Origin: an uncultured Bacilli bacterium
GTDB lineage: Bacteria; Bacillota_I; Bacilli_A; RF39; UBA660
DNA: 64,000 bases
Reading direction: 5' to 3'
Assembly (NCBI GenBank): GCA_934153945.1
Contig: CAKPFM010000006.1
Coordinates: 27,318-91,317, forward strand
Shown here: positions 1 to 64,000 of the stretch, one piece after another
Position numbering within the stretch: position 1 is the stretch's first letter
How the letters are laid out: each line of letters opens with the position of its first letter
Notes under the pieces: generated by a model
The model's input: only the letters and a program-made list of their open reading frames with translations
Database searches by the model: none
What the model was told of the DNA's origin: nothing
Program-made: the position numbers and the translations under genes

Positions 1-1095
1 TGTACCACCTGAACTTGATTGTGATAAATATGTACCAGCATTTATTGTAGGTCCTGTCCAAGCTGTTTTAAGTGTAATTGTATTATTAATTTTATTTACT
101 CCATCATATTTATATAAATCATGATAAACATTTCTTGAGTATGTTTCTTTTGGATATGTATATCCTGTCGAATCAGTATAATTCCAAAAAATTAAACCTA
201 ATATATAAGACGGTGTAGATTCTGTAAGTTGGAAATTAGTTGTATCATTTAAATAAACTACTGTATCTCCAGGATTTAAAGATTTAGTTAAGTATGTTGT
301 TGTTCCCACTACATACATTATATTTGGTGCTTCTACAGGATTATAATCTACATCATATTCAATAATTCCTGCAAGATATAGTGAGGAATCATCACTTGAT
401 TTCATTGTAATAGTTTGAGTATAAGATTTATTTGGATCAATTTCTACATAATTTCCAAAATCTAATATTACATAGTTAGGTCCTTGATAATATAATTCAT
501 TATTTTTTTCATCGTATTTAAGAACTTCAGCATTGATATTACCTTTATATTCTAAATAACCATTATCAAATAAATTTCGTAAATATTTTTCATTACATGT
601 TGTAGAATTGTAAATATATTTTCTTAAATTGCTATAATATTTTGATTTACCTACACAAGTATTATTTTTATAATCATGCGAAATAACATTCAAAGCATTA
701 TAATTATTGTATTTAACTTGAGATATGTTTGTAACTTCATAGTTAAAGCTTGTACTAGACATTCCAGTTTTATCAGTAATTTTAAGTGAATATACGCCAG
801 TAGTTGTAACATTATAAGAGTTACTTGTTGCCCCTGATATTATTTCACCATCTTTATACCATTGATATTTCCATAGTAATGAATTGTTTTCCGAAATCAA
901 CATTAGTTTTTCATTACCACTAGAATCCTTATCAATTACACTTGATATATTAGTACCTAACAATTTATCATCTTTTAATCTATCCAATATATTTTTTTTA
1001 TTTTCCAAATCACTTAATATACTTAAAACTAATATTAAACATACTAATAATAATGGATATATTATTGCTGATATTGCATAACCCCTATTATTCAT
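1..1095 (-). CDS. Partial surface-type protein (C-terminus lies beyond the window start): N-terminal hydrophobic anchor followed by an Ig-like, Asn/Thr/Tyr-rich beta region
   Basis: Uninterrupted 365-codon minus-strand frame from ATG at 1093-1095 to position 1. It is absent from the ORF track because no stop lies in the window. Begins MNNRGYAISAIIYPLLLVCLILVLSIL. The segment YQWYKDGEIISGATSNSYNVTTTGVYSLKITD resembles an Ig-like/PKD-like repeat. Confidence 0.55.
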   Translation of the reverse strand, partial: MNNRGYAISAIIYPLLLVCLILVLSILSDLENKKNILDRLKDDKLLGTNISSVIDKDSSGNEKLMLISENNSLLWKYQWYKDGEIISGATSNSYNVTTTGVYSLKITDKTGMSSTSFNYEVTNISQVKYNNYNALNVISHDYKNNTCVGKSKYYSNLRKYIYNSTTCNEKYLRNLFDNGYLEYKGNINAEVLKYDEKNNELYYQGPNYVILDFGNYVEIDPNKSYTQTITMKSSDDSSLYLAGIIEYDVDYNPVEAPNIMYVVGTTTYLTKSLNPGDTVVYLNDTTNFQLTESTPSYILGLIFWNYTDSTGYTYPKETYSRNVYHDLYKYDGVNKINNTITLKTAWTGPTINAGTYLSQSSSGGT

Positions 1096-1127
1096 AATAT
1101 CACATTCCTATTCTATATAAATTATAT

Positions 1128-1153
1128 CAAAAAAAGTACTTTTTTCAAGTACT
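1128..1153 (-). terminator. Rho-independent terminator after the 123-aa membrane protein gene
   Basis: Minus strand: AGTACTT-GAAAA-AAGTACT hairpin directly after the stop codon, followed by a T7 run. Confidence 0.7.
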
Positions 1154-1525
1154 TTATTCTAATACACCTTTTTTAATATTAACAATAATATAAAAGTGTA
1201 AATAAATATACATTACTAAAAATAATACCCAACCAATTACTGGTACAATAAGTAAACCAATCCATATATATGGGTTACCATATATATCACTACCATCTAC
1301 TTTTAATTTAAGAGCTACTTCTACAGTCATTTTAATAACCAATACAACTAACATAATAATTACTGGTAAAAATAAAGCTAAAGATCCAAATAACCAATAT
1401 TTATAATTTGAATACCATTTATCTTTTTGAAATAAATTCAATTGACTAGCAGGTATAATTATATATCCACCAAATGTAAAAATCATCATTATAAAATAGA
1501 TAAACCAATTCTCTTTTTTTAACAT
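1154..1525 (-). CDS. Small integral membrane protein, function unknown
   Basis: 123-aa ORF with several long hydrophobic stretches (FIYFIMMIFTFGGYIIIP, LALFLPVIIMLVVLVI, IGLLIVPVIGWVLFLVMYIYL). Packed 8 nt downstream of the preceding gene. Confidence 0.6.
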   Translation of the reverse strand: MLKKENWFIYFIMMIFTFGGYIIIPASQLNLFQKDKWYSNYKYWLFGSLALFLPVIIMLVVLVIKMTVEVALKLKVDGSDIYGNPYIWIGLLIVPVIGWVLFLVMYIYLHFYIIVNIKKGVLE

Positions 1526-1532
1526 ATTTAAC

Positions 1533-2159
1533 CTACTTTCTTTTAATTAATTTTTTATTATTTAAATATTCTTCTATTGTTATTTGATCATAAGAATCCG
1601 TTATTGCTTTTAAATTATTTAATAGTATCATGAATGGATATACAAATCTACCATATCTACTTCTATCAGTATTAAATTCAATATTAAATCTTTGTTGATT
1701 TGAATTATTAATAAATTTTAATATATATTTATCCTTATCTTTTAAAATAGTTAAATAATTATATGTAAATTCATTACTTAATTCATCAATAGGAGCATCA
1801 CTTTTCCAATTAATGATTCCATTATCAACTAATTCTAAATATCCATATGGATATTTAGAAACTAAAGGTATATCTCTATTTTTTTCTTCTTCACTCATAC
1901 ATTTTTGAATAACAATTTCTTGATATAAGTTATCTATTAAATTATATAATAAATATACCGTTTTATTTTCTGTTGTTAATGTATCTTTTTTTAATTCTAA
2001 CAATACTTCTTTTTCTATTTTTTTACATTGAACTACTAATTGTAAATCTCTACTTCCTAATTGATAAAACATTATAGTTACTTCTTCTAATTTTAAGATA
2101 TATAAATATGGATGACAATCATTAAAATGGTATTTTATTTCTTTTCTTTCAATTATCAT
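1533..2159 (-). CDS. Hypothetical cytoplasmic protein
   Basis: 208-aa ORF 10 nt downstream of mutS. No recognisable motif. Confidence 0.55.
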   Translation of the reverse strand: MIIERKEIKYHFNDCHPYLYILKLEEVTIMFYQLGSRDLQLVVQCKKIEKEVLLELKKDTLTTENKTVYLLYNLIDNLYQEIVIQKCMSEEEKNRDIPLVSKYPYGYLELVDNGIINWKSDAPIDELSNEFTYNYLTILKDKDKYILKFINNSNQQRFNIEFNTDRSRYGRFVYPFMILLNNLKAITDSYDQITIEEYLNNKKLIKRK

Positions 2160-2169
2160 ATATAATTAT

Positions 2170-4710
2170 TTATTTAATTTTTTCTTTTAGATTGTATAAA
2201 ATATTCATAGCATCCATTGGAGTAATATCTAAAACATTTATCTTTTTTATTTCTTCTTCTATAACAGATTCTTTATTTTCCATTAATTCATCAAGTGGTA
2301 AACATTCTTGAATTTTTGTATCTCTTTTAACTTCTTTATTTTCATAAACTTTTAAAATACTGCTTGCTCTATCTATTAAATTACTAGGTAAATCAGCTAA
2401 TTTAGCAACATGAATACCATAACTTTTATCAATAGAACCATCTTTTACTTTATGTAAAAATGTAATATTTCCATTTTCTTCTACAGCACTTACATGTACA
2501 TTTTTTAAACCACTTAAAGTTTTATCTAAGTCAGTTAATTCATGATAGTGAGTTGAAAATAAAGTTTTACATTTAATATTAGTATGAATGTATTCTATTA
2601 TAGCTTGTGCTAATGACATACCATCGAAAGTAGCTGTACCTCTACCTAGTTCATCAAATAAAATTAAACTGTTAACTGTAGCATTATTAATAGCATTAGC
2701 TGCTTCTTTCATTTCAACCATAAATGTTGATTCTCCACTAACTAAATCATCACTTGCCCCTATTCTTGTATATATAGCATCAAATATTGGAAGTACTGCT
2801 TCACTAGCTGGAACAAAACATCCAATTTGAGCCATAATAACACTTATAGCAAGAACTCTCATAAATGTTGATTTACCTGCCATATTAGGTCCTGTTATTA
2901 ATAATATGTTAGTTTTTTCATCCATTATGATATCATTTGATACAAATTCAGTTTCAATTACTTTTTCTACTACTGGATGTCTAGAATTAATTAATCTAAT
3001 TTCTTTTTTATCACTTAGTATAGGTCTTACATAATTATTTTCTTCTGAAACTGTTGCGAATGATTGTAATACATCTATTTCACTTATTACTTTTGAAATA
3101 CTTTGTAATCTAGGTATATATTCTTTAATTTTATCTCTTATTTCAGTAAATATTTCGTATTCTAATTCAATTATTTTTTCTTCTGCATTTAGTATTAAAG
3201 CTTCTTTTTCTTTTAGTATTGGACTTATATATCTTTCACAATTAGCTAAAGTTTGTCTTCTTTCATATCCATATTCATCTTTTATTAAATCAATATTTCC
3301 TTTGGATACTTCTATATAGTATCCAAATACTCTATTAAATCCAATTTTTAAGTTTTTAATACCAGTTCTTTCTTTTTCTTCTTCTTCAAATCTAGCTACG
3401 AAATCTTTACCACCTTTTCTTAAGTCTTTTAGTTCGTCTAATTCTTTACTATATCCTTCTTTAATGATATATCCTTCTTTTATAGATACTGGTGGATTTT
3501 CATATATTGAATTTTCTAGTAATTCATACAAATCATTTAGTTCTTCTATATTTTTGTAAAAGTTTATATCTGTTAATATTTGTTTTATATATGGTAAAAC
3601 TTTTAAAGAATTTTTAAGTTGTAATAAATCTCTTGCATTCGCACTACCAAAAGCTATTTTTCCACTTAATCTTTCTAAATCATAAACTTCATATAAGTAA
3701 TTACATAGTTCTTCTTTTTTTATAAATTCTTTTAATAATATTTCTATTGTATCATATCTTTTATTGATTTCTTCTTTATTTATTAATGGATTTTCTATCA
3801 TATTTTTTAGAGTTCTTGAACCCATTGCTGTTTTAGTTTTATCTAGTAACCATATTAAAGAAAAGTTTCTTTGTTTTAATCTTAAAGTTTCTGTTAATTC
3901 TAGATTTCTTTTAGTATGAATATCCATTTTTAAATAATCTTTATTGTCTTTTATAACAACTTTTTCAAAATGAGCTAAACTTCTTTTTTGAGTATTTGTT
4001 ATATATGTTAGCAAATGTTTAATAGTTTCTATATGTCTTATATCACTTATATCACTATATATATATTCATATTCTTTTTGTGATTCAGCTTCATTAGAAT
4101 AAGTTATTACTATTTTAAATTGATTTTTTAAAATACTTGTTATTGTTGAATCTAGTTTTTCATTTACTATTATTTCTTTTAAACCAATACTTACTATTTC
4201 ACTTATTACTTTAGTAGCATTATGTTCTAGTATAGTTGAATATATTTCTCCAGTTGATATATCAGCATAACTTAATACATATGAATGATTAAAATCCATT
4301 AAACTACCAATATAATTATTTTCATATTCTTTTAAGGATTCATCTTGGATAATAGTACCTTTACTTATTATTTGAATTATATCTCTTTTAACTATTCCTT
4401 TAGCTAAAGCTGGATCTTCTAATTGTTCACATATTCCTATTTTATATCCTAAATCAACTAGTTTTTCTATATATACATTTGCTGCATGATGTGGTATTCC
4501 ACACATTGGTATTTTTTCATCTAATCCCGCATTTTTTCCTGTTAGTGTTAACTCCAATTCATGAGATACAAGTATTGCATCTTCAAAAAACATTTCATAA
4601 AAATCTCCTAATCTAAAGAAAATTATAATATCTTCATTTTTTTCTTTAATTTCTAAATATTGTTTCATCATTGGAGTTACTTTATTTAAATCTACATCTT
4701 TTCTATTCAT
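2170..4710 (-). CDS. mutS: DNA mismatch repair protein MutS
   Basis: N-terminal TPMMKQYLEIK...GDFYEMFFEDA, Walker A GPNMAGKST, DELGRGTATFDG, STHYHELT. Start refined to ATG 4708-4710 with GGTGAG upstream. Confidence 0.95.
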   Translation of the reverse strand: MNRKDVDLNKVTPMMKQYLEIKEKNEDIIIFFRLGDFYEMFFEDAILVSHELELTLTGKNAGLDEKIPMCGIPHHAANVYIEKLVDLGYKIGICEQLEDPALAKGIVKRDIIQIISKGTIIQDESLKEYENNYIGSLMDFNHSYVLSYADISTGEIYSTILEHNATKVISEIVSIGLKEIIVNEKLDSTITSILKNQFKIVITYSNEAESQKEYEYIYSDISDIRHIETIKHLLTYITNTQKRSLAHFEKVVIKDNKDYLKMDIHTKRNLELTETLRLKQRNFSLIWLLDKTKTAMGSRTLKNMIENPLINKEEINKRYDTIEILLKEFIKKEELCNYLYEVYDLERLSGKIAFGSANARDLLQLKNSLKVLPYIKQILTDINFYKNIEELNDLYELLENSIYENPPVSIKEGYIIKEGYSKELDELKDLRKGGKDFVARFEEEEKERTGIKNLKIGFNRVFGYYIEVSKGNIDLIKDEYGYERRQTLANCERYISPILKEKEALILNAEEKIIELEYEIFTEIRDKIKEYIPRLQSISKVISEIDVLQSFATVSEENNYVRPILSDKKEIRLINSRHPVVEKVIETEFVSNDIIMDEKTNILLITGPNMAGKSTFMRVLAISVIMAQIGCFVPASEAVLPIFDAIYTRIGASDDLVSGESTFMVEMKEAANAINNATVNSLILFDELGRGTATFDGMSLAQAIIEYIHTNIKCKTLFSTHYHELTDLDKTLSGLKNVHVSAVEENGNITFLHKVKDGSIDKSYGIHVAKLADLPSNLIDRASSILKVYENKEVKRDTKIQECLPLDELMENKESVIEEEIKKINVLDITPMDAMNILYNLKEKIK

Positions 4711-4784
4711 ATAACTCACCAGTAAATATTGTACCAAATAAACAAAAATAAGTCCATTAACTGAACTTATTTTTGTTGTTTTAA

Positions 4785-7700
4785 TTATCTAATACACATT
4801 GTTCCATTTAAAGTTCCTCCATTTGGACATGTATATAAAACACATGTTGTTCCATTTAAGGTTCCTCCATTTGGACATGTATATTCCTCTCCAATACATG
4901 TTGTTCCACTTAAAGTATAACCACTTTGGCATGAATATGTTATTTCACCTGTACCAGGAGCCCAATCACCACAATTACAATAACCTCCATTCTCTGGACC
5001 ATATCCCTCGGTAAAATCGGGATTTGAGCCATCGTTACATTTACTACCCCATGACACACAATACCATCCATTATCTTTACATAAACCTTCTGGTTTAGAA
5101 CAATGACCACTATCTTCATGTGGAGTAGCATCTATTACTGGATGCTGTGCTGGATAACTTGAATCTGTTGCTGCATAGTTAGCACTAATAACATATGTAT
5201 AGTGAGTCCATGAAGTGCTATACCAATTATTGGCATTATCTAATACTTTAACATAAATATCCCATGTTCCACCTGTTAAAGTTTTGCTGAATGATGTTGA
5301 TTTTAAATATTGATTTGCTGAGTTTAACGTTCCATTCAAATATATTTTATATTGTATTGCTTGAATTCCACTATTTGAATCTGTTGCTGTAAATGTTACT
5401 GTTCTTTCTCCACTATATGTTCCAGAAGCTAAATTTGGTGATATTGTTGGAGCTGTCTTATCTATTTTAACCGTTTGATTTGATGGACATACTGTTGAAT
5501 TTCCTGCATTATCATATACTGTTCCTGGTGATAAGTTTATCCAACTTCCTTGCCAATTTATATACCAACTTGCATTTCCTTGACATCCACTTACTGAATC
5601 ACTACATGTTCCTACTAATGTTCTACTATCGTTTGTCCATGCATCACTTCCACCACTACTTATACATGATGGTTTTTCTGTATCCATATGAATATGTTGA
5701 TTTTCTGTCCATGTTCCTATATTTCCTGCATAGTCTACTGCTCTAAATCTTACTGTATGTGAATGGTATCCATTTGCTGGTATAAAGTTACTTGCTGTTT
5801 GTGCATCTGCTATTCCATCATTATTTGTATCTATTTGATAATATGAAACTCCTATATTATCACTTGCTGTTAATGTTATATTATAATTATTCTTCCATGT
5901 ACATGTATTTGCTCCACCATTGTATGTTATTGTTGTTACTCCTGGTGCACTTGTATCCATGTGGATATGTTGAACATCTGTCCATCCACTTACTACTCCA
6001 CTATTACTTACTGCTCTAAATCTATTATTACATGATGAATATCCATCCCATGGAATGAAATTACTGCTTGATGCATAATTTGCTACTCCATCTCCATCCC
6101 AATCTACTTCATAATGATGTATTCCACTTGTAGCTGTTGATGTTAATGTTATATTATAATTATTTTTCCAACTATGACTATTACTTCCTCCGTTGTATGT
6201 TACTGTTGGTGTTGTTGGTATACTCGTATCTATCTTACTTATTGTAAATGTACTTGTCCCTGATATATTTGTTCCATCACCTGTTAGGGCATATAATACT
6301 CCATTTGCTTTATATATTACATTTAGTGTTGTACTCGTTGTCTTATACCATGTATTAGCTACTAATGTTGTTACATTTGAACTTGTACATGTTCCTGGAT
6401 TTGTTCCTGTTCCACATGTCGCTGTTACTATTCCACTAGCTACTGTTGCTCCTACACTTGATTTAAAATAATATACTGGACTTGTTACATTTGTACTACT
6501 ATATGTTATTTGAATTGTTCTTGATTGAACATAGTCATATCCACTTGTTGGTGTTTGACTTATTTGTTTAATTGTTGGATTTGTAAATCCTAGAGTCTTT
6601 CCAACTCCTGTTGCTTCTTTTGTTAATCCACTTCCATTTGTACATCTTATTTTGTATTGATAACTTGTTTCTTTTGTTAAGCCTGTAAATGTATAATTAT
6701 TTGTTGTTCCATTTGATATCCATGTTGTTCCATTATCTTTACTATATTCATATTTTGTTATTCCTGACTCTGCATCACTACATGTTGCTGTAACAGTTAT
6801 TCTATCAGTTCTACCATTAGTACTTATACTTGCAGTTGGAGCACTTATATCTATCTTATCAACCAAAAATGTACTTGAACTATAATTAGTTGTTCCATCA
6901 CTAGTTAATGCATATAGAGTACCATTCTTATCATAAACAATATTTGGATTTATATCATTTGTTTTGTACCATGTATTAGCTACTAATGTTGTTACATTGC
7001 TTTCAGTACATTTACCAGGCATTGTTCCAGTTCCACATGATGCTATTACGACATTTTTTAAAGTACTTGCACCTACACTTGATTTAAAATAATATTCAAA
7101 ATCATTTCCAATATCATATTTAATTGTTACCCTTTTACTAATAGCATATTTATAACCATATGCTGGAGTTTGATTAACATTAAATCTTGGATTTTCAAGA
7201 TTAATTGTTTTTACACTTTTAGACACAGTATTACTTTTTAAACCATTTTGGCCTTCTATAACAACTTCTATTTTGTATTCCTTATTTTTTTCTAAATTAT
7301 TATATATTTTAATGTTACTCTTACTACTTGTTTCATTACCATCTATTCTATAATAATAATTTTCTATTTGACTCATTTCATCTTTTGGATTAACTATTAT
7401 TTTAATACTATTTGTTGTACTACTTACTGTAATACTTTCAATAATTGGAGCTGTTGTATCATTTTCTTCTATTGTTCCATCTAATATTTTTAAACCATTT
7501 TTGTCCCTAACACAAGTATATTTTCCATTATCTATAACTAATCTTCTTTCGTTATTACAAATTTTATATATGCCTTTTTTAGGGATTTCACCTTTAATAT
7601 TAAGTTTGCTTATTGGTTCATATCTTATATTATCTTCTATCTTAGTATCTTCAATATCATTAGCAAAATCAAAAATATTACAAAAATCTTCTTTACCACT

Positions 7701-7877
7701 TTCTTCTACTATTTGATATTGGTCGTAAGATTTATAAACTTCTTCACATGATAATTCAAAACTTTTTCTATCAGCATCTTCTAATATACTATATATTATT
7801 GGTGTTGCGATTAATGCAGTAACAGATAAAACTACTATTACTGCTAATAATTCCATTAAAGTAAAACCTCGTCTCAT
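4785..7877 (-). CDS. Very large modular type IV pilin-like surface protein: prepilin-type N-terminus, FN3/Ig-like repeat modules, Cys-rich C-terminal repeats
   Basis: Start refined to ATG 7875-7877 (GGAG 8 nt upstream). MRRGFTLMELLAVIVVLSVTALIATPIIY carries the G/FTLxE prepilin cleavage/methylation motif plus a hydrophobic helix. Two ~120-aa internal repeats (FKSSVGA..CGTGT.PG.C..SNVTTLVANTWYKT). Two ~90-aa repeats (T.TYNGG.N..WKNNYNITLT...HIHMDT). FN3-like segments. C-terminal Y-[ST]-C-x-x-G-x-T-L-x-G-T-x-C in three copies. Confidence 0.8.
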   Translation of the reverse strand: MRRGFTLMELLAVIVVLSVTALIATPIIYSILEDADRKSFELSCEEVYKSYDQYQIVEESGKEDFCNIFDFANDIEDTKIEDNIRYEPISKLNIKGEIPKKGIYKICNNERRLVIDNGKYTCVRDKNGLKILDGTIEENDTTAPIIESITVSSTTNSIKIIVNPKDEMSQIENYYYRIDGNETSSKSNIKIYNNLEKNKEYKIEVVIEGQNGLKSNTVSKSVKTINLENPRFNVNQTPAYGYKYAISKRVTIKYDIGNDFEYYFKSSVGASTLKNVVIASCGTGTMPGKCTESNVTTLVANTWYKTNDINPNIVYDKNGTLYALTSDGTTNYSSSTFLVDKIDISAPTASISTNGRTDRITVTATCSDAESGITKYEYSKDNGTTWISNGTTNNYTFTGLTKETSYQYKIRCTNGSGLTKEATGVGKTLGFTNPTIKQISQTPTSGYDYVQSRTIQITYSSTNVTSPVYYFKSSVGATVASGIVTATCGTGTNPGTCTSSNVTTLVANTWYKTTSTTLNVIYKANGVLYALTGDGTNISGTSTFTISKIDTSIPTTPTVTYNGGSNSHSWKNNYNITLTSTATSGIHHYEVDWDGDGVANYASSSNFIPWDGYSSCNNRFRAVSNSGVVSGWTDVQHIHMDTSAPGVTTITYNGGANTCTWKNNYNITLTASDNIGVSYYQIDTNNDGIADAQTASNFIPANGYHSHTVRFRAVDYAGNIGTWTENQHIHMDTEKPSCISSGGSDAWTNDSRTLVGTCSDSVSGCQGNASWYINWQGSWINLSPGTVYDNAGNSTVCPSNQTVKIDKTAPTISPNLASGTYSGERTVTFTATDSNSGIQAIQYKIYLNGTLNSANQYLKSTSFSKTLTGGTWDIYVKVLDNANNWYSTSWTHYTYVISANYAATDSSYPAQHPVIDATPHEDSGHCSKPEGLCKDNGWYCVSWGSKCNDGSNPDFTEGYGPENGGYCNCGDWAPGTGEITYSCQSGYTLSGTTCIGEEYTCPNGGTLNGTTCVLYTCPNGGTLNGTMCIR
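4794..4889 (-). repeat. Tandem 48-bp direct repeat inside the 3' end of the giant pilin-like gene
   Basis: Two adjacent near-identical 48-nt units (..gttccatttaa[a/g]gttcctccatttggacatgtata..) encoding YTCPNGGTLNGT[T/M]C twice. Confidence 0.85.
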
Positions 7878-7908
7878 ACATATGCTCCATTCTAAAATTA
7901 ATTTTATC

Positions 7909-7934
7909 AAAAAAAAGAACCTTTTACAAGATTC
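7909..7934 (-). terminator. Rho-independent terminator of topA
   Basis: Minus strand: GAATCTT-GTAA-AAGGTTC hairpin overlapping the topA stop codon, followed by a T8 run. Confidence 0.7.
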
Positions 7935-9963
7935 ATTTTTGATAATCACAATTACTGCATTTTATAACATTTTTCTTTTCGGTTAACATACTACCACATT
8001 CAGGACATTTTTCTCCAATTGGTTTATCCCAATATGCTGTTTTACAAGTAGGATAATTATTACATCCGTAAAATAATTTACCTCTTTTACTCTTTTTTTC
8101 AACTATTTTTCCATCACAATTAGGACAATCACATATTTCTGTTACAACTTTCTTATCTTGTTTAATATACTTACATTCAGGAAAATTACTACAAGCTGTA
8201 AAAAAGCCATATTTCCCTTTTCTAATTACTAATGGATTACCACATTCAGGACACATTTCTCCTGTTTTTTCTGCTTCTTTCTTTTCCATTTTAGAAAAAG
8301 CTTCTTGAATAGATGGTTCAAAATCTTTATAAAAACTATCTAAAACATCATACCAAATTAAGTCACCATCAGCTATTTTATCTAATTCTGTTTCCATATT
8401 AGCAGTGTATTCAACATTGATAATATGGCTAAAGAATTCTTGTAACTTTTTAGTAACTTCTATACCTGTAGTTGTAGGTTTAAATTTTTTATCTACTATT
8501 TCAACATAATCTCTAGTTTTAATATTATCAATTATTTTAGCATATGTACTAGGTCTACCAATACCTAATTCATCTAGGGCCGCTACTAATTTAGCTTCAG
8601 TATATCTACTAGGTGGTTCAGTAAAGTGTTGTTCACTAACTATATCATTAGAAACAATTACATTACTTTTATATGTATCAAAAGGTGGAAGTATTGTTTC
8701 AGATAATGATTCATAATCACTATAAACTTCTAAATAACCTTTAAATACTAAAGTTTGACCATTAACTTTAAATTTATAATCATTATTATTTAAAACTACA
8801 CTTGTATTAAGTGTTTTAGCATTACTCATTAAAGAAGCTAAAGCTCTATAATAAATTAAACGATATAATTTATATTCATCAGGAGTTAAAAAAGCTTTCA
8901 TACTTAATGGGTCTCTTTTAATACTTGTAGGTCTAATAGCTTCATGAGCATCTTGTGAAAATTCACTATTCTTTTCATGAACACTACCTTTATATTCTTT
9001 ACCATATTTAGTTTCAATAAATTGTTCTGTTTCTTTAATAAAATCTTTTGATAAACGAGTTGAATCAGTACGCATATAAGTAATTAAACCGACTGTTTCA
9101 CTTCCTAAATCAATACCTTCATATAATTTTTGAGCAACACTCATTGTTTTTTTAGTACTCATTCCAAGTTTATTACTAGCTACCTGTTGTAATGTACTAG
9201 TTATAAAAGGAAGTGGAGCTTTTTTAGATTTTTCTTTCTTTTCTGTATCTTCTATTTCAAAAGATTTAGATAAACTTTCTAATATTTTATTAGCTTCTAA
9301 TTCCGATTTGATTTCAATTTTTTTAGTCTTAAATTTAACTAAATCAGCTTCAAAATCAGGGAAAATTGCTTTAATAGTATAATATTCTTCTGATTCAAAG
9401 TTATTTATTTCTTCTTCTCTTTCAACAATTAATTTTAAAGCTACACTTTGTACTCTTCCAGCACTTGTACCATCTGTTTTAGATTGAATTAATTTTGATA
9501 ATCTAAATCCAATAATTCTATCTAATATTCTTCTAGCTTCTTGAGATTCAACTAAATTATCATCTATTTTTCTTGGATGTTTAAAAGATTCTAGTATAGC
9601 ATTTTTAGTAATTTCATTAAATACTACACGATCATATTCTGAATCATTTAATCCTAACACATCTTTTAAGTGAAAACTAATAGCTTCTCCTTCACGGTCT
9701 GGATCGGTAGCAAGATAAACAAAGTCAGTTTTTTTAACATCTTTTTTTAATTCTGAAACTATTTTTGATTTTCCTTTTATTGTTACATAGTCAGGTTTAA
9801 AATGATTTTCAATATCTACTCCTAAACCATATTTTCCTTTTGTAGATAAATCTCTAATATGTCCTTTAGAAGATGTAACTAAATAATCATCACCTAAATA
9901 TTTTGAAATTGTTTTTACTTTAGCTGGTGATTCCACTATTACTAATTTTTTCAAAAGTATCAC
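7933..9963 (-). CDS. topA: DNA topoisomerase I
   Basis: Toprim N-terminus LVIVESPAKVKTISKYLG, DPDREGE, active-site region ITYMRTDSTRLS, three C-terminal CxxC...CxxC zinc-ribbon repeats. Confidence 0.95.
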   Translation of the reverse strand: MILLKKLVIVESPAKVKTISKYLGDDYLVTSSKGHIRDLSTKGKYGLGVDIENHFKPDYVTIKGKSKIVSELKKDVKKTDFVYLATDPDREGEAISFHLKDVLGLNDSEYDRVVFNEITKNAILESFKHPRKIDDNLVESQEARRILDRIIGFRLSKLIQSKTDGTSAGRVQSVALKLIVEREEEINNFESEEYYTIKAIFPDFEADLVKFKTKKIEIKSELEANKILESLSKSFEIEDTEKKEKSKKAPLPFITSTLQQVASNKLGMSTKKTMSVAQKLYEGIDLGSETVGLITYMRTDSTRLSKDFIKETEQFIETKYGKEYKGSVHEKNSEFSQDAHEAIRPTSIKRDPLSMKAFLTPDEYKLYRLIYYRALASLMSNAKTLNTSVVLNNNDYKFKVNGQTLVFKGYLEVYSDYESLSETILPPFDTYKSNVIVSNDIVSEQHFTEPPSRYTEAKLVAALDELGIGRPSTYAKIIDNIKTRDYVEIVDKKFKPTTTGIEVTKKLQEFFSHIINVEYTANMETELDKIADGDLIWYDVLDSFYKDFEPSIQEAFSKMEKKEAEKTGEMCPECGNPLVIRKGKYGFFTACSNFPECKYIKQDKKVVTEICDCPNCDGKIVEKKSKRGKLFYGCNNYPTCKTAYWDKPIGEKCPECGSMLTEKKNVIKCSNCDYQK

Positions 9964-10008
9964 TCCTGTTTCTCTATATTTTATACACTAATAAAGAGAG
10001 ATTGTCAA

Positions 10009-10941
10009 TTACTCTTTTCCACATCTGCTACCAACTGAATCAATTAATTTATCATTTTTATATATTCTTACAATTTCACAATTATTTGCGCAGCCATGAC
10101 ATTCTATACCTTTAGTTTCAAATTTAATATCATTGACATCTAAATTATATACTTTATCTGTTTCATAATTATGGGAAAGAATTGCGATTCCTAAAGCTCC
10201 CATTAAATGGCCGTTTTTATCTACTATAATATCTTTATTTAAAATTTCTTTAAAATATTTTTGAACACCAACATTTTTAGATACTCCACCTTGGAATACA
10301 ACTTTATCATATATTTTTTTACCTCTAGCAACATTATTTAAATAATTTATTACAATACTTTTACAAAGGCCTGCTATTATATCTTCTTTTTGATAACCCA
10401 TTTGAGCTTTATGAATTAAGTCTGATTCAGCAAATACAGTACAACGAGCAGCTATATTAACAGGATTTTTACTAGTTATTGCATATTTACCAAATTCTTC
10501 TATTGGAATATTTAATCTTTTTGCTTGACTAGTTAAAAAGGCACCTGTTCCTGCTGCACATAAAGTATTCATGGCATAATCTTTTATTATTCCATTATCA
10601 ATAAGTATTATTTTTGAATCTTGACCACCAATTTCTAAGATGGTTCTAACATCAGGGTATATTGACATAGTTCCAATAGCATGAGCTGTTATTTCATTTT
10701 TTATTATATTAGCATCTATCATAAGTCCAATTAATCTTCTAGCACTTCCTGTAGTACCAATTCCTTTTATAGTATAATTAGCTGCTGTTTTCTTTAAATA
10801 ATTTATTACTTTTTTTGATGCTTCAATAGGATTGGCATTTGTATCTATATAAATACTATCTATTATGTTATTAGATTCATCTATAATAACACCTTTTGTA
10901 GAAATGGATCCAATATCTATTCCTATATAACATTTATTCAT
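10009..10941 (-). CDS. BcrAD/BadFG-type ATPase (acyl-CoA dehydratase activase-like) with Cys-rich C-terminal tail
   Basis: IGIDIGSISTKGVI, ILEIGGQDSK, LCAAGTGAFL, VVFQGGVSKN (ASKHA-fold activase signature). Tail: CHGCANNCEIV...GSRCGK. Confidence 0.8.
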   Translation of the reverse strand: MNKCYIGIDIGSISTKGVIIDESNNIIDSIYIDTNANPIEASKKVINYLKKTAANYTIKGIGTTGSARRLIGLMIDANIIKNEITAHAIGTMSIYPDVRTILEIGGQDSKIILIDNGIIKDYAMNTLCAAGTGAFLTSQAKRLNIPIEEFGKYAITSKNPVNIAARCTVFAESDLIHKAQMGYQKEDIIAGLCKSIVINYLNNVARGKKIYDKVVFQGGVSKNVGVQKYFKEILNKDIIVDKNGHLMGALGIAILSHNYETDKVYNLDVNDIKFETKGIECHGCANNCEIVRIYKNDKLIDSVGSRCGKE

Positions 10942-12010
10942 TTTTCTTCCTCATTTCTATCATATCGAGTAAAGCTTCTACTCTAGTATAAAATCCTGTT
11001 TTACTATCTTGTGAATCAAATGAAAAAAATAATATTGGTACTTTATATTCATTACATATTTTTTCTATTATAGGCATTGCTCCTATTTCTGGAGTACAAA
11101 ATGTTGATTTAATATGTATGATAGCATCATATTTATTTTCACATAAATATTTAGTTCGCGCTATATTATCACTAGCGTCAGCTCCCATTCTATATTTAAC
11201 AAATTCTTTACTATATTTTAAATATTTTTTTATCTTTTTACCTTTTTCAAATAATAAATATTTTACATTTGTAAATCTTGTTATATCAACTTTATTTTTA
11301 ATTAATAATTCTTCTAAATCATTATTTCCAAATGGTTCCATAACTGTAAATAATTCCCCAATTATTCCTATTCTTATTCTATTTTCTGGTTTTTCTAATT
11401 TTACTTTTTTTATTTTTCTAAAGTATTTCAAATAATTATACATCAAATTTATATAGCCTTTATTATTTTCAAATTTATTTAATAATTCATTATATATTTT
11501 CTGCATTTCTTTTTCTTTTTCAAAAGCTAGATTATGTCTCATATAATCTTCTATTTTATCCATACAAAATACCATTCTTTTAGTTATTAAAAATCGGTAT
11601 AGTGCATTTATTAAAGATAATTTAGGATTAATACTTTTAAATTTTTTTAAAATTTCTTTTATATTAGTTTTACCTTTACTTACTAAATTTATATAGTTAA
11701 CATCATATAAATCTTTTAAAATATTTTCTTGTAATTCATAGTAATATCCATATCTACATCCACCACCAAATTGTACTACAGTATCTGCTCCTTTATTTAT
11801 AGCTTCTATAAAAGCTCCTAGTGTATATTTAAATGGCATACATACTGTTTCTGGACTATATTTAGTTCCTAACTCTAATGTTTTTTTAGTTATTTTAGGT
11901 GTTTTTATTACTTCACATTTTAGAATTTTTTTTAACAAGTATATTCCTGGTATTTGATAATTTCCCATCATAGGGAGTGCGAGTTTAGTCATGTATTTTA
12001 TTCCTTTCAA
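10934..12010 (-). CDS. Acyl-CoA dehydratase activase-related protein (DUF2229-like)
   Basis: 358-aa ORF overlapping both neighbours. Motifs ELGTKYSPETVCMPFKYTLG and GGGCRYGYYYE are typical of the uncharacterised CoA-enzyme-activase accessory domain. Confidence 0.65.
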   Translation of the reverse strand: MKGIKYMTKLALPMMGNYQIPGIYLLKKILKCEVIKTPKITKKTLELGTKYSPETVCMPFKYTLGAFIEAINKGADTVVQFGGGCRYGYYYELQENILKDLYDVNYINLVSKGKTNIKEILKKFKSINPKLSLINALYRFLITKRMVFCMDKIEDYMRHNLAFEKEKEMQKIYNELLNKFENNKGYINLMYNYLKYFRKIKKVKLEKPENRIRIGIIGELFTVMEPFGNNDLEELLIKNKVDITRFTNVKYLLFEKGKKIKKYLKYSKEFVKYRMGADASDNIARTKYLCENKYDAIIHIKSTFCTPEIGAMPIIEKICNEYKVPILFFSFDSQDSKTGFYTRVEALLDMIEMRKKNE

Positions 12011-12887
12011 TAATATCTATAAAACTTTCTAATCTAGTTATTATACCAGTCATACTATTTTCTTCATCTATCATTAGATGTAATGTTGGAATATCTACTT
12101 TTCTTAAAACTAGTGGTATTACTAAAGAATCTAAAGCACAAGGAAAAGCTGTTAAAAATAAAATTCCATCAATTTTATCTTTACACATTAGTATAGAACC
12201 TATCTCTTCTTTTGAGTATTTAAAATATAATCCTGTTGATAAAACATTACCTAGTTTATTAGTTTTATTTTTATTAAAATATTCTGAATATATTATTTCT
12301 ACATCATATTTTTTTAATGCATTTATAATTGATGCTCCTATATATTCATCAAATATATTATATGGATGCGAAACTATTAATATTTTTGTTTTTTTACTTT
12401 CTAATTTTTCTATATTTTTTCTTTCTAAGTATTTTGATTTATTTATACTATCTTCTAAAGCATATTTATATGCTTCTTTTATTTCTTTTTTACTTTTTTT
12501 TAATATAGATGACCACTTTTCAAATTCTTTTTCTTCTGTTTTTCTATCACTTAATGATACATTATAACTTATGATTGGTATATCTAGTATTTTATCAATA
12601 ATATCATAAGTACTCATATAGTTTGTACACATTTGATTATTTATTCCATAATTATCTATTCTAGGTATTAATACATAATCACATTTATCTTTTAAACTTA
12701 CAACATGTCCTAAATAGTTTTTAAGAGCTATACACATTTCATCATTACTTAATTCTATTCCTTTTTTCATTATTTCTTTTGTAGTTTTATCACTTATTAC
12801 TACATCTATATTTAGCCTTTTAAAAAAAGATAGCCACAAATCTTTATAATGATAATAATATAGACTTCTAGGAATTCCTATCTTCAT
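11985..12887 (-). CDS. Acyl-CoA dehydratase activase-related protein (N-terminal accessory module)
   Basis: MKIGIPRSLYYYHYKDLWLSFFKRLNIDVVISDKTTKEIMKKG..DEMCIALKNYLGHV matches the conserved KIGIPR..Y..W..FF..LG start of this family. First gene of a three-gene overlapping operon. Confidence 0.65.
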   Translation of the reverse strand: MKIGIPRSLYYYHYKDLWLSFFKRLNIDVVISDKTTKEIMKKGIELSNDEMCIALKNYLGHVVSLKDKCDYVLIPRIDNYGINNQMCTNYMSTYDIIDKILDIPIISYNVSLSDRKTEEKEFEKWSSILKKSKKEIKEAYKYALEDSINKSKYLERKNIEKLESKKTKILIVSHPYNIFDEYIGASIINALKKYDVEIIYSEYFNKNKTNKLGNVLSTGLYFKYSKEEIGSILMCKDKIDGILFLTAFPCALDSLVIPLVLRKVDIPTLHLMIDEENSMTGIITRLESFIDIIERNKIHD

Positions 12888-12972
12888 ATAATCACCTATT
12901 TAAAGATACGAATAATGGTTTCATTTTATGAATATTATTTTTTTATTAATCCATATTATTAATGGTGATAAA

Positions 12973-13137
12973 ATGGAGAAGGATCAAAAAATAAATTGTA
13001 ATGTTCATGATTGTGAACATTGTGATTGTGAAGGAGATTGTTGTAAACTTAAAAAAATAAAAGTTTGTAATTGTGATGGATGTGGTTGTAAAGAAACTAC
13101 TATGTGTGATAGTTACAAAGAAAAAACAAGTAAATAA
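12973..13137 (+). CDS. Small Cys-rich protein (DUF1540-like), 54 aa with 14 Cys
   Basis: MEKDQKINCNVHDCEHCDCEGDCCKLKKIKVCNCDGCGCKETTMCDSY. GGTGA SD 4 nt upstream of ATG 12973. Divergent from the activase operon and followed by a terminator. Confidence 0.6.
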   Translation: MEKDQKINCNVHDCEHCDCEGDCCKLKKIKVCNCDGCGCKETTMCDSYKEKTSK

Positions 13138-13154
13138 ATACTTGTTTTCATTTT
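13125..13154 (+). terminator. Rho-independent terminator after the Cys-rich small gene
   Basis: AACAAGTA-aataaa-TACTTGTT hairpin (the stop codon sits in the loop), followed by TTCATTTT. Confidence 0.65.
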
Positions 13155-13292
13155 AAATATATTTTTCATTATTTATCTATTTTATATTGTATATAAAACA
13201 TTTGTTTGATATAATGAATATGGATACATTTGAAATACATCAGATGCTTTCCCTTTCATTTATTTATTAATATTTGAAAGGTGGTGATATTT

Positions 13293-13370
13293 ATGACAAA
13301 AAGAGAATTATCTCAATTTATTATAATATTACTATTATTCTTTGTAATAATTATATTATTATTTAAATAA
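13293..13370 (+). CDS. 25-aa hydrophobic peptide, type I toxin-like (copy A1)
   Basis: MTKRELSQFIIILLLFFVIIILLFK. SD AAAGGTGGTGA 6 nt upstream. Promoter TTGTAT(13187-13192)-N17-TGaTATAAT(13210-15). The predicted mRNA 5' end GGATACATTTGAA is perfectly complementary to TTCAAATGTATCC just before the T-run at ~13443-13461. CCCTTTCA upstream can pair with the SD TGAAAGG. Confidence 0.65.
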   Translation: MTKRELSQFIIILLLFFVIIILLFK

Positions 13371-13484
13371 TAAAAGCATCCGATTTCACAACTTAGTGAT
13401 TTCAGATGCACTTCCAATAAGGGATTGCATTTGATTCTGACATTCAAATGTATCCTTTTTTATTTTATGGAAATACTTCCATCT
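13366..13484 (-). ncRNA. Predicted antisense RNA (antitoxin candidate) convergent with copy A1, overlapping its 3' UTR, terminator and stop codon
   Basis: Minus-strand promoter TTGTTA(13519-13514)-N17-TGaTATCAT(13496-13491). Minus-strand terminator hairpin GCATC..GATGC (13376-13409), followed by TTTTATTATTT. Confidence 0.45.
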
Positions 13485-13653
13485 ATATACATGATATCAC
13501 ATATTTTGTTTTTTAACAATGTATTTTCATTATTTATATATTTTATATTGTGTGTAAAACATTTGTTTGGTATAATGAATATGGATACGTTTGAAATATA
13601 TCAGATGCTTTCCCTTTCATTTATTTCTTAATATTTGAAAGGTGGTGATATTT

Positions 13654-13731
13654 ATGACAAAAAGAGAATTATCTCTATTTATTATAATATTACTATTATT
13701 TTTTGTAATAATTATATTATTATTTAAATAA
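13654..13731 (+). CDS. 25-aa hydrophobic peptide, type I toxin-like (copy A2)
   Basis: MTKRELSLFIIILLLFFVIIILLFK (one substitution relative to A1). Promoter TTGTGT(13548-53)-N17-TGgTATAAT(13571-76). Same SD and the same 5'/3' complementarity (GGATACGTTTGAA / TTCAAATGTATCC). Confidence 0.65.
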   Translation: MTKRELSLFIIILLLFFVIIILLFK

Positions 13732-13845
13732 TAAAAGCATCTGTTTCACAACTTAGTGATTTCAGATGCTATATCCAACAAGGGATTGCATTTGATTCTC
13801 GAATTCAAATGTATCCTTTTTTATTTTATGGAAATTCTTCCATCT
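13727..13845 (-). ncRNA. Predicted antisense RNA convergent with copy A2
   Basis: Minus-strand promoter TTGTTA(13880-13875)-N17-TATCAT(13857-13852). Terminator hairpin GCATCTG...CAGATGC (13737-13769) plus a T-rich tail. Confidence 0.45.
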
Positions 13846-13873
13846 ATATACATGATATCACATATTTTGTTTT

Positions 13874-14455
13874 TTAACAAGTTAGACTATCAAAAAAACT
13901 ATCAAATAATTTAATACTATTATCATCCATTATAGATTCAGGATGCCACTGTACTCCTATAAAAAATTTCTTATTCTTATCCTCTACTGCCTCTATAACA
14001 TTATCACTACTTCTAGCGCTTACAGTTAAAAATGTATTTGTAATATGTTCTATATGTCTACTATTAACAAATATTTTATCTTTATTTAAAATAGAATATA
14101 ATTTACTATCATAATTAATAAATACTTCATGTACATATAAATTGTTACTTTGATGATTAAAATTATTTAATTTTTCCAAAGTACCATCTACTACACTCAT
14201 CATCTGCATTCCTAAACATATACCTAAAGTTGGTATATCTTTTTCATATAAATATTTAACAAATTCTATTTCTAAATCAGTATAATCACTACCACCTTGT
14301 AATATAAATCCATCACAAAAATTAGCTATTTTAATAAATTCTTCCAAATCATTAGGATAAATACCTACACATATTTTATTATAACTATCTATTACTTTTT
14401 TTATCTCTTTATTTAAAGTATATTTATCACTATTTCTTAATAATACCCCTATCAT
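13874..14455 (-). CDS. Class I glutamine amidotransferase / peptidase C26 (gamma-glutamyl hydrolase-like)
   Basis: GICLGMQMM nucleophile-elbow Cys and GVQWHPE His-Glu motif. Confidence 0.8.
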   Translation of the reverse strand: MIGVLLRNSDKYTLNKEIKKVIDSYNKICVGIYPNDLEEFIKIANFCDGFILQGGSDYTDLEIEFVKYLYEKDIPTLGICLGMQMMSVVDGTLEKLNNFNHQSNNLYVHEVFINYDSKLYSILNKDKIFVNSRHIEHITNTFLTVSARSSDNVIEAVEDKNKKFFIGVQWHPESIMDDNSIKLFDSFFDSLTC

Positions 14456-14496
14456 TTAATCACCTATTTAAATATATGAAAAAAGAAATAAATTAA

Positions 14497-15258
14497 TTAT
14501 TTCTTCAACATAATAACAGATATATTTCTACCACTATTAATTCCTTCTTTTCTATGGGAATGAATTATATCACTATGACACTTAGTACACATATCTGAAA
14601 TAGTAATATTGTTTTTTTCTAAACCTATATTTAATAAAACATCTCTATTAATTAAAGTTGTATCAATAAAGTATTTTTGTTTATTATCTTTAATGTCACC
14701 TTTAATTATATATTCATTAATATTAATATCCGTAAATTTATTTTCAAATTCTTCTTTAAGATCTTCATCTACTTCAAAACAACATTTTAAAATACTAGGA
14801 CATATATATGCTTCTATATCTTTAGGATTACAATCATAATTTGAAATCATTAATTTAACAGCATTTTCTATTATTCTATTTAAAGTACCTTTCCAACCGG
14901 AATGAATATTACCTACTACCTGTTTATTTTTATCATATAATAATATTCCTTGACAATCAGCTAATGAAGTAACAAGCGCAATACCAGGAATATTAGTAAT
15001 TAATCCATCAACATCTTCAAAAGTATCATTTAGACTATTTTCAGTTACACATTTAACAATATTAGTATGAGTTTGAATTGGCTTAATAAATTTCATAGAA
15101 GTATTAAATATATTTGATATTTCATCATATTGTTGCTTTATTTTATCATCAGATACAAGTCCTTTTCTAAAATTAAAAGGTTTTAAAGTAAATAAATGAC
15201 ATATATTTGAATATTCATTTAATTTTTCAAATTGAACATAATTTTTATTAATTATCAT
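14497..15258 (-). CDS. pgeF: Peptidoglycan editing factor PgeF (YfiH/DUF152, laccase-domain family)
   Basis: HTNIV, DGLITN..ALVTSLADCQGILLYD, GNIHSGWKGT, CTKC...HSHRKEG..SGRN. Confidence 0.8.
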   Translation of the reverse strand: MIINKNYVQFEKLNEYSNICHLFTLKPFNFRKGLVSDDKIKQQYDEISNIFNTSMKFIKPIQTHTNIVKCVTENSLNDTFEDVDGLITNIPGIALVTSLADCQGILLYDKNKQVVGNIHSGWKGTLNRIIENAVKLMISNYDCNPKDIEAYICPSILKCCFEVDEDLKEEFENKFTDININEYIIKGDIKDNKQKYFIDTTLINRDVLLNIGLEKNNITISDMCTKCHSDIIHSHRKEGINSGRNISVIMLKK

Positions 15259-15302
15259 GATATCACCTATTTACATTATATCAAAAAAAAGAAATAAAAG
15301 CA

Positions 15303-15893
15303 TTATTTCTTTAAATATTGTATATATGATTTTATTAAATCCTCATCCATCAAATTTTTGGGAATCTCACCTAGATTAAAAAATTGCAATTTTTTTGTTT
15401 CTGAATCTCCTTTTAAATTACTTGTATCATTTAAGGAAACTTCAGCCAAATACAAAGATGTATTATTATAAACTATATCTCCATTTGGATAACTATTTTT
15501 TCTACTTTTTCCAGACAATGTATCAATCAATATTATTTCACTTGGATTTAATTTAATACCAGTTTCTTCATAGGCTTCTCTAACTGCAGTTTGTCTTAAA
15601 TTTTCTCCTAAATCTTGGCACCCTCCAGGCAACCCCCACTTATCTCGATCTGTTCTTAACTGTAATAATATTTGATTTTTTTCATTTCTAATTATTATAG
15701 CAGCACCAGTTTGAATAAATGGGATATGGTTTATTCTTTCATCTAATGACATTCTAAACAAAACCGGATATCCACCATATTTAGAACTTAATTCTAATAT
15801 TTCTTCTTCAGTTAAATTCATTATCAATTTAACAAATTCTTCATGAGTATATTCTCGCATTTTTTTATATTTATTCATACTTTTATCCTTCAA
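15303..15893 (-). CDS. NUDIX hydrolase
   Basis: Nudix box GGCQDLGENLRQTAVREAYEETGI. Confidence 0.8.
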   Translation of the reverse strand: MKDKSMNKYKKMREYTHEEFVKLIMNLTEEEILELSSKYGGYPVLFRMSLDERINHIPFIQTGAAIIIRNEKNQILLQLRTDRDKWGLPGGCQDLGENLRQTAVREAYEETGIKLNPSEIILIDTLSGKSRKNSYPNGDIVYNNTSLYLAEVSLNDTSNLKGDSETKKLQFFNLGEIPKNLMDEDLIKSYIQYLKK

Positions 15894-16482
15894 TTTCTAT
15901 ATGTTCTTTTAACATTAAATACTTATAAATTTCTCCCCAGTTATTAACATTTTTTAAGTATTCATTTTCTATTAATGGATTTGAAGCATTATTTTTAAAA
16001 TATAATGCTGTAATGTTTTTTTCTGATGCATTTAAACAAATTGTTTCATCATCATCAATTATATAATCAACTTTTTCATACAAGTATTTATCTATTTTTT
16101 GGTGTTCATTATTATATATTTTAACATTTTCTAAATTTATTGATTCAAATTTATTCAAAGCATATTTCATTTCACTATCACTTCGAGCTGTTACTATAAT
16201 TACTTCAAAATATTTTGTCAATTTAGGAATAATAATTTCAGCACCTGTCATGATATTAGCACTTTTCAACACTTCAGACGAATACCTATTATAAAATTCA
16301 CTAAATTCTGTTTGTTCCCAATTATATCTTTTTTGAAATGTTCTTTTTGTATTATCAATTATATTATCACATTTCTTAACTTCTACATCATATATTTCAG
16401 TATATACTCTATATAAATTTTCTGAATCAAATACTACTCCATCTAAATCTAATGCTATTTTTTTCATTCTTTCTACCTCCAC
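15883..16482 (-). CDS. HAD-superfamily hydrolase (nucleotidase-like)
   Basis: Motif I: KIALDLDGVVFD. About 200 aa. Overlaps the downstream NUDIX gene by 11 nt. Confidence 0.6.
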   Translation of the reverse strand: MEVERMKKIALDLDGVVFDSENLYRVYTEIYDVEVKKCDNIIDNTKRTFQKRYNWEQTEFSEFYNRYSSEVLKSANIMTGAEIIIPKLTKYFEVIIVTARSDSEMKYALNKFESINLENVKIYNNEHQKIDKYLYEKVDYIIDDDETICLNASEKNITALYFKNNASNPLIENEYLKNVNNWGEIYKYLMLKEHIEIEG

Positions 16483-16515
16483 ATTAATTATAACAAAAAA
16501 AAAGAAATAAATTAA

Positions 16516-17397
16516 TTATTTCTTTAACATTTCACTTATTGTTGTTGTAATACCAGCTACATCTTGAAGATTAGATGGAATAATTATCTTAGTTGATTGA
16601 CCATTAGCTACTTCTTTTAAAGCATCAAAACTTTTCATAGCAAGTACAGCTTGATCAGCTTTAGCTTCTTTTAATAATCTAATGCCTTCTGCTTCTGCTT
16701 GTTTAATTTTAAGTAAAGCTTCAGCTTCACCTTCAGCTATTCTAATTTGAGATTCTTTATTAGCTTCAGCACGTAATATAGCACTTTCTTTTTCACCTTC
16801 AGCAATTAATATACTAGATTTCTTTTCACCTTCAGCTTGAAGAATTTTTTCTCTTCTTTCTCTTTCAGCACGCATTTGTTTTTCCATTGCTTCTTGAATA
16901 TCTCTTGGTGGTATTATATTTTTAACTTCTACTCTATTTACTTTAATTCCCCATGGATCTGTTGCTTCATCAAGAATAGATCTCATTTTAGAATTAATAA
17001 TATCTCTTGAAGTTAAAGTTTGATCTAATTCTAATTCACCAATTAAATTACGAAGTGTTGTAGCTGTTAAATTTTCAATAGCTGATACTGGATGTTCTAC
17101 ACCATAAGTATATAATTTAGCATCAGTAATTTGATAATAAACAACTGTATCTATTTGCATTGTAACGTTATCTTTAGTAATAACTGGTTGTGGTGCGAAA
17201 TCCTTAACAATTTCTTTTTGTGTAACAATATTGGCTATTCTATCAATGAATGGTATTTTTACATGTAAACCATTCTTCCATGTTTCATTATAAGATCCTA
17301 ATCTTTCAATAACATAAGCTTTTGCTTGTGGTACAATCTTAATATTTGGAATAATAAGAACTACCACTAAAATTAATATAATTATAAATAATTCCAT
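16516..17397 (-). CDS. SPFH/band-7 (stomatin-like) membrane protein
   Basis: N-terminal TM segment, then VPQAKAYVIERLG...TKDNV...VYYQITD and a coiled-coil Ala/Glu-rich C-terminus. Confidence 0.85.
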   Translation of the reverse strand: MELFIIILILVVVLIIPNIKIVPQAKAYVIERLGSYNETWKNGLHVKIPFIDRIANIVTQKEIVKDFAPQPVITKDNVTMQIDTVVYYQITDAKLYTYGVEHPVSAIENLTATTLRNLIGELELDQTLTSRDIINSKMRSILDEATDPWGIKVNRVEVKNIIPPRDIQEAMEKQMRAERERREKILQAEGEKKSSILIAEGEKESAILRAEANKESQIRIAEGEAEALLKIKQAEAEGIRLLKEAKADQAVLAMKSFDALKEVANGQSTKIIIPSNLQDVAGITTTISEMLKK

Positions 17398-17407
17398 AAT
17401 CTACCTC

Positions 17408-17821
17408 CTATTTTACTTCTTCTACTTTTAATTTAACACCATCAATAGCTAAAATAATAACTTCTTTATTTAAATCTATTTTTTTATCACTAATAGCGCT
17501 CCATCTTTTTCCATCAACTTTTACTTCTCCAATGGAATTTTCATTTATTTCTTCTGTTACTATACCTTTCATACCAATTACTCTATCAAAATTTGTCTTA
17601 ATATCTTTACTTTTTAAAACATCTTTTAAAAATGATTTTGTAGTTATTAAAAGGATTGTTCCAAGTATTGTAAAGAAAGCAAACTGTATAACAAAGTTAT
17701 CAATAAATAAAGATAAAACTATAGTACAAAGTCCACTTGCTATATACCATATTGTAACTAAATCAATAGTCATACATTCAACAACTGAAAGAATTATTAC
17801 AACAGTTAACCAAAAATACAT
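17408..17821 (-). CDS. NfeD-family membrane protein
   Basis: Hydrophobic N-terminal half plus C-terminal OB-like GMKGIV...GEVKVDGKRWSA. Classic nfeD-SPFH gene pair. Confidence 0.8.
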   Translation of the reverse strand: MYFWLTVVIILSVVECMTIDLVTIWYIASGLCTIVLSLFIDNFVIQFAFFTILGTILLITTKSFLKDVLKSKDIKTNFDRVIGMKGIVTEEINENSIGEVKVDGKRWSAISDKKIDLNKEVIILAIDGVKLKVEEVK

Positions 17822-17873
17822 ATCTACACCACCTAATTAAATTATACCCTAAAATATATATATTTACAATATT

Positions 17874-19052
17874 TTAAAAACTCATTTTACCACTTATTAT
17901 GTCATTTAAATATCTAAAGTATAATTCAAATAAATTAGCTTTTTTAACATCATCATTAACTGTTAATTCAACTTCACCTATTTTACTATTATCACTCTTA
18001 ATTATTAATTTACCTACTACTTCACCTTTATTTATAGGAGCACTTATTTCATTTAACTCAACATCATAAGTTATTTCTCCTAATTTATTATTCTTTTCTG
18101 TTACTATACTATAACTATCACGAGTTACTATATCTACATATTTTTTGTTTCCTTTTTCTATTTCTTTATCAGTAATTATTTTATTTTTTTCAACTACTTC
18201 ATACATTTTATATTTAGCATATCCATAATCAAGTAAGGAAGATATTTCAGCATTTCTTACAGTACTTGTTTCTTCACCCATTACAGTGGAAACAAGTCTC
18301 ATGTTATCTTTTTTCATAGTAGCTGTTAAACAATATCCTGCTTCTTTAGTATAACCAGTTTTTAACCCATCTACTCCTGCTTTAAATCTAGTTAATTTAT
18401 TTGTATTAGTTAACCAAAATTCCCTAGAAGTACCCTTTCTTAAATAATCTTCATATATACTAGTAAATTCTAAAACTTTTTCATGTTTAACAAGTTCCCT
18501 AGCTATAAAAACCATATCATATGCACTAGAATAATGATTAGCGTCATCTAGTCCATGAGGATTTTTAAAATTAGTATCATTTAGACCCAATTCTTTTACT
18601 TTATCATTCATAAGAACAACAAATTCTTCAACAGTACCAGCTACTGCTTCAGCAAGAGCCACTACAGCATCATTACCACTTGCTACAGCAACCCCTTTAA
18701 ATAAATCAGATACTGTCATTTGTTCTCCTGTTTCAAGTAATATTTGACTTCCACCCATCGAAGAAGCTCTCTCTGATACTGTAATCATCTCATCCCAACT
18801 AATTGTTCCCTTTTCTATTGCTTCTATAATTATTAACATACTCATTATCTTAGTCATAGAAGCAGGCGCTAATTTTTCATGAGCATTTTTTTCATATAAT
18901 ATTTTACCAGTTTCTTCTTCAATTAATATCGCACTTTTAGCATTAGTAGCTAAAGAATCAGTAACTAAATTATCTACCGCTATTGTACTTGCTTTAATAC
19001 TACCTGGTAATAACATTAATATGCTTAAAAATAAAATACCTATTTTTTTCAT
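17874..19052 (-). CDS. D-alanyl-D-alanine carboxypeptidase (S11, low-MW PBP)
   Basis: Signal peptide. SxxK (ASMTK), SGN (VASGNDA), KTG (LKTGYT). Confidence 0.9.
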   Translation of the reverse strand: MKKIGILFLSILMLLPGSIKASTIAVDNLVTDSLATNAKSAILIEEETGKILYEKNAHEKLAPASMTKIMSMLIIIEAIEKGTISWDEMITVSERASSMGGSQILLETGEQMTVSDLFKGVAVASGNDAVVALAEAVAGTVEEFVVLMNDKVKELGLNDTNFKNPHGLDDANHYSSAYDMVFIARELVKHEKVLEFTSIYEDYLRKGTSREFWLTNTNKLTRFKAGVDGLKTGYTKEAGYCLTATMKKDNMRLVSTVMGEETSTVRNAEISSLLDYGYAKYKMYEVVEKNKIITDKEIEKGNKKYVDIVTRDSYSIVTEKNNKLGEITYDVELNEISAPINKGEVVGKLIIKSDNSKIGEVELTVNDDVKKANLFELYFRYLNDIISGKMSF

Positions 19053-19143
19053 AATTCACCTCTAGTAACAAAATATGAAAAAAAACTACAATTATTCACG
19101 TTCTAATTAAATTTAATTTTTCATATATTTAAATGGTGATAAT

Positions 19144-19920
19144 ATGTTTCAAATTGGTGATTTAGTAACTAGAAATTCATATAAAAATGACATTGTTTTT
19201 AGGATTATGAAAATTGAAGATGGCATATATTATTTAAACGGTAAAAGTGAAAGATTGTTTGCTGATGCTTTAGAAAATGATTTAAAAAAATATGATGGAG
19301 ATATTGATCATGATGAACAAGAATTTTTAGATAGAATTAAACTAGATAATTTAGAAAGAAATGACTATTTTTATTTACCAGGAAAAATATTACATATAGA
19401 TAGTGATCAAGAATATTTAAATCGTTGTTTAAAATATTATGAAAATATTAATATATGGGCAGTTGGAATATTAGAACGTGAAGAAAATATTCCTTCTAGA
19501 ATATATGATTTACTAAAAGAATATAATCCAAATATTGTTGTTATAACAGGCCATGATGCTTACTATAGAAAAAAAGGAGACATTAACAATTTAGACAACT
19601 ATAAAAATAGCAAATACTATGTAAACGCTATAAAGGAAGCAAGAAGATTTGAAAATTCTCATCAAAAATTAATTATTATAGCTGGTGGATGTCAATCAAA
19701 TTATGAGGAATTAATAAAAGCTGGCGCTAATTTTGCTTCTAGTCCTAAAAGAGTAAATATTCATGCTTTAGACCCTGCTATTATAGCAACTAAAATGAGT
19801 TTATCAGATATTACGGAAGATATTAATTTAAAAGAAATATTAGAAAATACCAAATATGGATGTAATGGAATTGGAGGAATAAAAACAAAAGGAACTATGT
19901 ATGTTGGATATCCTAGATAG
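19144..19920 (+). CDS. yabG: Sporulation-specific protease YabG (peptidase U57)
   Basis: GDLVTR...ILHIDSD..YL..C...Y...NI.A.G, VVITGHDAY, IIAGGCQS, NIHALDPA. Followed by veg, as in Bacillus. Confidence 0.8.
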   Translation: MFQIGDLVTRNSYKNDIVFRIMKIEDGIYYLNGKSERLFADALENDLKKYDGDIDHDEQEFLDRIKLDNLERNDYFYLPGKILHIDSDQEYLNRCLKYYENINIWAVGILEREENIPSRIYDLLKEYNPNIVVITGHDAYYRKKGDINNLDNYKNSKYYVNAIKEARRFENSHQKLIIIAGGCQSNYEELIKAGANFASSPKRVNIHALDPAIIATKMSLSDITEDINLKEILENTKYGCNGIGGIKTKGTMYVGYPR

Positions 19921-19928
19921 GAGGATTA

Positions 19929-20159
19929 ATGAATACTGAAACTATTAAAAAGAAATTAAATGACTATATTGGTAAAGAAGCAACTATCAAATATAGTTTA
20001 GGAAGAAATAAATATGAAACTTATAATGTAATCATAAAAGAATTATATAATAAAGTATTTGTAGTAGAAGAAAATAAAAATAGATTATCATTTTCATACA
20101 GTGATGTTATAACTAAAACAATAAAAATTAATTTTAAAGAAAAAGATTCTAGTAATTAA
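19929..20159 (+). CDS. veg: Veg protein (DUF1021)
   Basis: 76 aa. IKKKLNDYIGKEATIKYSLGRNKYETYNVIIKELYNKVFVV...SFSYSDVIT. Confidence 0.8.
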   Translation: MNTETIKKKLNDYIGKEATIKYSLGRNKYETYNVIIKELYNKVFVVEENKNRLSFSYSDVITKTIKINFKEKDSSN

Positions 20160-20176
20160 CTAGAATTTTTATTTTA
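20146..20176 (+). terminator. Rho-independent terminator after veg
   Basis: ATTCTAGT-aatta-ACTAGAAT hairpin followed by TTTTTATTTT. Confidence 0.75.
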
Positions 20177-20235
20177 CATTTTAGGAAAAAATCATTTTAC
20201 AAAAAAAGACAAAATAATTTTAAATATTAATAACC

Positions 20236-20264
20236 TTTACTTAAAATTTTTACTATGCTATAAT
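20236..20264 (+). promoter_or_regulatory. SigA-type promoter of the DUF4358/MBOAT/DHHW operon
   Basis: TTTACT-N17-TGcTATAAT (extended -10), about 25 nt upstream of the GGAGG SD of the 20288 gene. Confidence 0.5.
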
Positions 20265-20287
20265 CTTGATAAAGATAGGAGGATTTT

Positions 20288-20878
20288 ATGAAAAAAGAAA
20301 ACATTATAATTGGTATTATAGTTCTAACTGTTATTGTTATTTTAGGAGTTTTATTTATAAATTTTAATAAAAACGAAACTACTGAAAATACTATAAAAAA
20401 TAGTAAAGATATGATAAAGATGGTTAATTCAATATATCAAAATATTAATAATGAATTACCAAGTCTTGAAACAATGACTATTGATATTAATAATCTTGAT
20501 GATGTAACTAGTTATACAGGATTAAAATCAAATAAAGATATTGAAGAACTAGTAATATCTGTTCCAATGATGAATGCCCAAGCATATAGTCTTGCTGTTG
20601 TAAAAGTAAAAGATGGAGCTAATATAGAAAGTTTAAAGCAAGAAATGTTAGACAATATCGATATGCGTAGATGGATATGTGTAAGTGCTGAAAAATTATA
20701 TATTACAAATAATGGAAATATAATTTTCTTAGTGATGTCTGATAAAGATACAGCTAAAATTGTTTATGATGAATTTAAATCATATGTAAATAACAAAGTT
20801 GGTAAAGAGCTAGAAAAAACAAATGAGGAAGAAAATATAGAACTTCCACCAGAAATGCCAGCAACACCAGTAGAATAG
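20288..20878 (+). CDS. DUF4358-like membrane-anchored protein
   Basis: N-terminal TM segment. PMMNAQAYSLAVVKVKDGANIESLKQEM...LYITNNGNIIFLVMSD pattern. Sits upstream of MBOAT/DHHW, as in Clostridia. Confidence 0.55.
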   Translation: MKKENIIIGIIVLTVIVILGVLFINFNKNETTENTIKNSKDMIKMVNSIYQNINNELPSLETMTIDINNLDDVTSYTGLKSNKDIEELVISVPMMNAQAYSLAVVKVKDGANIESLKQEMLDNIDMRRWICVSAEKLYITNNGNIIFLVMSDKDTAKIVYDEFKSYVNNKVGKELEKTNEEENIELPPEMPATPVE

Positions 20879-20917
20879 AAGCACCTTAATTGGTGCCTTT
20901 TTAAAAGGAGGAATAAA

Positions 20918-22309
20918 ATGTTATTCACAAGTATAAGTTTTTTATATTATTTTTTACCAATAGTCTTAATAATATATTTTATAGCACCAAAAAAATATAA
21001 GAATTTAATTTTATTTATTTTTTCATTAATATTCTATTTTTATGGTGAACCTAAATATATATTTTTAATGATTTTAGAAATACTAATAGCTTATATTGGA
21101 GCTATACTAATAGATAAATATAAAAGTAAAAAAATATTAATTCTTACCCTATTCATTCATATAATCTTACTTATAATATTTAAATATACTAACTTTTTAA
21201 CAACAAATATTAATAATGTATTCAATACTAATTTCAAATTACTAAACATAGCATTACCTATTGGAATATCATTTTATACATTTCAAATTATCAGTTATAT
21301 AGTTGATGTGTATAAAGGTAAAGTAAAAGTTCAAAAAAGTTTCTTAAAACTAGCTACTTATGTATCTTTATTTCCACAATTAATAGCTGGTCCTATAGTT
21401 AGATATGAAGTAATAGAAAATGAATTAGATAATAGAAAACATAGTTTTGAAGATTTCTCTTTAGGTGTTAGAAGATTTACAATTGGTTTAGCTAAAAAAG
21501 TGTTGATTGCCAATATGTTAGGAGAACTATGTACTAAATTTAGTCTAGTAGATGAAAGAAGTATTGTTCTTTATTGGATATTTGCTATAAGCTATATGCT
21601 ACAAATTTATTTTGACTTTTCAGCATATTCAGATATGGCTATTGGATTAGGTAGAATGTTTGGATTTCATTTTCTAGAAAACTTCGATTATCCATATATT
21701 TCAAAAAGTATTACAGAGTTTTGGAGAAGATGGCATATATCACTAGGATCTTGGTTTAGAGATTATGTCTATATTCCATTAGGTGGTAATAGAGTTAGTA
21801 AAATAAAACATTTAAGAAATATTTTAATAGTATGGTTATTAACTGGTATATGGCATGGAGCAAGTTGGAATTTTGTTATTTGGGGATTAATGTTTGGAAT
21901 AATATTAATAATAGAAAAATTATTTTTAAATAAATATTTAGAAAAATTACCTAGTTTTATAAGAAGAATATATGTATTATTTATAGTAATGATTAGTTTC
22001 ATAATATTTAATGCTGATACAATAAGTAATGCAATATCAAATATTATTGGTTTATTTGGATTTAATAAGGAAACATTTATAAATAATTATACAATCTATT
22101 ATTTAAAAAGTTATTTTATAATACTAGTTATTGCTATAATAGCTTCTACCCCACTTATTAAAAAACAACTAGAAAATATGAAAAAAAATAAATTTATGAA
22201 TAAATTAATTAATATATTAGAACCTATTTATATTGTTACATTACTATTAATTGTAACATCATATTTAATTGATAACTCATATAATCCATTTTTATATTTT
22301 AGATTTTAG
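20918..22309 (+). CDS. MBOAT-family membrane O-acyltransferase (AlgI/DltB/PatA-like)
   Basis: Multi-TM. FWRRWHISLGSWFRDYVYIPLGGNR and TGIWHGASWNFVIWG (conserved His). Confidence 0.85.
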   Translation: MLFTSISFLYYFLPIVLIIYFIAPKKYKNLILFIFSLIFYFYGEPKYIFLMILEILIAYIGAILIDKYKSKKILILTLFIHIILLIIFKYTNFLTTNINNVFNTNFKLLNIALPIGISFYTFQIISYIVDVYKGKVKVQKSFLKLATYVSLFPQLIAGPIVRYEVIENELDNRKHSFEDFSLGVRRFTIGLAKKVLIANMLGELCTKFSLVDERSIVLYWIFAISYMLQIYFDFSAYSDMAIGLGRMFGFHFLENFDYPYISKSITEFWRRWHISLGSWFRDYVYIPLGGNRVSKIKHLRNILIVWLLTGIWHGASWNFVIWGLMFGIILIIEKLFLNKYLEKLPSFIRRIYVLFIVMISFIIFNADTISNAISNIIGLFGFNKETFINNYTIYYLKSYFIILVIAIIASTPLIKKQLENMKKNKFMNKLINILEPIYIVTLLLIVTSYLIDNSYNPFLYFRF

Positions 22310-22317
22310 GAGGAATT

Positions 22318-23394
22318 ATGAATAATAAAATAAAAGATAAAGTTGTAACTATATTATTTTCATCAATCTTAATTATTTTTTTCTTAATTAATGTGATTAA
22401 AAAAGATGATGATATATCTATTTCTGAACGAAGAAAATTAGAAAAGTTCCCTACTCTTACAATTAACAATCTAATGGATGGAATATTCTTTAAAAAGTTT
22501 GAAACTTATACTACTGATCAATTTATAAAAAGAGACTATTTTAGAAAATTAAAAGTCAATTTAGAATTAAATATTAAAAAAAACTATAATAATTTATATA
22601 ATTATAATGGATATATAGTTGAACAAACATTTCCATTAAATAAAAATTCTATTATAAATTTAGCTAATAAAATGAATTCTATTAAAGAAACATATTTAAC
22701 TAATAACAATATTTATTTTACTATTGTTCCAGATAAAAATTATTTTATTAATAATGGTAATTTAAAATTAGATTATAATGAACTTACTAATTTAATGAAA
22801 AATAATTTAAAAGATTTTAATTATATAGATATATTTAGTATATTAAATTTAGATGATTATTATAAAACTGATACTCATTGGAAACAAGAAAACATAAAAA
22901 AGGTAGCTCTTCTTTTATCAAAAAATATGAATTTTGATTTTTATGATAACTATAATGAATTAGAAATAACTTCATTTAAAGGAGTTTATTCCGGTCAACT
23001 TCCTATTAAAACCGAATTAGATAAAATAACTATTTTAACAAATGATATTATAAAAAACAGTACAGTTTATAATTATGAGACAAAAAAAGAAACAGAAGTT
23101 TATGATTTAACTAAAGTTAATTCATTAGATAAATATGATATATATTTATCAGGAGCTGTTTCAATTATTGATATTATAAATAATAATTCTAGTAATAAAG
23201 AATTAATCGTATTTAGAGATTCTTATGGTAGCAGTTTAGTACCCCTACTTATTCAAGGTTATAAAAAAATAACTGTCATTGATACTAGATATGTATCACC
23301 TAAGATATTAAATGAATATGTCAATTTTAATAATAAAGATGTATTATTTATATATGGAGTTATATCAGTAAATAATAGTTCTTCAATAAGATAA
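22318..23394 (+). CDS. DHHW-family / AlgJ-PatB-like extracytoplasmic O-acetyltransferase partner
   Basis: N-terminal TM anchor. YKTDTHW motif. FRDSYGSSL near the C-terminus. Confidence 0.65.
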   Translation: MNNKIKDKVVTILFSSILIIFFLINVIKKDDDISISERRKLEKFPTLTINNLMDGIFFKKFETYTTDQFIKRDYFRKLKVNLELNIKKNYNNLYNYNGYIVEQTFPLNKNSIINLANKMNSIKETYLTNNNIYFTIVPDKNYFINNGNLKLDYNELTNLMKNNLKDFNYIDIFSILNLDDYYKTDTHWKQENIKKVALLLSKNMNFDFYDNYNELEITSFKGVYSGQLPIKTELDKITILTNDIIKNSTVYNYETKKETEVYDLTKVNSLDKYDIYLSGAVSIIDIINNNSSNKELIVFRDSYGSSLVPLLIQGYKKITVIDTRYVSPKILNEYVNFNNKDVLFIYGVISVNNSSSIR

Positions 23395-23501
23395 AAAACA
23401 TCAATATTACTTGTACACAAAACATTTGTTTATTATAATATTTATAAGAACATTTGATGTGAGTGTCGTCCTTCAATCTTGAAAAAGAAAGGAGGGATAC
23501 A

Positions 23502-23594
23502 ATGAAGAAAAGAACTTTTACTATAAAAGTCCTTCGTCTTATTGCTATCATTTTATTACTCCTTACCTTATTGGTAATAGCAATAAAATTATGA
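23502..23594 (+). CDS. 30-aa hydrophobic peptide, type I toxin-like (copy B1)
   Basis: MKKRTFTIKVLRLIAIILLLLTLLVIAIKL. SD AAAGGAGGG. Promoter TTGTAC(23411-16)-N17-TATAAT(23434-39). 5' GAACATTTGAT..GTGAGTGTCGTCC pairs with 3' GGCGACATTCAC..ATCAAATGTTC, followed by CCCC plus a T6 run. Confidence 0.65.
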   Translation: MKKRTFTIKVLRLIAIILLLLTLLVIAIKL

Positions 23595-23698
23595 CACTCT
23601 TTCATCTCTGATTGAGTGTCAATACTAATTTTTTAGAGGCGACATTCACTTGCAGAATCAAATGTTCCCCTTTTTTATTTTATGCAAGAATACTTGCT
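23583..23698 (-). ncRNA. Predicted antisense RNA convergent with copy B1
   Basis: Minus-strand promoter TTGTAA(23733-28)-N17-TGcTATTAT(23710-05). Hairpin GACACTC...GAGTGTC (23593-23620), then ATAATTTTATT. Overlaps the toxin stop codon. Confidence 0.4.
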
Positions 23699-23908
23699 AA
23701 ATACATAATAGCATAAAAAAGAACTTTTTACAAGTTCTTCTTTATATCTATTAAACTATAAAACAATATATTAAATCTAATATGTTGATTCAAATAAAAA
23801 AATATCAATACTACTTGTATACAAAACATTTGTTTGCTATAATACTTACAGGAACATTTAGTTGTTGAGTGTCTACCAAATCTCTTATAGAGAGGAGGTT
23901 TGATAATA

Positions 23909-24001
23909 ATGAAAAAAAGAAACTTTATTATTAAAGTTCTTAGGTACATTACTATCATTTTATTTCTTCTTATCATTTTGATAGTAGTAATAAAAAAATG
24001 A
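23909..24001 (+). CDS. 30-aa hydrophobic peptide, type I toxin-like (copy B2)
   Basis: MKKRNFIIKVLRYITIILFLLIILIVVIKK. SD AGAGGAGG. Promoter TTGTAT(23815-20)-N17-TGcTATAAT(23838-43). 5' GGAACATT..GTTGAGTGTCTACC pairs with 3' GGTAGACATTCAAC..AATGTTCC plus a T6 run. Confidence 0.65.
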   Translation: MKKRNFIIKVLRYITIILFLLIILIVVIKK

Positions 24002-24108
24002 CACTTAATTCTTTTTTGAATTAAATGTCGATCCAAAATTTTTTTAGGTAGACATTCAACATAACAAAACTGAATGTTCCTTTTTTATTTTATGCAAGAA
24101 TACTTGCT
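23992..24108 (-). ncRNA. Predicted antisense RNA convergent with copy B2
   Basis: Minus-strand promoter TTGTAA(24143-38)-N17-TGtTATTAT(24120-15). 12-bp hairpin GACATTTAATTC-A6-GAATTAAGTGTC (24000-24029), followed by ATTTTTTTAT. Confidence 0.45.
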
Positions 24109-24120
24109 AAATACATAATA

Positions 24121-24150
24121 ACATAAAAAAGAACTTTTTACAAGTTCTTC
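24121..24150 (-). terminator. Terminator of the rnf operon (its stem also carries the -35 of the B2 antisense promoter)
   Basis: Minus strand: AAGAACTT-gtaaa-AAGTTCTT hairpin followed by TTTTATGT, 9 nt after the rnfB stop codon. Confidence 0.7.
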
Positions 24151-24158
24151 TATATCAA

Positions 24159-24416
24159 TCAATTTAATTCTTTTAAGAATTCTTCCATTTCCTTTAATTT
24201 TTCACCTCTTAAAGGCTTACACTTTTTATAATTTTCTATATTTTTACACATAGCTTCTGCCATACCTTCACAGCTTCCAAAACCACAACTACCACAATTA
24301 AATCCTGGTAGTCTTTTTAAATACTCATCTTTTTTAGAATTATCTTCATTATCAAGTAAATTTAAAACTATTCCAATTATTAAACCTGTAAAAGTTATGA
24401 TAACAATTCCTATCAT
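24159..24416 (-). CDS. rnfB: Minimal RnfB-like subunit (N-terminal TM plus a single Fe-S Cys cluster domain; no ferredoxin-type domains)
   Basis: Start refined to ATG 24414-24416 (GAGGAGG 5 nt upstream). MIGIVIITFTGLIIGIVLN then LPGFNCGSCGFGSCEGMAEAMC...CKP. 85 aa. No CxxCxxCxxxCP motifs. Confidence 0.7.
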   Translation of the reverse strand: MIGIVIITFTGLIIGIVLNLLDNEDNSKKDEYLKRLPGFNCGSCGFGSCEGMAEAMCKNIENYKKCKPLRGEKLKEMEEFLKELN

Positions 24417-24512
24417 TTTTTCCTCCTCATACAACTACTACAATCATGATTACAATTATTTTTTTTATATAACATAATTGTTAATATAATAAGTAAAATT
24501 AATAATATATAA

Positions 24513-25073
24513 CTAAACATATCTAGCAAATATAAGAGTCATAATAGCAGCTGTTATAAAAGCAATTGGAACCCCATTTAATCTTCCTAAATTAACTTTA
24601 GAAATTTTTTCCCTTATAGTAGAAAAAATATAAATAACAAGTGTAAAACCTAAACTACTACTTACACTATAAACTAACATTTCTAAAAAATTAAAATTAC
24701 TATTAATATTAATTAATGTTACACCTAATACAGCACAATTAGTAGTAATAAGAGGTAAATAAATACCAAAACTTTTATATAATTCTTTATTATATTTTTT
24801 TAATAATATAACTAACATTTGAACGAATGCAGCTATTACTAAAATAAAGAAAACTGTTTTTAAATAAACTGTATTTGTTGGTACTAATACATAATTATAA
24901 ATTAGAAAAGTAATAATAGATGAACAAGTTATTACAAAAGTAACACATAATCCCATAGATAAAGCACTTTTACTTTTAGAAGAAGTACCTATAAAAGGAC
25001 ATATTCCTAAAAACTTAGTCAAAACTATATTTTGAGTCAAAAGTGATGTTATAAATAAACTAAATAGATTCAT
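24513..25073 (-). CDS. rnfA: Rnf complex subunit A
   Basis: Polytopic. LTQNIVLTKFLGICPF, PLITTNCAVLG. Start refined to ATG 25071-25073 (AGGGGTGA upstream). Confidence 0.85.
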   Translation of the reverse strand: MNLFSLFITSLLTQNIVLTKFLGICPFIGTSSKSKSALSMGLCVTFVITCSSIITFLIYNYVLVPTNTVYLKTVFFILVIAAFVQMLVILLKKYNKELYKSFGIYLPLITTNCAVLGVTLININSNFNFLEMLVYSVSSSLGFTLVIYIFSTIREKISKVNLGRLNGVPIAFITAAIMTLIFARYV

Positions 25074-25677
25074 TTTTATCACCCCTTTTTAAACAAGCTA
25101 TTAATAAACCCATTACTAAGAATGCACCAGCAGGTTCTACCATTATTTTAATTGGTAAAACTTGTAAATTTTTATACAAAACTATAATTAATTTTTTATG
25201 TGTTAAAACACTACTAGCATCCATTAAAGTAATAGTTCCACTACCTAATACTTCTCTAATTAAAGCTATAACTACTAAAGCAAATAAATAGCCAAGTCCA
25301 GTTAAAATAGCTTCCTTTATACTTTCTTTAACACTAGTTTTACTTGCTACACTTACTCCCTTACCTAAAACTATACAATTAACTACAATTAAAGGTAAAT
25401 ATATACCTAATATATTATAAATAGATATTGCATACTTCTTTAATAATATTTCTAAAGTTGTTACTATAGTAGCTATTATTACAATATAAACAGGTATTTG
25501 AACATTATCTGGTATCAATTTTTTAAATATTGAAATAATTGTTAATGAAAGTAATATTACAATCATAAAACATATACCCATTATAATAGCATTTTCTACT
25601 TTAGTAGTTACAGCTAAAGCAGAACATAAACCAAGATTTAAAATAAATATAGGATTTTCACTAATTATTTTTTTCAT
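25060..25677 (-). CDS. rnfE: Rnf complex subunit E
   Basis: NPIFILNLGLCSALAVTT, PLIVVNCIVLG. Start refined to ATG 25675-25677 (GGAGGGG upstream). Confidence 0.85.
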   Translation of the reverse strand: MKKIISENPIFILNLGLCSALAVTTKVENAIIMGICFMIVILLSLTIISIFKKLIPDNVQIPVYIVIIATIVTTLEILLKKYAISIYNILGIYLPLIVVNCIVLGKGVSVASKTSVKESIKEAILTGLGYLFALVVIALIREVLGSGTITLMDASSVLTHKKLIIVLYKNLQVLPIKIMVEPAGAFLVMGLLIACLKRGDKNESI

Positions 25678-25764
25678 AACCCCTCCTATAAAACATTTGT
25701 TAATATATATAAAATTGTTGAACAAATTAATACAGTTATTGTAAGCGCTAAAATACTTTTTATT

Positions 25765-27180
25765 TTATTTTTCATATATACCCTCTAATTCTAAAACATT
25801 TTGTAATGCTTTCTTTAAAGCACTTGATGAAATTGTAGCTCCACTTACTGTATCAACACTATTTAATTTATTACTATTTTCTACTAATTTTTGTATATAA
25901 TTTGATTCTTCTATTTTACTATAATAAGCTTTAGTTTCATTATGAGATAATACTTTATATGAAATAACTTTATTATCATTTAAGACTATTTCAATATTAA
26001 TTTTACCACCATTACCTACTTCGTTTACCAAGTAAACTTTATTACCATTTTCTTCATTAACACTAACAAGTTCAAAATTATTATCTACATTTTTAGTATT
26101 TATAACATTTTTTAAACTCAATGAAACTATAAAAATAATACCTATTATAAGTAAATAAATTATCCACTTAATATCTTTTTCTTTTGCTTTAATTCCTATT
26201 TTATCAAATATAAATACTAACATGTTAACTGTTAAAATACTTGTCATTACTCCTTCTGGAGCAGATGTTAAATATCTAAATAATACTGTAAGTATTCCAA
26301 GTGTTACTCCATATAATACTTGACCTATTTTAGTAACTGGACTTGTTACTGGATCGGTTGCCATAAAAACAGCTCCAAATAATAATCCACCCGATAATAT
26401 TTGAAATAATGGATACCAAATTCCTAATCCATTCATTGTTCCTATAAAATAAGTTAATATAAATACTGTTCCAACATAAATTATAGGAATTCTTACCTTT
26501 ATTACTTTAGTAAAAGCTAAATAAAAAAATGAAATAATTATAAGTAAACTACAAGTTTCTCCTACACTTCCTGGTATCATACCTGTAAAGAAATTATATA
26601 AACTGCCATATGGTCCAATTAAATTTTCATAACTTACTTTATCAACTAATACTTGATTAGTTAAAGGTGTAGCACTCGATATAGTATCTATTTCATAATT
26701 ATTTAAATATGTTCCTATATTTGATGAATAAATAGACATAATAAATAAACAACCTATAAGAGCTGGATTAAATATATTATTACCAAATCCACCATACATT
26801 AATTTGCCAACTACTGTAGCTATAAAAGAACCTATTATTAAAATCGATATTGGGGTATTTAAAGGTACTACTAAACTTAAAAATAGTCCTGGAAATACAG
26901 CATATTTATTTTTAATAGAGTCTTTCCAACTATTATGTTTTATAAATTTATAATACAAAGTTTCAAATAAGAAAGATGATAATCCACCTATTATAATAAA
27001 TAGTAAAGGTTTAAACATCTCATATACATTTGCATAACCATTTATATATAAATAAATTCCATTTTTATAAAAAGAAAAAATAATTATTGGTAAAAGTGAA
27101 ATGAAAAGATGAATCATTATTTTATCAGTACTATTACTACTTCTTACATAAGGTCCATTTATATTATGAAACTTTTTCAT
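25765..27180 (-). CDS. rnfD: Fused Rnf subunits D and G (RnfD membrane domain, extra TM segment, FMN-binding RnfG-like domain)
   Basis: RnfD features: GPYVRS..STDKIM, DTISSATPLT, FMATDPVTSP. After residue ~330 come a TM segment and then ...HNETKAYYSKI...VDTVSGATISSSAL (FMN_bind flavinylation motif). No separate rnfG ORF lies between rnfD and rnfE. Confidence 0.8.
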   Translation of the reverse strand: MKKFHNINGPYVRSSNSTDKIMIHLFISLLPIIIFSFYKNGIYLYINGYANVYEMFKPLLFIIIGGLSSFLFETLYYKFIKHNSWKDSIKNKYAVFPGLFLSLVVPLNTPISILIIGSFIATVVGKLMYGGFGNNIFNPALIGCLFIMSIYSSNIGTYLNNYEIDTISSATPLTNQVLVDKVSYENLIGPYGSLYNFFTGMIPGSVGETCSLLIIISFFYLAFTKVIKVRIPIIYVGTVFILTYFIGTMNGLGIWYPLFQILSGGLLFGAVFMATDPVTSPVTKIGQVLYGVTLGILTVLFRYLTSAPEGVMTSILTVNMLVFIFDKIGIKAKEKDIKWIIYLLIIGIIFIVSLSLKNVINTKNVDNNFELVSVNEENGNKVYLVNEVGNGGKINIEIVLNDNKVISYKVLSHNETKAYYSKIEESNYIQKLVENSNKLNSVDTVSGATISSSALKKALQNVLELEGIYEK

Positions 27181-35878: not shown

Positions 35879-37081
35879 TTATATCTTCCTTACTAAAGTT
35901 TTTCCTTCTTTAAAACCACAATCCTTTAAGCATGTATAATCTTGGAATGTACAACGAGCACCTTTTGAATATTTAACAATATCTTCTGCTAATGGATGAT
36001 TTTGTTCTTCTAAAGCTTTTTTATATTTTAATAAATTTTCTTTTGTTTGCTGCATTATTTCTTGTTGAGCAGCAGTACATAGTCTTTCTTTTGTTTTTAA
36101 AATAAATTTATCATATGTTCCTGCTTCATTAATTGATATTAACTCTCCCTGTGGATTAGCATAGCTAACGCTATTTATATCATTTAGCCATTCTTCTACT
36201 AACATTTTATCATCTAGTAAAATTGGTGGAACAAAATATTCTTTATTTTCTAATAAATGCATTTTATATTCAATTGTTCTATGTCTTTGTGCTTGTGCAA
36301 GTTGTGCGAAACTTCCTTTATAGTTAATAGCGTAACTATATCCAAATTCATCTTTTAAGTAATCTTTATCTGAAAATAAAGATAATTTTCTTTCTTTTTT
36401 ATTTGATTGATATCTTTCGTCTAATATATTCAATTCTTCAAAACATTCAATAAATTCTCTAAATGAATGTTTTAATAATTGGTCAAAATGTGTATTTTTA
36501 TTTACATCACTTATATATTCCTTCATATAAGAAGCAATTCTATTAATTTGAACCAATGGCACAGTATGTATCATTTTAGTAGACGCAAATACTGTAACTA
36601 AATATCTAGCATTTTCTTGAGCTAGTTTTACTATCTTTTTATCATCAAAACAATTACCATATTGTTCTTTAATTTTAATTCTAAAAATATTCATCCATTT
36701 GTTGTATAAATTGCCTTCTAACTCTGAAATATTAGGATCAATACTCGAATCAATTGAAGTGTATCTTGCTGATTTTTCGCTTGTAGCACATTGTCTTTCA
36801 TTATTTAAAACCATTGCTAATATTTTTGGTAAATTTATAATTTCAAATCCTATATTTATGTGTTCATATGGAGTTTGATGTTCTAAACCTAATGTTAAAT
36901 TTTCTCTAAATATTGTTTTCTTTTCTGACTCATTTACTAATTTTTCGTATCCATCGGGTTCATAACATTCTCCTGCTAATTTAGCACTATATTCTGTAGC
37001 TGTTTTTAAATCAAATTTACCATCATATCTTAAAAATGGTGTATGTGGTAAAAGTCTTACTTTCATTTTATTTTCTTCCAT
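35879..37081 (-). CDS. Tandem-domain ThyX-like (flavin-dependent thymidylate synthase family) protein
   Basis: First half: HQTPYEHINIGFEI...SEKSARYT (S..S.RY part of the ThyX signature, with RHR replaced by NER) and ENARYL. Second half: YAINYKGSFAQLAQAQRHRT (RHR present, S.RY absent), FVPPIL, ERLCTAAQQEI. Confidence 0.5.
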   Translation of the reverse strand: MEENKMKVRLLPHTPFLRYDGKFDLKTATEYSAKLAGECYEPDGYEKLVNESEKKTIFRENLTLGLEHQTPYEHINIGFEIINLPKILAMVLNNERQCATSEKSARYTSIDSSIDPNISELEGNLYNKWMNIFRIKIKEQYGNCFDDKKIVKLAQENARYLVTVFASTKMIHTVPLVQINRIASYMKEYISDVNKNTHFDQLLKHSFREFIECFEELNILDERYQSNKKERKLSLFSDKDYLKDEFGYSYAINYKGSFAQLAQAQRHRTIEYKMHLLENKEYFVPPILLDDKMLVEEWLNDINSVSYANPQGELISINEAGTYDKFILKTKERLCTAAQQEIMQQTKENLLKYKKALEEQNHPLAEDIVKYSKGARCTFQDYTCLKDCGFKEGKTLVRKI

Positions 37082-37174
37082 AATATACCTCCATTATCAC
37101 TGTTATCAACCCCATTAAATTATAACATATTAACTATGTTTATAAAACTATTTCTTAAAGAAAAAGCATATTAT

Positions 37175-40100
37175 TTATGCTTTAACTTCGACATCTATGA
37201 ATGCTTTATTACCATTTAAATCTACTTCATAAGTTAGATTTTCTTTGCTTATAATTTCTAGAGCTAATACTTCTTTTTTAATCATATCTTTATATTCATC
37301 AACAATAGATAAAATATATTCATCACATGATATATATAGATTAATACGATCCATAATTTCAAAGTTTTTCTCTTTTCTTAAATTTTGAACTTTACTAATT
37401 AATTCACGAACAATACCTTCTTTAATTAATTCATCAGTAAGTTCAGTATCTAATATTATGAAATTATTATTTTCTTCTGCTACATTGAAACCTTCTTTAG
37501 AAGATATTCTTATATCTACTAATTCATGATTGATAACATATTCTTTATTATCTACTATTAATTTAATGTTATTACCTTGATTTAAAGTTTCAATTTCAGT
37601 AGTATCTAATTTAGTTAAAGTTTCAGTAAATGATTTCATACTAGCTCCAAAAATTGGACCAGCAACTTTGAAATTAGGTTTTACACTATAGTTCATATAT
37701 TTTCCTAAATCACTTTCAAATATAACATTTTTAACATTTAATTCTTCTTTAATTAAATCGACTAAGTCACCAATAATTTGTTCATTTTTTCCATCAAGAA
37801 TAACTTCATTAATTGGTTGTCTTACTTTTATTTTTACTTCTTCTCTAACATTTCTTCCTAAAGATATTAAATCTCTAACTAAATCCATTTTTTCTTCAAC
37901 TTTTTCATTAATTAATGATTCATCATATGTTGGATAATCAGCTAAATGAACAGATTCTTCATTTGTTAATTTAGTATAAATTTCTTCTGTTGTAAATGGA
38001 ATAATTGGAGCACATATTTTACATAGTCCAACTAGTACTTCATAAGTTGTTATATAAACACTTTTTTTAGAATTATCTAATTCACTAGCCCAAAATCTAT
38101 TTCTATTTCTTCTTATATACCAATTTGATAGATCATCTGATACAAATGATGTTATTTCTTTTACAACTAAATTTAAATCAAATTCATCATAATAAGTTGT
38201 TACATTTTTAACTAATTTATTAAATTTACTTAATAACCACTTATCAATTTCTTCTCTTCCTTCATATGGAATATTACATTCTTCAATATTAATATTATCA
38301 ATATTCGCATATGTTTGAAAGAATGTATAAGTATTTTTTAGTGGATTGAAGAATTTTGAATGAACTTCTTTTACACCTGTTTCAGAAAATTTAAGTGGTG
38401 TCCATACAGGTGATGCATATAACATATACCATCTTATATTATCAGCACCATATTTTGTCATTATTTGTACTGGATCAATAATGTTACCTGTTGATTTAGA
38501 CATTTTTTTACCAAATTCATCTAACATCATATCATTAACAACGACATTTTTAAATGATGATTTACCTGAAATAATTGTAGATATTACTAATAATACATAG
38601 AACCATCCACGAGTTTGGTCTAGTCCTTCTGCTATAAAATCAGCTGGAAATTGTGATTCAAATAGTTCTTTATTTTCAAATGGATAATGGAATTGTGCAT
38701 ATGGCATTGAACCTGAATCAAACCATACATCCATTACATCTGTTACCCTATTCATAACTTTACCACATTTTGAACATTTTATATGTAGCTCATCTACATA
38801 AGGACGATGTAATTCCATTTCACGAACATTTATATCTTCATTTACTTTTTCTTGTAATTCATCTAATGAACCAATTACTTCCTTATGGCCACATTCACAA
38901 GTCCATACTGGAAGAGGACAACCCCAATATCTATTTCTTGAAATACCCCAGTCAATCATATTTTCTAACCAATTACCAAAACGCTTTTCACCAACATATG
39001 TTGGATACCAATTAATTTTGTTGTTTTCTTCTATTATTTTATCTTTATATGCTGTTGTTTTAATATACCATGCAGGTTTTGGATAACTAATAAGAGCAGA
39101 TTTACATCTCCAACAATGTGGATAATCATGAGTTATTTTTATTTTTTTGAATAATTTATCATTTTCTTTTAACCATTTAATGATTTCGATTTCTAAATCT
39201 TTATCAGTTACTAATCTACCCTTCCAAGGTCCTTCAGTATAACATCCATCTTCTCCTACTGGATTTATAAATCCAACACCATTTTTTTGACATACTCTAT
39301 TATCATCATCACCAAAAGCTGGAGCTATATGAACGATACCTGTACCATCTACTGCTGTAACATAGTTATCTGCTATTACTTCATGACATTTTCCCTCTAC
39401 TTTTACAAATGGCATTAATTGTTCATATTTAATACCAACTAAGTCAGATCCTTTATAAGTTTCTAATACTTTAAAATCTTCACCTAAAACTTTTTCTGCT
39501 AAACTTTCAGCTAATATAAATTTATAACCCATTGATTCAGCTTTTATATAAGTTAAATCTGGATTTACACATATTGCTACGTTTGCAATTAATGTCCATG
39601 GAGTTGTTGTCCAAGCTAAGAAATATTCATCTTTATCAACTCTTTTTAATGGAACAATAACTGTATTGACTGAATCTTCTTGATATCCTTGTGATACTTC
39701 ATTAGCAGATAATTCTGTTCCGCATCTAGGACAATACCATAGTACTTTATTTCCATGATATAGAAGTCCTTTTTTATCCATTTCTTTAATTATCCACCAT
39801 TCTGATTCAATGTATTCATTTGAACATGTTACATATGGATGTTTGCAATCAATAAATTGACCCATCATATCAGTAACTTGATTTACTTCATCTATATTGG
39901 TTGCTGTTGTTTTATTACATTCCTTACAGAAGTTTTCTACACCAAATGCTTCAATATCTTCTTTTCCTTTAAATCCTAGTTTTTTTTCAACGTTTACTTC
40001 AATAGGTAGACCATGTGTATCTAATCCAATTTTTCTAAGTACTTTATATCCTTGCATTGTTTTATATTTACAAAATGTATCTTTAATAGTTTTAGCAAAC

Positions 40101-40273
40101 ACATGATGTATTCCTGGTTTAGCATTCGCATATATTGGGCCATCATAAAATACCCAATTTTCTTTATTTTTTCTATTTTCTATTGTTTTATTAAATATAT
40201 CTTTTTCTTTCCAATTTTCTAATATATCTTTTTCAACTTCATTTATATTTCTTTTATCTAATTCTTTAAACAT
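37175..40273 (-). CDS. ileS: Isoleucyl-tRNA synthetase, long (type 2, eukaryote-like) form
   Basis: 1032 aa. FYDGPIYANAKPGIHHVFAKTIKD (HIGH region), KMSKS, CP1 editing-domain motifs (TTTPWTL). Both the N-terminus and the length fit the IleRS2 type. Confidence 0.93.
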   Translation of the reverse strand: MFKELDKRNINEVEKDILENWKEKDIFNKTIENRKNKENWVFYDGPIYANAKPGIHHVFAKTIKDTFCKYKTMQGYKVLRKIGLDTHGLPIEVNVEKKLGFKGKEDIEAFGVENFCKECNKTTATNIDEVNQVTDMMGQFIDCKHPYVTCSNEYIESEWWIIKEMDKKGLLYHGNKVLWYCPRCGTELSANEVSQGYQEDSVNTVIVPLKRVDKDEYFLAWTTTPWTLIANVAICVNPDLTYIKAESMGYKFILAESLAEKVLGEDFKVLETYKGSDLVGIKYEQLMPFVKVEGKCHEVIADNYVTAVDGTGIVHIAPAFGDDDNRVCQKNGVGFINPVGEDGCYTEGPWKGRLVTDKDLEIEIIKWLKENDKLFKKIKITHDYPHCWRCKSALISYPKPAWYIKTTAYKDKIIEENNKINWYPTYVGEKRFGNWLENMIDWGISRNRYWGCPLPVWTCECGHKEVIGSLDELQEKVNEDINVREMELHRPYVDELHIKCSKCGKVMNRVTDVMDVWFDSGSMPYAQFHYPFENKELFESQFPADFIAEGLDQTRGWFYVLLVISTIISGKSSFKNVVVNDMMLDEFGKKMSKSTGNIIDPVQIMTKYGADNIRWYMLYASPVWTPLKFSETGVKEVHSKFFNPLKNTYTFFQTYANIDNINIEECNIPYEGREEIDKWLLSKFNKLVKNVTTYYDEFDLNLVVKEITSFVSDDLSNWYIRRNRNRFWASELDNSKKSVYITTYEVLVGLCKICAPIIPFTTEEIYTKLTNEESVHLADYPTYDESLINEKVEEKMDLVRDLISLGRNVREEVKIKVRQPINEVILDGKNEQIIGDLVDLIKEELNVKNVIFESDLGKYMNYSVKPNFKVAGPIFGASMKSFTETLTKLDTTEIETLNQGNNIKLIVDNKEYVINHELVDIRISSKEGFNVAEENNNFIILDTELTDELIKEGIVRELISKVQNLRKEKNFEIMDRINLYISCDEYILSIVDEYKDMIKKEVLALEIISKENLTYEVDLNGNKAFIDVEVKA

Positions 40274-40285
40274 ATTTTTTTCCTC

Positions 40286-41227
40286 CTAAATAATAACTAA
40301 TGTATAATATATTAAAAATATAATAAGTAAACTTATTCCTTCTTTTTTTCCTACTTCTTTATCTTTTCTTGTATATATAAATAGTAATATTATTGATAGT
40401 AATAGTACTATTATATCAAACCATTTAAATGTTACTGGAATATTACCAAATATAGTTATTGGTAAACCTAGTACCATACCTATATTAAATATATTACTTC
40501 CTATTACATTACCTATTGCTAAATCATATTCACCTTTTTTAGTAGCTATAACACTTGTTATTAATTCTGGTAATGTTGAGAATAATGATATTATTGTTAA
40601 TGATATTATTCTTTCACTAATATTTAAATATTCAGATATTTTACAAGCACTTTCTATTGTAAAGTGACTTCCTAGTATAATCAGTATTATACCTAATATA
40701 GTATATATAATTGATTTTTTTAAATTATGTTTTGCTTCTCCTTTTTCCTTATATTGTTTTGCAGATATAAGTGAAAATAGATAGTGAATAAATATTGTAA
40801 AAAATAATAATATTATAATTCCATCACTTCTAGTTATAATATTTTCTGTATTATTAAATATTTTATCATTCATGACTACTGTTAGTAATAATGTCATTAA
40901 CATAGCAAATGGTATTTCTTTTTTTACTGTATTACCACTTACTTTTAAATTATGTATTAAACTACATATTCCAACAATTAGTAATATATTCATAATATTA
41001 CTACCTATTACATTGCCAAGTACTATTTCTCTACTGCCATTTAACATTGATTTTATACTTATGGCAAAGTCTGATGCACTTGATCCAAATGCTACTATAG
41101 TAAGTCCTATAATCATTTTAGGAACTTTGTAATTATGTGCTATATTACTAGCTCCATCAACAAATATATCAGCGCCTTTTATAAGTATAATAAATCCAAT
41201 TATTAATAATAATATTTGTATTATCAT
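40286..41227 (-). CDS. CaCA-family cation/Ca2+ exchanger (YrbG-like)
   Basis: Two alpha-repeats: GLTIVAFGSSASDFAIS..GNVIGSNIMNI and SLFSTLPELITS..GNVIGSNIFNI. About 10 TM segments. Confidence 0.85.
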   Translation of the reverse strand: MIIQILLLIIGFIILIKGADIFVDGASNIAHNYKVPKMIIGLTIVAFGSSASDFAISIKSMLNGSREIVLGNVIGSNIMNILLIVGICSLIHNLKVSGNTVKKEIPFAMLMTLLLTVVMNDKIFNNTENIITRSDGIIILLFFTIFIHYLFSLISAKQYKEKGEAKHNLKKSIIYTILGIILIILGSHFTIESACKISEYLNISERIISLTIISLFSTLPELITSVIATKKGEYDLAIGNVIGSNIFNIGMVLGLPITIFGNIPVTFKWFDIIVLLLSIILLFIYTRKDKEVGKKEGISLLIIFLIYYTLVII

Positions 41228-41235
41228 AAAATCCT

Positions 41236-41455
41236 CCTACAAAAAAACACGCCCTATATAAGGACGTGATTTACGTGGTACCACCTTAATTTGAAGTATA
41301 AACTTCCTCGAAACTATAACGCGTTACCGTTTTTATCTTATCCATAAAAAACACTTGAAAGTGATCTTAATAATTACTCATATATCCTTTTTCACCAACT
41401 AAGAACTCTCTTTGATATTTATAATTATTACGTCTTTCGCACTTGTTTTAACTAT
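41236..41455 (-). promoter_or_regulatory. T-box riboswitch leader, probable Ile (AUC) specifier
   Basis: Minus strand: Stem I with AGAGAG bulge and GGTGAAA distal loop. Specifier loop ..TTAAG-ATC-A-CTTTC (ATC at 41363-41365). T-box sequence AAGGTGGTACCACG (41274-41287). Terminator CACGTCC..GGGCGTG plus a T7 run (41241-41268) just upstream of the SD of the CaCA gene. Confidence 0.85.
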
Positions 41456-41460
41456 ATATA

Positions 41461-41489
41461 AATATACCATAAATAGTAAGATAATGCAA
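41461..41489 (-). promoter_or_regulatory. SigA-type promoter of the T-box/CaCA/ileS operon
   Basis: TTGCAT-N17-TATATT on the minus strand, just upstream of the predicted start of Stem I. Confidence 0.5.
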
Positions 41490-41523
41490 TAAATTTTAAT
41501 ATAAAAGATACTTTAAATTTTAA

Positions 41524-41549
41524 TATAAAAGATACTTTTTCAAGTATCT
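41524..41549 (-). terminator. Terminator of the YfcC-like transporter gene
   Basis: Minus strand: AGATACTT-gaaa-AAGTATCT hairpin overlapping the stop codon, followed by TTTTAT. Confidence 0.6.
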
Positions 41550-42957
41550 AAATAAAACATATTATTATGGTTAATAAAATTATTACTGATAAAGCTACTA
41601 ATACTGGTTTCCAAATATTTTTTAAATATTCTTTATATGAAATATCTAAATAAGTTAATCCAGCAACTAAAATTACACTAGTTGGAGCTATTAATTGTAC
41701 TAATCCATATATTGAATATTGCAAAAATAATGGTGCGTTTAAATTAGTAAACATACTAGCAATTGGTGTACTAATAACATTTAACATATATGGAAAATCG
41801 TTATATAAAATTCCACCTATAAATGATGTTATACCAACTGATAATAATTTAAATTTATCAAGTAATGTAAATAAATAGTTACACATAGTAGCGTACCAAG
41901 ATGAATTACTACTACTCATAAATAAGAATATTGTACTTGCAAATAAAGTCATTATAGCTGGTTTAAGCATTATTTTACAACCCTCTATAAAACTATTTAC
42001 AATCTCACCAAAACTTAATTTACCTATTTTACCTATTATATATGATACTATAATCAATACAAAACAGAACTCATAATTTGTCCAGTATCCAATTGGGTTT
42101 ATATCACCTATTAATGAACTTAATATTGATATATTATTATATTTTACATTTGATATTAATGTATCAAAATTATCAAATACAGTAACATTAAATGAATAGT
42201 ACCAATTATACATTCCTACTAATATTATAATGAATGTTAAAACTAATACTATTGAACTACCTATAGTTTTTGCTTTATTATTTTTTATTTCTTCATAATA
42301 TAGTATTTCTTCTTTTTCTTCTTTTGATAATTTTTTCAATTTATTATCTTTATTTATTACTAATAAAAATAATATCAATCCACCTGTTAATAATACAAAT
42401 AAGATGATTTTAAATAAAATATTTGTATTTAAATCAGTTCCATAAAAATATTTAATATATCCTGCCATATTAACACCATATGTAGTAGACATATTACCAA
42501 CTAATATAGCACCAACACTTGATAATAATGCTGTTAATTTATTATAACCCATTACAAGTAACACACCAGTAATAAATGGTACTAGAACAAATAAAGGTAT
42601 TGTTAAAGCTGTCAAACTGGAAAGTAAAGCTATAACAAATGTAGAAATAATTAAAAATAATTCTTCATCACCTTTAAATTTTGTACATATATTATCAACT
42701 AATTTACTATATAGTCCTGTTTTTTTCATTACTCCATATAATCCACCAATAATAACTAATGAAACTGCAGTTAATACAAATACTGAACTAGTTAAAGTAA
42801 TTATTGGATATTTTATAATATTTACTAATCCAACAGGACTAATTGTACCACTAGTAAATGTACCATTATTATAATATCCAGCAGGTATTATCCAACTTAA
42901 AAGTATATAAATTGCTAGAATAATTCCTAAACCTATAAAAATATCTTTCTTTTTCAT
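41548..42957 (-). CDS. YfcC-family (AbgT/DcuC-like superfamily) membrane transporter
   Basis: 469 aa, more than 10 TM segments. N-terminal LLSWIIPAGYYNNG is typical of YfcC proteins. Confidence 0.6.
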   Translation of the reverse strand: MKKKDIFIGLGIILAIYILLSWIIPAGYYNNGTFTSGTISPVGLVNIIKYPIITLTSSVFVLTAVSLVIIGGLYGVMKKTGLYSKLVDNICTKFKGDEELFLIISTFVIALLSSLTALTIPLFVLVPFITGVLLVMGYNKLTALLSSVGAILVGNMSTTYGVNMAGYIKYFYGTDLNTNILFKIILFVLLTGGLILFLLVINKDNKLKKLSKEEKEEILYYEEIKNNKAKTIGSSIVLVLTFIIILVGMYNWYYSFNVTVFDNFDTLISNVKYNNISILSSLIGDINPIGYWTNYEFCFVLIIVSYIIGKIGKLSFGEIVNSFIEGCKIMLKPAIMTLFASTIFLFMSSSNSSWYATMCNYLFTLLDKFKLLSVGITSFIGGILYNDFPYMLNVISTPIASMFTNLNAPLFLQYSIYGLVQLIAPTSVILVAGLTYLDISYKEYLKNIWKPVLVALSVIILLTIIICFI

Positions 42958-43170
42958 ATCATAACCTCCTATATCATTATATCATTTTATTTAAAATAAA
43001 TGGTATTTTTTTCTAAATTTGATATTTTTTGACAAAAAATAGTTATTTTAATATATAAAAACTCCGTTTCTATTATATTAAAGAAACGAAGTCATATATT
43101 TAAATTAATTTTGATATTGTTATAACTAGGCAAATGTCAATTGAAGTAGGAATAACAGAATTTATAATTC

Positions 43171-44523
43171 CTATATTTCCCCTTTTACACTCCATACTGC
43201 TGATGGAGAACTATTAACAACAGTGGTACTTGTCCAATATCTATAAGTAATTGAATCAGCTATATTACATCCATAATTTGTACAATCTCTAGTATAATCT
43301 AATAATCATGCATATTTACTAGATTCTTGAATAGTAGTTTCTTTTGCATATATATTAATTTTAATGTAACCAGAACCAATTGTTGTTTTGCCATCAAAAT
43401 CTTTAGTTCCTGCTATTTTAGCTATTTCATCTGCTATTATTAATCTTACGTTTAAATTACTATTCCATGTAGCTTTATTAGATGATAAAGAATTATTTAC
43501 TTTACTCATTATATCATCCAAGCTTTCACTTGATTTCCATTGAATAGATGCTGTTGTATTATGATCTAATATCAAATTTACTGTTGATGATGATTTATTA
43601 TCATTAAATGTATACCATTTCATACATCCTATTTTTGTTCCAGTTGTACTTATTGCTTCACTTTCATTACAGTTTTTATTTGTTTCTGAATTATAATAAA
43701 TTGCCGTACCATTAACATATACTATATTTATTAGTATTGTTGACTGTTTATTATTTTTTGTTGTTGCCGTTATTATTATTGTTTCTACTTTTTTACCTGT
43801 TACTAATCCAGAATCTGACACTGATGCTATTTAATTATTTAAACTAGTCCATGTTACTGATTTGCTTGATACATCATTAGGTTCTAATATACCTATTAAT
43901 TGTATTTTATTATCAATAAATAATTCTTTATTTTCTATCGTTATTTCTGTTGCTTCTAGTATTACAATTATATTTATCTCTTTTTTAATATTTTTATTTT
44001 CTGCACTTGTTATAATTATTTTTGCTGTTCTATTTTTAATTGCTGTTATTATTCCTCTTTCATTGATTGTTACTATTGATTCATCACTACTTTTATATAT
44101 TAAATCTTTATTTGTAGCATTATTTGGTTCAAAAGTTATTACTATTTCTATCGTACTTTCTTTTTCATTGTTTTATCTGATAAATTCACTATTATATTTT
44201 CTAATTTTACTGTTCCTAATTTAATAACAGTCATTTCTGAATTTTGAGTATTAACCTCATATTCACCAAATGTTAGTTTTCCTTCTACTATTTCATATGT
44301 ATTATGTATCATTTAATTTTATATAATCTTCTTTTTCAGAGGTTTTTGTTTCATTTGTTTCAACTAAATCATTTAAAGCTTCTATAGCTTCAGAATTTAT
44401 CATTATCACAGTTGTTACATTGTATTTTTCATTTGGTATTAAATTATCATTATTTGTTAGCGCAGTTGTCCCTATATACACTTCTACTGTTAATAATTCT
44501 ATTAATGTAAAACATTTCTTCAT
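43171..44523 (-). pseudogene. Decayed modular pilin-like gene: truncated prepilin N-terminus, two Big_2-like Ig domains, DUF1566/Lcl-C-like C-terminus
   Basis: MKKCFTLIELLTV|EVYIG: the hydrophobic helix is internally deleted. Frameshifts near 44300 and 44165. In-frame TAA (WTSLNN*IASVSDSG) near 43835. In-frame TGA at 43306-43308 (SKYA*LLDYTRDC...YWTSTTVVNSSPSAVWSVKGEI). Big_2-like segment: ITFEPNNATNKDLIYKSSDESIVTINERGIITAIKNRTAKIIITS. Confidence 0.75.
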
Positions 44524-44543
44524 TATACCTCTTTTATATTATC

Positions 44544-44570
44544 AAAAAAAGAAAACCTTCAAGATTTTCT
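44544..44570 (-). terminator. Terminator after the LRR-pilin gene
   Basis: Minus strand: AGAAAA...TTTTCT stem followed by a T6-7 run, 14 nt after the stop codon. Confidence 0.55.
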
Positions 44571-44583
44571 TTACATTTATATT

Positions 44584-45876
44584 TTATTTTGAAACAGTAA
44601 TATTTCCATCACTATGTTTTATAATACCTGTTTCAAAAATATCACTATTTGTTGATTTAATTTCTGTTATTGCTGACCAATTATAAGAATTACCAGTGCC
44701 ATTAATTATAGAAGTTAAATTAGGATTTGAATTATATTCTTTATTTTTTATAAAAGTATTATCTTCAATTGTTAAATCTTTTGATGACCCTAAATTAATA
44801 GTAACTAAATCATTAAGTAAAAAAGCACCACTTTGAATAGTTTTTAAATTTGAATTGCCACTTAAATCTAAATTTTTAAGTTTATTTTGACCAAATGCTT
44901 CATAAGAAATAACTTCTAACTTAGAATTTGACAAATTGATTTCTGAAATATTATTAGATGCGAAAGCTGCATTTCCTATTATTTTAATATTTGAATTCCA
45001 TTTAACATTATCTAATTTATTTTTAAAAAAACTTAAATTTCCTATTTCTTCTAATTGATTAGCATGTGATAAGTCTAAAGATACTATATTACCTGTTCCT
45101 GAAGTTGCCTCAAAACGACATCCATAATATCCATCGTTTATACTTTTAACTTCATCATTTCCAACTATTACATGATTACCATCTAAATTATAGCAAATTT
45201 TTTTAGTATCACTAGTAAAAGTATATCTAATATATTGATCATATTTAATGTTATTAGCTATAGCATATTCATATGTATAATCATAATAACAATAATTACC
45301 TGCTTCAGCTAATTTAGAACAAATACCGGTTGTTCTATCAATAACCCTTACAATTTCTTTGTTGTAATCACTTACAAAAGCCGAATCTCCTATCTTCTTA
45401 ACAGGAACACCATTTATTGAATAAGGAATAACAACATCCAATCCATAACTTTCATCATATCTAGTAATTGTACCTGTCTTTGAATCAAAAGTAAAAGCTT
45501 TTTCTTTATCCATATATTTTTCACATTCACTTGATGGAATTTCAGATATAGACAACTTTGTATCATCAAAATCTTTAGTAACACAATAATTATCATTATA
45601 AACAAGGACTAATGACTTGCCATTTTTAATACTAATATAACCACCTTTTAAATCTTCACCCTTAAAATTTAAACCACTCTCTGGAAAATAATAATCATTA
45701 CCTTTTTCCAAAGAATCATATTCAGTTGCTTCCAATATTCCATTTACTGAAACTAAAAAAGATGATTTTTTACTATTTTCAATAATATTTGAAATAAGTG
45801 GTACTGATATCAATGCTATTATTGCTAAAATTACGATAACTGCTAACAATTCTATTAATGTAAAACCTTTTTTCAT
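44584..45876 (-). CDS. Modular type IV pilin-like protein with a BspA-type leucine-rich-repeat C-terminal module
   Basis: Start refined to ATG 45874-45876 (GGAGGA upstream). MKKGFTLIELLAVIVILAIIALISVPLISNIIEN is a prepilin motif. C-terminal repeats IGDSAF..., IGNLSFFKNKL, IIGNAAFASNNISEINL, VISYEAFGQNKLKNLDL and IQSGAFLLNDL are of LRR_5/BspA type. Confidence 0.8.
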   Translation of the reverse strand: MKKGFTLIELLAVIVILAIIALISVPLISNIIENSKKSSFLVSVNGILEATEYDSLEKGNDYYFPESGLNFKGEDLKGGYISIKNGKSLVLVYNDNYCVTKDFDDTKLSISEIPSSECEKYMDKEKAFTFDSKTGTITRYDESYGLDVVIPYSINGVPVKKIGDSAFVSDYNKEIVRVIDRTTGICSKLAEAGNYCYYDYTYEYAIANNIKYDQYIRYTFTSDTKKICYNLDGNHVIVGNDEVKSINDGYYGCRFEATSGTGNIVSLDLSHANQLEEIGNLSFFKNKLDNVKWNSNIKIIGNAAFASNNISEINLSNSKLEVISYEAFGQNKLKNLDLSGNSNLKTIQSGAFLLNDLVTINLGSSKDLTIEDNTFIKNKEYNSNPNLTSIINGTGNSYNWSAITEIKSTNSDIFETGIIKHSDGNITVSK

Positions 45877-46004
45877 ATATCCTCCAACATCCAAACAAAG
45901 TATACCAAATAAACAATATAAAATCAACTTAACTTGTAAATTGTGTGTAAACATTATTATTAACTTTTATTAAATAGTTTAGTATAATATTAATTGGTGA
46001 TTTT

Positions 46005-47477
46005 ATGAATTTATTTAAATATACTAATTCAAATAAAAGATACTATACAGTAGATTTTTATAATAAAAATAGATTTAATGATAAAATATTCAAAATTAGT
46101 TTAAATGCTGGATTTACTTGTCCTAATAGAGATGGAAAAGTTGGTACTGGTGGATGTATATATTGTTCTAACTTAGGTAGTGGTGATTTTGCAGGAAATG
46201 TCAATGATGATTTAATAACACAATTTAATAAAATAAAAGAAAAAATGAATCATAAATGGCATGGTAAATATATTGGATACTTTCAAGCAAATACTAATAC
46301 TTATGCACCTGTTGAAGTGTTAAAGCAAAAATTTGAACCAATTTTAAAATTAGATAATGTTGTAGGATTAGCTATCGCTACTAGACCTGATTCAATTAGT
46401 GATGAATGTTTAGAATATTTAATAGATTTAAACAAAAGAACTTACTTAACTATAGAACTAGGACTTCAAACTATTCATGAAGAAACATCTAATTTAATTA
46501 ATAGATGTCATACTTTAGAATGTTTCAATGAATGTGTTGAAAAGTTAAGAAAAAATAATATTAACGTAATAGTTCATTTAATAAATGGATTACCTTATGA
46601 AACAAAAGAAATGATGTTAGAAAATATAACATATTTAAATAAATTAGATATACAAGGAATTAAGATACATATGTTACATATTTTAAAAAATACTAAATTA
46701 GAAAAATTATATAAAGAAAAACCATTTAAAATATTAACTGAAAAAGAATATGTAAATATTGTATGTGATCAAATAGAATTATTAAATCCAGATATTGTAG
46801 TACATAGATTAACGGGTGATCCTGATCCTAGTAACTTAATAGAACCAACATGGTTAACTAATAAAATAACAGTACTAAATGATATTGATAAAGAACTAGC
46901 TAGAAGAAATACTTATCAAGGATTTAATAAAAGTATTTTAAATAAAGTTAAACAAATTATTGATTTATCTTTAAGAGAAAAAGATATTGTAATAGACGCT
47001 ACTATAGGTAATGGATATGATAGTTTATTTATAAGTAATTATATTAAAGAAGGACATTTATATGGATTTGATATTCAAGATATAGCTATTAATAATACTA
47101 AAAAATTATTAAAAGAAAATAATTTTAGTAATTATACTTTAATAAAAGCTAATAATAAATATATAAAAAAAAAATTACCTAATCTAATTAATAAAGTTAG
47201 TTTAATTATATATAATTTAGGATATCTACCTGGAGGTAATAAAAATATCACTACTAATTATAAAGATACAATATATTCAATAAAAGAAGGATTAAGTTTA
47301 TTAAATAATAAAGGTATCATTTTAATAACTATATATCCAGGACATAAAGAAGGATTAAAAGAAAGTATAGAAATTAATAAGTTCTTAAATAAATCTAAAA
47401 TTAATTATAATATTTATAGAAACACAGATAATATAGAAGCACCATATTTAATAGAAATAAAAGCGAATACATTTTAG
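46005..47477 (+). CDS. mnmL: Fusion of a TIGR01212-type radical SAM protein (YtqA/MnmL-like) with a SAM-dependent methyltransferase (YtqB/MnmM-like)
   Basis: N-terminal FTCPNRDGKVGTGGCIYCS cluster motif and a TIM-barrel-like region up to ~aa 310. C-terminal IDATIGNGYDSLF, GFDIQ, IYNLGYLPGGNKNITT and TIYPGHKEG match the YtqB family. Confidence 0.7.
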   Translation: MNLFKYTNSNKRYYTVDFYNKNRFNDKIFKISLNAGFTCPNRDGKVGTGGCIYCSNLGSGDFAGNVNDDLITQFNKIKEKMNHKWHGKYIGYFQANTNTYAPVEVLKQKFEPILKLDNVVGLAIATRPDSISDECLEYLIDLNKRTYLTIELGLQTIHEETSNLINRCHTLECFNECVEKLRKNNINVIVHLINGLPYETKEMMLENITYLNKLDIQGIKIHMLHILKNTKLEKLYKEKPFKILTEKEYVNIVCDQIELLNPDIVVHRLTGDPDPSNLIEPTWLTNKITVLNDIDKELARRNTYQGFNKSILNKVKQIIDLSLREKDIVIDATIGNGYDSLFISNYIKEGHLYGFDIQDIAINNTKKLLKENNFSNYTLIKANNKYIKKKLPNLINKVSLIIYNLGYLPGGNKNITTNYKDTIYSIKEGLSLLNNKGIILITIYPGHKEGLKESIEINKFLNKSKINYNIYRNTDNIEAPYLIEIKANTF

Positions 47478-47489
47478 TATTCGTTTTTG
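47464..47489 (+). terminator. Terminator after the radical-SAM/methyltransferase fusion gene
   Basis: CGAATAC-atttta-GTATTCG hairpin (the stop codon sits in the loop), followed by TTTTTG. Confidence 0.65.
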
Positions 47490-47708
47490 TATATTAGAAT
47501 AATTCTTTTTATCATGATATATGATATATATAATTTACATACATGAAGTATTTTTAGAATAATATATTCTTCAAAATTATTTATTACATCTTTAATATCA
47601 CAATTATCATAATTATATCTTGTTAAAACATTATGTAATTTTGTACTTCTCTTTTTCAATGGTTATTGATTTAATTCATTGTTACTTTGATATATATTTT
47701 TTTCAATA

Positions 47709-48767
47709 TTAATTCTTTCTAAATATTAAAATCTTACGTTTATGTTCTTTTTCTTTTTTTTCAACATAGTCATCAGACTCTTTTAATGTTTTTAAAGCCT
47801 CTCTTACCTTGTCCTTTAATTTTAGATATTGAAAATCTGACTTTATTCTAGGATAATCAAACTCATCCAATATAGTATCTTCTTCATCAAATTCTTTTTC
47901 TAATATTGAATCAGTTATATTTAAATCTTTTGATATATATTTTATTAATTGTGTTCCAGATAAATAATTTGTTTCTAGTGAATAATTGTTTAAATATTCT
48001 ACTATCAAGTGCATTATATTATTTCTTTTTGTTTCATTATATTTGTCAAAATTACTTATTATTTTTTCTAAATCTTTTTTTATTTTTTCTATAATTTCTA
48101 TATTAGTTTTTAGATAATTAGCAAGATGTGAGTCATAAGATTCTACATATAATAAAATAAAATTTATTACTCCTATTTTTTCTATTTTTTCTTTATCTTT
48201 AAATTTAGAATGTATTAATTCTTCTAATGAATAATCTTCTTCACTAAAGATTTCATTAACCATGTTTTTAGCAATATAGTCAATAATTATTACTCTACCT
48301 GCATATACATCAGCAAAATAATCAAATCCCATTTGATAATAATCTTTAACTTCTTGACTATCATTTCTACTATCTAAAATATAAGCAGTTCTTAAACCAT
48401 TATATTTACTTTTAGCACTTATATAACTAGCATTTTCTGATATACTTGAATAATCTTTTCCTAATAATTCACTAACAATAATATCTATTTCAAATTTATC
48501 ATCTTCATTATTAGATAAAATAGAAAAATTGTGTGCTACTTTTTTGATAAATGTTTTATCATTTTTAAACTTTAATATAAAAAATTTTATTAATTCAAAA
48601 TTACTTTTTAATTTATCATCACATAAATCATACATCTTTTTATCATTACTAATATCTGTAACTTCTTTAATAAAAATATAATCGTTTTCTAATTCATCTA
48701 TATCATATCCATCAATCTCATTTCCAGTTATATAATCATATAATATCTTTTTACTATATTTACTCAT
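47709..48767 (-). CDS. Hypothetical alpha-helical protein with a possible HEPN-type RNxxxH motif (last gene of the orphan four-gene cluster)
   Basis: Start refined to ATG 48765-48767 (GGGGGAA SD), 1 nt after the stop codon of the sigma-like gene. Lys/Glu/Asp-rich helical sequence. ETKRNNIMHLIVEY contains R-N-x3-H. Confidence 0.6.
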   Translation of the reverse strand: MSKYSKKILYDYITGNEIDGYDIDELENDYIFIKEVTDISNDKKMYDLCDDKLKSNFELIKFFILKFKNDKTFIKKVAHNFSILSNNEDDKFEIDIIVSELLGKDYSSISENASYISAKSKYNGLRTAYILDSRNDSQEVKDYYQMGFDYFADVYAGRVIIIDYIAKNMVNEIFSEEDYSLEELIHSKFKDKEKIEKIGVINFILLYVESYDSHLANYLKTNIEIIEKIKKDLEKIISNFDKYNETKRNNIMHLIVEYLNNYSLETNYLSGTQLIKYISKDLNITDSILEKEFDEEDTILDEFDYPRIKSDFQYLKLKDKVREALKTLKESDDYVEKKEKEHKRKILIFRKN

Positions 48768-48768
48768 T

Positions 48769-49722
48769 TTAATTCCCCCAATCATTATATATATTTTGTC
48801 TTCTACCTGGACTTCTTAATTTTCTTAGTGCTGTAGCTTCTATTTGTCCAATTCGTCCTCCACTTTTTCCATAAATCATTCCAACTTGTTCTAAATTCAT
48901 TATCTCTCCATCTTCAAGGCCATATCTTTTAATCAATACACCTATCTCTCTTTCTTGTAACCCGCTATCATTTATTATGTAATCAATAGACTTTTGTATT
49001 AAATAATTATTGATAAGTTCTGTTTCAAAATCACACTCACTTGCCATTGTTGGACTGATATTTTCTCTTAATGAAATATCTATTAGTAAATGTCTCATGA
49101 ATTTTAATTTTGTTTTAGGTGGAAGATTTTCATCATCTATATTTACTTTAGAATAAATATTTTGAAATGTTTCATAACATTTATAAAAATAAGTTTTTAA
49201 ATTATTAAAGTAATATTCATCAAATCTATAACCAAATCTACTTTTCTTAATTGTATCTAAATATTCTTCAAATAAAACCTCATCTTTATTTCTTTTTAAA
49301 AATAGAAATAATTTCATCAAATCTCCAAAATTATCTAAACCTATAATTTGACTTATTTCAATATCTTCTTTTTGATGTACAAACATATTACTTAAGTATG
49401 CATAATATGTACTTCCAAACAAATTAGAAAAAACTGAAATATTTAATAAGTTTCCATTGTCAATTTCATTTATATAAAATTCTATAGTTGCAGAAATAAT
49501 ATCATCCATATCATAACTACCATTTTCTAAAATATCTAAATTACTATTTTTTAAATAGTTTAAAACAGCATATAATGTTGAATTAATAATATCATTTCTT
49601 ATTTTTATTTTCTTATTATTGTCAGTTTCATTTATCATTTTTTTATATAGTTCCTGCGCTTCATTTAGTTTTAATTTTTGATAACCACTTATTCTTTCAA
49701 ACCATAACCTTAATTTATCCAT
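48769..49722 (-). CDS. Divergent sigma-70 family (RpoD-like) sigma factor
   Basis: C-terminal LQEREIGVLIKRYGLEDGEIMNLEQVGMIYGKSGGRIGQIEATALRKLRSPG aligns with region 4.2 of RpoD ([27 protein letters not shown]). The N-terminal NEAQELYKKM...RNDIINSTLYAVLNYLKN is region-2-like. GGGGGAG SD. Confidence 0.7.
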   Translation of the reverse strand: MDKLRLWFERISGYQKLKLNEAQELYKKMINETDNNKKIKIRNDIINSTLYAVLNYLKNSNLDILENGSYDMDDIISATIEFYINEIDNGNLLNISVFSNLFGSTYYAYLSNMFVHQKEDIEISQIIGLDNFGDLMKLFLFLKRNKDEVLFEEYLDTIKKSRFGYRFDEYYFNNLKTYFYKCYETFQNIYSKVNIDDENLPPKTKLKFMRHLLIDISLRENISPTMASECDFETELINNYLIQKSIDYIINDSGLQEREIGVLIKRYGLEDGEIMNLEQVGMIYGKSGGRIGQIEATALRKLRSPGRRQNIYNDWGN

Positions 49723-49736
49723 AACTACTCCCCCTT

Positions 49737-50405
49737 TTATAAAGTTAAAATCTTTGATAATTTTTTAACTTTTCTTCTACTTTTAATAAAACACACATAT
49801 ACATCATTTATAGTATCATAATTAACAATACATCCCTGTTCTAAATTTTGTTTTAATAAATTTAGTTGATTTTCCTTTTCAAGAATATTTAAATCATTTA
49901 CATATCCACAATATCCAACAATAATGTCATAGCCATTAAAATGTAACAAGGGCCATTCACTTATTTGTTCATAATAATATGGATTATGTGTCATAAATCT
50001 ATCAACGACCTGACCCTTTACTTCAGAACCTGTTATAATTGGTTCCCCTTGATAGACTAACAATTCATTATTTTCTTTATTTAGTGTTTCTCCGAATGGT
50101 GATATAATTCTTGTTGTTGGCAATACGATTGAATCATATTTACCCTTTCCAACTTCAGCAATATTAGAGTCATTTATATCAATATCATAATTAGCAAAAT
50201 ATTTTTTTAATTCTTCTAACGCTTTATTTTGTTCATATAGCCAATGTGCAAAATCATTTATATAATCTTCAGAAGATATATCTATTTTTTTTATTCCTTT
50301 CGCACTATTAAATTGACTCATCAAATAATAAAAATACTTTGTAATATTATCACTCCTTCCTGAGGGCAGGAGATTGATAATACACTCTTTTTTATTCTTT
50401 GTCAA
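49737..50405 (-). CDS. Hypothetical protein of the sigma-factor cluster; start codon uncertain
   Basis: The maximal ORF starts at TTG 50405, which coincides with a consensus -35 hexamer. The AGGAG SD at 50353-50357 is followed 7 nt later by in-frame ATT (50345). The first ATG is at 50321. No recognisable domain. Confidence 0.55.
   Translation of the reverse strand: MTKNKKECIINLLPSGRSDNITKYFYYLMSQFNSAKGIKKIDISSEDYINDFAHWLYEQNKALEELKKYFANYDIDINDSNIAEVGKGKYDSIVLPTTRIISPFGETLNKENNELLVYQGEPIITGSEVKGQVVDRFMTHNPYYYEQISEWPLLHFNGYDIIVGYCGYVNDLNILEKENQLNLLKQNLEQGCIVNYDTINDVYVCFIKSRRKVKKLSKILTL
50377..50405 (-). promoter_or_regulatory. Near-consensus internal SigA-type promoter within the four-gene cluster
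   Basis: Minus strand: TTGACA(50405-50400)-N17-TATTAT(50382-50377), in the 31-nt gap region after the stop codon of the 478-aa gene. Confidence 0.5.
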
Positions 50406-50436
50406 GTTTTTTTATAAAAAATAAAAAATTGTATTT

Positions 50437-51873
50437 CTACAATCTTTTATTTATAGAGGAATTCATATTGCATCCTTGTTCTAAATCTTTAAAATAATTT
50501 ATTAATTCGGTAAAATCTACTTTCTTGAAATCTTCAAAAACTTGTCTAATAAATTCTTTTTGTTTTTCTTCAGAGAATATTTTTTCTTTAGTAGAACCAA
50601 ACGATCCTTCATCAGGTTCTGAAACAACTTTTGTAGTAATAGCCGCCTTTAATTTTTCAATTTTTTGCATATCTTCTATATCACTTGGTGATTTAATAAG
50701 CAATGATTCAAAATATCTTCTTTCATCACCTTTTGAAATATTATTTAATAAAGTTGTATATTTGTATTGATCTGATAAATTTGAGTGTGATACAAAAACA
50801 TCATATTGTGAAGAATCAGTAGTTCCATTCTTAACATTAATTTCTTTTGTTTTTATAAATTCATATCCGTCTGGAAGGCTTAAAAGCATAGATAATTCCT
50901 CTAATGGTTTAAATTTTATAAATGCTTTAGCTTTAATATTTGCCTTTGAATAAAATCTACTAGGTTGAATTTTATCAGGAAAATTTATAACACCATGTTC
51001 ATGTTTTTCTAATTGTTTCTTAATTCTATCTTCTTCATATTCAAATAAATTACCATTTTTTGTATCTAGAAATTTATGTAAAATAGATATATTTGCCTCA
51101 TGATACGGATCTAAAATATATAATTCACTTGATAAACTTTTAATTTTATTCATATCTTTAACATCATTTTTTTTATTATTTTCTTTTTTTAATTCTTTTC
51201 TTAAAGATAAAATTCTTTTTTCCGTTTCAGATAAATGGAGTGCATCAGCCAAAATACCATTCTTATCTGACATTATATTCTCTAATGTTAATCCTAGTAA
51301 ATGCGCTAATTCAGATTCTTTAATCCTAAATTTTATTTCTTGTTCATTAGAAAATGTGGCAATAAGGGTTCTATTATTATAAACTTCATAATACAATCTT
51401 AATGCTTCATTTAGTAAATCCATTGTATTTTGTATATTATCAATAGAAAATCCTAATTGATCAGGTGCAACATTTTTACTATTAAATGACATTTTATTTT
51501 CTTCAATAGATACATAATCATTAAAACGTGATTGCTCCATTAAATAAGATTTAGAATAATATTCAATTAATTTACTAAAATAACTTGTAAAAAGGGTTAA
51601 TAATTCTGAATTATTATAAATGATATTATATGTTTCAGAGTTTGGTAATAAATACTCATTTAAATAGTTTAATATACAAGTTTTTAACTCATCATAAGTC
51701 TTTATAGACAAATCTTTACTTATATTAGTAGATATCATTAATAAATAATATTCAACATTATATAACCCTTTAGAGTTTAATTCATAATTGATTCTTTGCA
51801 TAGTTTGTACAAAGTTATTAATTTTTGTTTCTGTATTTAATATTTCAGACATATTTTCAAATTCATTATTCAT
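50437..51873 (-). CDS. Hypothetical 478-aa protein (first gene of the sigma-factor cluster)
   Basis: GGGAGG SD 6 nt upstream of the ATG. Helical, Asn/Lys/Glu-rich. No P-loop and no recognisable catalytic motif. Confidence 0.6.
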   Translation of the reverse strand: MNNEFENMSEILNTETKINNFVQTMQRINYELNSKGLYNVEYYLLMISTNISKDLSIKTYDELKTCILNYLNEYLLPNSETYNIIYNNSELLTLFTSYFSKLIEYYSKSYLMEQSRFNDYVSIEENKMSFNSKNVAPDQLGFSIDNIQNTMDLLNEALRLYYEVYNNRTLIATFSNEQEIKFRIKESELAHLLGLTLENIMSDKNGILADALHLSETEKRILSLRKELKKENNKKNDVKDMNKIKSLSSELYILDPYHEANISILHKFLDTKNGNLFEYEEDRIKKQLEKHEHGVINFPDKIQPSRFYSKANIKAKAFIKFKPLEELSMLLSLPDGYEFIKTKEINVKNGTTDSSQYDVFVSHSNLSDQYKYTTLLNNISKGDERRYFESLLIKSPSDIEDMQKIEKLKAAITTKVVSEPDEGSFGSTKEKIFSEEKQKEFIRQVFEDFKKVDFTELINYFKDLEQGCNMNSSINKRL

Positions 51874-51898
51874 TATTGACCTCCCGCATTCTAGTAAG

Positions 51899-51907
51899 AT
51901 TATACCA
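51899..51907 (-). promoter_or_regulatory. Extended -10 promoter element upstream of the four-gene cluster
   Basis: Minus strand: TGgTATAAT about 25 nt upstream of the ATG at 51873. The -35 region is weak. Confidence 0.4.
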
Positions 51908-52373
51908 TATATTAAAAATTATTAAAATAGAATGAATTTATTTCTGTAATAGAGCTATAAAATCTATAACTAACAAATATTATTTAATATATATATTGTT
52001 TATTCTTTTCCTATAAAAAAATCAAGAAAATAATTCTTGATTTTTTCTTATATAACTTCAAATTTATGAAGTTGAATTATAATATTTAATAGAAATTAAA
52101 AAAGCAAGTGAACCATATAAAATATTCCACTTGTCAAGGAATAAATAAAAAAAATGATTTTTGTACAATACAAAAATCATCTTCTTCAAAATAACTAAAT
52201 TAACCAATAAATTATACCACTATTTTGTCCATTTTATGGGGTACAATTTATTAAGTACTCAACATTTGCGTATTAAGTATTCCCATCTTATTTTATGCAA
52301 GTTTCCTTGACTACATACTAATGATAACATAATTTATTGAGATTATCAAAAAAGTATTTTTTTAAATTTTTAG

Positions 52374-52922
52374 TTATAATACTACCAAAATTAATAAATC
52401 AATTATTAAAATTAATAATGCCGAGCAAAAAGTTAAATAGAATGCCCATTTTTTATTACAATATCTTAAAACATATGATAGTTTAGGATTATTTGAATCA
52501 TAATAAACATCTATTTCCGAATTTATTGGGTATAATTTTTCAATTGGATTATTGTAAACACCAACAAAAGAATTAGAAGTTCTATTTATTTCTAACATTT
52601 GATTTTCTTTTTTATATTCCATTTCATTCTTACTGATTGGATTATTCTTTGTTATTATTTTATACGCTTTATATTCAGGACCTACAACTTTATATTCTTT
52701 ACCATTTACAATATAAAATACAATAGGTAAATGAATCCCACTATTTTCCCCGCCACGAGTTGTTAATGTATATTTTTTGATTATTCCTTTAACTTTCGAA
52801 GTACATCTTTTTTCTTGTATTATATATTTATAGAATAGTTTAAATGACAAAACAAATAACACAATTGAACCAATTGACAATAATGTTCCAAAAACAATTT
52901 TATCCATTAATATTTCACTCAC
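52374..52922 (-). CDS. DUF3592-like membrane protein
   Basis: N-terminal TM segment, central beta-rich region (GIIKKYTL..IHLPIVFYIVNGKEYKV), C-terminal TM segment. This is the typical DUF3592 layout. Confidence 0.5.
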   Translation of the reverse strand: MSEILMDKIVFGTLLSIGSIVLFVLSFKLFYKYIIQEKRCTSKVKGIIKKYTLTTRGGENSGIHLPIVFYIVNGKEYKVVGPEYKAYKIITKNNPISKNEMEYKKENQMLEINRTSNSFVGVYNNPIEKLYPINSEIDVYYDSNNPKLSYVLRYCNKKWAFYLTFCSALLILIIDLLILVVL

Positions 52923-52980
52923 ACTTTCTAATTTAATAATTAATTTAATAATATTTTCTAACTTTCTCTAATTTTTTTAT

Positions 52981-53694
52981 CTATTTCATAGTGCAAGTAT
53001 ATGAGCCACCCGCAAGAGTAAGTTTCATATAATTACCATTATATACACTTATATACCAATTAACAGAATCTTCGTTTGAATTTACACCATTTGTAACAAA
53101 TTTTTCAAAATTTATTTTTACGGTATATTTTTTTACTTTGCCACTATGTTCATTCGTATACAAACTATCTTCAACACTTTCTTCTTCTATAGAATAATTA
53201 CCTATTAAATAATATTTTTCTGGATTTGAATCTAATTCAGCTTTAACTCTACCATTTTTTTCAAAAGTGTATGTTCTAGAACTATCCGAACCATATTTAC
53301 TGCAAGACCATACATTATTAAAATCATATTCAGGAACTTGTTTAGATTCTTGCAAATTTGATAAAAAAATTGTAAATACTAAATATAATATAACAAAAAT
53401 ATAACTAATTAAAATAACCCAAATCATTCCTACAATTCTATTTTTAAGTACTTTATTAGTAATCTTTTTTTTGAATTTTAATCCTAAAATTATCGATAAA
53501 ACCATTATCAAAAATGATACACAAAAAATTATTGCATCAAACTTCAAATATACCAAACCTGTTAATATATCACCAATAAAACTTCCAGTTTCTATTCTTT
53601 TAAGGCAAATATATATAATAATTGATATAAAAAATAATACATAACTTATTATATAACTAATTAAAAAACCTTTACTTAATTTTTCTTTTTCCAT
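52981..53694 (-). CDS. Membrane protein with four N-terminal TM segments and a C-terminal beta-rich extracytoplasmic domain
   Basis: 237-aa ORF with hydrophobic segments up to ~aa 110, then a Tyr/Asn/Ser-rich domain ending ..GGSYTCTMK. Confidence 0.5.
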   Translation of the reverse strand: MEKEKLSKGFLISYIISYVLFFISIIIYICLKRIETGSFIGDILTGLVYLKFDAIIFCVSFLIMVLSIILGLKFKKKITNKVLKNRIVGMIWVILISYIFVILYLVFTIFLSNLQESKQVPEYDFNNVWSCSKYGSDSSRTYTFEKNGRVKAELDSNPEKYYLIGNYSIEEESVEDSLYTNEHSGKVKKYTVKINFEKFVTNGVNSNEDSVNWYISVYNGNYMKLTLAGGSYTCTMK

Positions 53695-53791
53695 TTATTT
53701 TTTCCTACCTTTCGAATATATTGTATCACACTTTGTCGTATTTTCTTACAAAACTTCATTTTTTTACATAAAATTGACAATGGTGATTAAC

Positions 53792-53967
53792 ATGAATTTT
53801 GAAAGATTATTCTTTTTAAGAGAAAAAAAGACTTAACACAAGAAAATATGGAAAAAATACTAAATGTCAGCAGATTTTCTTTACCTCATGTTCGTAAAAA
53901 ACTTATAAGAGTTAATTTATATCTTGAAATTAAAAATATCCAATTTGATCCGTCTTTATTAAAATAA
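53792..53967 (+). pseudogene. Frameshifted XRE-family helix-turn-helix regulator remnant
   Basis: ATG 53792 gives MNFERLFFLREKKT, then a stop. After the A-run at 53823-53829 the reading continues in another frame as DLTQENMEKILNVSR (HTH helices), with a degenerate tail. Confidence 0.5.
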
Positions 53968-54103
53968 GTAGATATATAAAGTATTATAATAATTATAGAT
54001 ACTAATGGAATTTAAAGATGATGATACTGAAATCATCTATTTGAATTCATTGCCTAAAACCCTCTTTTTTTATTTGTCCTTGACAAGGGATTTTAATAAT
54101 AGT

Positions 54104-54667
54104 TCACTTGTTATAATTAATAAGTAATTTATCTACTAATTTTCTATGAATTGGTCTTATAAAATCACACATAGATTCATCATCAACATCTTCGAACGGA
54201 ATCCATTTTACGCCACTACTTTCATCTTTTCTAAAAACAAGTTCTTGTTCTTCAGCGGCTTCCAATAGAAATACAACATCAAAATGAAGGTGAGCTGAAA
54301 CATATTTACCCCTTTTTATATGTCCTTTAACTGGAGCAGATTGTATTGAAAAAATAGAATTATCTAACACTTTTGTTTTTAATCCAGTTTCTTCTTCTAC
54401 TTCACGAACTGCTACACCTAATAAATCATTTTCTCCATCAGCATGTCCTCCCGGATATATCCATCCATCATTGATATTATGATAAACAACTACCATTTTG
54501 TTTCTTTTTTTATTTACAACGAATGCAGATGAACTGAAATGACCAAACACATTATTTCTAGTTAATACATCATCAAATTCGTCAATAAACCTTAAAAATT
54601 GTTCTTTATCCTTTTCTTCTTGTTCGTTAAAGGGAACATACTTTTCTATTTCTTGTTTTAAATTCAT
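54104..54667 (-). CDS. NUDIX hydrolase
   Basis: Nudix box GGHADGENDLLGVAVREVEEETGL. Confidence 0.8.
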   Translation of the reverse strand: MNLKQEIEKYVPFNEQEEKDKEQFLRFIDEFDDVLTRNNVFGHFSSSAFVVNKKRNKMVVVYHNINDGWIYPGGHADGENDLLGVAVREVEEETGLKTKVLDNSIFSIQSAPVKGHIKRGKYVSAHLHFDVVFLLEAAEEQELVFRKDESSGVKWIPFEDVDDESMCDFIRPIHRKLVDKLLINYNK

Positions 54668-54669
54668 AC

Positions 54670-55068
54670 TTATTCACTCTTCCTTTTGTATAATTCAATC
54701 CATCCCATATCTAAAAAATTTTTAATTTCATCATAACAACTTAATAATTTATCAGGCATATTTAATATATATATTTTGATATTTTTATTGTGTATTAAAT
54801 TTAATATAACAGCGTAAGTTAATTCTGACATACCACTAGTTCCTATATAACCTTTAATACCATTTTTTTCTTCATTCATTAAAAAGAAAATATCAGTTTT
54901 TTCAATATTTGAATAAAAGTTTTTATATATTAAAGGTAACTCTTCTTTATAATTTTCTTTTAAAATTAATTTAGGATAATCTAAAATTTCATAATTTTTA
55001 AATTTTTCTATCCAATATTCTACTTTATCTCGTAATTTAGCACTTCCAGATATAACAATTTTTTCCAT
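54670..55068 (-). CDS. Small Rossmann-like protein, tentatively nucleoside 2-deoxyribosyltransferase-like fold
   Basis: 132 aa. KIVISGSAKL start and YIGTSGMSELTYA pattern. Ends 2 nt before the NUDIX gene. The assignment is weak. Confidence 0.3.
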   Translation of the reverse strand: MEKIVISGSAKLRDKVEYWIEKFKNYEILDYPKLILKENYKEELPLIYKNFYSNIEKTDIFFLMNEEKNGIKGYIGTSGMSELTYAVILNLIHNKNIKIYILNMPDKLLSCYDEIKNFLDMGWIELYKRKSE

Positions 55069-55138
55069 ATTATCACCAAATATAATATAACATACGAATA
55101 TACATAAATCAATAATCCATAATAATACTGGTGATTCT

Positions 55139-56080
55139 ATGAAAATAAGATTAGGATATTCTTGTATTAGTGATACTATTAATATTACAACATCAACACC
55201 TTATACATATACTAAATTTAAAAGTGAACAAGATTATATAAAATTAGATAGAATTATTAAATCTAATTTATTAAATTTGTATGAAATATTAAAATATAAT
55301 GAAAAAAATAATATTCATTTTTATAGATTATCATCAAATTTAATTCCTCTAGCAACTAAAAAAGAAGTTGATTTCGAATATATAAAAAAATATAAAAATT
55401 ATTATAATTTAATATCCAAATTTATAAATAAAAATAATATGAGAATAGATTTTCATCCTGATCAATTTTGTGTTTTAAATAGTGTTAATAATGATGTTGT
55501 TGAAAGTTCTATAGAAATATTAAAATATCATTATAATTTACTAGAAGCTATGAATATAAAAAATAAAGTATTAGTATTACATATTGGTAGTAATGCTTTT
55601 GGTAAAGATAATTCTATTAAAAGATTTATCAATAATTTTAATAAATTAGATGATAATATTAAACAAAGTATTGTTATTGAAAATGATGATAAAATATTTA
55701 ATATATTAGATTGTTTAGAAATATCAAATAAATGTAGTATTCCTATTGTATTAGATTATCATCATCATAATTGTAATGGTAAAGATATTGAATTAACAAA
55801 TTATATTGAAAATGTTTTTTCAACATGGAAGAATATTAATCCAAAAATACATTTTTCAAGTCCTAAAAATAATACTAAAAAATATATGAGAAGTCACAAT
55901 GACTATATAAATGTTAATTCTTTTATTCAGTTTATAGAAAGTATTAAATATTTAAATTATGATATAGATATTATGATTGAAGCTAAAAAAAAGGATGAAG
56001 CATTATTTAAACTCATCCGTGAATTAAAATATAAAACTAATTATAAATTTATTGATGATACTACTTTTATAGTTAAATAA
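55139..56080 (+). CDS. uvdE: UV damage endonuclease UvdE/UvsE
   Basis: RLGYSCIS, HFYRLSSNLIPLAT, FHPDQF, VLHIGS, VIENDD, VLDYHHH. Confidence 0.85.
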   Translation: MKIRLGYSCISDTINITTSTPYTYTKFKSEQDYIKLDRIIKSNLLNLYEILKYNEKNNIHFYRLSSNLIPLATKKEVDFEYIKKYKNYYNLISKFINKNNMRIDFHPDQFCVLNSVNNDVVESSIEILKYHYNLLEAMNIKNKVLVLHIGSNAFGKDNSIKRFINNFNKLDDNIKQSIVIENDDKIFNILDCLEISNKCSIPIVLDYHHHNCNGKDIELTNYIENVFSTWKNINPKIHFSSPKNNTKKYMRSHNDYINVNSFIQFIESIKYLNYDIDIMIEAKKKDEALFKLIRELKYKTNYKFIDDTTFIVK

Positions 56081-56450
56081 TTTTAGACATTTGAAATTAA
56101 TTTTGAATTCCGAACTTAACCAACTAGCAAATTCAAAAGCTATATCATAGTGAGCAAATGTTCCTTTACTATATTTTCCACTACTTGGAATAATACCAAT
56201 AGCATTATACTTTTCCTTCCATTTTTTTGGTGTCATAGTAAATCTATTATATGGAACTTCATCATTTTTAATTCTATGTGATTCCACGGAATTAAAATTT
56301 TGATTGTTAATTTCTTCCCATAGTGCATAAAATTCAAATGAATTTCTACTACTCATCAAATTTCTTATAACATCAGATGGATCTTCTGGGTTTGTATATC
56401 TAGCTAAATCAGTTAAAGAAATATATTCTATTTTTAAATCAATAATATAA
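56024..56450 (-). pseudogene. KilA-N-domain protein fragment (mobile-element or phage remnant)
   Basis: The open frame reads ..EYISLTDLARYTNPEDPSDVIRNLMSSRNSFEFYALWEEINNQNFN...GKYSKGTFAHYDIAFEFASWLSSEFK, typical of KilA-N family proteins. It has no credible start codon or N-terminal strands, and its C-terminus degenerates and overlaps uvdE. Confidence 0.45.
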
Positions 56451-56451
56451 A

Positions 56452-57321
56452 TTAAAATCTTTTTAAAATTTTTTGAACTTTTTTATTTAAATCACATTTA
56501 TTAAGCGCAAGTAATGTAACAATAACTTGATAATCAGGATTTACTAAATATTGTCTTAATTTTAAAACAAAATCTTCTTTTTCAATCATTGGACATTTAC
56601 AATTTTTGTATTCTTTTATAATTATGTTTATACATTTTATTATACTATTATAAAGTTCCTTTATCATCTTATTAATTTGATCCATAATTTCTTTTACTAA
56701 TTTTATTTCTTTATCTGTTTTTTTATCTGCTTTTTCAATAATTACCTTGGAATATTCTATATACCTTCTAATAGTTCTACGATAAGTTTGATATGAATCT
56801 AACTCAAATAATAAATTTTCAATTTTATAAAATCTTTCATCTTCATAAAATCCTATAACATCATTTGTAAACGGGTATTTCAAAATATCTTCTCCATAGA
56901 TTGAAATAAGTAAATCTACAATAAAATATTCAAAAACATATCCTTTAGAACTACTAATTTTTCTACTTAGATATTCAACAAAACCCTCTGTTAAAGCTAA
57001 TCCATATTTTATATTATTAGTCTTATTTTTCATAGCTATCCCGTTAGAATAATACCACTCAAAATCATCTACTTGTTTGTTTAATTTTTCAGCATCCCTA
57101 AAGCATGAATGAAATAATTCATGAATAATTGCCGTATCATTATATAATGTAATCAAATTTTTTTCTTCATCATATCTTCCACACACAATACCCAAAATAG
57201 AATCTAATTCATCTATTTTATTTATTTTTAATGTTTTTTTATTGTTATAATAATTTCTTCTCCATTTAACTGGATAGGATTCTAATAATTTTTCTACCAA
57301 TAAAATTTCATTTTCATACAT
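56452..57321 (-). CDS. Putative zinc metallopeptidase-like protein (HExxH ... EG; MA-clan-like)
   Basis: AIIHELFHSCF, with LTEGFVEYL about 45 aa downstream. Helical Lys-rich C-terminal half. Confidence 0.4.
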   Translation of the reverse strand: MYENEILLVEKLLESYPVKWRRNYYNNKKTLKINKIDELDSILGIVCGRYDEEKNLITLYNDTAIIHELFHSCFRDAEKLNKQVDDFEWYYSNGIAMKNKTNNIKYGLALTEGFVEYLSRKISSSKGYVFEYFIVDLLISIYGEDILKYPFTNDVIGFYEDERFYKIENLLFELDSYQTYRRTIRRYIEYSKVIIEKADKKTDKEIKLVKEIMDQINKMIKELYNSIIKCINIIIKEYKNCKCPMIEKEDFVLKLRQYLVNPDYQVIVTLLALNKCDLNKKVQKILKRF

Positions 57322-57359
57322 AATTACATCACCGCTTGAATCATTATTCTAACATAATA

Positions 57360-57386
57360 AAATAAAAAAAGATAGTAAAACTATCT
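57360..57386 (-). terminator. Terminator of the gatCAB-asnS-aspS operon
   Basis: Minus strand: AGATAGT-ttt-ACTATCT hairpin overlapping the aspS stop codon, followed by TTTTTTTATT. Confidence 0.7.
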
Positions 57387-59120
57387 AATTTTAATGTGTA
57401 CTTCTCTTAATTGCTCTTCTGTTACAAAACTTGGACTTCCCATCATATTATCTTGACCACTAACACTCATTGGGAATGCCTGAACTTCTCTTAAATTAGG
57501 TTCATCTTTAAGTAACATGATAATTCTATCAATTCCAGGTGCCATTCCTGCATGAGGTGGCGCTCCATATTGGAATGCTGTATATAAAGATTTAAATCTT
57601 GATTTTACTTCTTCTTCAGGATAACCAGCTATTTCAAAAGCTTTTTTCATAACTTCTATATCATGATTTCTAACAGCTCCACTAGCCATTTCATAACCAT
57701 TACAAACAAAATCATATTGATAAGCTAAAATATCTTCAGTCCTTTTATTTAATAAACTTTCCATACCACCTTGTGGCATACTAAATGGATTATGTCCAAA
57801 ATCAAATTTTCGTGTTTCTTCATTCCATTCATACATTGGAAAATTATTTACTATACAAAATTCAAACCTATTTTTATCTATTAAATCCAATTTTTGACCT
57901 AAACAAGTTCTAATTTGACCTGCAAATTTATTTACTAATACTTCATCCTTATTAGCTATGAAAAATAATACATCGCCATTTTTCATATCACATTTATCAA
58001 TTAAATTTTTTCTTGTTTCATCATCTAAAAATTTATCAATAGGTCCTTTAAAATTATTATCAATTAAGCTAATATATCCAATACCAGGCATACCAATAGA
58101 TGAAGCATAATCAACTATTTCATTAAACCAACTATTTGATTTATCAGCTATATTATTAACTTTAATACCTCTTACAATTGATGCTCTAAAAGGTTTAAAA
58201 TCAGACTCTATAAATAATTCACTTAAATCAATTATTTCTAATGGATTTCTTAAATCTGGTTTATCTGTACCATATTTTAACATAGCATCTTTATAATTAA
58301 TTCTTCTAAATGGTTTTTCACTTACTGATTTATCACTAAAATTAGAGAAAGTATCATAAAATATTTCTTCTCCTATTTTATAAACATCTTCTTCAGTAGC
58401 AAAACTCATTTCAAAGTCTAATTGATAAAATTCTAAAGTTCTATCACTTCTACAATCTTCATCTCTAAAACAAGGTGCTATTTGATAATATCTATCAAAT
58501 CCTGATACCATTAATAATTGTTTATAAATTTGAGGAGCTTGAGGTAAAGCATAAAATTGTCCTTTAAACTTACGGGATGGAACAATAAAATCTCTTGCTC
58601 CTTCTGGTGAAGATGCTGAAATAATAGGAGTTTGTACTTCTGTAAATCCCAAAGAGTCCATTTTATTTCTTAAAAATTTTAAAACTTTACTTCTAAGTAC
58701 TATATTGTCATGTACTTTTTTATTTCTTAAATCCAAATAACGATATTTAAGTCTTACTTCATCATTTACTTCATGAGATGTTTTAATTTCAAAAGGTAAA
58801 TTATTTAAAGCATGACCTAATACTTCTAATTCATCTACTAAAACTTCTATAGTTCCAGTTTCAATATTTGGATTATAATCATCTTCGTTTCTTTTTCTAA
58901 CTTTACCACTTACTGTTATAGTAGATTCTTTAGTTAGTTTTAAAAATTTAGAATCATCATTACTAACTAATTGAACAGTACCTGTTTCATCTCTTAAATC
59001 TACAAATATTACTCCACCATGATCCCTAATATTTTCAACCCAACCAGCTAGTCTTATAGTTTTATCAATATTAGAATCATTTACTTTTCCTGCATAACAG
59101 TTTCTATATTTGTTTTCCAT
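57381..59120 (-). CDS. aspS: Aspartyl-tRNA synthetase (bacterial type)
   Basis: 579 aa. OB-fold N-terminus (LAGWVENIRDHGGVIFVDLRD), class II motifs (FRDED, GGMESL..), PPHAGMAPGIDR. Confidence 0.93.
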   Translation of the reverse strand: MENKYRNCYAGKVNDSNIDKTIRLAGWVENIRDHGGVIFVDLRDETGTVQLVSNDDSKFLKLTKESTITVSGKVRKRNEDDYNPNIETGTIEVLVDELEVLGHALNNLPFEIKTSHEVNDEVRLKYRYLDLRNKKVHDNIVLRSKVLKFLRNKMDSLGFTEVQTPIISASSPEGARDFIVPSRKFKGQFYALPQAPQIYKQLLMVSGFDRYYQIAPCFRDEDCRSDRTLEFYQLDFEMSFATEEDVYKIGEEIFYDTFSNFSDKSVSEKPFRRINYKDAMLKYGTDKPDLRNPLEIIDLSELFIESDFKPFRASIVRGIKVNNIADKSNSWFNEIVDYASSIGMPGIGYISLIDNNFKGPIDKFLDDETRKNLIDKCDMKNGDVLFFIANKDEVLVNKFAGQIRTCLGQKLDLIDKNRFEFCIVNNFPMYEWNEETRKFDFGHNPFSMPQGGMESLLNKRTEDILAYQYDFVCNGYEMASGAVRNHDIEVMKKAFEIAGYPEEEVKSRFKSLYTAFQYGAPPHAGMAPGIDRIIMLLKDEPNLREVQAFPMSVSGQDNMMGSPSFVTEEQLREVHIKIR

Positions 59121-59128
59121 AATTCCTC

Positions 59129-60508
59129 CTAGAAATCACATGAATTAGGAGTTCTAGGGAATGGTATAACATCTCTAATATTTTCAACACCTGTTAAATA
59201 TATTAATAATCTTTCAAATCCCATACCAAATCCTGAGTGTACACATCCTCCAAATTTTCTTAAATTAATAAACCAATCTACAGGTTTTTTATCTACACCT
59301 AATTCATCACATCTTTTAATTAATTTTTCATAATTTTCTTCTCTTTGAGAACCACCCATTAGTTCTCCAGCACCAGGAACTTCTAGGTCTACTGCTGCTA
59401 CTGTTTTATCATCATTATTTACTTTCATATACCAAGCTTTAATATCTTTAGGCCAATTTGTTATAAATACTGGTCCATTAAAGTATTCTGTAATATATTT
59501 TTCATGTTCTTTAGCTATATCTTCTCCATATTTAGGCTCAAATTCCCATTTTACTTTAGCATTTTTTAAAATAGTAATAGCTTCTTCATGAGTAATTCTT
59601 TTGAAATTAGAATTAACTAATTTATTTAATTTTTCTAGTAATCCTTTTTCCACAAAATTATTTAAAAATTCTAATTCATCTTTACATCTTTCTAGTACAT
59701 AGTTAACAACAAATTTTAACATTTCTTCTTCTATATCCATTAATCCATCTAAATCACAAAAAGCTATTTCTGGTTCAATCATCCAAAATTCATTAGCATG
59801 TGTTTTAGTATTTGAATTTTCTGTTCTAAATGTTGGTCCAAAAGTATAGATGTTATTAAATGCCATAGCAAATGCTTCACCATGTAATTGTCCTGTTCCT
59901 GTTACATATGATTTTTTTCCAAATAAGTCTTGCTTATAATCTACTTCTCCATCTATTTTAGGTACATTATTTAAGTCAAATGTAGTTATTTTAAACATTT
60001 GATCTGACCCTTCACAATCAGTTGTTGTTATTAAAGGAGTATGTACATATAAGTAGTTTCTATCTTGAAAATATGTATGAATTGCCATAGCTGCTACACT
60101 ACGAATTCTAAATACAGCTTGGAATAAATTTGTACGAGGTCTTAGATAAGCTATTTCTCTTAAGTATTCTCTTGTAGGTCTTCCTTTAGCTTGTAAAGGA
60201 TAGTCTTCAGTACAATCTCCTAATAAAATTATTTCTTTTGCTTTTAGTTCATAGTCTTGTCCAGCACCTTCTGACTTTACTAGAGTTCCTATTACTTTTA
60301 TTGATGAACCAATATGTAATTTAGAAATTTCTTCAAAATCACTTAATTCATTAGTATAAACTATTTGTAAATGTTTAAAACTTGTTCCATCTGAAAAATC
60401 AATAAATCCAAAATATGCTTGTTTTCTATGACTTCTTATCCATCCATTTACTTCTATTTCTTTATTTTCATAATTTGTAATATTTTTAAATAAATCTACA
60501 AGTTTCAT
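59129..60508 (-). CDS. asnS: Asparaginyl-tRNA synthetase
   Basis: 459 aa. VNGWIRSHRKQ..F..DGTS, FRIRS, TPLITTTDCEGSDQMF, FRTENSNT, GGSQRE, HSGFGMGFERL. Confidence 0.9.
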   Translation of the reverse strand: MKLVDLFKNITNYENKEIEVNGWIRSHRKQAYFGFIDFSDGTSFKHLQIVYTNELSDFEEISKLHIGSSIKVIGTLVKSEGAGQDYELKAKEIILLGDCTEDYPLQAKGRPTREYLREIAYLRPRTNLFQAVFRIRSVAAMAIHTYFQDRNYLYVHTPLITTTDCEGSDQMFKITTFDLNNVPKIDGEVDYKQDLFGKKSYVTGTGQLHGEAFAMAFNNIYTFGPTFRTENSNTKTHANEFWMIEPEIAFCDLDGLMDIEEEMLKFVVNYVLERCKDELEFLNNFVEKGLLEKLNKLVNSNFKRITHEEAITILKNAKVKWEFEPKYGEDIAKEHEKYITEYFNGPVFITNWPKDIKAWYMKVNNDDKTVAAVDLEVPGAGELMGGSQREENYEKLIKRCDELGVDKKPVDWFINLRKFGGCVHSGFGMGFERLLIYLTGVENIRDVIPFPRTPNSCDF

Positions 60509-60510
60509 AT

Positions 60511-61968
60511 TTACCTCTTTTCTATTTCTTCAATCATCATACTTCTAGCCATAGCTGGATTAGCTTGACCTTTTGTTTTTTTCATAACTTGACCTACCAA
60601 GAAATCTACTATATTTGTTCTACCATTTTTATATTGTTCAATTCCGTCTGCATGTTCATCTAATACTTCTGTTACAACTTTTAATATTTCGTCAGTTCCA
60701 CCTATTTGTTTCATGCCTTCTTCTTCTACTATTTTAGTAGGATTTTTCTTTTCATCTAATGAACGATATAGTACTTCTTTACCTTGTTTAGATGATATTT
60801 TAGCATCACTTACTAATTTAATTAAATCTTTTAACATAATTGGAGTTAGATATAATTCATTAATTGTTAAGTCATTTTTATTGATATATCCTAAAATAAT
60901 ACTAGTGATCCAGTTTGATGCCATTTTTGGATCTGCTCCTAAATTAACAGTTTCTTCAAAATAATCTGATATTGGTTTTTCTTTTACTAAAATTGTTGCA
61001 TCATAATTTGATAAATTATATTCATTTATATATTTTTCTTTACGAGATTGAGCTAGTTCAGGAATAGATTTTTTTATTTCCTCTATCCATTCATTAGATA
61101 ATTTAAATTTTGGGATATTTGGTTCAACAAAATATTTATAATCAATTGCATCTACTTTACTACGCATATATATAGTAGTAGCTGATTCCTCATCCCAACG
61201 TCTAGTTTGTTGTTCCATTTCGTCATATGTTCCATCTTCTTTAGCTTCAATTTGTCTTTCTATTTCATAGTTAATAGCGTCTCTTACTCCACCAAATGAA
61301 TTAACATTTTTTATTTCTATTTTTGTTCCCCAGTTTTTAGGCTCAGTTTCATCTTTATCATTATCCATTATAGAAACATTGACATCACATCTAATTTGTC
61401 CTTTTTTACTATCAGCTTCACTTATTCCAGCATATTGATATATTGTTCTCATAGTTTCTAGAAAAGCTACTGCTTCTTCTGCTGAATGTAAATCTGGTTC
61501 TGTTACAAGTTCCAAAAGTGGTACACCTGCTCTATTGTAGTCAATTGTTGAATATCTTGAAAAGTGATTTGAAGATGCTGCATCTTCTTCTAGATGAATA
61601 TTATTTATTCTTACTGTTTTTTCTTCACCATTTAAGTCAAATGTTAAACTACCATATATACCTACTGGAGCTGGTTTTGTTTCTTGAGTAATTTGAAATC
61701 CTTTTGGTAAATCTGGATAATAGTAATTTTTTCTTTCAAAATATATATATTCTGGTTGTTTACAGTTTAAAATTATACTTGCCATTAGTGCTTTTTTTAC
61801 TGCTTCTTTATTTACTACAGGAAGTGTTCCTGGAAAAGCCATATCTACAGGTCTAATATTTGAGTTTGGTATTTCGCTATATGAGTTTCTAGCACTTGAA
61901 AAAACTTTTGATTTAGTTTCACTTATTTCACAGTGCATTTCAAGTCCAATTAATACTTTATATTTCAT
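60511..61968 (-). CDS. gatB: Asp/Glu-tRNA amidotransferase subunit B
   Basis: IGLEMHCE, DYNRAGVPLLELVTEPD, EIKNVNSF, C-terminal GatB_Yqey-like tail. Confidence 0.93.
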   Translation of the reverse strand: MKYKVLIGLEMHCEISETKSKVFSSARNSYSEIPNSNIRPVDMAFPGTLPVVNKEAVKKALMASIILNCKQPEYIYFERKNYYYPDLPKGFQITQETKPAPVGIYGSLTFDLNGEEKTVRINNIHLEEDAASSNHFSRYSTIDYNRAGVPLLELVTEPDLHSAEEAVAFLETMRTIYQYAGISEADSKKGQIRCDVNVSIMDNDKDETEPKNWGTKIEIKNVNSFGGVRDAINYEIERQIEAKEDGTYDEMEQQTRRWDEESATTIYMRSKVDAIDYKYFVEPNIPKFKLSNEWIEEIKKSIPELAQSRKEKYINEYNLSNYDATILVKEKPISDYFEETVNLGADPKMASNWITSIILGYINKNDLTINELYLTPIMLKDLIKLVSDAKISSKQGKEVLYRSLDEKKNPTKIVEEEGMKQIGGTDEILKVVTEVLDEHADGIEQYKNGRTNIVDFLVGQVMKKTKGQANPAMARSMMIEEIEKR

Positions 61969-61971
61969 TAG

Positions 61972-63423
61972 TTATTCCTCCCCTGCTATTTGGTTTTTAT
62001 AGTTCATTGCATTTTCAAAAGCATAAGCAATATTTAATACATTTTCATCATCATAACATTTACCTGTTATATTGAATGCGACAGGCATATTATCAACAAA
62101 ACCATTTGGTATTGTAATTGATGGATAGCCTCCAAAATTTCCTATTTGTAAGTGTTCTTCTAATACAGTTGTATTTTCATCTAATGTATCATCATTATTT
62201 TCTAATTTTTTAGCTGGTCCACTTCCTACTGGTAAAATAACAGCATCATATTTTTCAAATAATTTATTCCATGTATCTACTAGTAATCTTCTTACTCTTT
62301 GAGCATTATGGAAATATCTATCTTTGTTTTCAGCTTGTAATACATATGAACCTATAACAAATCTTCTTTTTATTAATGGTGAAAATCCTTTTGTACGATA
62401 ATCTTTCATTTGTTCTATGTATGTTTTTCCCTCACCTCTTGGCCCAAATATGAATCCAGTTAAGTTTGACATATTACTTGTTGCTTCAGCACATGATATT
62501 ACTACATAAGTTGAAGCTACAGCATTTAGTAATGTTTGGTCTACTGATACTTCATCTACTTCCATACCTAGAGTTTTTGCTAATTCTATAGTTTTGTTAA
62601 AATTTTCTAGATGTTCTTTTAGTTCTTTACTAGCATTTGGATAATTATTTATATCACATATTTCTTTTACATAACATAGTTTTTTATTTTTAACATTTCC
62701 TGTTAGTGATTCTAATAAATGAATATTTTTTGAATCCCAACTAGTCATATCATTTTTGTCTATTCCTTTCATAGCATCTACTACTATGGCTGCATCTTCA
62801 ACATTACGAGTTAATACTCCACAATGATCTAAACTTGATGCGAATGGGAATAATCCATATCTTGAAATCATTCCATATGTTGGTTTATATCCTACTATTC
62901 CACAGTATGCTGCAGGTTTTCTAATTGAATCTCCTGTATCACTACCTGTAGCAAATGGATAAACTCCTGCAGCAACAGCACAAGCTGATCCTGCACTTGA
63001 TCCAGCACACATTCTAGTTTTATCCCAAGGATTTCTTACAATTCCAGTATGACCTGTTGTTCCTGTTCCACCCATTCCAAATTCATCCATTACAGTTTTA
63101 TTGATTGCTACTGCATTATGACTTTCTAGATTAGTGATTGCTGTTGCAGTAAAGAATGGTACATAGTCTTTTAAAGTATTACTTGATCCTGTACTTAATA
63201 TTCCTTTTGTTGAGTAATTATCTTTTATTCCATATGGAATTCCTGATAATAAATCATCTGTTACTGCAGTTTCTTTAGCGTCATCTATAATTGTTACAAA
63301 TGGATTACAAGTATTTTGTAATTCATGTGATTTTTGTAATGATTCTTTTATTAGTTCTTCTACTGTTACTTCTTTATTTTTTAAAGCTTCATGTATTTCT
63401 TTTATACTTTTATTCATATACAT
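61972..63423 (-). CDS. gatA: Asp/Glu-tRNA amidotransferase subunit A (amidase)
   Basis: Amidase signature GGSSAGSA-like (CAGSSAGSACAVAAG), GSDTGDSIRKPAAYCG. Start refined to ATG 63421-63423 (GGTGGTGGA SD), overlapping the gatC stop region. Confidence 0.92.
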   Translation of the reverse strand: MYMNKSIKEIHEALKNKEVTVEELIKESLQKSHELQNTCNPFVTIIDDAKETAVTDDLLSGIPYGIKDNYSTKGILSTGSSNTLKDYVPFFTATAITNLESHNAVAINKTVMDEFGMGGTGTTGHTGIVRNPWDKTRMCAGSSAGSACAVAAGVYPFATGSDTGDSIRKPAAYCGIVGYKPTYGMISRYGLFPFASSLDHCGVLTRNVEDAAIVVDAMKGIDKNDMTSWDSKNIHLLESLTGNVKNKKLCYVKEICDINNYPNASKELKEHLENFNKTIELAKTLGMEVDEVSVDQTLLNAVASTYVVISCAEATSNMSNLTGFIFGPRGEGKTYIEQMKDYRTKGFSPLIKRRFVIGSYVLQAENKDRYFHNAQRVRRLLVDTWNKLFEKYDAVILPVGSGPAKKLENNDDTLDENTTVLEEHLQIGNFGGYPSITIPNGFVDNMPVAFNITGKCYDDENVLNIAYAFENAMNYKNQIAGEE

Positions 63424-63424
63424 A

Positions 63425-63721
63425 TTATTCCACCACCTTTGGTACTTGTACTTCTCTATCCATTGTATCATCACAATTTTGTAATAGTTCTTCTATTGGT
63501 ACTGATTCTTCTACTTCATCTTCTCTTAGTACATATTCAAAATTATCTAAACAATGTGTCATTGGTTCTACTTCATTTATATTTGGTATTTGATTTATTA
63601 AATCGATGTTTTTATCTATTATTTCAAATTCATCTAATACCATTTTATTTTCTTCTTTTGTTAATCCTATTAGTAATTTTTCTGCATAATCGTCTACCAT
63701 TTCACTTGTAAATTTTTTCAT
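63425..63721 (-). CDS. gatC: Asp/Glu-tRNA amidotransferase subunit C
   Basis: 98 aa, acidic. LTKEENKMVLDEF..I...I..I....V.PM pattern. First gene after the T-box. Confidence 0.85.
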   Translation of the reverse strand: MKKFTSEMVDDYAEKLLIGLTKEENKMVLDEFEIIDKNIDLINQIPNINEVEPMTHCLDNFEYVLREDEVEESVPIEELLQNCDDTMDREVQVPKVVE

Positions 63722-63740
63722 ATTTTCCTCCTTTAATCAA

Positions 63741-63985
63741 CAAAAAACAGTAATTTATCCACAAGGGACGAATTACTGTTGTATCCGCGGTACCACCCTA
63801 ATTATCACATAGTGATCTCTTTAGTACGTAATGTGATAACGGATTACCTTCCGGCTTAAACTACTTAATTTCATCTAAGCAACTCTAGAGTGTTCTTCCT
63901 ATACATATTTATGTTAGCTTCCACCATATCTAACTCGCTTTATAAAGGAATGTATAGTACTTTTCTCTTTCATAGTTATTAAATT
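63741..63985 (-). promoter_or_regulatory. T-box riboswitch leader, probable Asn (AAC) specifier
   Basis: Minus strand: Stem I (AGAG..AGTA, upper helix CTATACAT/ATGTATAG, AGCGAG bulge, GGTGGAA distal loop). Specifier loop GAAG-AAC-A-CTCT (AAC at 63892-63894). T-box sequence AGGGTGGTACCGCGG (63785-63799). Terminator AACAGTAATT...AATTACTGTT plus a T-run (63741-63780). Confidence 0.85.
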
Positions 63986-64000
63986 TCAATAACTAGATTA

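Follow-up and report, generated by a model that had tools for sequence, protein, structure and literature searches.

[quoted passage not shown] Neutralisation of the toxin through base-pairing by an antisense RNA, with a block of translation and/or decay by RNase III, is part of the type I definition, and duplication in tandem is characteristic of type I loci (PMC2887945). In bsrG/SR4 the antisense RNA frees the 5' arm of the toxin mRNA, the Shine-Dalgarno sequence (SD) becomes more sequestered and RNase III then degrades the duplex (PMC3834814). In hok/Sok and aapA/IsoA mutually exclusive, metastable pairings have been found to covary and the SD is hidden co-transcriptionally (PMC6733600). 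The locus considered here lies in a window of 64,000 nt (the whole stretch of DNA that was analysed), and we regard it as probable that each of its two 361-bp units is an autonomous type I TA module, with neutralisation by base-pairing proposed by analogy. The original prediction to this effect held in every detail accessible to computation.

TRF reported a tandem repeat at 13163-13880 with a period of 361, 2.0 copies, 94% matches and a score of 1306, and the two 361-bp units that had been claimed were also aligned pairwise. There are exactly two occurrences of a 39-mer extending from the SD to codon 7, where shuffles lead one to expect none. Both units contain, on the plus strand, the expected 25-codon hydrophobic ORF with an ATG start; that of unit 1 (13293-13370) encodes MTKRELSQFIIILLLFFVIIILLFK and is followed by TAA, and that of unit 2 (13654-13731) encodes MTKRELSLFIIILLLFFVIIILLFK, a Q8L variant of the unit 1 peptide. 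The product is a small hydrophobic peptide with a single predicted TM helix (<60-70 aa) on a short dedicated mRNA, having on translation 16-17 hydrophobic residues in a row with K/R on either side, and the family consensus is MTKRExS[QL]FIIILLLF..VI.LL.[KR]. By analogy this single-helix membrane peptide is the presumed toxin. Its charge is N-terminal, the C-terminus offering one K or R only, and with a charged n-region and a hydrophobic core it looks like a bare signal-peptide-like sequence. Such a sequence would also suit a hydrophobic peptide that is released and acts outside the cell (a PSM-like cytolysin, a pheromone or a bacteriocin-like peptide), its production being simply regulated by the antisense RNA, and the type I toxins PepA1 and SprG1 are also secreted cytolysins (PMC6563280). 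This is very unlikely, however, as no export, processing or immunity genes are adjacent, the neighbours are unrelated between loci and the RNA architecture is of the toxin-mRNA type and not the peptide-pheromone type; moreover, a released peptide overlaps with the type I TA reading and does not exclude it.

The ORF is never called by gene callers, neither the 25-aa nor a 29-aa peptide has an exact match in a collection of 15 billion proteins, and the modules are highly structured, multi-copy blocks of ~330 bp in intergenic DNA. All of this could be expected of a non-coding repeated element or structured RNA (MITE-like or an sRNA pair) in which the ORF is incidental, but the coding signal makes such an element highly improbable. 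Entropy at codon positions 1, 2 and 3 was 0.62, 0.28 and 0.88, position 2 thus being far less variable than position 3, from which it follows that the ORF is translated, and 47% of the pairwise codon differences are synonymous. In all 94 full intact units the ORF has exactly 25 codons and the distance to its conserved SD does not vary, whereas indels are tolerated in the UTRs. The other frames are closed, 0/84 sequences being free of stops in frame +1. In divergent paralogues the peptide sequence differs, yet an SD and a hydrophobic ORF are found at the corresponding position.

The extended -10 promoters claimed for the sense strand are present in the sequence of both units. That of unit 1 (13187-13215, plus strand) consists of a -35 TTGTAT (13187-92), a 17-nt spacer and TGaTATAAT (13207-15), and that of unit 2 (13548-13576, plus strand) of TTGTGT, 17 nt and TGgTATAAT. 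A consensus scan missed the sense promoter because its -35 fits only three of six positions, and this weakness counts against a type I TA module. Promoter-like hexamers are common in this DNA of 24% GC (21 seen against 15.5 expected), and the promoters are therefore credible only because their position is kept in homologues, in which the sense -10 TATAAT was found in 71/95 units and the upstream TG in 75/95. The predicted toxin mRNA of unit 1 (13222-13461, plus strand, ~240 nt) was given its start from the -10 and from the point where conservation begins, the conserved stretch in homologues extending from GGATAC to the U-run; that of unit 2 is placed at 13583-13822 on the same strand. Their minimum free energies (MFE) of -72.2 kcal/mol (z = -10.1) and -76.3 kcal/mol (z = -9.6) compare with about -35 kcal/mol for shuffles.

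The ends of the mRNA had been claimed to be complementary over 13 nt, and the pairing was recovered as an inverted repeat and in the MFE folds of both units. In unit 1 GGATACATTTGAA (13222-34) pairs with TTCAAATGTATCC (13443-55), the 5' arm of the helix being GGAUACAUUUGAA on the plus strand, and in unit 2 13583-95 pairs with 13804-16. A second proposed long-range pair, ATCAGATGCTTT with AAAGCATCCGAT, could likewise be seen as an inverted repeat. The 5' switch segment AUCAGAUGCUUU (13239-13250, plus strand) has two partners, either 13373-13384 just past the stop codon or 13427-13435 in the left arm of the terminator, and these are the alternative MFEs of the two units. An anti-SD hairpin at 13252-13284 (plus strand) comprises CCUUUCA (13252-58), a loop and the SD UGAAAGGUGG (13275-84); the folds bear out the suggested sequestration, with CCUUUCA paired to UGAAAGG of the SD, and the SD is already hidden in the nascent 5' UTR. 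It is in fact paired in every predicted state, which counts against the type I TA reading. When the antisense-bound region was masked, the computed accessibility of the SD fell from 0.17 to 0.09, which supports that reading. A local terminator hairpin had been put forward as the alternative fold of the 3' segment. It was found at 13422-13455 (-14.4 kcal/mol) followed by U6 (13456-61), so that the intrinsic terminator of unit 1 occupies 13422-13461, and its counterpart in unit 2 lies at 13783-13816 followed by U6 (-14.5 kcal/mol), both on the plus strand. The right arm of this hairpin doubles as 3' arm in the 5'-3' helix. A simple terminator scan called none of the mRNA or antisense terminator hairpins, owing to a 9-nt loop, a bulge and an internal loop. 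The mRNA is thus highly structured, with a sequestered SD and paired ends, and the folding models suggest that it would be translationally inert.

On the minus strand a promoter scan that included the TG found both copies of the anticipated antisense promoter, TTGTTA-N17-TGaTATCAT, at 13491-13519 in unit 1 (-35 TTGTTA at 13519-14, a 17-nt spacer and TGaTATCAT at 13499-91) and at 13852-13880 in unit 2. Among homologues the TG was present in 85/95 units, the 17-nt spacer in 88/95 and the position was kept within ~5 nt in 77/95. With the conserved promoter and terminator as bounds, the predicted antisense RNA of unit 1 (13368-13484, minus strand) runs from 13484 to about 13370 and that of unit 2 occupies 13729-13845 on the same strand. 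An RNA of ~120 nt had been proposed; its bounds and its overlap with the 3' UTR and stop codon stood, and its predicted length was revised to ~115 nt. It covers the mRNA from the stop codon through the 3' UTR to the terminator, an overlap of ~92 nt in which complementarity is perfect by construction. The antisense RNA of unit 1 folds with z = -4.3, and its 5' stem-loop (13467-82) was found in 94/95 homologues, with compensatory variants. Its terminator hairpin, at 13376-13409 on the minus strand, has the form GCAUCUGAAAUCAC..GUGAAAUCGGAUGC (-16.7 kcal/mol) and leads into UUUUAUUAUUU (13375-13365), as had been claimed; the corresponding hairpin of unit 2 is at 13737-13769 (-15.4 kcal/mol). In homologues the pairing of this hairpin favours the antisense strand, at 95.1% compared with 92.1% for the sense strand. 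At the level of sequence, each unit therefore includes a putative cis antisense gene with its own promoter and terminator. [quoted passage not shown] For the idea that the two compete there is experimental precedent, as binding of SR4 opens the 5'-3' helix P1 of bsrG (PMC3834814).

Covariation was assessed in an alignment of 65 diverged copies with a mean identity of 72%. Structure A was 91.4% paired with double changes at 18 pairs and the alternative pairings were 90.4% paired with double changes at 11, values that 0/500 shuffles reached in either case (the shuffle control being phylogeny-blind), and slid controls of structure A gave 31-43%. The ten-pair core of the 5'-3' helix was 96.7% paired and five of its pairs showed double, compensatory changes. 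Loss of this complementarity in homologous loci had been named in advance as grounds for abandoning the type I TA interpretation; the helix is kept. Column 56 of the alignment covaries with both columns 210 and 265 (CG 27 / UA 21-22), which is a three-way covariation between mutually exclusive pairings. The anti-SD/SD helix was 89% paired, the mRNA terminator hairpin 88% with double changes at six pairs, and the antisense terminator hairpin had double changes at 8/12 pairs. The 5' local hairpin was 96% paired with covariation no greater than in shuffles, and is unproven. RNAalifold recovered part of the structure from the same alignment and missed the 5'-3' helix, after which the named helices were scored directly. 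In MFE folds of the homologues the 5'-3' helix was found in 90/95 and a paired SD in 92/95, with a median z of -10. The architecture first proposed, that is an mRNA for the ORF, a 5'-3' lock, an occluded SD and an antisense unit, is conserved as one block bounded by two convergent promoters in about 95 homologous units.

A scan with a degenerate DNA pattern located homologous modules on 9 metagenome contigs and in at least 76 species-level metagenome assemblies (MAGs) of uncultured low-GC gut "Bacilli/Erysipelotrichaceae/Tenericutes", all of the hosts found being uncultured MAGs. Family size, host range and copy number are lower bounds, and as the pattern fixed MTKRE and the SD, the conservation of those residues is a matter of ascertainment. 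The pattern also matched a 33-aa ORF in loci L011, L018 and L025 and several proteins that begin with MTKRE, RimP-like and HU-like ones among them, and all of these were rejected as unrelated. Among the matches listed there were 1-3 copies per assembly, with one copy in 60/76 assemblies. Independent tandem arrays of 346-363 bp exist, arrays may be accompanied by divergent paralogues, and there are frameshifted and truncated copies. All five internal partial copies retain the antisense half and have lost the toxin 5' half, which is an indirect hint that the peptide may be toxic, and orphan antisense genes outnumber orphan toxin genes by 5 to 2, the direction that TA logic predicts; a contig end lies <500 bp away in 25/94 units. 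The modules are set among housekeeping genes, and in the window the antisense -35 of unit 2 adjoins the stop codon of a glutamine amidotransferase gene (13874-14455, minus strand). No conserved neighbours were found, the 445 flanking ORFs falling into 351 clusters. A search for an orthologous "empty site" found none; only locus L103 has CoA-activase neighbours too, and there the unit is on the other side of the CoA-activase operon. Variable copy number, a lack of fixed neighbours and decayed copies are together like the behaviour of an autonomous, selfish-like element.

A short ORF with alternative RNA structures upstream and a terminator downstream bears a superficial likeness to an attenuator, and could in principle be a leader peptide or cis-regulatory leader for a neighbouring gene. 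The setting makes this exceedingly improbable: the next gene is convergent and no same-strand coding sequence follows in the window, flanking genes and their orientations differ at nearly every locus, a conserved co-oriented downstream gene was sought and not found, and the module has its own convergent promoter.

More serious, though still unlikely, is the possibility that the peptide is a conserved small membrane protein without toxicity (one that modulates a membrane complex, or a micro-protein of stress or sporulation), whose expression mRNA structure and a cis-antisense RNA adjust without forming an addiction or toxin module. Very strong conservation of the peptide across at least 76 species could also fit such a cellular protein, as could the single copy listed for most of the assemblies and a position amid housekeeping genes. 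The 722-bp region had no blastn match among plasmids or phages, and the pattern scan of viral contigs gave four, all to unrelated longer proteins. This absence from plasmids, phage contigs and phage records, in which the modules differ from many type I systems of Bacillus and C. difficile, counts against a TA module, as does the absence of the charged or polar C-terminal tail that many Gram-positive type I toxins possess. However, no conserved partner gene or operon was found, and this speaks against a small membrane protein, as do the variable copies, arrays, side-by-side paralogues and damaged copies. So do the three layers of repression (permanently paired SD, 5'-3' lock and antisense RNA), which are typical where any expression harms, and the preferential retention of the antisense gene in partial copies. 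A type I TA module remains the preferred reading.

Its toxin was predicted to belong to a new family. No model in Pfam, NCBIfam, Rfam, PADLOC, PHROG or PDB matches the family, and by this comparison of sequences the toxin family appears to be new. Hol_Tox (PF16935, the TxpA/BsrG family) matched 0/75 peptides at E <= 1, and at the same threshold there was no peptide match to Fst_toxin or Ldr_toxin in Pfam or type_I_tox_Fst in NCBIfam; the Hok/Gef and TisB models of Pfam and NCBIfam also gave none. Controls behaved as expected, with BsrG and TxpA matching Hol_Tox at 2e-8 and 2e-7, Fst, PepA1 and LdrD matching their own models, and HOK_GEF and TisB found at 1e-21 and 2e-9. An Rfam cmscan of 11000-16000 on both strands (E <= 10) returned only a chance snoRNA match elsewhere and no type I antitoxin (RatA, SR4-type, Sok, Sib, RdlD, IstR, SprA1as and others). 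In a profile search of PDB the sole matches were to de novo TM helices, with E > 1, and a literature search on the peptide strings gave two chance string matches in unrelated papers.

A divergent paralogous module was detected elsewhere in the window, at 23411-23733 on the plus strand, by nhmmer with the family profile (E = 8e-7). It comprises a sense promoter (23412-39, plus strand), a predicted mRNA at about 23446-23676 (plus strand) with a 5'-3' helix (-74.2 kcal/mol, z = -8.5), a 30-aa ORF (23502-23594, plus strand) encoding MKKRTFTIKVLRLIAIILLLLTLLVIAIKL with a sequestered SD, AGGAGG, and an antisense promoter (23733 to 23705, minus strand) whose RNA folds with z = -4.3. We lean, with little more than even confidence, towards a wider reading in which the locus is the founding member of an undescribed type I TA superfamily, made up of the 25-aa MTKRE family and paralogous families of 27-30 aa on a common RNA scaffold, and seemingly confined to uncultured low-GC lineages of the gut (Bacilli, Erysipelotrichaceae-like and "Tenericutes"). 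In such a superfamily one terminator hairpin would be recycled into the 5'-3' lock, a duplicated switch sequence (CAGAUGC twice and its complement twice) would give rise to a conserved multi-state folding pathway, and the antisense RNA would resolve that pathway by strand displacement.

The following sequence of events can be proposed by analogy with bsrG/SR4, txpA/RatA, hok/Sok and aapA/IsoA, from which are drawn the toxicity of the peptide, the step of activation, decay through the duplex and the transcription of either RNA. A constitutive extended -10 promoter would yield the ~240-nt mRNA for the 25-residue membrane peptide. During transcription the 5' hairpin and the anti-SD hairpin would form, so that the ribosome-binding site would be hidden from the start, and the post-stop segment and terminator hairpin would be synthesised next. 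On release the right arm of the terminator would move to the extreme 5' end to form the 13-bp 5'-3' helix and its left arm would pair with the 5' switch segment, the outcome being a compact, translationally inert and probably nuclease-resistant mRNA. The convergent promoter, 30 nt past the mRNA end, would produce the ~115-nt antisense RNA, which would comprise the 5' stem-loop, a stretch complementary to the entire 3' UTR and, at the stop codon of the toxin ORF, a terminator of its own. Pairing over ~92 nt would push off the mRNA 5' end with the SD still sequestered, and as the long duplex would be an RNase III substrate the toxin mRNA would be removed. Should the supply of antisense RNA fail, the stable mRNA pool may come to be translated after processing or opening, with damage to the membrane by the peptide as the result.

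If confirmed, the family would add one with several paralogous sub-families to the 24 of T1TAdb and would extend type I TA biology to uncultured gut lineages that have no genetic system. If the superfamily holds, a 25-residue peptide with only N-terminal charge would rank with the smallest type I toxins of Gram-positive bacteria. Some 95 natural variants with three-way covariation would offer a model for co-transcriptional folding and antisense-driven strand displacement, and the peptide together with its cognate RNA could provide low-GC Firmicutes with a compact cassette for counter-selection or a kill switch. No concept is overturned, since the proposed mechanism is an established one.

Among known systems the closest to the predicted RNA architecture is bsrG/SR4 of the Bacillus subtilis SPbeta prophage, a member of the TxpA/BsrG family. 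Both have a long helix between the 5' end and a 3' segment, an SD in a stem and a convergent antisense RNA to the 3' part of the mRNA, and the computed fall in SD accessibility on antisense masking is in the same direction as in SR4/bsrG. BsrG, however, has 38 aa against 25 aa here, where charge is N-terminal and a polar C-terminal tail is lacking; the 3' arm of the lock is here the right arm of the terminator, making terminator and lock mutually exclusive, whereas P1 of bsrG is upstream of a separate terminator; and the predicted antisense RNA is ~115 nt as opposed to ~180 nt for SR4, in a module that is not on a prophage. The txpA/RatA, bsrE/SR5, yonT/SR6 and C. difficile CD-RCd systems are similar in having a convergent antisense RNA over the 3' end or stop codon of a hydrophobic toxin mRNA (T1TAdb; Clostridia review). 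Toxins of the txpA/RatA type differ in having 28-60 aa, charged C-termini and often a prophage location (Clostridia review), and neither they nor their Rfam antitoxins matched in sequence. The hok/Sok and aapA/IsoA systems also lock the full-length mRNA by 5'-3' end pairing, but their antisense RNA lies within the 5' part or the ORF of the mRNA, and the form on which it acts is the active mRNA after 3' processing, whereas here its target would be the 3' UTR together with the lock's 3' arm, and Hok matches HOK_GEF whereas these peptides do not. The Gram-positive Fst/RNAII (par of pAD1) and SprA1/SprA1as systems have convergent transcripts with a common terminator region, a structured toxin mRNA whose SD is sequestered, a toxin of small size (30-33 aa) and, in some species, tandem chromosomal copies. 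They differ in that interaction occurs outside the overlap via 5' repeats (T1TAdb), and the Pfam and NCBIfam models of the Fst family match Fst and PepA1 but none of these peptides. Overall, the logic of the locus resembles that of bsrG/SR4 and hok, arisen with an unrelated toxin.

The tandem pair of units in the original prediction was recovered as a two-copy repeat at 13163-13880 with a period of 361 bp and 94% matches (TRF score 1306). The two copies were aligned pairwise, and a 39-nt probe running from the SD to codon 7 occurred exactly twice in the 64-kb window and 0 times in 100 shuffles. The finding is real. All of the parts listed for each unit were present in the sequence. A predicted plus-strand promoter with a weak -35 (TTGTAT in unit 1, TTGTGT in unit 2) and an extended -10 (TGnTATAAT) is followed by a 25-codon ORF (ATG at 13293 and 13654, GAAAGGTGG directly 5' of each) and by a predicted mRNA 3' end consisting of a hairpin and U6. 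Predicted antisense promoters (TTGTTA-17-TGaTATCAT) lie on the minus strand from 13519 to 13491 and from 13880 to 13852, and were also picked up by a consensus scan. The candidate terminators are plausible, with local hairpins of -14.4 kcal/mol before U6 for the mRNA and -16.7 kcal/mol before UUUUAUUAUUU for the antisense RNA. Simple promoter and terminator scans of the window called neither the sense promoter nor either terminator and, as promoter-like hexamers are common in this DNA of 24% GC, single-sequence motifs alone would be unconvincing. Minimum free energies (MFE) of the predicted mRNAs are -72.2 kcal/mol for unit 1 (z = -10.1) and -76.3 kcal/mol for unit 2 (z = -9.6), where dinucleotide shuffles reach only about -35 kcal/mol. 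In both folds nt 1-13 pair with the 13 nt just 5' of the U-run and the SD pairs with CCUUUCA, in agreement with the 13-nt complementarity and the SD sequestration by an upstream segment that had been proposed.

Because the peptide is too short for protein search tools, homologues were sought with a degenerate DNA pattern (SD, 4-11 nt, ATG-ACN-AAR-AGR-GAR). Nine true homologues came from a scan of metagenomes, and a scan of genomes yielded at least 94 intact units in at least 76 species-level assemblies. Among the matches listed the host assemblies were all MAGs, labelled as uncultured Bacilli, Erysipelotrichaceae, Tenericutes or 'Mycoplasma' and derived from the gut of rabbit, goat, sheep, cattle and human. 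There were at least 69 distinct peptides among at least 105 units, almost all exactly 25 aa long, with the consensus MTKRExS[QL]FIIILLLF[FL][IV]VI[TI]LL[FL][KR], in which the conservation of MTKRE reflects ascertainment since it was fixed by the search pattern. DNA pattern scans found the family on no viral contigs, and searches of the literature with peptide strings found no occurrence as sequence; the two papers that matched were unrelated and contained the strings by chance. A 33-aa hydrophobic ORF caught by the pattern, MTKREFIENALMWLAFPVTLFGGMVIVVKVMGC, was set aside as unrelated; it is identical in three metagenome contigs of 43% GC (L011:2093, L018:39, L025:1505) and may represent another small membrane-protein family.

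Alignment of 95 full units revealed conservation from the sense -35 to the antisense -35 with collapse beyond both ends, and because the conserved block ends at both promoters the unit of selection is the two-promoter block. The sense -10 is TATAAT in 71/95 units and is preceded by TG in 75/95; for the antisense promoter, TG is found in 85/95, the spacer measures 17 nt in 88/95, and the position of the -10 falls inside a 5-nt range in 77/95. A coding signature is apparent in codons 6-25 (entropy 0.62/0.28/0.88 at codon positions 1/2/3), 47% of pairwise codon differences in the ORF are synonymous, and indels are present in both UTRs with none in the ORF. MFE structures contained the 5'-3' helix in 90/95 units and a paired SD in 92/95 (median z -10), the exceptions being copies with a replaced 5' or 3' part.

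Covariation was examined in 65 representatives less than 92% identical (mean identity 72%). The locked structure combines the 5'-3' helix, the pairing of the switch segment (a 5' stretch of the mRNA, 13239-13250 in unit 1, with two alternative partners) with the terminator left arm, the anti-SD helix and the post-stop hairpin; in the alternative pairings the terminator hairpin itself forms and the switch segment pairs instead with the post-stop segment. In the locked structure 91.4% of cells were paired and 18 pairs had changed on both sides (0/500 shuffles; slid controls 31-43%), and in the alternatives 90.4% were paired and 11 pairs had changed on both sides (0/500 shuffles; slid controls 24.5-48.7%), counts that provide strong support but no formal probability since the shuffle control takes no account of phylogeny. 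The second long-range pair originally proposed, between a segment near the 5' end and one just after the stop codon, is among the covarying alternatives. Column 56 (C/U) of the switch segment changes in concert with each of the two partner columns (CG 27, UA 21-22), and the 3'-arm columns covary with the 5' end and also with the terminator left arm. Covariation in both alternatives shows that helices which exclude one another are each under selection, a hallmark of folding along an ordered pathway. The 5'/3' complementarity is thus kept in homologous loci both as a predicted helix and by covariation. The post-stop hairpin was paired in 95.1% on the antisense strand vs 92.1% on the sense strand (G-U pairs 33 vs 10), whereas the switch helix was better paired on the sense strand (93.8% vs 86.4%). 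The predicted antisense RNA has a 5' stem-loop in 94/95 units, with variants CAAG/CUUG, GAAG/CUUC and GGAA/UUCC. The 5' local hairpin of the mRNA, 96% paired, had no covariation in the 65-sequence alignment.

Both the 5' hairpin and that with the anti-SD already appear in folds of the 71-nt nascent leader, and the SD would be hidden immediately upon synthesis. The terminator hairpin would form next and release the transcript, after which the 5' end would capture its right arm and the switch segment would pair with its left arm to give the locked mRNA. The predicted antisense RNA of ~115 nt would pair with ~92 nt of the mRNA, covering the stop codon, 3' UTR and terminator, and would displace the mRNA 5' end. 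Averaged over 90 units, SD accessibility was 0.17 in the free mRNA and 0.09 with the antisense-bound region masked, hence antisense binding should not activate translation; the duplex should serve as an RNase III substrate. Candidate routes by which the mRNA might come to be translated are processing, heat and standby binding.

The window locus with both units, differing by 0-2 SNPs, was found in seven human-gut metagenome contigs, with a Hadza sample among the sources, and the surrounding genes are of housekeeping and sporulation type. Directly upstream of unit 1 on the plus strand is a 69-aa ORF (12928-13137), rich in Cys and with CxxC motifs that recur, which has a weak, sub-threshold match to DUF1540 (E = 0.2) and its own hairpin and T-run at ~13125-13155. 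This ORF is an annotated gene in 7/7 metagenome copies of the locus; the 25-aa ORF was never annotated by gene callers, and its peptide was not found in a collection of 15 billion proteins. On the other flank, and convergent with the units, is a gene for a class-I glutamine amidotransferase (13874-14455, minus strand). The unit 2 antisense -35 abuts its stop codon (13874-13880) on the same strand, and read-through from this gene could provide extra antisense transcription of unit 2. Plasmid and phage records gave no blastn match to the tandem region.

Among the matches listed flanking genes differ from locus to locus (445 ORFs in 351 clusters, the commonest neighbour in 5 loci) and 25/94 units lie less than 500 bp from a contig end. 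Only one other locus among these matches, L103 (unit at 1551, genes at 1775-4045), resembles the window in having CoA-enzyme-activase genes (DUF2229/HGD-D/BcrAD) as neighbours; the L103 unit is at the opposite end of the operon, which indicates an independent insertion and rules it out as an orthologue. Two or three units occur in at least 16 assemblies, in many cases with each of two sub-types represented once, and other lineages have tandem arrays of independent origin, spaced at 346-363 bp. Frameshifted copies were seen at L039, L099, L130 and L140, and the 3' part was replaced in two copies. A profile search identified five internal partial copies (L055:5792-5961, L078:6107-6279, L046:5668-5840, L113:5252-5348 and L121:6038-6148), which look like 'orphan antitoxin' remnants: all have kept the 3' UTR, antisense gene and antisense promoter, and in all the start codon is missing together with the 5' UTR and the promoter of the toxin. 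Among the internal copies from that search, none had lost the antisense half instead. This antisense-retaining asymmetry, in small numbers, fits what TA logic predicts.

A further match to the family profile (E = 8e-7) is a third module in the window, at 23411-23733, with a 30-aa ORF (23502-23594, MKKRTFTIKVLRLIAIILLLLTLLVIAIKL), a convergent antisense promoter (23733 to 23705, TTGTAA-17-TGcTATTAT) and its own sense promoter, 5'-3' helix, sequestered AGGAGG and U-run. Its mRNA folds at -74.2 kcal/mol (z = -8.5), and close relatives with 87-90% DNA identity are present at L035, L097, L117 and L120. Modules for 27-30-aa peptides adjoin 25-aa units in other loci, which suggests that clusters of related modules exist. 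Paralogous peptides on the same RNA scaffold were located at L117:2347-3023, L142:4650-4847, L060:689-894, L079:5120-5324 and L140:1100-1301, and examples of 27-30 aa are MRKSEKYLCSIIILLIIVILIILIKIVPTV, MNKKDFLI[LT]SLIIL[IL]FLL[VI]LLLFIVLI and MKKKDLLISFLILIIILLIVSVMILCIKK. As the 27-30-aa and 25-aa modules have the same architecture, the RNA scaffold is common to several peptide families, and the new toxin family is probably a superfamily.

Rfam searches of both strands matched no family, and PADLOC, PHROG and PDB gave no match for the peptide family. At E <= 1, none of 75 peptides matched a Pfam or NCBIfam model for a type I toxin, whereas control toxins of 29-59 aa matched Hol_Tox, Fst_toxin, HOK_GEF, TisB_toxin and Ldr_toxin, with no model matched by the controls ShoB and AapA1. 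The peptide accordingly stands, as suggested at the outset, outside the known type I toxin families modelled in these collections. Such matches as the 75 peptides had were weak and to unrelated families, mostly membrane-protein models. The main rival explanation, a small membrane protein whose expression is regulated and which is not toxic, is considered improbable. The unit is autonomous, and its anatomy, conservation, covariation and coding signal support the type I TA-like interpretation within the reach of computation. The module likely functions as a type I TA system.

The most fitting classification is that of a new toxin family within a known kind of system, and not of a new kind of system. 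The underlying principle is already established; what is added is a family that is new and well supported, occurs in uncultured gut lineages, and offers natural variants unusually informative for covariation. The 3'-overlapping organisation is that of the Gram-positive systems txpA/RatA, bsrG/SR4, bsrE/SR5 and yonT/SR6 and those of C. difficile (PMC6563280). Four features set the module apart from Gram-positive families already known: a peptide of 25 aa, charge at the N-terminus with just one K/R at the C-terminus, a terminator arm that doubles as lock, and no prophage association. The closest RNA architecture is that of bsrG/SR4, in which nt 1-35 of bsrG pair with nt 232-262 and SR4 opens this helix, its binding extending the SD stem from 4 to 8 bp and leading to RNase III-dependent decay; the antisense effect proposed here would be the behaviour shown experimentally for that pair (PMC3834814). 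The 5'-3' lock and metastable alternatives are held in common with hok and aapA, and an ordered folding pathway with mutually exclusive helices has been described for hok and aapA3 (PMC6733600).

Follow-up and report, generated by a model that had tools for sequence, protein, structure and literature searches.

Results

Two diverged tandem units beside the Rnf-Nqr gene row

The window, by which we mean the whole 64,000-nucleotide stretch of DNA analyzed here, contains two tandem units, B1 (~23393 to 23799) and B2 (~23797 to 24155), which sequence comparison identified as diverged copies of each other. The initial annotation had described them as 407-bp units. The tandem repeat is indeed present, but 407 is not an exact period, because the start-to-start distance varies between 404 and 410 bp from segment to segment. 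The two units are 78% identical in the ORF and 97% identical over the 3' 77 nt. A second tandem pair, A1 and A2, lies on the plus strand at 13163 to 13884 (period, 361 bp; 95% identity) and encodes the peptide MTKRELS(Q/L)FIIILLLFFVIIILLFK. B1, B2, and this pair had been assigned to one family, and we agree: they have the overall architecture, a 3' block, and a promoter block in common, the last being found in all four copies in the window.

The predicted toxin promoters of B1 and B2 are of the sigma-70 type. In B1 (23411 to 23439), a −35 element, TTGTAC (23411 to 23416), is followed by a −10 element, TATAAT (23434 to 23439), and in B2 (23815 to 23843) the corresponding elements are TTGTAT (23815 to 23820) and TATAAT (23838 to 23843). 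The spacer of each promoter holds the same LexA-type box, AAACATTTGTTT, at 23420 to 23431 in B1 and at 23824 to 23835 in B2, both on the plus strand. The predicted toxin mRNAs run from 23446 to 23683 in B1 (~238 nt, with a U-tract at 23670 to 23683) and from 23850 to 24093 in B2 (~244 nt, with a U-tract at 24081 to 24093).

The B1 ORF (23502 to 23594) encodes MKKRTFTIKVLRLIAIILLLLTLLVIAIKL and the B2 ORF (23909 to 24001) encodes MKKRNFIIKVLRYITIILFLLIILIVVIKK, each of 30 amino acids plus a stop codon, on the plus strand. Both peptides are encoded exactly as the initial annotation had quoted them, and each ORF lies behind an AGGAGG Shine-Dalgarno (SD) sequence, located at 23490 to 23495 in B1 and at 23893 to 23898 in B2. 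The peptides of the family have a basic N terminus and a hydrophobic body.

A family without a match in the family databases searched

A search of the whole window against Rfam gave no match at the gathering score, and the region from 23350 to 24200 gave nothing credible at E ≤ 10; the BsrG model (RF01412) scored 11.1 bits against a gathering score of 55 (E = 5.3). When the four peptides were compared with Pfam and NCBIfam at E ≤ 10, only chance matches to unrelated families were obtained, and there was no credible Pfam, NCBIfam, or Rfam match to Fst/RNAII, TxpA/RatA, Hok/Sok, Ldr, TisB, Ibs, or the other catalogued type I families. Ten peptide variants had no exact record among 15 billion proteins, which indicates that they have never been called as genes. 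We therefore looked for homologues with DNA patterns rather than with protein searches. The B1-B2 pair had no match in plasmid and phage collections (blastn), and the promoter pattern had none in viral contigs. The 3' A-tract motif did match viral contigs 19 times, but these were chance matches, none of them being a module by nhmmer.

The resulting comparison set draws on the window, 17 genome loci, and 4 metagenome loci and comprises 21 full modules. They fall into about six subfamilies, and 19 of the 21 were retrieved through the promoter block. An ORF of 25 to 30 amino acids with an SD sequence, on a predicted mRNA of 226 to 253 nt, is present in 20 of the 21, and differences between family members are distributed over the three codon positions as 116/39/141, a substitution pattern of the coding type.

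The initial annotation had expected copies beyond the four, and such copies were found. A decayed fifth module of a third subtype lies on the minus strand at 52240 to 52340, where no toxin ORF is present and only the antitoxin promoter survives, together with the 5' hairpin and the initial ~60 nt, and related metagenome-assembled genomes (MAGs) contain up to two copies per 8-kb locus. An nhmmer search of the window with a profile of the 21 modules turned up no additional full copy. The carriers are small-genome Bacilli of the rabbit, rumen, and mouse gut, often with several copies each. The B1-B2 pair is itself an insertion: in relatives, the same locus is empty or holds B1 alone, so that a single locus occurs in an empty, a one-copy, and a two-copy state. 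Elsewhere in the family we found tandem copies, repeated antitoxin-only remnants, and one frameshifted toxin (L028). Together with the presence/absence polymorphism, this is behavior typical of toxin-antitoxin modules.

The ends of the predicted mRNA pair with each other and covary

In each predicted mRNA, the 5' end pairs with the 3' end in two helices, H1 and H2. In B1, H1 joins 23448 to 23458 with 23657 to 23667 and H2 joins 23459 to 23471 with 23638 to 23649, and the SD sequence is placed in a hairpin stacked on H2. In B2, the partners are 23850 to 23862 and 24069 to 24081 for H1 and 23864 to 23877 and 24047 to 24060 for H2. All four helices have the sequences originally given for them and are part of the RNAfold minimum-energy structures of the predicted transcripts (−74.2 kcal/mol, z = −8.29, for B1; −74.8 kcal/mol, z = −9.37, for B2), which none of 200 shuffled sequences equaled in either case. 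Direct reading of the two sequences also bore out the compensatory changes noted between B1 and B2, with about five two-sided differences across both helices.

All 21 modules had both helices in their minimum-energy folds, and these helices were the sole structure retained by RNAalifold on the 21. In this set, 93.7% of the cells of the long-range helices were paired, compared with 79.5% after shuffling and 34 to 47% when the strands were slid; none of 500 shuffles reached the observed value. Compensatory (two-sided) changes were seen at 20 of the 25 pairs, although the existence of only about six subfamilies means that there were fewer independent compensatory events than the cell counts suggest. 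In the helices, G-U pairs exceeded A-C by 40:10, which places the selection on the plus-strand RNA. The proposal that this pairing is a selected RNA structure is thus strongly supported by the covariation across the 21 modules.

A local fold competes for the same 3' strands

The 3' strands of H1 and H2 can also pair with each other, forming a covarying local terminator hairpin that the initial annotation lacked. Four mutually complementary segments can be distinguished in the mRNA, of which a and b belong to the 5' end and b' and a' to the 3' end. The local fold consists of a 5' hairpin, a:b, and an intrinsic terminator, b':a', followed by the U-tract, and the long-range fold consists of a:a' plus b:b'. 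In B2, the alternative terminator hairpin pairs 24051 to 24059 with 24072 to 24079 on the plus strand. The local terminator hairpin was 91.6% paired, with compensatory changes at six of its eight pairs, and the local 5' hairpin was 87% paired. Since the 3' strands of both helices also pair locally, the two folds of the mRNA exclude each other.

The long-range fold was the more stable of the two in every module, by 7 to 26 kcal/mol. In it, pairing extends from the first nucleotides of the RNA up to the foot of the U-tract, which begins 0 to 3 nt past the H1 3' strand, and the helices stack on the hairpin in which the SD sequence is hidden. In the predicted folds, the probability that the SD sequence is unpaired was 0.05 to 0.48, and that for nucleotides 1 to 12 at the 5' end was at most 0.17. 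The SD sequence was paired in the long-range fold, in a mimic of the antitoxin-bound state, and in the local folds of four modules, an arrangement that leaves no evident moment for translation and counts against a toxin-antitoxin reading.

Predicted antisense RNAs converge on the 3' end of the mRNA

The initial annotation had given each unit a minus-strand promoter of the form TTGTAA-N17-(TGn)TATTAT, and a scan recovered both, at 23733 to 23705 and at 24143 to 24115. The B1 antitoxin promoter (23739 to 23705) has its −35 element, TTGTAA, at 23733 to 23728 and its −10 element, TATTAT, at 23710 to 23705, with a 17-nt spacer that includes TGC. The B2 antitoxin promoter (24149 to 24115) has TTGTAA at 24143 to 24138 and TATTAT, again with a TG, at 24120 to 24115. 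Across the family, an antisense promoter of the form TTGnnA-N17(TGn)-TAnnAT occurs at a fixed position in 19 of the 21 modules. The −35 element was also said to lie inside a hairpin. This holds for B1, in which it is in the loop of a hairpin at 23719 to 23739, and for B2 (24129 to 24149), but the arrangement was found in only 7 to 8 of 19 modules and is therefore not a defining part of the module. The B2 hairpin had been linked to the rnf operon as its terminator, and it does lie 9 nt beyond the stop codon of a gene with a Pfam FeS domain (24159 to 24434), the last gene of an Rnf-Nqr row on the minus strand.

From these promoters, the predicted B1 antisense (antitoxin) RNA would extend from 23698 to 23583 (~116 nt) and that of B2 from 24108 to 23990 (~119 nt), both on the minus strand and both including the 3' strands of the two mRNA helices. 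The B1 RNA has a 5' hairpin at 23684 to 23697, a middle hairpin complementary to the 3' helix strands of the mRNA, and a terminator hairpin at 23593 to 23620 that lies over the toxin stop codon and precedes a U-run. The B2 RNA has its 5' hairpin at 24094 to 24107 and ends in a terminator at 24029 to 24000, where the scan detected the 12-bp stem reported earlier, again followed by a U-run. The antisense RNAs of the family are predicted to adopt a three-hairpin fold with z scores of −3.6 to −5.7 (−3.83 for B1 and −5.73 for B2).

Complementarity between antisense RNA and mRNA is perfect over 101 to 106 nt (101 nt in B1), covering the final ~100 nt of the mRNA. The calculated duplex energies were −150 to −172 kcal/mol for cognate pairs, versus −63 to −67 kcal/mol for B1 against B2, and B1 and B2 are predicted to be largely orthogonal RNA pairs.

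The box in the toxin promoter resembles the recA box of the lineage

The box AAACATTTGTTT is identical at 11 of 12 positions to the recA box of the lineage, GAACAAATGTTT. At the recA loci of the lineage, GAACAAATGTT[CT] was present in nine of nine and was the only such box in all six that were scanned whole. The operator of Clostridioides difficile recA, GAACAAATGTTT, is bound by LexA in vitro (PMC4234289). Despite the divergence between the A and B copies elsewhere, the 12-mer is invariant in all four copies in the window, those of A1 and A2 lying at 13196 to 13207 and 13557 to 13568; conservation of the promoter block outside the window is ascertained rather than independent, because 19 of the 21 modules were found through it. 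Searches with ACAAAACATTTGTTT at up to two mismatches gave 5 matches against 1.69 expected, and AAACNNNNGTTT gave 6 against 2.24 expected, four of the six being modules. The same promoter and box occur upstream of RecX, RecG-wedge-like, Bro-N, and KilA-N genes, and two modules with a different promoter have GAACACTTGTTT across the −35 element. The outer positions of the toxin box are A/T and those of the recA boxes are G/C or G/T, so binding of LexA to the toxin box would be weaker. A tblastn search with Bacillus subtilis LexA found no lexA in 528 kb of sequence. Taken together, the box suggests that the module family is possibly under SOS control.

We also considered whether the promoter block might be an RNA pairing partner of H1, since both contain AACATTTG. 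This was rejected, as the block is invariant while H1 varies between subfamilies.

Discussion

We consider it probable, at roughly 0.78, that B1 and B2 are diverged chromosomal type I toxin-antitoxin modules, belonging to a family that occurs in uncultured low-GC gut Bacilli and has so far escaped annotation. As far as the DNA allows us to judge, the family would be one without known relatives but of a known kind, its toxicity and transcription being predicted.

An alternative is that the ORF specifies a small membrane protein with a nontoxic role, such as a modulator of a membrane complex, whose level is tuned by a cis-antisense RNA and by mRNA folding. The peptides resemble no known toxin, their toxicity is a prediction, coding constraint on the ORF would suit any functional peptide, and the SD sequence is sequestered in every state that we modeled. 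Yet tandem arrays, presence/absence polymorphism, antitoxin-only remnants, and a frameshifted toxin typify addictive or selfish modules and not housekeeping proteins; three layers of silencing (operator, closed mRNA, and perfect antisense RNA) are hard to justify for a harmless product; and the design equals that of a proven toxin system, bsrG/SR4. We regard the nontoxic role as rather unlikely. Far less likely still is that the end complementarity belongs to the DNA, as an intergenic palindrome that occurs repeatedly or as the inverted repeats terminating a miniature mobile element, and that the ORF and "promoters" arose by chance in AT-rich DNA. The unit is inserted relative to a close relative, is repeated, often adjoins tRNA genes, and has a ~200-bp core between inverted repeats, all of which speak for this reading. 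The repeats covary, however, instead of being conserved, the 40:10 excess of G-U over A-C points to plus-strand RNA, the ORF retains its frame, SD spacing, and codon-periodic substitutions, both promoters, the most conserved parts, lie outside the inverted repeats, and the plasmid, phage, and viral collections were without any module. We rejected a miniature mobile element because of the covariation, the bias toward G-U, and the position of the conserved parts beyond the repeats.

A further rival bears on the SOS subclaim alone and comes close to an even chance: AAACATTTGTTT might be the operator of another repressor, or an element that sets promoter strength, with no control by LexA. Its half-sites are AAAC/GTTT, versus GAAC in the recA boxes, lexA was not found in the 528 kb examined, the block itself served to find most of its carriers, and KilA-N and a membrane protein encoded behind the same block are not classical SOS genes. 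Against this, 11 of 12 positions of the block agree with the recA box of the lineage, the block also matches an operator that LexA has been shown to bind in vitro, RecX, RecG-like, and Bro-N antirepressor-like genes lie behind it, GAACACTTGTTT recurs in two modules with an unrelated promoter, and the block stays constant while H1 varies, so that it is not kept as an RNA pairing partner.

If B1 and B2 are type I modules, the following scheme can be proposed. The local fold would form during transcription and terminate the transcript, and the terminated RNA would then refold to a closed form that is shielded from nucleases and inert in translation. The antisense RNA would be the perfect version of a target complement that the mRNA 5' end imitates imperfectly. 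By invading the 3' strands, it would displace the 5' end and create a long duplex for RNase III, much as SR4 does on bsrG. With a putative LexA-type operator between the −35 and −10 elements of the toxin promoter, DNA damage would lift toxin mRNA above constitutive antitoxin, as for tisB/IstR-1, and the peptide would damage the membrane. We offer, only tentatively and with the balance leaning somewhat against it, the full proposal that this is the first type I toxin family under LexA/SOS control outside the Proteobacteria, with a four-strand-switch mRNA whose 5' end, an imperfect copy of the antitoxin, captures the terminator hairpin after termination and locks the RNA, the antitoxin competing for the same 3' target.

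The cassette escapes current annotation, having no Pfam, NCBIfam, or Rfam model and encoding unrecorded peptides, yet it is recurrent. Its approximately six natural helix "alleles" provide an unusually clean comparative proof of a 5'/3' lock in what is probably a type I toxin mRNA, and they also reveal selection on the same 3' strand for another fold, a terminator that competes with the lock. If the link to LexA is true, SOS-triggered membrane toxins of the TisB/DinQ kind would reach Gram-positive gut bacteria, which bears on antibiotic tolerance. As predicted orthogonal RNA pairs, B1 and B2 could also serve as design material for RNA devices.

Comparison with known type I systems

The fst/RNAII system (par) of Enterococcus faecalis pAD1 resembles the modules in being Gram positive, in having convergent transcripts with a shared terminator region, and in having translation limited by 5' structure. 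RNAII, however, pairs with 5' direct repeats beyond the overlap (PMC8594479), and the module peptides are without the Fst signature (no Pfam or NCBIfam match at E ≤ 10). The txpA/RatA and yonT/SR6 systems of B. subtilis have the same Gram-positive layout, with a 3'-side antisense RNA overlapping the end of the ORF (PMC8594479). In both, the antitoxin promotes mRNA decay, as in our proposal for the modules, but their toxins are unrelated and have 58 to 59 amino acids, and there was no Rfam match here. In the literature that we searched, we did not find a covarying 5'/3' lock reported for either.

Such a lock is known from hok/Sok of plasmid R1 and aapA1/IsoA1 of Helicobacter pylori, in which a long-distance interaction between the 5' and 3' ends locks the full-length mRNA and metastable cotranscriptional hairpins give rise to mutually exclusive folds. 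To date, the folding pathway of this lock type has been worked out chiefly through genetics, in hok and aapA1. The modules are predicted to share with these systems both the lock and the exclusive folds. The antisense RNAs of hok/Sok and aapA1/IsoA1, in contrast, act on the 5' translation initiation region of the 3'-processed mRNA, whereas those of the modules would act on the 3' strands of the lock, and these Gram-negative families have unrelated peptides.

In tisB/IstR-1 and dinQ/AgrB of Escherichia coli, LexA represses the toxin promoter, the antitoxin is constitutive, and SOS induction out-titrates the antitoxin (PMC8309996). Their peptides, of 27 to 29 amino acids, are hydrophobic like those of the modules, for which LexA control is a deduction from the box. 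The E. coli box is CTGT-N8-ACAG, and that of the modules would be of the Gram-positive GAAC-N4-GTT(C/T) type. The E. coli antitoxins act at the 5' untranslated region and are encoded divergently or in trans, in contrast to the convergent antitoxins predicted here.

The closest parallel is bsrG/SR4 from the SPβ prophage of B. subtilis, together with bsrE/SR5 and bsrH. Structure probing of bsrG mRNA showed that nucleotides 1 to 35 and nucleotides 232 to 262 form a long helix with bulges, P1, topped by a stem that contains the SD sequence, and SR4 binds the 3' half of P1, frees the bsrG 5' end, and triggers decay by RNase III (PMC3834814). The modules have, in their case as predictions, the same convergent antisense RNA over the 3' end of the toxin mRNA, the same two-part long-range helix, the SD hairpin stacked above it, and the same antisense target. 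The two are not related in sequence, and neither are their peptides. Moreover, bsrG has its own terminator stem-loop beyond P1, whereas in the modules the U-tract directly follows the 3' strand of the helix and the two 3' strands, by pairing with each other instead, make the terminator hairpin. The module antisense RNA is also shorter (~116 nt, versus 183 nt for SR4), the modules are chromosomal and intergenic whereas bsrG is prophage borne, and a LexA-type box in the toxin promoter is peculiar to the modules in this comparison. B1 and B2 show no homology to bsrG/SR4 in sequence, but their architecture matches it so closely as to amount to near-identity of design.

Two tandem pairs of predicted type I toxin-antitoxin modules

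The predicted modules B1 and B2 lie head-to-tail at window positions 23393-24155. The initial annotation had described them as 407-bp units; the two units stood, but the period was not exact, the start-to-start distance being 404 to 410 bp depending on the segment. Identity between B1 and B2 was 78% in the ORF, 87% in the promoter, and 97% in the final 77 nt. On the plus strand, each unit has a toxin promoter (TTGTAC or TTGTAT, 17 nt, TATAAT) with the 12-mer AAACATTTGTTT inside its spacer, a Shine-Dalgarno (SD) sequence (AGGAGG) with the ATG 6 to 10 nt downstream, and a 30-codon ORF (B1, 23502-23594, MKKRTFTIKVLRLIAIILLLLTLLVIAIKL; B2, 23909-24001, MKKRNFIIKVLRYITIILFLLIILIVVIKK). On the minus strand, we located the expected antitoxin promoters at 23733→23705 (B1) and 24143→24115 (B2), both TTGTAA-N17-TATTAT with a TG extension. 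The antisense terminator, a hairpin and U-run on the same strand, lies across the toxin stop codon in each unit, as had been claimed, and its stem in B2 is 12 bp (24029→24000).

The second pair, A1 and A2 (13163-13884), shares the identical block and layout and does belong to the same family; the two are 95% identical to each other and encode the peptide MTKRELS(Q/L)FIIILLLFFVIIILLFK. A 69-amino-acid cysteine-rich ORF with many CxxC-like motifs and without a Pfam match lies directly upstream of A1 (12928-13137, plus strand). The window has a G+C content of 22 to 27% and also holds a T-box leader (Rfam RF00230, 139.5 bits) at 63761-63982 on the minus strand.

Differences among family members number 116, 39, and 141 at codon positions 1, 2, and 3, a pattern that points to a peptide held hydrophobic. 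The peptides matched no family in Pfam or NCBIfam and were absent from a collection of 15 billion proteins, and Rfam, searched with both strands, returned nothing.

The modules form an accessory family in uncultured Bacilli

Scanning GTDB genomes with the promoter block gave 17 loci, 16 of which held the same kind of module; the hosts of the 17 were nearly all MAGs of uncultured Bacilli or Erysipelotrichaceae, originating from rabbit gut, mouse gut, and rumen. Scanning metagenomes yielded another three distinct modules from four loci, and BLAST found additional tandem copies. Among the 21 complete modules we distinguish about six subfamilies, whose helix sequences differ. Further copies had been expected elsewhere in the genome, and the window does hold a fifth one in decayed form (52240-52340, minus strand), which represents a third subtype and resembles the related loci L013 and L023. 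Its 5′ hairpin, about 60 nt of antisense RNA, and the antitoxin promoter (TTGATA-N17(TGT)-TATCAT) survive; the toxin ORF and terminator are gone. Similar antitoxin-only remnants occur in L002 (7210-7330) and L006 (7228-7408). A close relative (L028, 190-525; 96% identity) has a single A-type module compared with two in the window, its toxin ORF frameshifted by a 1-nt deletion and its RNA helices intact.

B1 and B2 are flanked upstream by a DHHW-family gene ending at 23394 and on the other side by a minus-strand gene with a Pfam FeS domain, the last of an Rnf-Nqr gene row. This intergenic site holds B1 and B2 in the window (23395-24158), B1 alone in L056 (4950-5400), and a 3.5-kb four-gene insert in L057 (5077-8650). 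In a relative whose DHHW protein is 84% identical (L054/L055; L054 5040-5120), the gap between the called DHHW and FeS genes is 8 bp, with one hairpin spanning it. The polymorphism of the site, the frameshifted copy, and the antitoxin-only remnants are evidence that the cassette is accessory. Searches of plasmid, phage, and viral-contig collections found no copy of the modules.

Some relatives showed other peculiarities. The toxin promoter of B2-like modules in L004 (6153-6489) and L015 (1-180) is of another kind: its −10 is TATACT, and GAACACTTGTTT overlaps its −35. Both modules have a tandem neighbour of another subtype. In L010 (72-250), a B2-like module ends right after the ORF, joined to unrelated, more G+C-rich sequence, perhaps through an insertion or at a joint in the assembly. 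Genes for tRNAs (Ser, Arg, Leu, Ala, Thr) often lie about 30 to 300 nt from modules (L002, L003, L004, L007, L023, L030), and a terminator hairpin usually precedes the modules on the antitoxin-promoter side.

The ends of the predicted toxin mRNA pair with each other

Transcripts were folded from 7 nt past the −10 element to the end of the U-tract. The B1 mRNA folded at −74.2 kcal/mol (shuffle mean, −40.1; z = −8.29) and that of B2 at −74.8 kcal/mol (shuffle mean, −37.6; z = −9.37), with none of 200 shuffles as good in either case. Both end helices proposed from the sequence lie within the minimum-energy structures of B1 and B2, and in all 21 modules this fold joins the first nucleotides to those just before the U-tract. 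From a plain MAFFT alignment, RNAalifold retained these two helices only (helix 1, columns 1-13/270-282; helix 2, columns 19-31/247-260). In the ensemble of this closed form, or lock, the probability of being unpaired was at most 0.17 for nt 1 to 12 and 0.05 to 0.48 for the SD.

The annotation had read covariation between copies as the mark of a selected RNA structure, and the 21 modules upheld this: 93.7% of cells were paired (79.5% in 500 shuffles, none as high), and 20 of 25 pairs had two-sided changes (12.7 in shuffles, none as high). The covariation score was 0.592, against 0.317 for the control. G-U pairs outnumbered A-C mismatches 40 to 10 in the helices, which places the constraint on the plus-strand RNA rather than on DNA. 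Since these related sequences belong to only about six groups, independent events are fewer than the cell counts imply. Sliding the partners by 1 to 3 columns preserves that relatedness and lowered pairing to 34 to 47%; we take this control as decisive for selection on end-pairing. We regard the comparative case for the mRNA lock as unusually clean.

A second, local fold competes with it. In it, the 3′ strands of helices 1 and 2 pair with each other as a conventional hairpin that abuts the U-tract. Family-wide, this hairpin is 91.6% paired (14 to 38% with slid partners), and 6 of its 8 pairs show compensatory changes. The two 5′ strands likewise form a G-U-rich 5′ hairpin (87% paired). When long-range pairs were forbidden in silico, every module took the two local hairpins, at a cost of 7 to 26 kcal/mol relative to the long-range fold (B1, 21.9; B2, 25.7). 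The local hairpins likely arise during transcription and terminate it, whereupon the terminated RNA would refold to the closed form.

The predicted antisense RNAs should be largely specific in the B pair

The promoter TTGnnA-N17(TGn)-TAnnAT stands at a fixed place in 19 of the 21 modules; of the two exceptions, one is missing the −35 alone and the other is truncated where its locus ends. The predicted antisense RNAs (116 to 125 nt; z = −3.6 to −5.7) have three hairpins: one at the 5′ end, a middle one complementary to the hairpin of the mRNA terminator, and a terminator. Each is perfectly complementary to 101 to 106 nt of its cognate mRNA, and its middle part is a perfect version of the sequence that the mRNA 5′ end imitates imperfectly. 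When the 3′ 95 nt of the mRNA were made unavailable in silico, the 5′ end formed its own hairpin, with the SD still at least partly in a stem. Predicted duplex energies were −150 to −172 kcal/mol for cognate pairs, about −140 for A1 with A2, −63 to −67 for B1 with B2, and −35 to −49 for A with B, from which A1 and A2 should cross-neutralise and B1 and B2 should be largely specific.

The promoter block resembles a LexA operator

AAACATTTGTTT is identical in A1, A2, B1, and B2, as had been noted from the sequence, though A and B have otherwise diverged. We rejected it as an RNA element because it shows no covariation with helix 1. Its reverse complement, AAACAAATGTTT, is one base off GAACAAATGTTT, the Clostridium difficile recA operator, which binds LexA in vitro (PMC4234289); the Gram-positive LexA consensus is GAAC-N4-GTT(C/T) (PMC4234289). 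Nine recA loci of the lineage have a box of this type 8 to 9 nt upstream of TTGACA (GAACAAATGTTC in five, GAACAAATGTTT in three, GAACAAACGTTT in one). It is Cheo-type, GAACAAATGTT[CT] (L016 1558-1569; L060-L067 around 2921-2933), and the sole such box in each of six 7-kb recA loci scanned whole. On other, unrelated contigs, promoters with the AAACATTTGTTT spacer (L008 4499-4527; L018/L026/L029; L022 2048-2076; L027 1046-1074; L032 2310-2338) precede genes for RecX, a RecG-wedge-like protein (22 bits, slightly below the Pfam cutoff of 23), two Bro-N proteins, and KilA-N, most block carriers having been ascertained through the block itself. The two modules with a different promoter have GAACACTTGTTT across the −35.

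Taken together, the likeness to the recA boxes and the C. difficile operator, the RecX- and Bro-N-type genes, and the GAACACTTGTTT modules lead us to read the block as a probable LexA operator, and the AAACATTTGTTT-spacer promoter is a candidate SOS regulon signature of low-GC Bacilli. Both outer bases of the toxin box differ from the recA box, and no lexA gene was found in 528 kb of sequence. The module may plausibly be tied to the SOS response. The SOS-controlled type I toxins that one review describes are tisB and dinQ of E. coli, and a symE paper is among its references (PMC8309996).

Comparison with bsrG/SR4

The end-pairing seen initially is confirmed and its interpretation as part of toxin-antitoxin-type modules supported; for B1 and B2 we infer toxicity, transcription, and roles for RNase III and LexA. 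Judged from sequence, this is a new family of predicted type I modules built like BsrG/SR4 of Bacillus subtilis. In bsrG, structure probing found nt 1-35 paired with nt 232-262 as helix P1, above which a stem holds the SD; by binding the 3′ half of P1, SR4 releases the bsrG 5′ end and triggers RNase III decay (PMC3834814). Gram-positive systems generally place the antisense RNA at the 3′ side (PMC8594479). The design is the same without homology to bsrG or SR4 (Rfam BsrG, 11 bits; gathering score, 55). Unlike bsrG/SR4, the module has no separate terminator stem-loop, because its terminator is the alternative pairing of the lock's 3′ strands. It also differs in its shorter antisense RNA, its LexA-type box, and its chromosomal, intergenic position, often beside tRNA genes.

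What the first reader, a model, noticed from the sequence alone, without database searches (positions are those of the whole stretch)
47709..51907. Orphan four-gene cluster built around a divergent RpoD-like sigma factor, with a possible HEPN RNxxxH motif in the last gene
Seen in sequence: four co-oriented genes (478, ~200-222, 317 and 352 aa) have strong SDs and 1-31-nt gaps. The cluster is preceded by an extended -10 promoter (TGgTATAAT) and by a 500-bp AT-rich spacer containing two terminator hairpins. Downstream is a further non-coding stretch.

The 317-aa product has an unmistakable sigma-70 region 4.2 (NLEQVGMIYGKSGGRIGQIEATALRKLRSPG). The highly conserved TRERIRQIE is changed to SGGRIGQIE. 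Its region 2 is diverged.

The other three proteins are helical and Asn/Lys/Glu-rich. They have no P-loop, no TM segment and no family I can name. The last one contains KRNNIMH, which matches the HEPN RNase catalytic motif R-[NDHQ]-x3-H.

Inference: a self-contained module combining a dedicated sigma factor with three unknowns, one possibly an RNase, is reminiscent of mobile-element regulatory cassettes or of toxin/defence modules. The neighbours are accessory (DUF3592 protein, pseudogenes), consistent with an island. I cannot assign a function. A single short motif in a low-complexity protein has a non-negligible chance occurrence.
Basis: partly seen in the sequence, partly recalled or inferred. 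Interest (0 to 1): 0.65.

Follow-up and report, generated by a model that had tools for sequence, protein, structure and literature searches.

The report
Mobile four-gene sigma-factor cassette
This is a real, conserved cassette from an uncultured gut bacterium, pairing a degenerate copy of the main sigma factor with three proteins of unknown family; it moves between genomes inside defence-gene islands, and the suspected HEPN RNase motif is a chance match.

Summary
The four minus-strand genes are real: A 478 aa, B about 202 aa, C 317 aa, D 352 aa. They recur together in at least five diverged lineages of low-GC gut Bacilli.

C has a clear sigma-70 region 4 that resembles SigA or RpoD. Its regions 2 and 3 are too diverged for Pfam. 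A, B and D match no Pfam, PHROG, PADLOC, NCBIfam or PDB family. D gives a confident all-alpha model with no structural neighbour.

The RNNIMH motif in D is not conserved even in close homologues, and nothing HEPN-like was found. That part of the finding is rejected.

The cluster is two transcription units, not one operon:
- A has its own extended -10 promoter and a terminator.
- B-C-D has a TTGACA-17-TATTAT promoter and a leader hairpin that covers the Shine-Dalgarno (SD) sequence. B starts at ATT.

The recurring core is the C-D pair. Related loci hold A-B-D, B-C-D, C-D, or D or A alone.

In related genomes the cassette sits in elements carrying a large serine recombinase. These are inserted at one site of an amidase gene, next to Hachiman or GmrSD/HEPN and Fic genes.

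Best reading: a mobile accessory cassette built on a sigma/partner switch, possibly for defence. The function is untested.

The parts
51899..51907 (-). Extended -10 promoter of gene A (TGgTATAAT)
   Evidence: Read directly. The TATAAT is conserved upstream of A in six diverged loci; the TG extension is present in the window, L013, L015/L018 and L019, but not in L009 or L024. Promoter-like sites as a whole are not enriched in this AT-rich DNA: 43 found against 54.9 expected. The support is therefore conservation, not the scan.
50437..51873 (-). Gene A, 478 aa, unknown family; central alpha/beta segment with invariant His191/Gly194 in the motif ELxHLLG
   Evidence: ORF. No Pfam, PHROG, PADLOC or NCBIfam hit. 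11 word-indexed homologues and 54 representatives in 1.84 billion proteins. Invariant columns come from alignment A4. The AF2 model is poor (pLDDT 56.7) and its fold search is uninformative.
50413..50450 (-). Hairpin plus U-run overlapping the stop codon of A: intrinsic terminator separating A from B-C-D
   Evidence: -10.7 kcal/mol, z -5.35. Equivalent hairpins occur in L013 (z -4.25), L009 (z -3.87) and, with a different sequence, in L015 (z -2.88).
50377..50405 (-). Internal promoter of the B-C-D unit: TTGACA-17-TATTAT
   Evidence: This is the best promoter match in the region, 11 of 12. TTGACA-17-TAnnAT is conserved at the same place in L013, L009 and L015.
50353..50372 (-). Leader hairpin CUCCUGCC-CUCA-GGAAGGAG that pairs the SD of B with an upstream anti-SD
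   Evidence: The leader AATCTCCTGCC..AGGAG is conserved in four loci whose B proteins are 37-72% identical. All five tested leaders fold with the SD inside a stem, at -6.4 to -12.9 kcal/mol. The z-scores are modest, -0.1 to -2.5. This is suggestive, not proven.
49737..50345 (-). Gene B, about 202 aa, unknown family, probable ATT start codon
   Evidence: The ORF runs from TTG 50405. Homologues start at the position of window ATT 50345, with GTG in L009 and ATG in L015 and others. L013 also has ATT there, with an in-frame stop upstream and no canonical start before 45 conserved residues. The SD GGAAGGAG lies 7 nt upstream of the ATT. There are 9 homologue clusters and no Pfam or PDB hit.
48769..49722 (-). 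Gene C, 317 aa, sigma-70-family protein derived from a SigA/RpoS-like sigma; regions 2 and 3 degenerate
   Evidence: Sigma70_r4 at 5.3e-9. RpoD C-terminal models score 1e-11 to 5e-13. The PDB SigA/RpoD region 4 alignment is. The N-terminus aligns colinearly but weakly (7.8 bits) to RpoD regions 1.2-2. Homologous partners of D in L038 and L041 are full-length sigmas: RpoS/SigA at 1e-34, with Pfam r2 and r3.
48814..48963 (-). Region 4 (4.1-4.2) helix-turn-helix of C; recognition helix reads SGGRIGQIE instead of TRERIRQIE
   Evidence: Residues 254-303 match Pfam Sigma70_r4. Homologues read SGERIRQIE, SGARIGKIE, TKDRVRQIE and TKNRLFQIE.
47709..48767 (-). Gene D, 352 aa, all-alpha protein of unknown fold; N-terminus weakly DUF4116-like; start 1 nt after the stop of C
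   Evidence: The start at 48767 is fixed by the conserved N-terminus MSKYSKK. There are 46 homologue clusters. The AF2 model has pLDDT 86.4, pTM 0.77 and 22 helices. There is no PDB or BFVD neighbour; the best E-values are 0.46 and 0.50. DUF4116 is weak in 8 of 23 members, best 0.0015, and gives no hit for the window protein.
48009..48029 (-). KRNNIMH, the proposed HEPN motif: a chance match
   Evidence: It is not conserved. It lies within helix 240-266 of the model.
47464..47483 (-). Terminator-like hairpin in the convergent gap between D and the radical-SAM/methyltransferase gene
   Evidence: This is the only terminator-like site the scan reported; 0.3 were expected.

Best explanation
The region holds a horizontally mobile accessory cassette of uncultured low-GC gut Bacilli, made of two transcription units.

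**Unit 1.** Gene A has its own extended -10 promoter and its own terminator.

**Unit 2.** B-C-D is driven by a near-consensus sigma-A-type promoter.

**The recurring core.** C is a SigA/RpoS-derived sigma-like protein. It keeps the region-4 helix-turn-helix that reads the -35 box, but its region 2 has degenerated. D is a cytoplasmic all-alpha protein, and its start codon sits 1 nt after, or overlaps, the stop codon of C.

I infer that C and D form a sigma/partner switch, with D acting as an anti-sigma factor or a stabilising co-factor. I infer that B and A are the regulated or effector parts.

B looks deliberately kept at low translation, because a leader hairpin covers its SD and it starts at AUU. 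It is established knowledge, from infC autoregulation, that IF3 discriminates against AUU starts. B output would therefore rise when translation initiation control is disturbed.

The cassette rides in integration-hotspot islands next to known anti-phage genes, and its parts are shuffled between lineages. The most likely biological role is therefore in genetic conflict: phage or mobile-element defence, or an addiction-type module.

**Shown:** gene content, co-occurrence, the conserved signals that define the two transcription units, the mobile contexts, and the absence of HEPN.

**Inferred:** the C-D interaction, the roles of A and B, and the defence function.
For: **Co-conservation of the four genes at 26-89% protein identity**
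- Shown: **C-D adjacency**
- It holds in every locus that has C, apart from the rearranged L020 (order A'-C-B-D): window, L013, L015, L023, L024, L026, L027, L034, L037-L039, L041, L042, L044 and L049.
- The gaps between C and D are tiny or overlapping.

**Descent of C**
- The partners of D range from canonical full-length sigmas (L038) to the degenerate window form.

**Transcription signals**
- The promoter, terminator and leader are conserved across loci.
- B needs an ATT start.

**Mobile and defence contexts**
- Elements of 10 to 12.6 kb are inserted at codon 87-89 of an Amidase_3-LysM gene.
- They carry a large serine recombinase plus Hachiman (L013), or GmrSD_N with HEPN_RiboL-PSP and Fic (L024); in L019 a recombinase element at the same site lies next to Fic, GNAT and methyltransferase genes and A.
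- A STAND NTPase sits next to A in L018.
- An MqsA/SocA antitoxin-like gene lies upstream in L009.

**Mosaic history**
- Between the window and L013, dS is 0.84 for A, 0.63 for B, 0.10 for C and 0.44 for D.

**Selection**
- dN/dS is 0.2-0.5 in the unsaturated comparisons. The genes are maintained but evolve fast.
Against: - No protein of the cluster matches a PADLOC model, apart from region 4 of C.
- No enzymatic or toxin domain was identified in A, B or D.
- D-family genes stand alone in ordinary chromosomal neighbourhoods in many genomes, for example next to sbcCD-like or relA-like genes. C-D pairs with canonical sigmas sit among housekeeping genes. Both fit a cellular regulatory role.
- L009 keeps A-B-D without C, so the sigma is dispensable for retaining the others.
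- All related loci were found by searching with A or D. The link with defence genes is therefore not a controlled enrichment test.
- In the window species the cluster is fixed at one site, with no recombinase nearby.
- The leader hairpins have weak z-scores.
- No expression data could be obtained.
Confidence: 0.4

Rival explanations
1. The cluster is a lineage-specific cellular alternative-sigma regulon with no role in conflict. C is an alternative sigma, D is its anti-sigma or co-factor, and A and B are members of its regulon, for example in stress, cell-envelope or DNA-uptake functions. Presence in mobile islands would then be incidental.
For: - C-D pairs with canonical full-length sigmas, and lone D genes, lie among housekeeping genes.
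- The cluster is present at the same chromosomal site in every contig of the window species.
- There are no PADLOC hits.
- A and D have no relatives in phage, viral-contig or plasmid collections.
Against: - A-B-C-D lies inside recombinase-bearing elements at an integration hotspot, with varying defence cargo.
- The distribution is very sparse: 54 representatives of A in 1.84 billion proteins.
- Parts are lost or shuffled (A-B-D, A'-C-B-D, B-C-D, A alone), and the dS pattern is mosaic.
- The DNA-reading residues of C vary between close relatives.
Confidence: 0.27
2. The cluster is a regulatory or maintenance module of the serine-recombinase integrative elements themselves. A sigma-like factor and its partners would control excision, replication or transfer. 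The window copy would be a stranded remnant of such an element.
For: - D is followed by the large serine recombinase in L024, and by HTH_36, a 40-aa gene and the recombinase in L013.
- L019 has HTH_36 and a recombinase in the same island.
- Sigma-like regulators are known in Tn916-type elements (my own knowledge, not tested here).
- The window has a decayed KilA-N gene nearby.
Against: - Most loci show no recombinase within 8-10 kb: window, L009, L015, L020, L023, L034 and L038.
- The position of the recombinase relative to A-B-C-D differs in each element, which suggests accretion at a hotspot rather than a fixed backbone.
- The ORFs remain intact under purifying selection where no recombinase is present.
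Confidence: 0.15
3. This is the first reader's idea: a toxin or defence module whose last gene is a HEPN RNase using RNNIMH as its catalytic motif.
For: - The motif is present at D residues 248-253.
- D is helical.
- The cassette occurs in defence-type islands.
Against: - The motif is not conserved. Homologues read RYEMMN, EWEMMN, RKITIE and NIYEEM.
- None of the invariant columns of the D family fall in the motif.
- The chance frequency is about 0.02-0.04 per protein of this size, which gives 1-2 matches per window.
- The confident model has no HEPN neighbour in PDB or BFVD.
- No Pfam HEPN family matches the family consistently: a single marginal match to the Csm6 6H domain in 1 of 23 members, E 0.027, was treated as noise. 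The true HEPN protein in L024, by contrast, is detected at 1.8e-15.
Confidence: 0.02
4. The cluster is a decaying, functionless remnant. C would be a dead sigma paralogue and the others junk ORFs in AT-rich DNA.
For: - Regions 2 and 3 of C are undetectable by Pfam, and three base-contacting residues of region 4.2 are Gly.
- L020 carries a deleted A and a fragment of B.
- L018 shows fused remnants of B and D.
Against: - The reading frames stay open across lineages at 26-89% identity, with dN/dS 0.2-0.5.
- The SDs, promoters, terminator and leader are conserved.
- D folds confidently.
- The sequences are identical in 16 or more contigs from different samples.
Confidence: 0.06

Closest known systems
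Group 1/2 sigma-70 factors (SigA/RpoD, RpoS)
   Same: - Region 4.1-4.2 of C aligns to RpoD/SigA over about 57-80 residues, including the C-terminal KLRxPxR tail.
- The N-terminus is colinear with regions 1.2-2.
- Homologous partners of D in L038 and L041 are full-length sigmas of this type.
   Different: - In the window protein, regions 2 and 3 are not detectable by Pfam.
- The -35 recognition helix reads SGGRIGQIE, with Gly at three positions that contact bases in E. coli sigma-70 (R584, E585 and R588; that numbering is from my own knowledge).
- There is no region 1.1.
- Core binding and promoter melting are untested.
Sigma factors with a dedicated adjacent partner (sigma/anti-sigma pairs such as TcdR/TcdC or SigF/SpoIIAB; sigma/co-factor pairs such as SigO-RsoA, ComX-ComW, or Mycoplasma genitalium sigma-20 with RrlA/RrlB)
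   Same: - The sigma gene is immediately followed by a translationally coupled gene.
- The partner family co-varies with the sigma gene across lineages.
   Different: - D has no sequence or fold similarity to any known anti-sigma factor or co-factor.
- D also occurs without an adjacent sigma.
- The comparison rests on gene arrangement and my own knowledge of those systems, not on a test.
MZA anti-phage system (MzaA, a sigma-70-family protein)
   Same: NCBIfam and PADLOC MzaA models match C at 1.2e-12 and 2.8e-5. Both are sigma-like proteins found in defence contexts.
   Different: - The match covers only the last 84 or so of 726 model positions, which is region 4. It scores 47.6 bits against a cut-off of 800.
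- No MzaB-E equivalents are present.
- C is not a member of this family.
HEPN RNase toxins (Rx4-6H)
   Same: One RNxxxH string occurs in an alpha-helical protein.
   Different: The motif is unconserved and no HEPN fold or profile match was found.
DUF4116 (PF13475) helical repeats
   Same: The N-terminal 30-80 residues of D-family members give weak DUF4116 hits in 8 of 23 members, best E 0.0015.
   Different: - The window protein itself gives no hit.
- The remaining 270 or so residues are unrelated to DUF4116.
- DUF4116 has no known function.
Gene-intervening elements excised by large serine recombinases (skin in sigK, SPbeta in spsM, gin in gerE)
   Same: In L013, L024 and L019 the cassette lies in or next to an element that splits a coding gene (Amidase_3-LysM) at one codon and carries a large serine recombinase. 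The architecture matches that described in PMC5595907, PMC4191935 and PMC5025042.
   Different: - The window copy is not in such an element.
- Whether these bacteria sporulate, or excise the element, is unknown.
- The cargo here is defence genes rather than prophage genes.

Membership tests
Sigma-70 family | Region 4 (4.2 helix-turn-helix that binds the -35 box) | tested here: met
   Pfam Sigma70_r4 at 5.3e-9 and 35.9 bits, against a cut-off of 24.1. All 11 C-family members match. PDB RpoD region 4 matches at 8e-11.
Sigma-70 family | Region 2 (core binding, -10 recognition and melting) | tested here: inconclusive
   There is no Pfam Sigma70_r2 hit for the window protein; only 2 of 11 family members hit. 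The family profile aligns residues 3-108 colinearly to RpoD 297-395, but at only 7.8 bits.
Sigma-70 family | Binds RNA polymerase core and directs promoter-specific initiation | not testable with these tools
   This needs biochemistry or genetics.
HEPN RNase | Conserved Rx4-6H catalytic motif | tested here: not met
   R248, N249 and H253 all vary in homologues of 58-76% identity. No invariant column lies in the motif.
HEPN RNase | HEPN four-helix up-down bundle | tested here: not met
   The model has pLDDT 86.4. Foldseek against PDB and BFVD gives best E 0.46 and 0.50, all generic helical repeats. No Pfam HEPN family matches consistently; one marginal Csm6 6H hit in 1 of 23 members at E 0.027.
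MZA defence system | Full-length MzaA plus MzaB-E partner genes | tested here: not met
   Only region 4 matches, at 47.6 bits against a cut-off of 800. A, B and D have no PADLOC hits.
Any catalogued anti-phage system (PADLOC-DB v2) | Profile match of the component proteins | tested here: not met
   A, B and D match 0 families. C matches only the MzaA region 4.
Defence-island resident (guilt by association) | Statistically enriched proximity to known defence genes | tested here: inconclusive
   Hachiman, GmrSD_N with RiboL-PSP HEPN, Fic, a STAND NTPase or a Panacea-type antitoxin lies within 10 kb in L013, L024, L019, L018 and L009. There is no background control. The loci were ascertained through A or D, and several loci show no such neighbours.
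DUF4116 | Pfam PF13475 match above threshold | tested here: not met
   The window D gives no hit. 8 of 23 homologues give weak hits, best E 0.0015.
PBECR4 nuclease (lead for A) | Profile match over the His-containing core | tested here: not met
   1 of 29 family members matches at E 0.014, among equally weak unrelated hits. Ten divergent members scanned separately gave nothing.
Toxin-antitoxin module | A toxic component neutralised by a cognate partner | not testable with these tools
   Only indirect hints exist: SD sequestration and an ATT start for B.

The most novel reading that the evidence does not exclude
A previously undescribed type of conflict system in which a degenerate SigA paralogue (C), held by a new all-alpha partner (D), acts as the sensor or switch. 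It could work, for example, as a decoy for phage factors that target the host sigma or RNA polymerase. The output would be B, whose translation is normally blocked by an SD-masking leader and an AUU start and is released when infection disturbs initiation control. A would be a second, separately expressed effector that depends on its invariant His. Three of the four proteins would found new families.
Probability: 0.15. Interest if true: 0.8.

Novelty: new variant of a known kind. Interest (0 to 1): 0.45.

Why it matters
If the cassette is a working sigma/partner switch carried on defence islands, it would add a transcription-factor-based module to the known repertoire of mobile conflict systems. 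It would also give function to three protein families that currently have no annotation, no solved relative and no structural neighbour.

It comes from a poorly studied, uncultured branch of human-gut Bacilli. Few regulators are characterised in that group (my own knowledge).

The related loci also reveal an integration hotspot inside an amidase gene that collects defence genes. That hotspot could be mined for further candidates.

As it stands, this is an uncharacterised conserved gene cassette, of which metagenomes contain many. Its main specific hook, the HEPN motif, has been removed.

Tried and rejected
1. **HEPN in D.** Rejected on conservation, chance frequency and fold.
2. **Profile and family searches for A, B and D.** Pfam, PHROGs, PADLOC and NCBIfam found nothing, either on single proteins or on whole alignments. 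Profile searches against PDB sequences gave only noise.
3. **Structure of A.** The 10-sequence alignment gave pLDDT 56.7, and its Foldseek search was meaningless. B was never modelled.
4. **PBECR4 lead for A.** It stayed at noise level.
5. **Phage or plasmid origin.** A and D have no relatives in IMG/VR, INPHARED phages or PLSDB plasmids.
6. **Internal homology.** Profile-profile comparison found none between A and B or between A and D.
7. **Empty-site test.** Every contig that encodes the identical radical-SAM neighbour also carries the cluster.
8. **RNA families.** No Rfam match in 44000-56000.
10. **Literature.** Searches for MzaA/MzaB and DUF4116 found nothing relevant to this arrangement.
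11. **Promoter scan.** Sigma-70-like sites are not enriched in this AT-rich DNA. Promoter calls therefore rest on conservation between loci only.

Full report
**1. What is in the sequence**

The window is about 24% G+C throughout. The region 47709-51907 holds four co-oriented minus-strand ORFs:
- A, 51873..50437, 478 aa.
- B, ORF from 50405 to 49737.
- C, 49722..48769, 317 aa.
- D, 48767..47709, 352 aa.

Each gene has a GGAGG-type SD. TGgTATAAT lies at 51907..51899. The 500-bp spacer upstream contains two strong hairpins followed by T-runs, with z -6.9 and -5.2.

The identical C protein is found on 16 contigs from human-gut metagenomes, always in the same neighbourhood. The nearest named relatives are "Bacilli bacterium" MAGs and Clostridium sp. 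CAG:433.

**2. The four proteins**

*C.* It matches Pfam Sigma70_r4 above threshold (5.3e-9). It also matches the C-terminal part of RpoD/SigA models and PDB chains. Regions 2 and 3 are not detected. A profile of 11 family members aligns the N-terminus colinearly with RpoD regions 1.2-2, but at only 7.8 bits. In other genomes the gene in the same position, directly upstream of a D homologue, is a canonical full-length sigma. It matches RpoS/SigA at 1e-34 and has Pfam r2 and r3. C is therefore a degenerate descendant of a SigA/RpoS-like paralogue. Its recognition helix reads SGGRIGQIE, and this stretch varies between close relatives.

*A, B and D.* They have no hit in Pfam, PHROGs, PADLOC or NCBIfam. 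Their profiles have no hit among PDB sequences.
- A belongs to a small family: 11 word-indexed homologues and 54 representatives among 1.84 billion proteins. His191 and Gly194 are invariant in the motif ELxHLLG. Its model was poor, at pLDDT 56.7.
- B has 9 homologue clusters.
- D has 46 homologue clusters. It gives a confident all-alpha model, with pLDDT 86.4 and 22 helices. That model has no neighbour in PDB or BFVD. Only a weak DUF4116-like signal appears at the N-terminus of some members.

**3. The HEPN motif**

RNNIMH is at D residues 248-253. The pattern R[NDHQ]xxxH is expected about 0.02-0.04 times in a protein of this size and composition. It occurs twice among the 51 ORFs of 120 aa or more in the window, so one match in a window scan is unremarkable.

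Homologues of 58-76% identity read RYEMMN, EWEMMN and RKITIE at this position. None of the invariant columns of the family lie there. The motif sits inside a long helix of a fold that is not HEPN. A genuine HEPN protein in a related locus is detected easily, at 1.8e-15. The HEPN reading is rejected.

**4. Transcription and translation signals**

Comparison of the non-coding DNA between diverged loci shows two transcription units.
- Upstream of A, the TATAAT is conserved in six loci, with the TG extension in the window, L013, L015/L018 and L019 but not in L009 or L024.
- A hairpin plus U-run overlaps the stop codon of A (50450-50413, z -5.35). It is conserved in L013 and L009, and L015 has a different hairpin plus U-run at the same place.
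- It is followed by TTGACA-17-TATTAT (50405..50377). This is the best promoter match in the region, and TTGACA-17-TAnnAT is conserved in four loci.
- The short leader AAUCUCCUGCC..AGGAG is conserved and folds so that the SD of B is paired. The energies are modest, so this is a lead and not a result.

Homologues of B start at the position of window codon ATT 50345, with GTG in L009 and ATG in L015. L013 also has ATT there. It has an in-frame stop just upstream, and no canonical start before 45 conserved residues. B is therefore most likely initiated at AUU. Together with SD masking, this points to deliberately restricted translation.

**5. Who travels with whom**

HMMs for A-D were run over all ORFs of 54 sequences (the fetched loci and the window).

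| Arrangement | Where |
|---|---|
| A-B-C-D | Window species, L013, L015, L024 |
| A-B-C-D by gene sizes and Pfam | GCA_016648615 |
| A'-C-B-D | L020, where A has lost its central His domain |
| A-(lysR)-C-D | L034 |
| A-B-D, C cleanly absent | L009 |
| B-C-D | L023, L027, L049 |
| C-D only | L026, L037-L039, L041, L042, L044 |
| D alone | More than ten loci, among housekeeping genes |
| A alone | L017, L057 |

The constant element is the C-D pair, with overlapping or nearly touching reading frames. A and B are additions found in a subset.

**6. Genomic settings**

In L013, L024 and L019 an Amidase_3-LysM gene is split at codon 87-89, as shown by tblastn with the intact L009 gene. In L013 and L024 both halves are visible and the inserts measure about 10 kb and 12.6 kb; in L019 only the N-terminal fragment is on the contig. 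Each carries a large serine recombinase. The other cargo differs:
- L013: the cassette plus HamA and a helicase (Hachiman).
- L024: the cassette plus GmrSD_N, a RiboL-PSP HEPN protein, two Fic genes, DUF2971 and DUF6602.
- L019: HTH_36, two Fic genes, a GNAT and a methyltransferase, with A at the contig end.

L018 has a 1064-aa STAND-type NTPase next to A. L009 has an MqsA/SocA-type gene upstream.

Between the window and L013, synonymous divergence is 0.84 for A, 0.63 for B and 0.44 for D, but only 0.10 for C. The sigma gene was therefore exchanged recently. dN/dS of 0.2-0.5 in the unsaturated comparisons shows that the genes are maintained but evolve fast.

A and D have no relatives in viral contigs, sequenced phages or plasmids.

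Two caveats apply. All these loci were found through A or D, so this is association without a control. In the window species the cluster is fixed, with no recombinase nearby and no empty site seen.

**7. Interpretation**

The best-supported reading (confidence 0.4) is a mobile accessory cassette built on a sigma/partner pair. C keeps a -35-reading domain. D is its translationally coupled partner. B is a tightly restricted product and A is a separately transcribed one. The cassette probably serves in genetic conflict.

The rivals are:
- An ordinary lineage-specific alternative-sigma regulon (0.27).
- A control module of the serine-recombinase elements (0.15).
- A decaying remnant (0.06).
- The HEPN toxin idea (0.02).

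None of the functional steps is shown. The C-D interaction, RNAP binding by C, the activities of A and B, and any phage phenotype all need experiments or multimer modelling that I could not run.

**8. Novelty and score**

The arrangement is not described in the libraries or papers searched. Three of its four proteins found no relatives in any annotated resource. It is best filed as a new variant of a known kind, namely a sigma factor with a dedicated partner carried on mobile islands.

It is a reasonable candidate for defence-system screening. However, it is one of many uncharacterised cassettes, and the most eye-catching claim did not survive. Interest is 0.45.

Noticed in passing
L013:4452-14510; L024:1024-13671; L019:2671 onward: An Amidase_3-LysM gene is interrupted at the same codon (about 87-89) in three different metagenomic lineages. 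The inserts carry a large serine recombinase and different defence cargo (Hachiman; GmrSD_N with RiboL-PSP HEPN and Fic; Fic, GNAT and a methyltransferase). This is an integration hotspot that resembles the gene-intervening elements of spore formers.
   Followed up: partly
window 48769-49722 compared with L013:9862-10812: The divergence pattern is mosaic. Between the window and L013, dS is 0.10 for the sigma gene but 0.84, 0.63 and 0.44 for A, B and D. This implies recent replacement of C alone.
   Followed up: partly
window 50343-50345 (and L013 about 9248): B most likely starts at ATT, a very rare initiation codon, 7 nt after a strong SD. L013 shares the ATT and has an in-frame stop upstream.
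   Followed up: yes
L020:9638-14147 (Clostridium sp. CAG:433): The copy is rearranged to the order A'-C-B-D. A' has an in-frame loss of the central domain that carries the invariant ELxHLLG motif. A stray fragment of the B N-terminus follows A'.
   Followed up: partly
L018:4982-5119: After an intact A, only the first 26 residues of B and the last 26 of D remain, almost abutting. This is either a deletion of B-C-D or an assembly artefact at the contig end.
   Followed up: no
L009:12084-17582: In the sigma-less A-B-D locus, D is followed by a 326-aa protein with an HEMGH motif, a lipoprotein with duplicated EF-Tu domain 2/3-like modules, and 590-aa and 181-aa unknowns. None has a counterpart in the window.
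   Followed up: no
window 52374-53694 and about 56024-56356; L004: A strain variant (L004) lacks the two membrane-protein genes (237 and 177/182 aa) upstream of A. It also has an intact 291-aa KilA-N gene where the window-type contigs have a 110-aa fragment. The flank of the cluster is therefore variable within the species. The DUF3592 label for the 182-aa protein has no precomputed Pfam support.
   Followed up: no
L038:6870-6931, L041:6890-6965: C-D pairs with a canonical sigma are also preceded by TTGACA-17-TATTAT, the same near-consensus promoter form as in front of B in the window. This fits a SigA-type -35 being read either by SigA or by the SigA-derived C itself.
   Followed up: no
window 44584-45954: The 456-aa neighbour beyond the radical-SAM gene has a type IV pilin-like N-terminal methylation motif (weak N_methyl hit) fused to leucine-rich repeats (LRR_5). 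This is an unusual pseudopilin-LRR combination.
   Followed up: no
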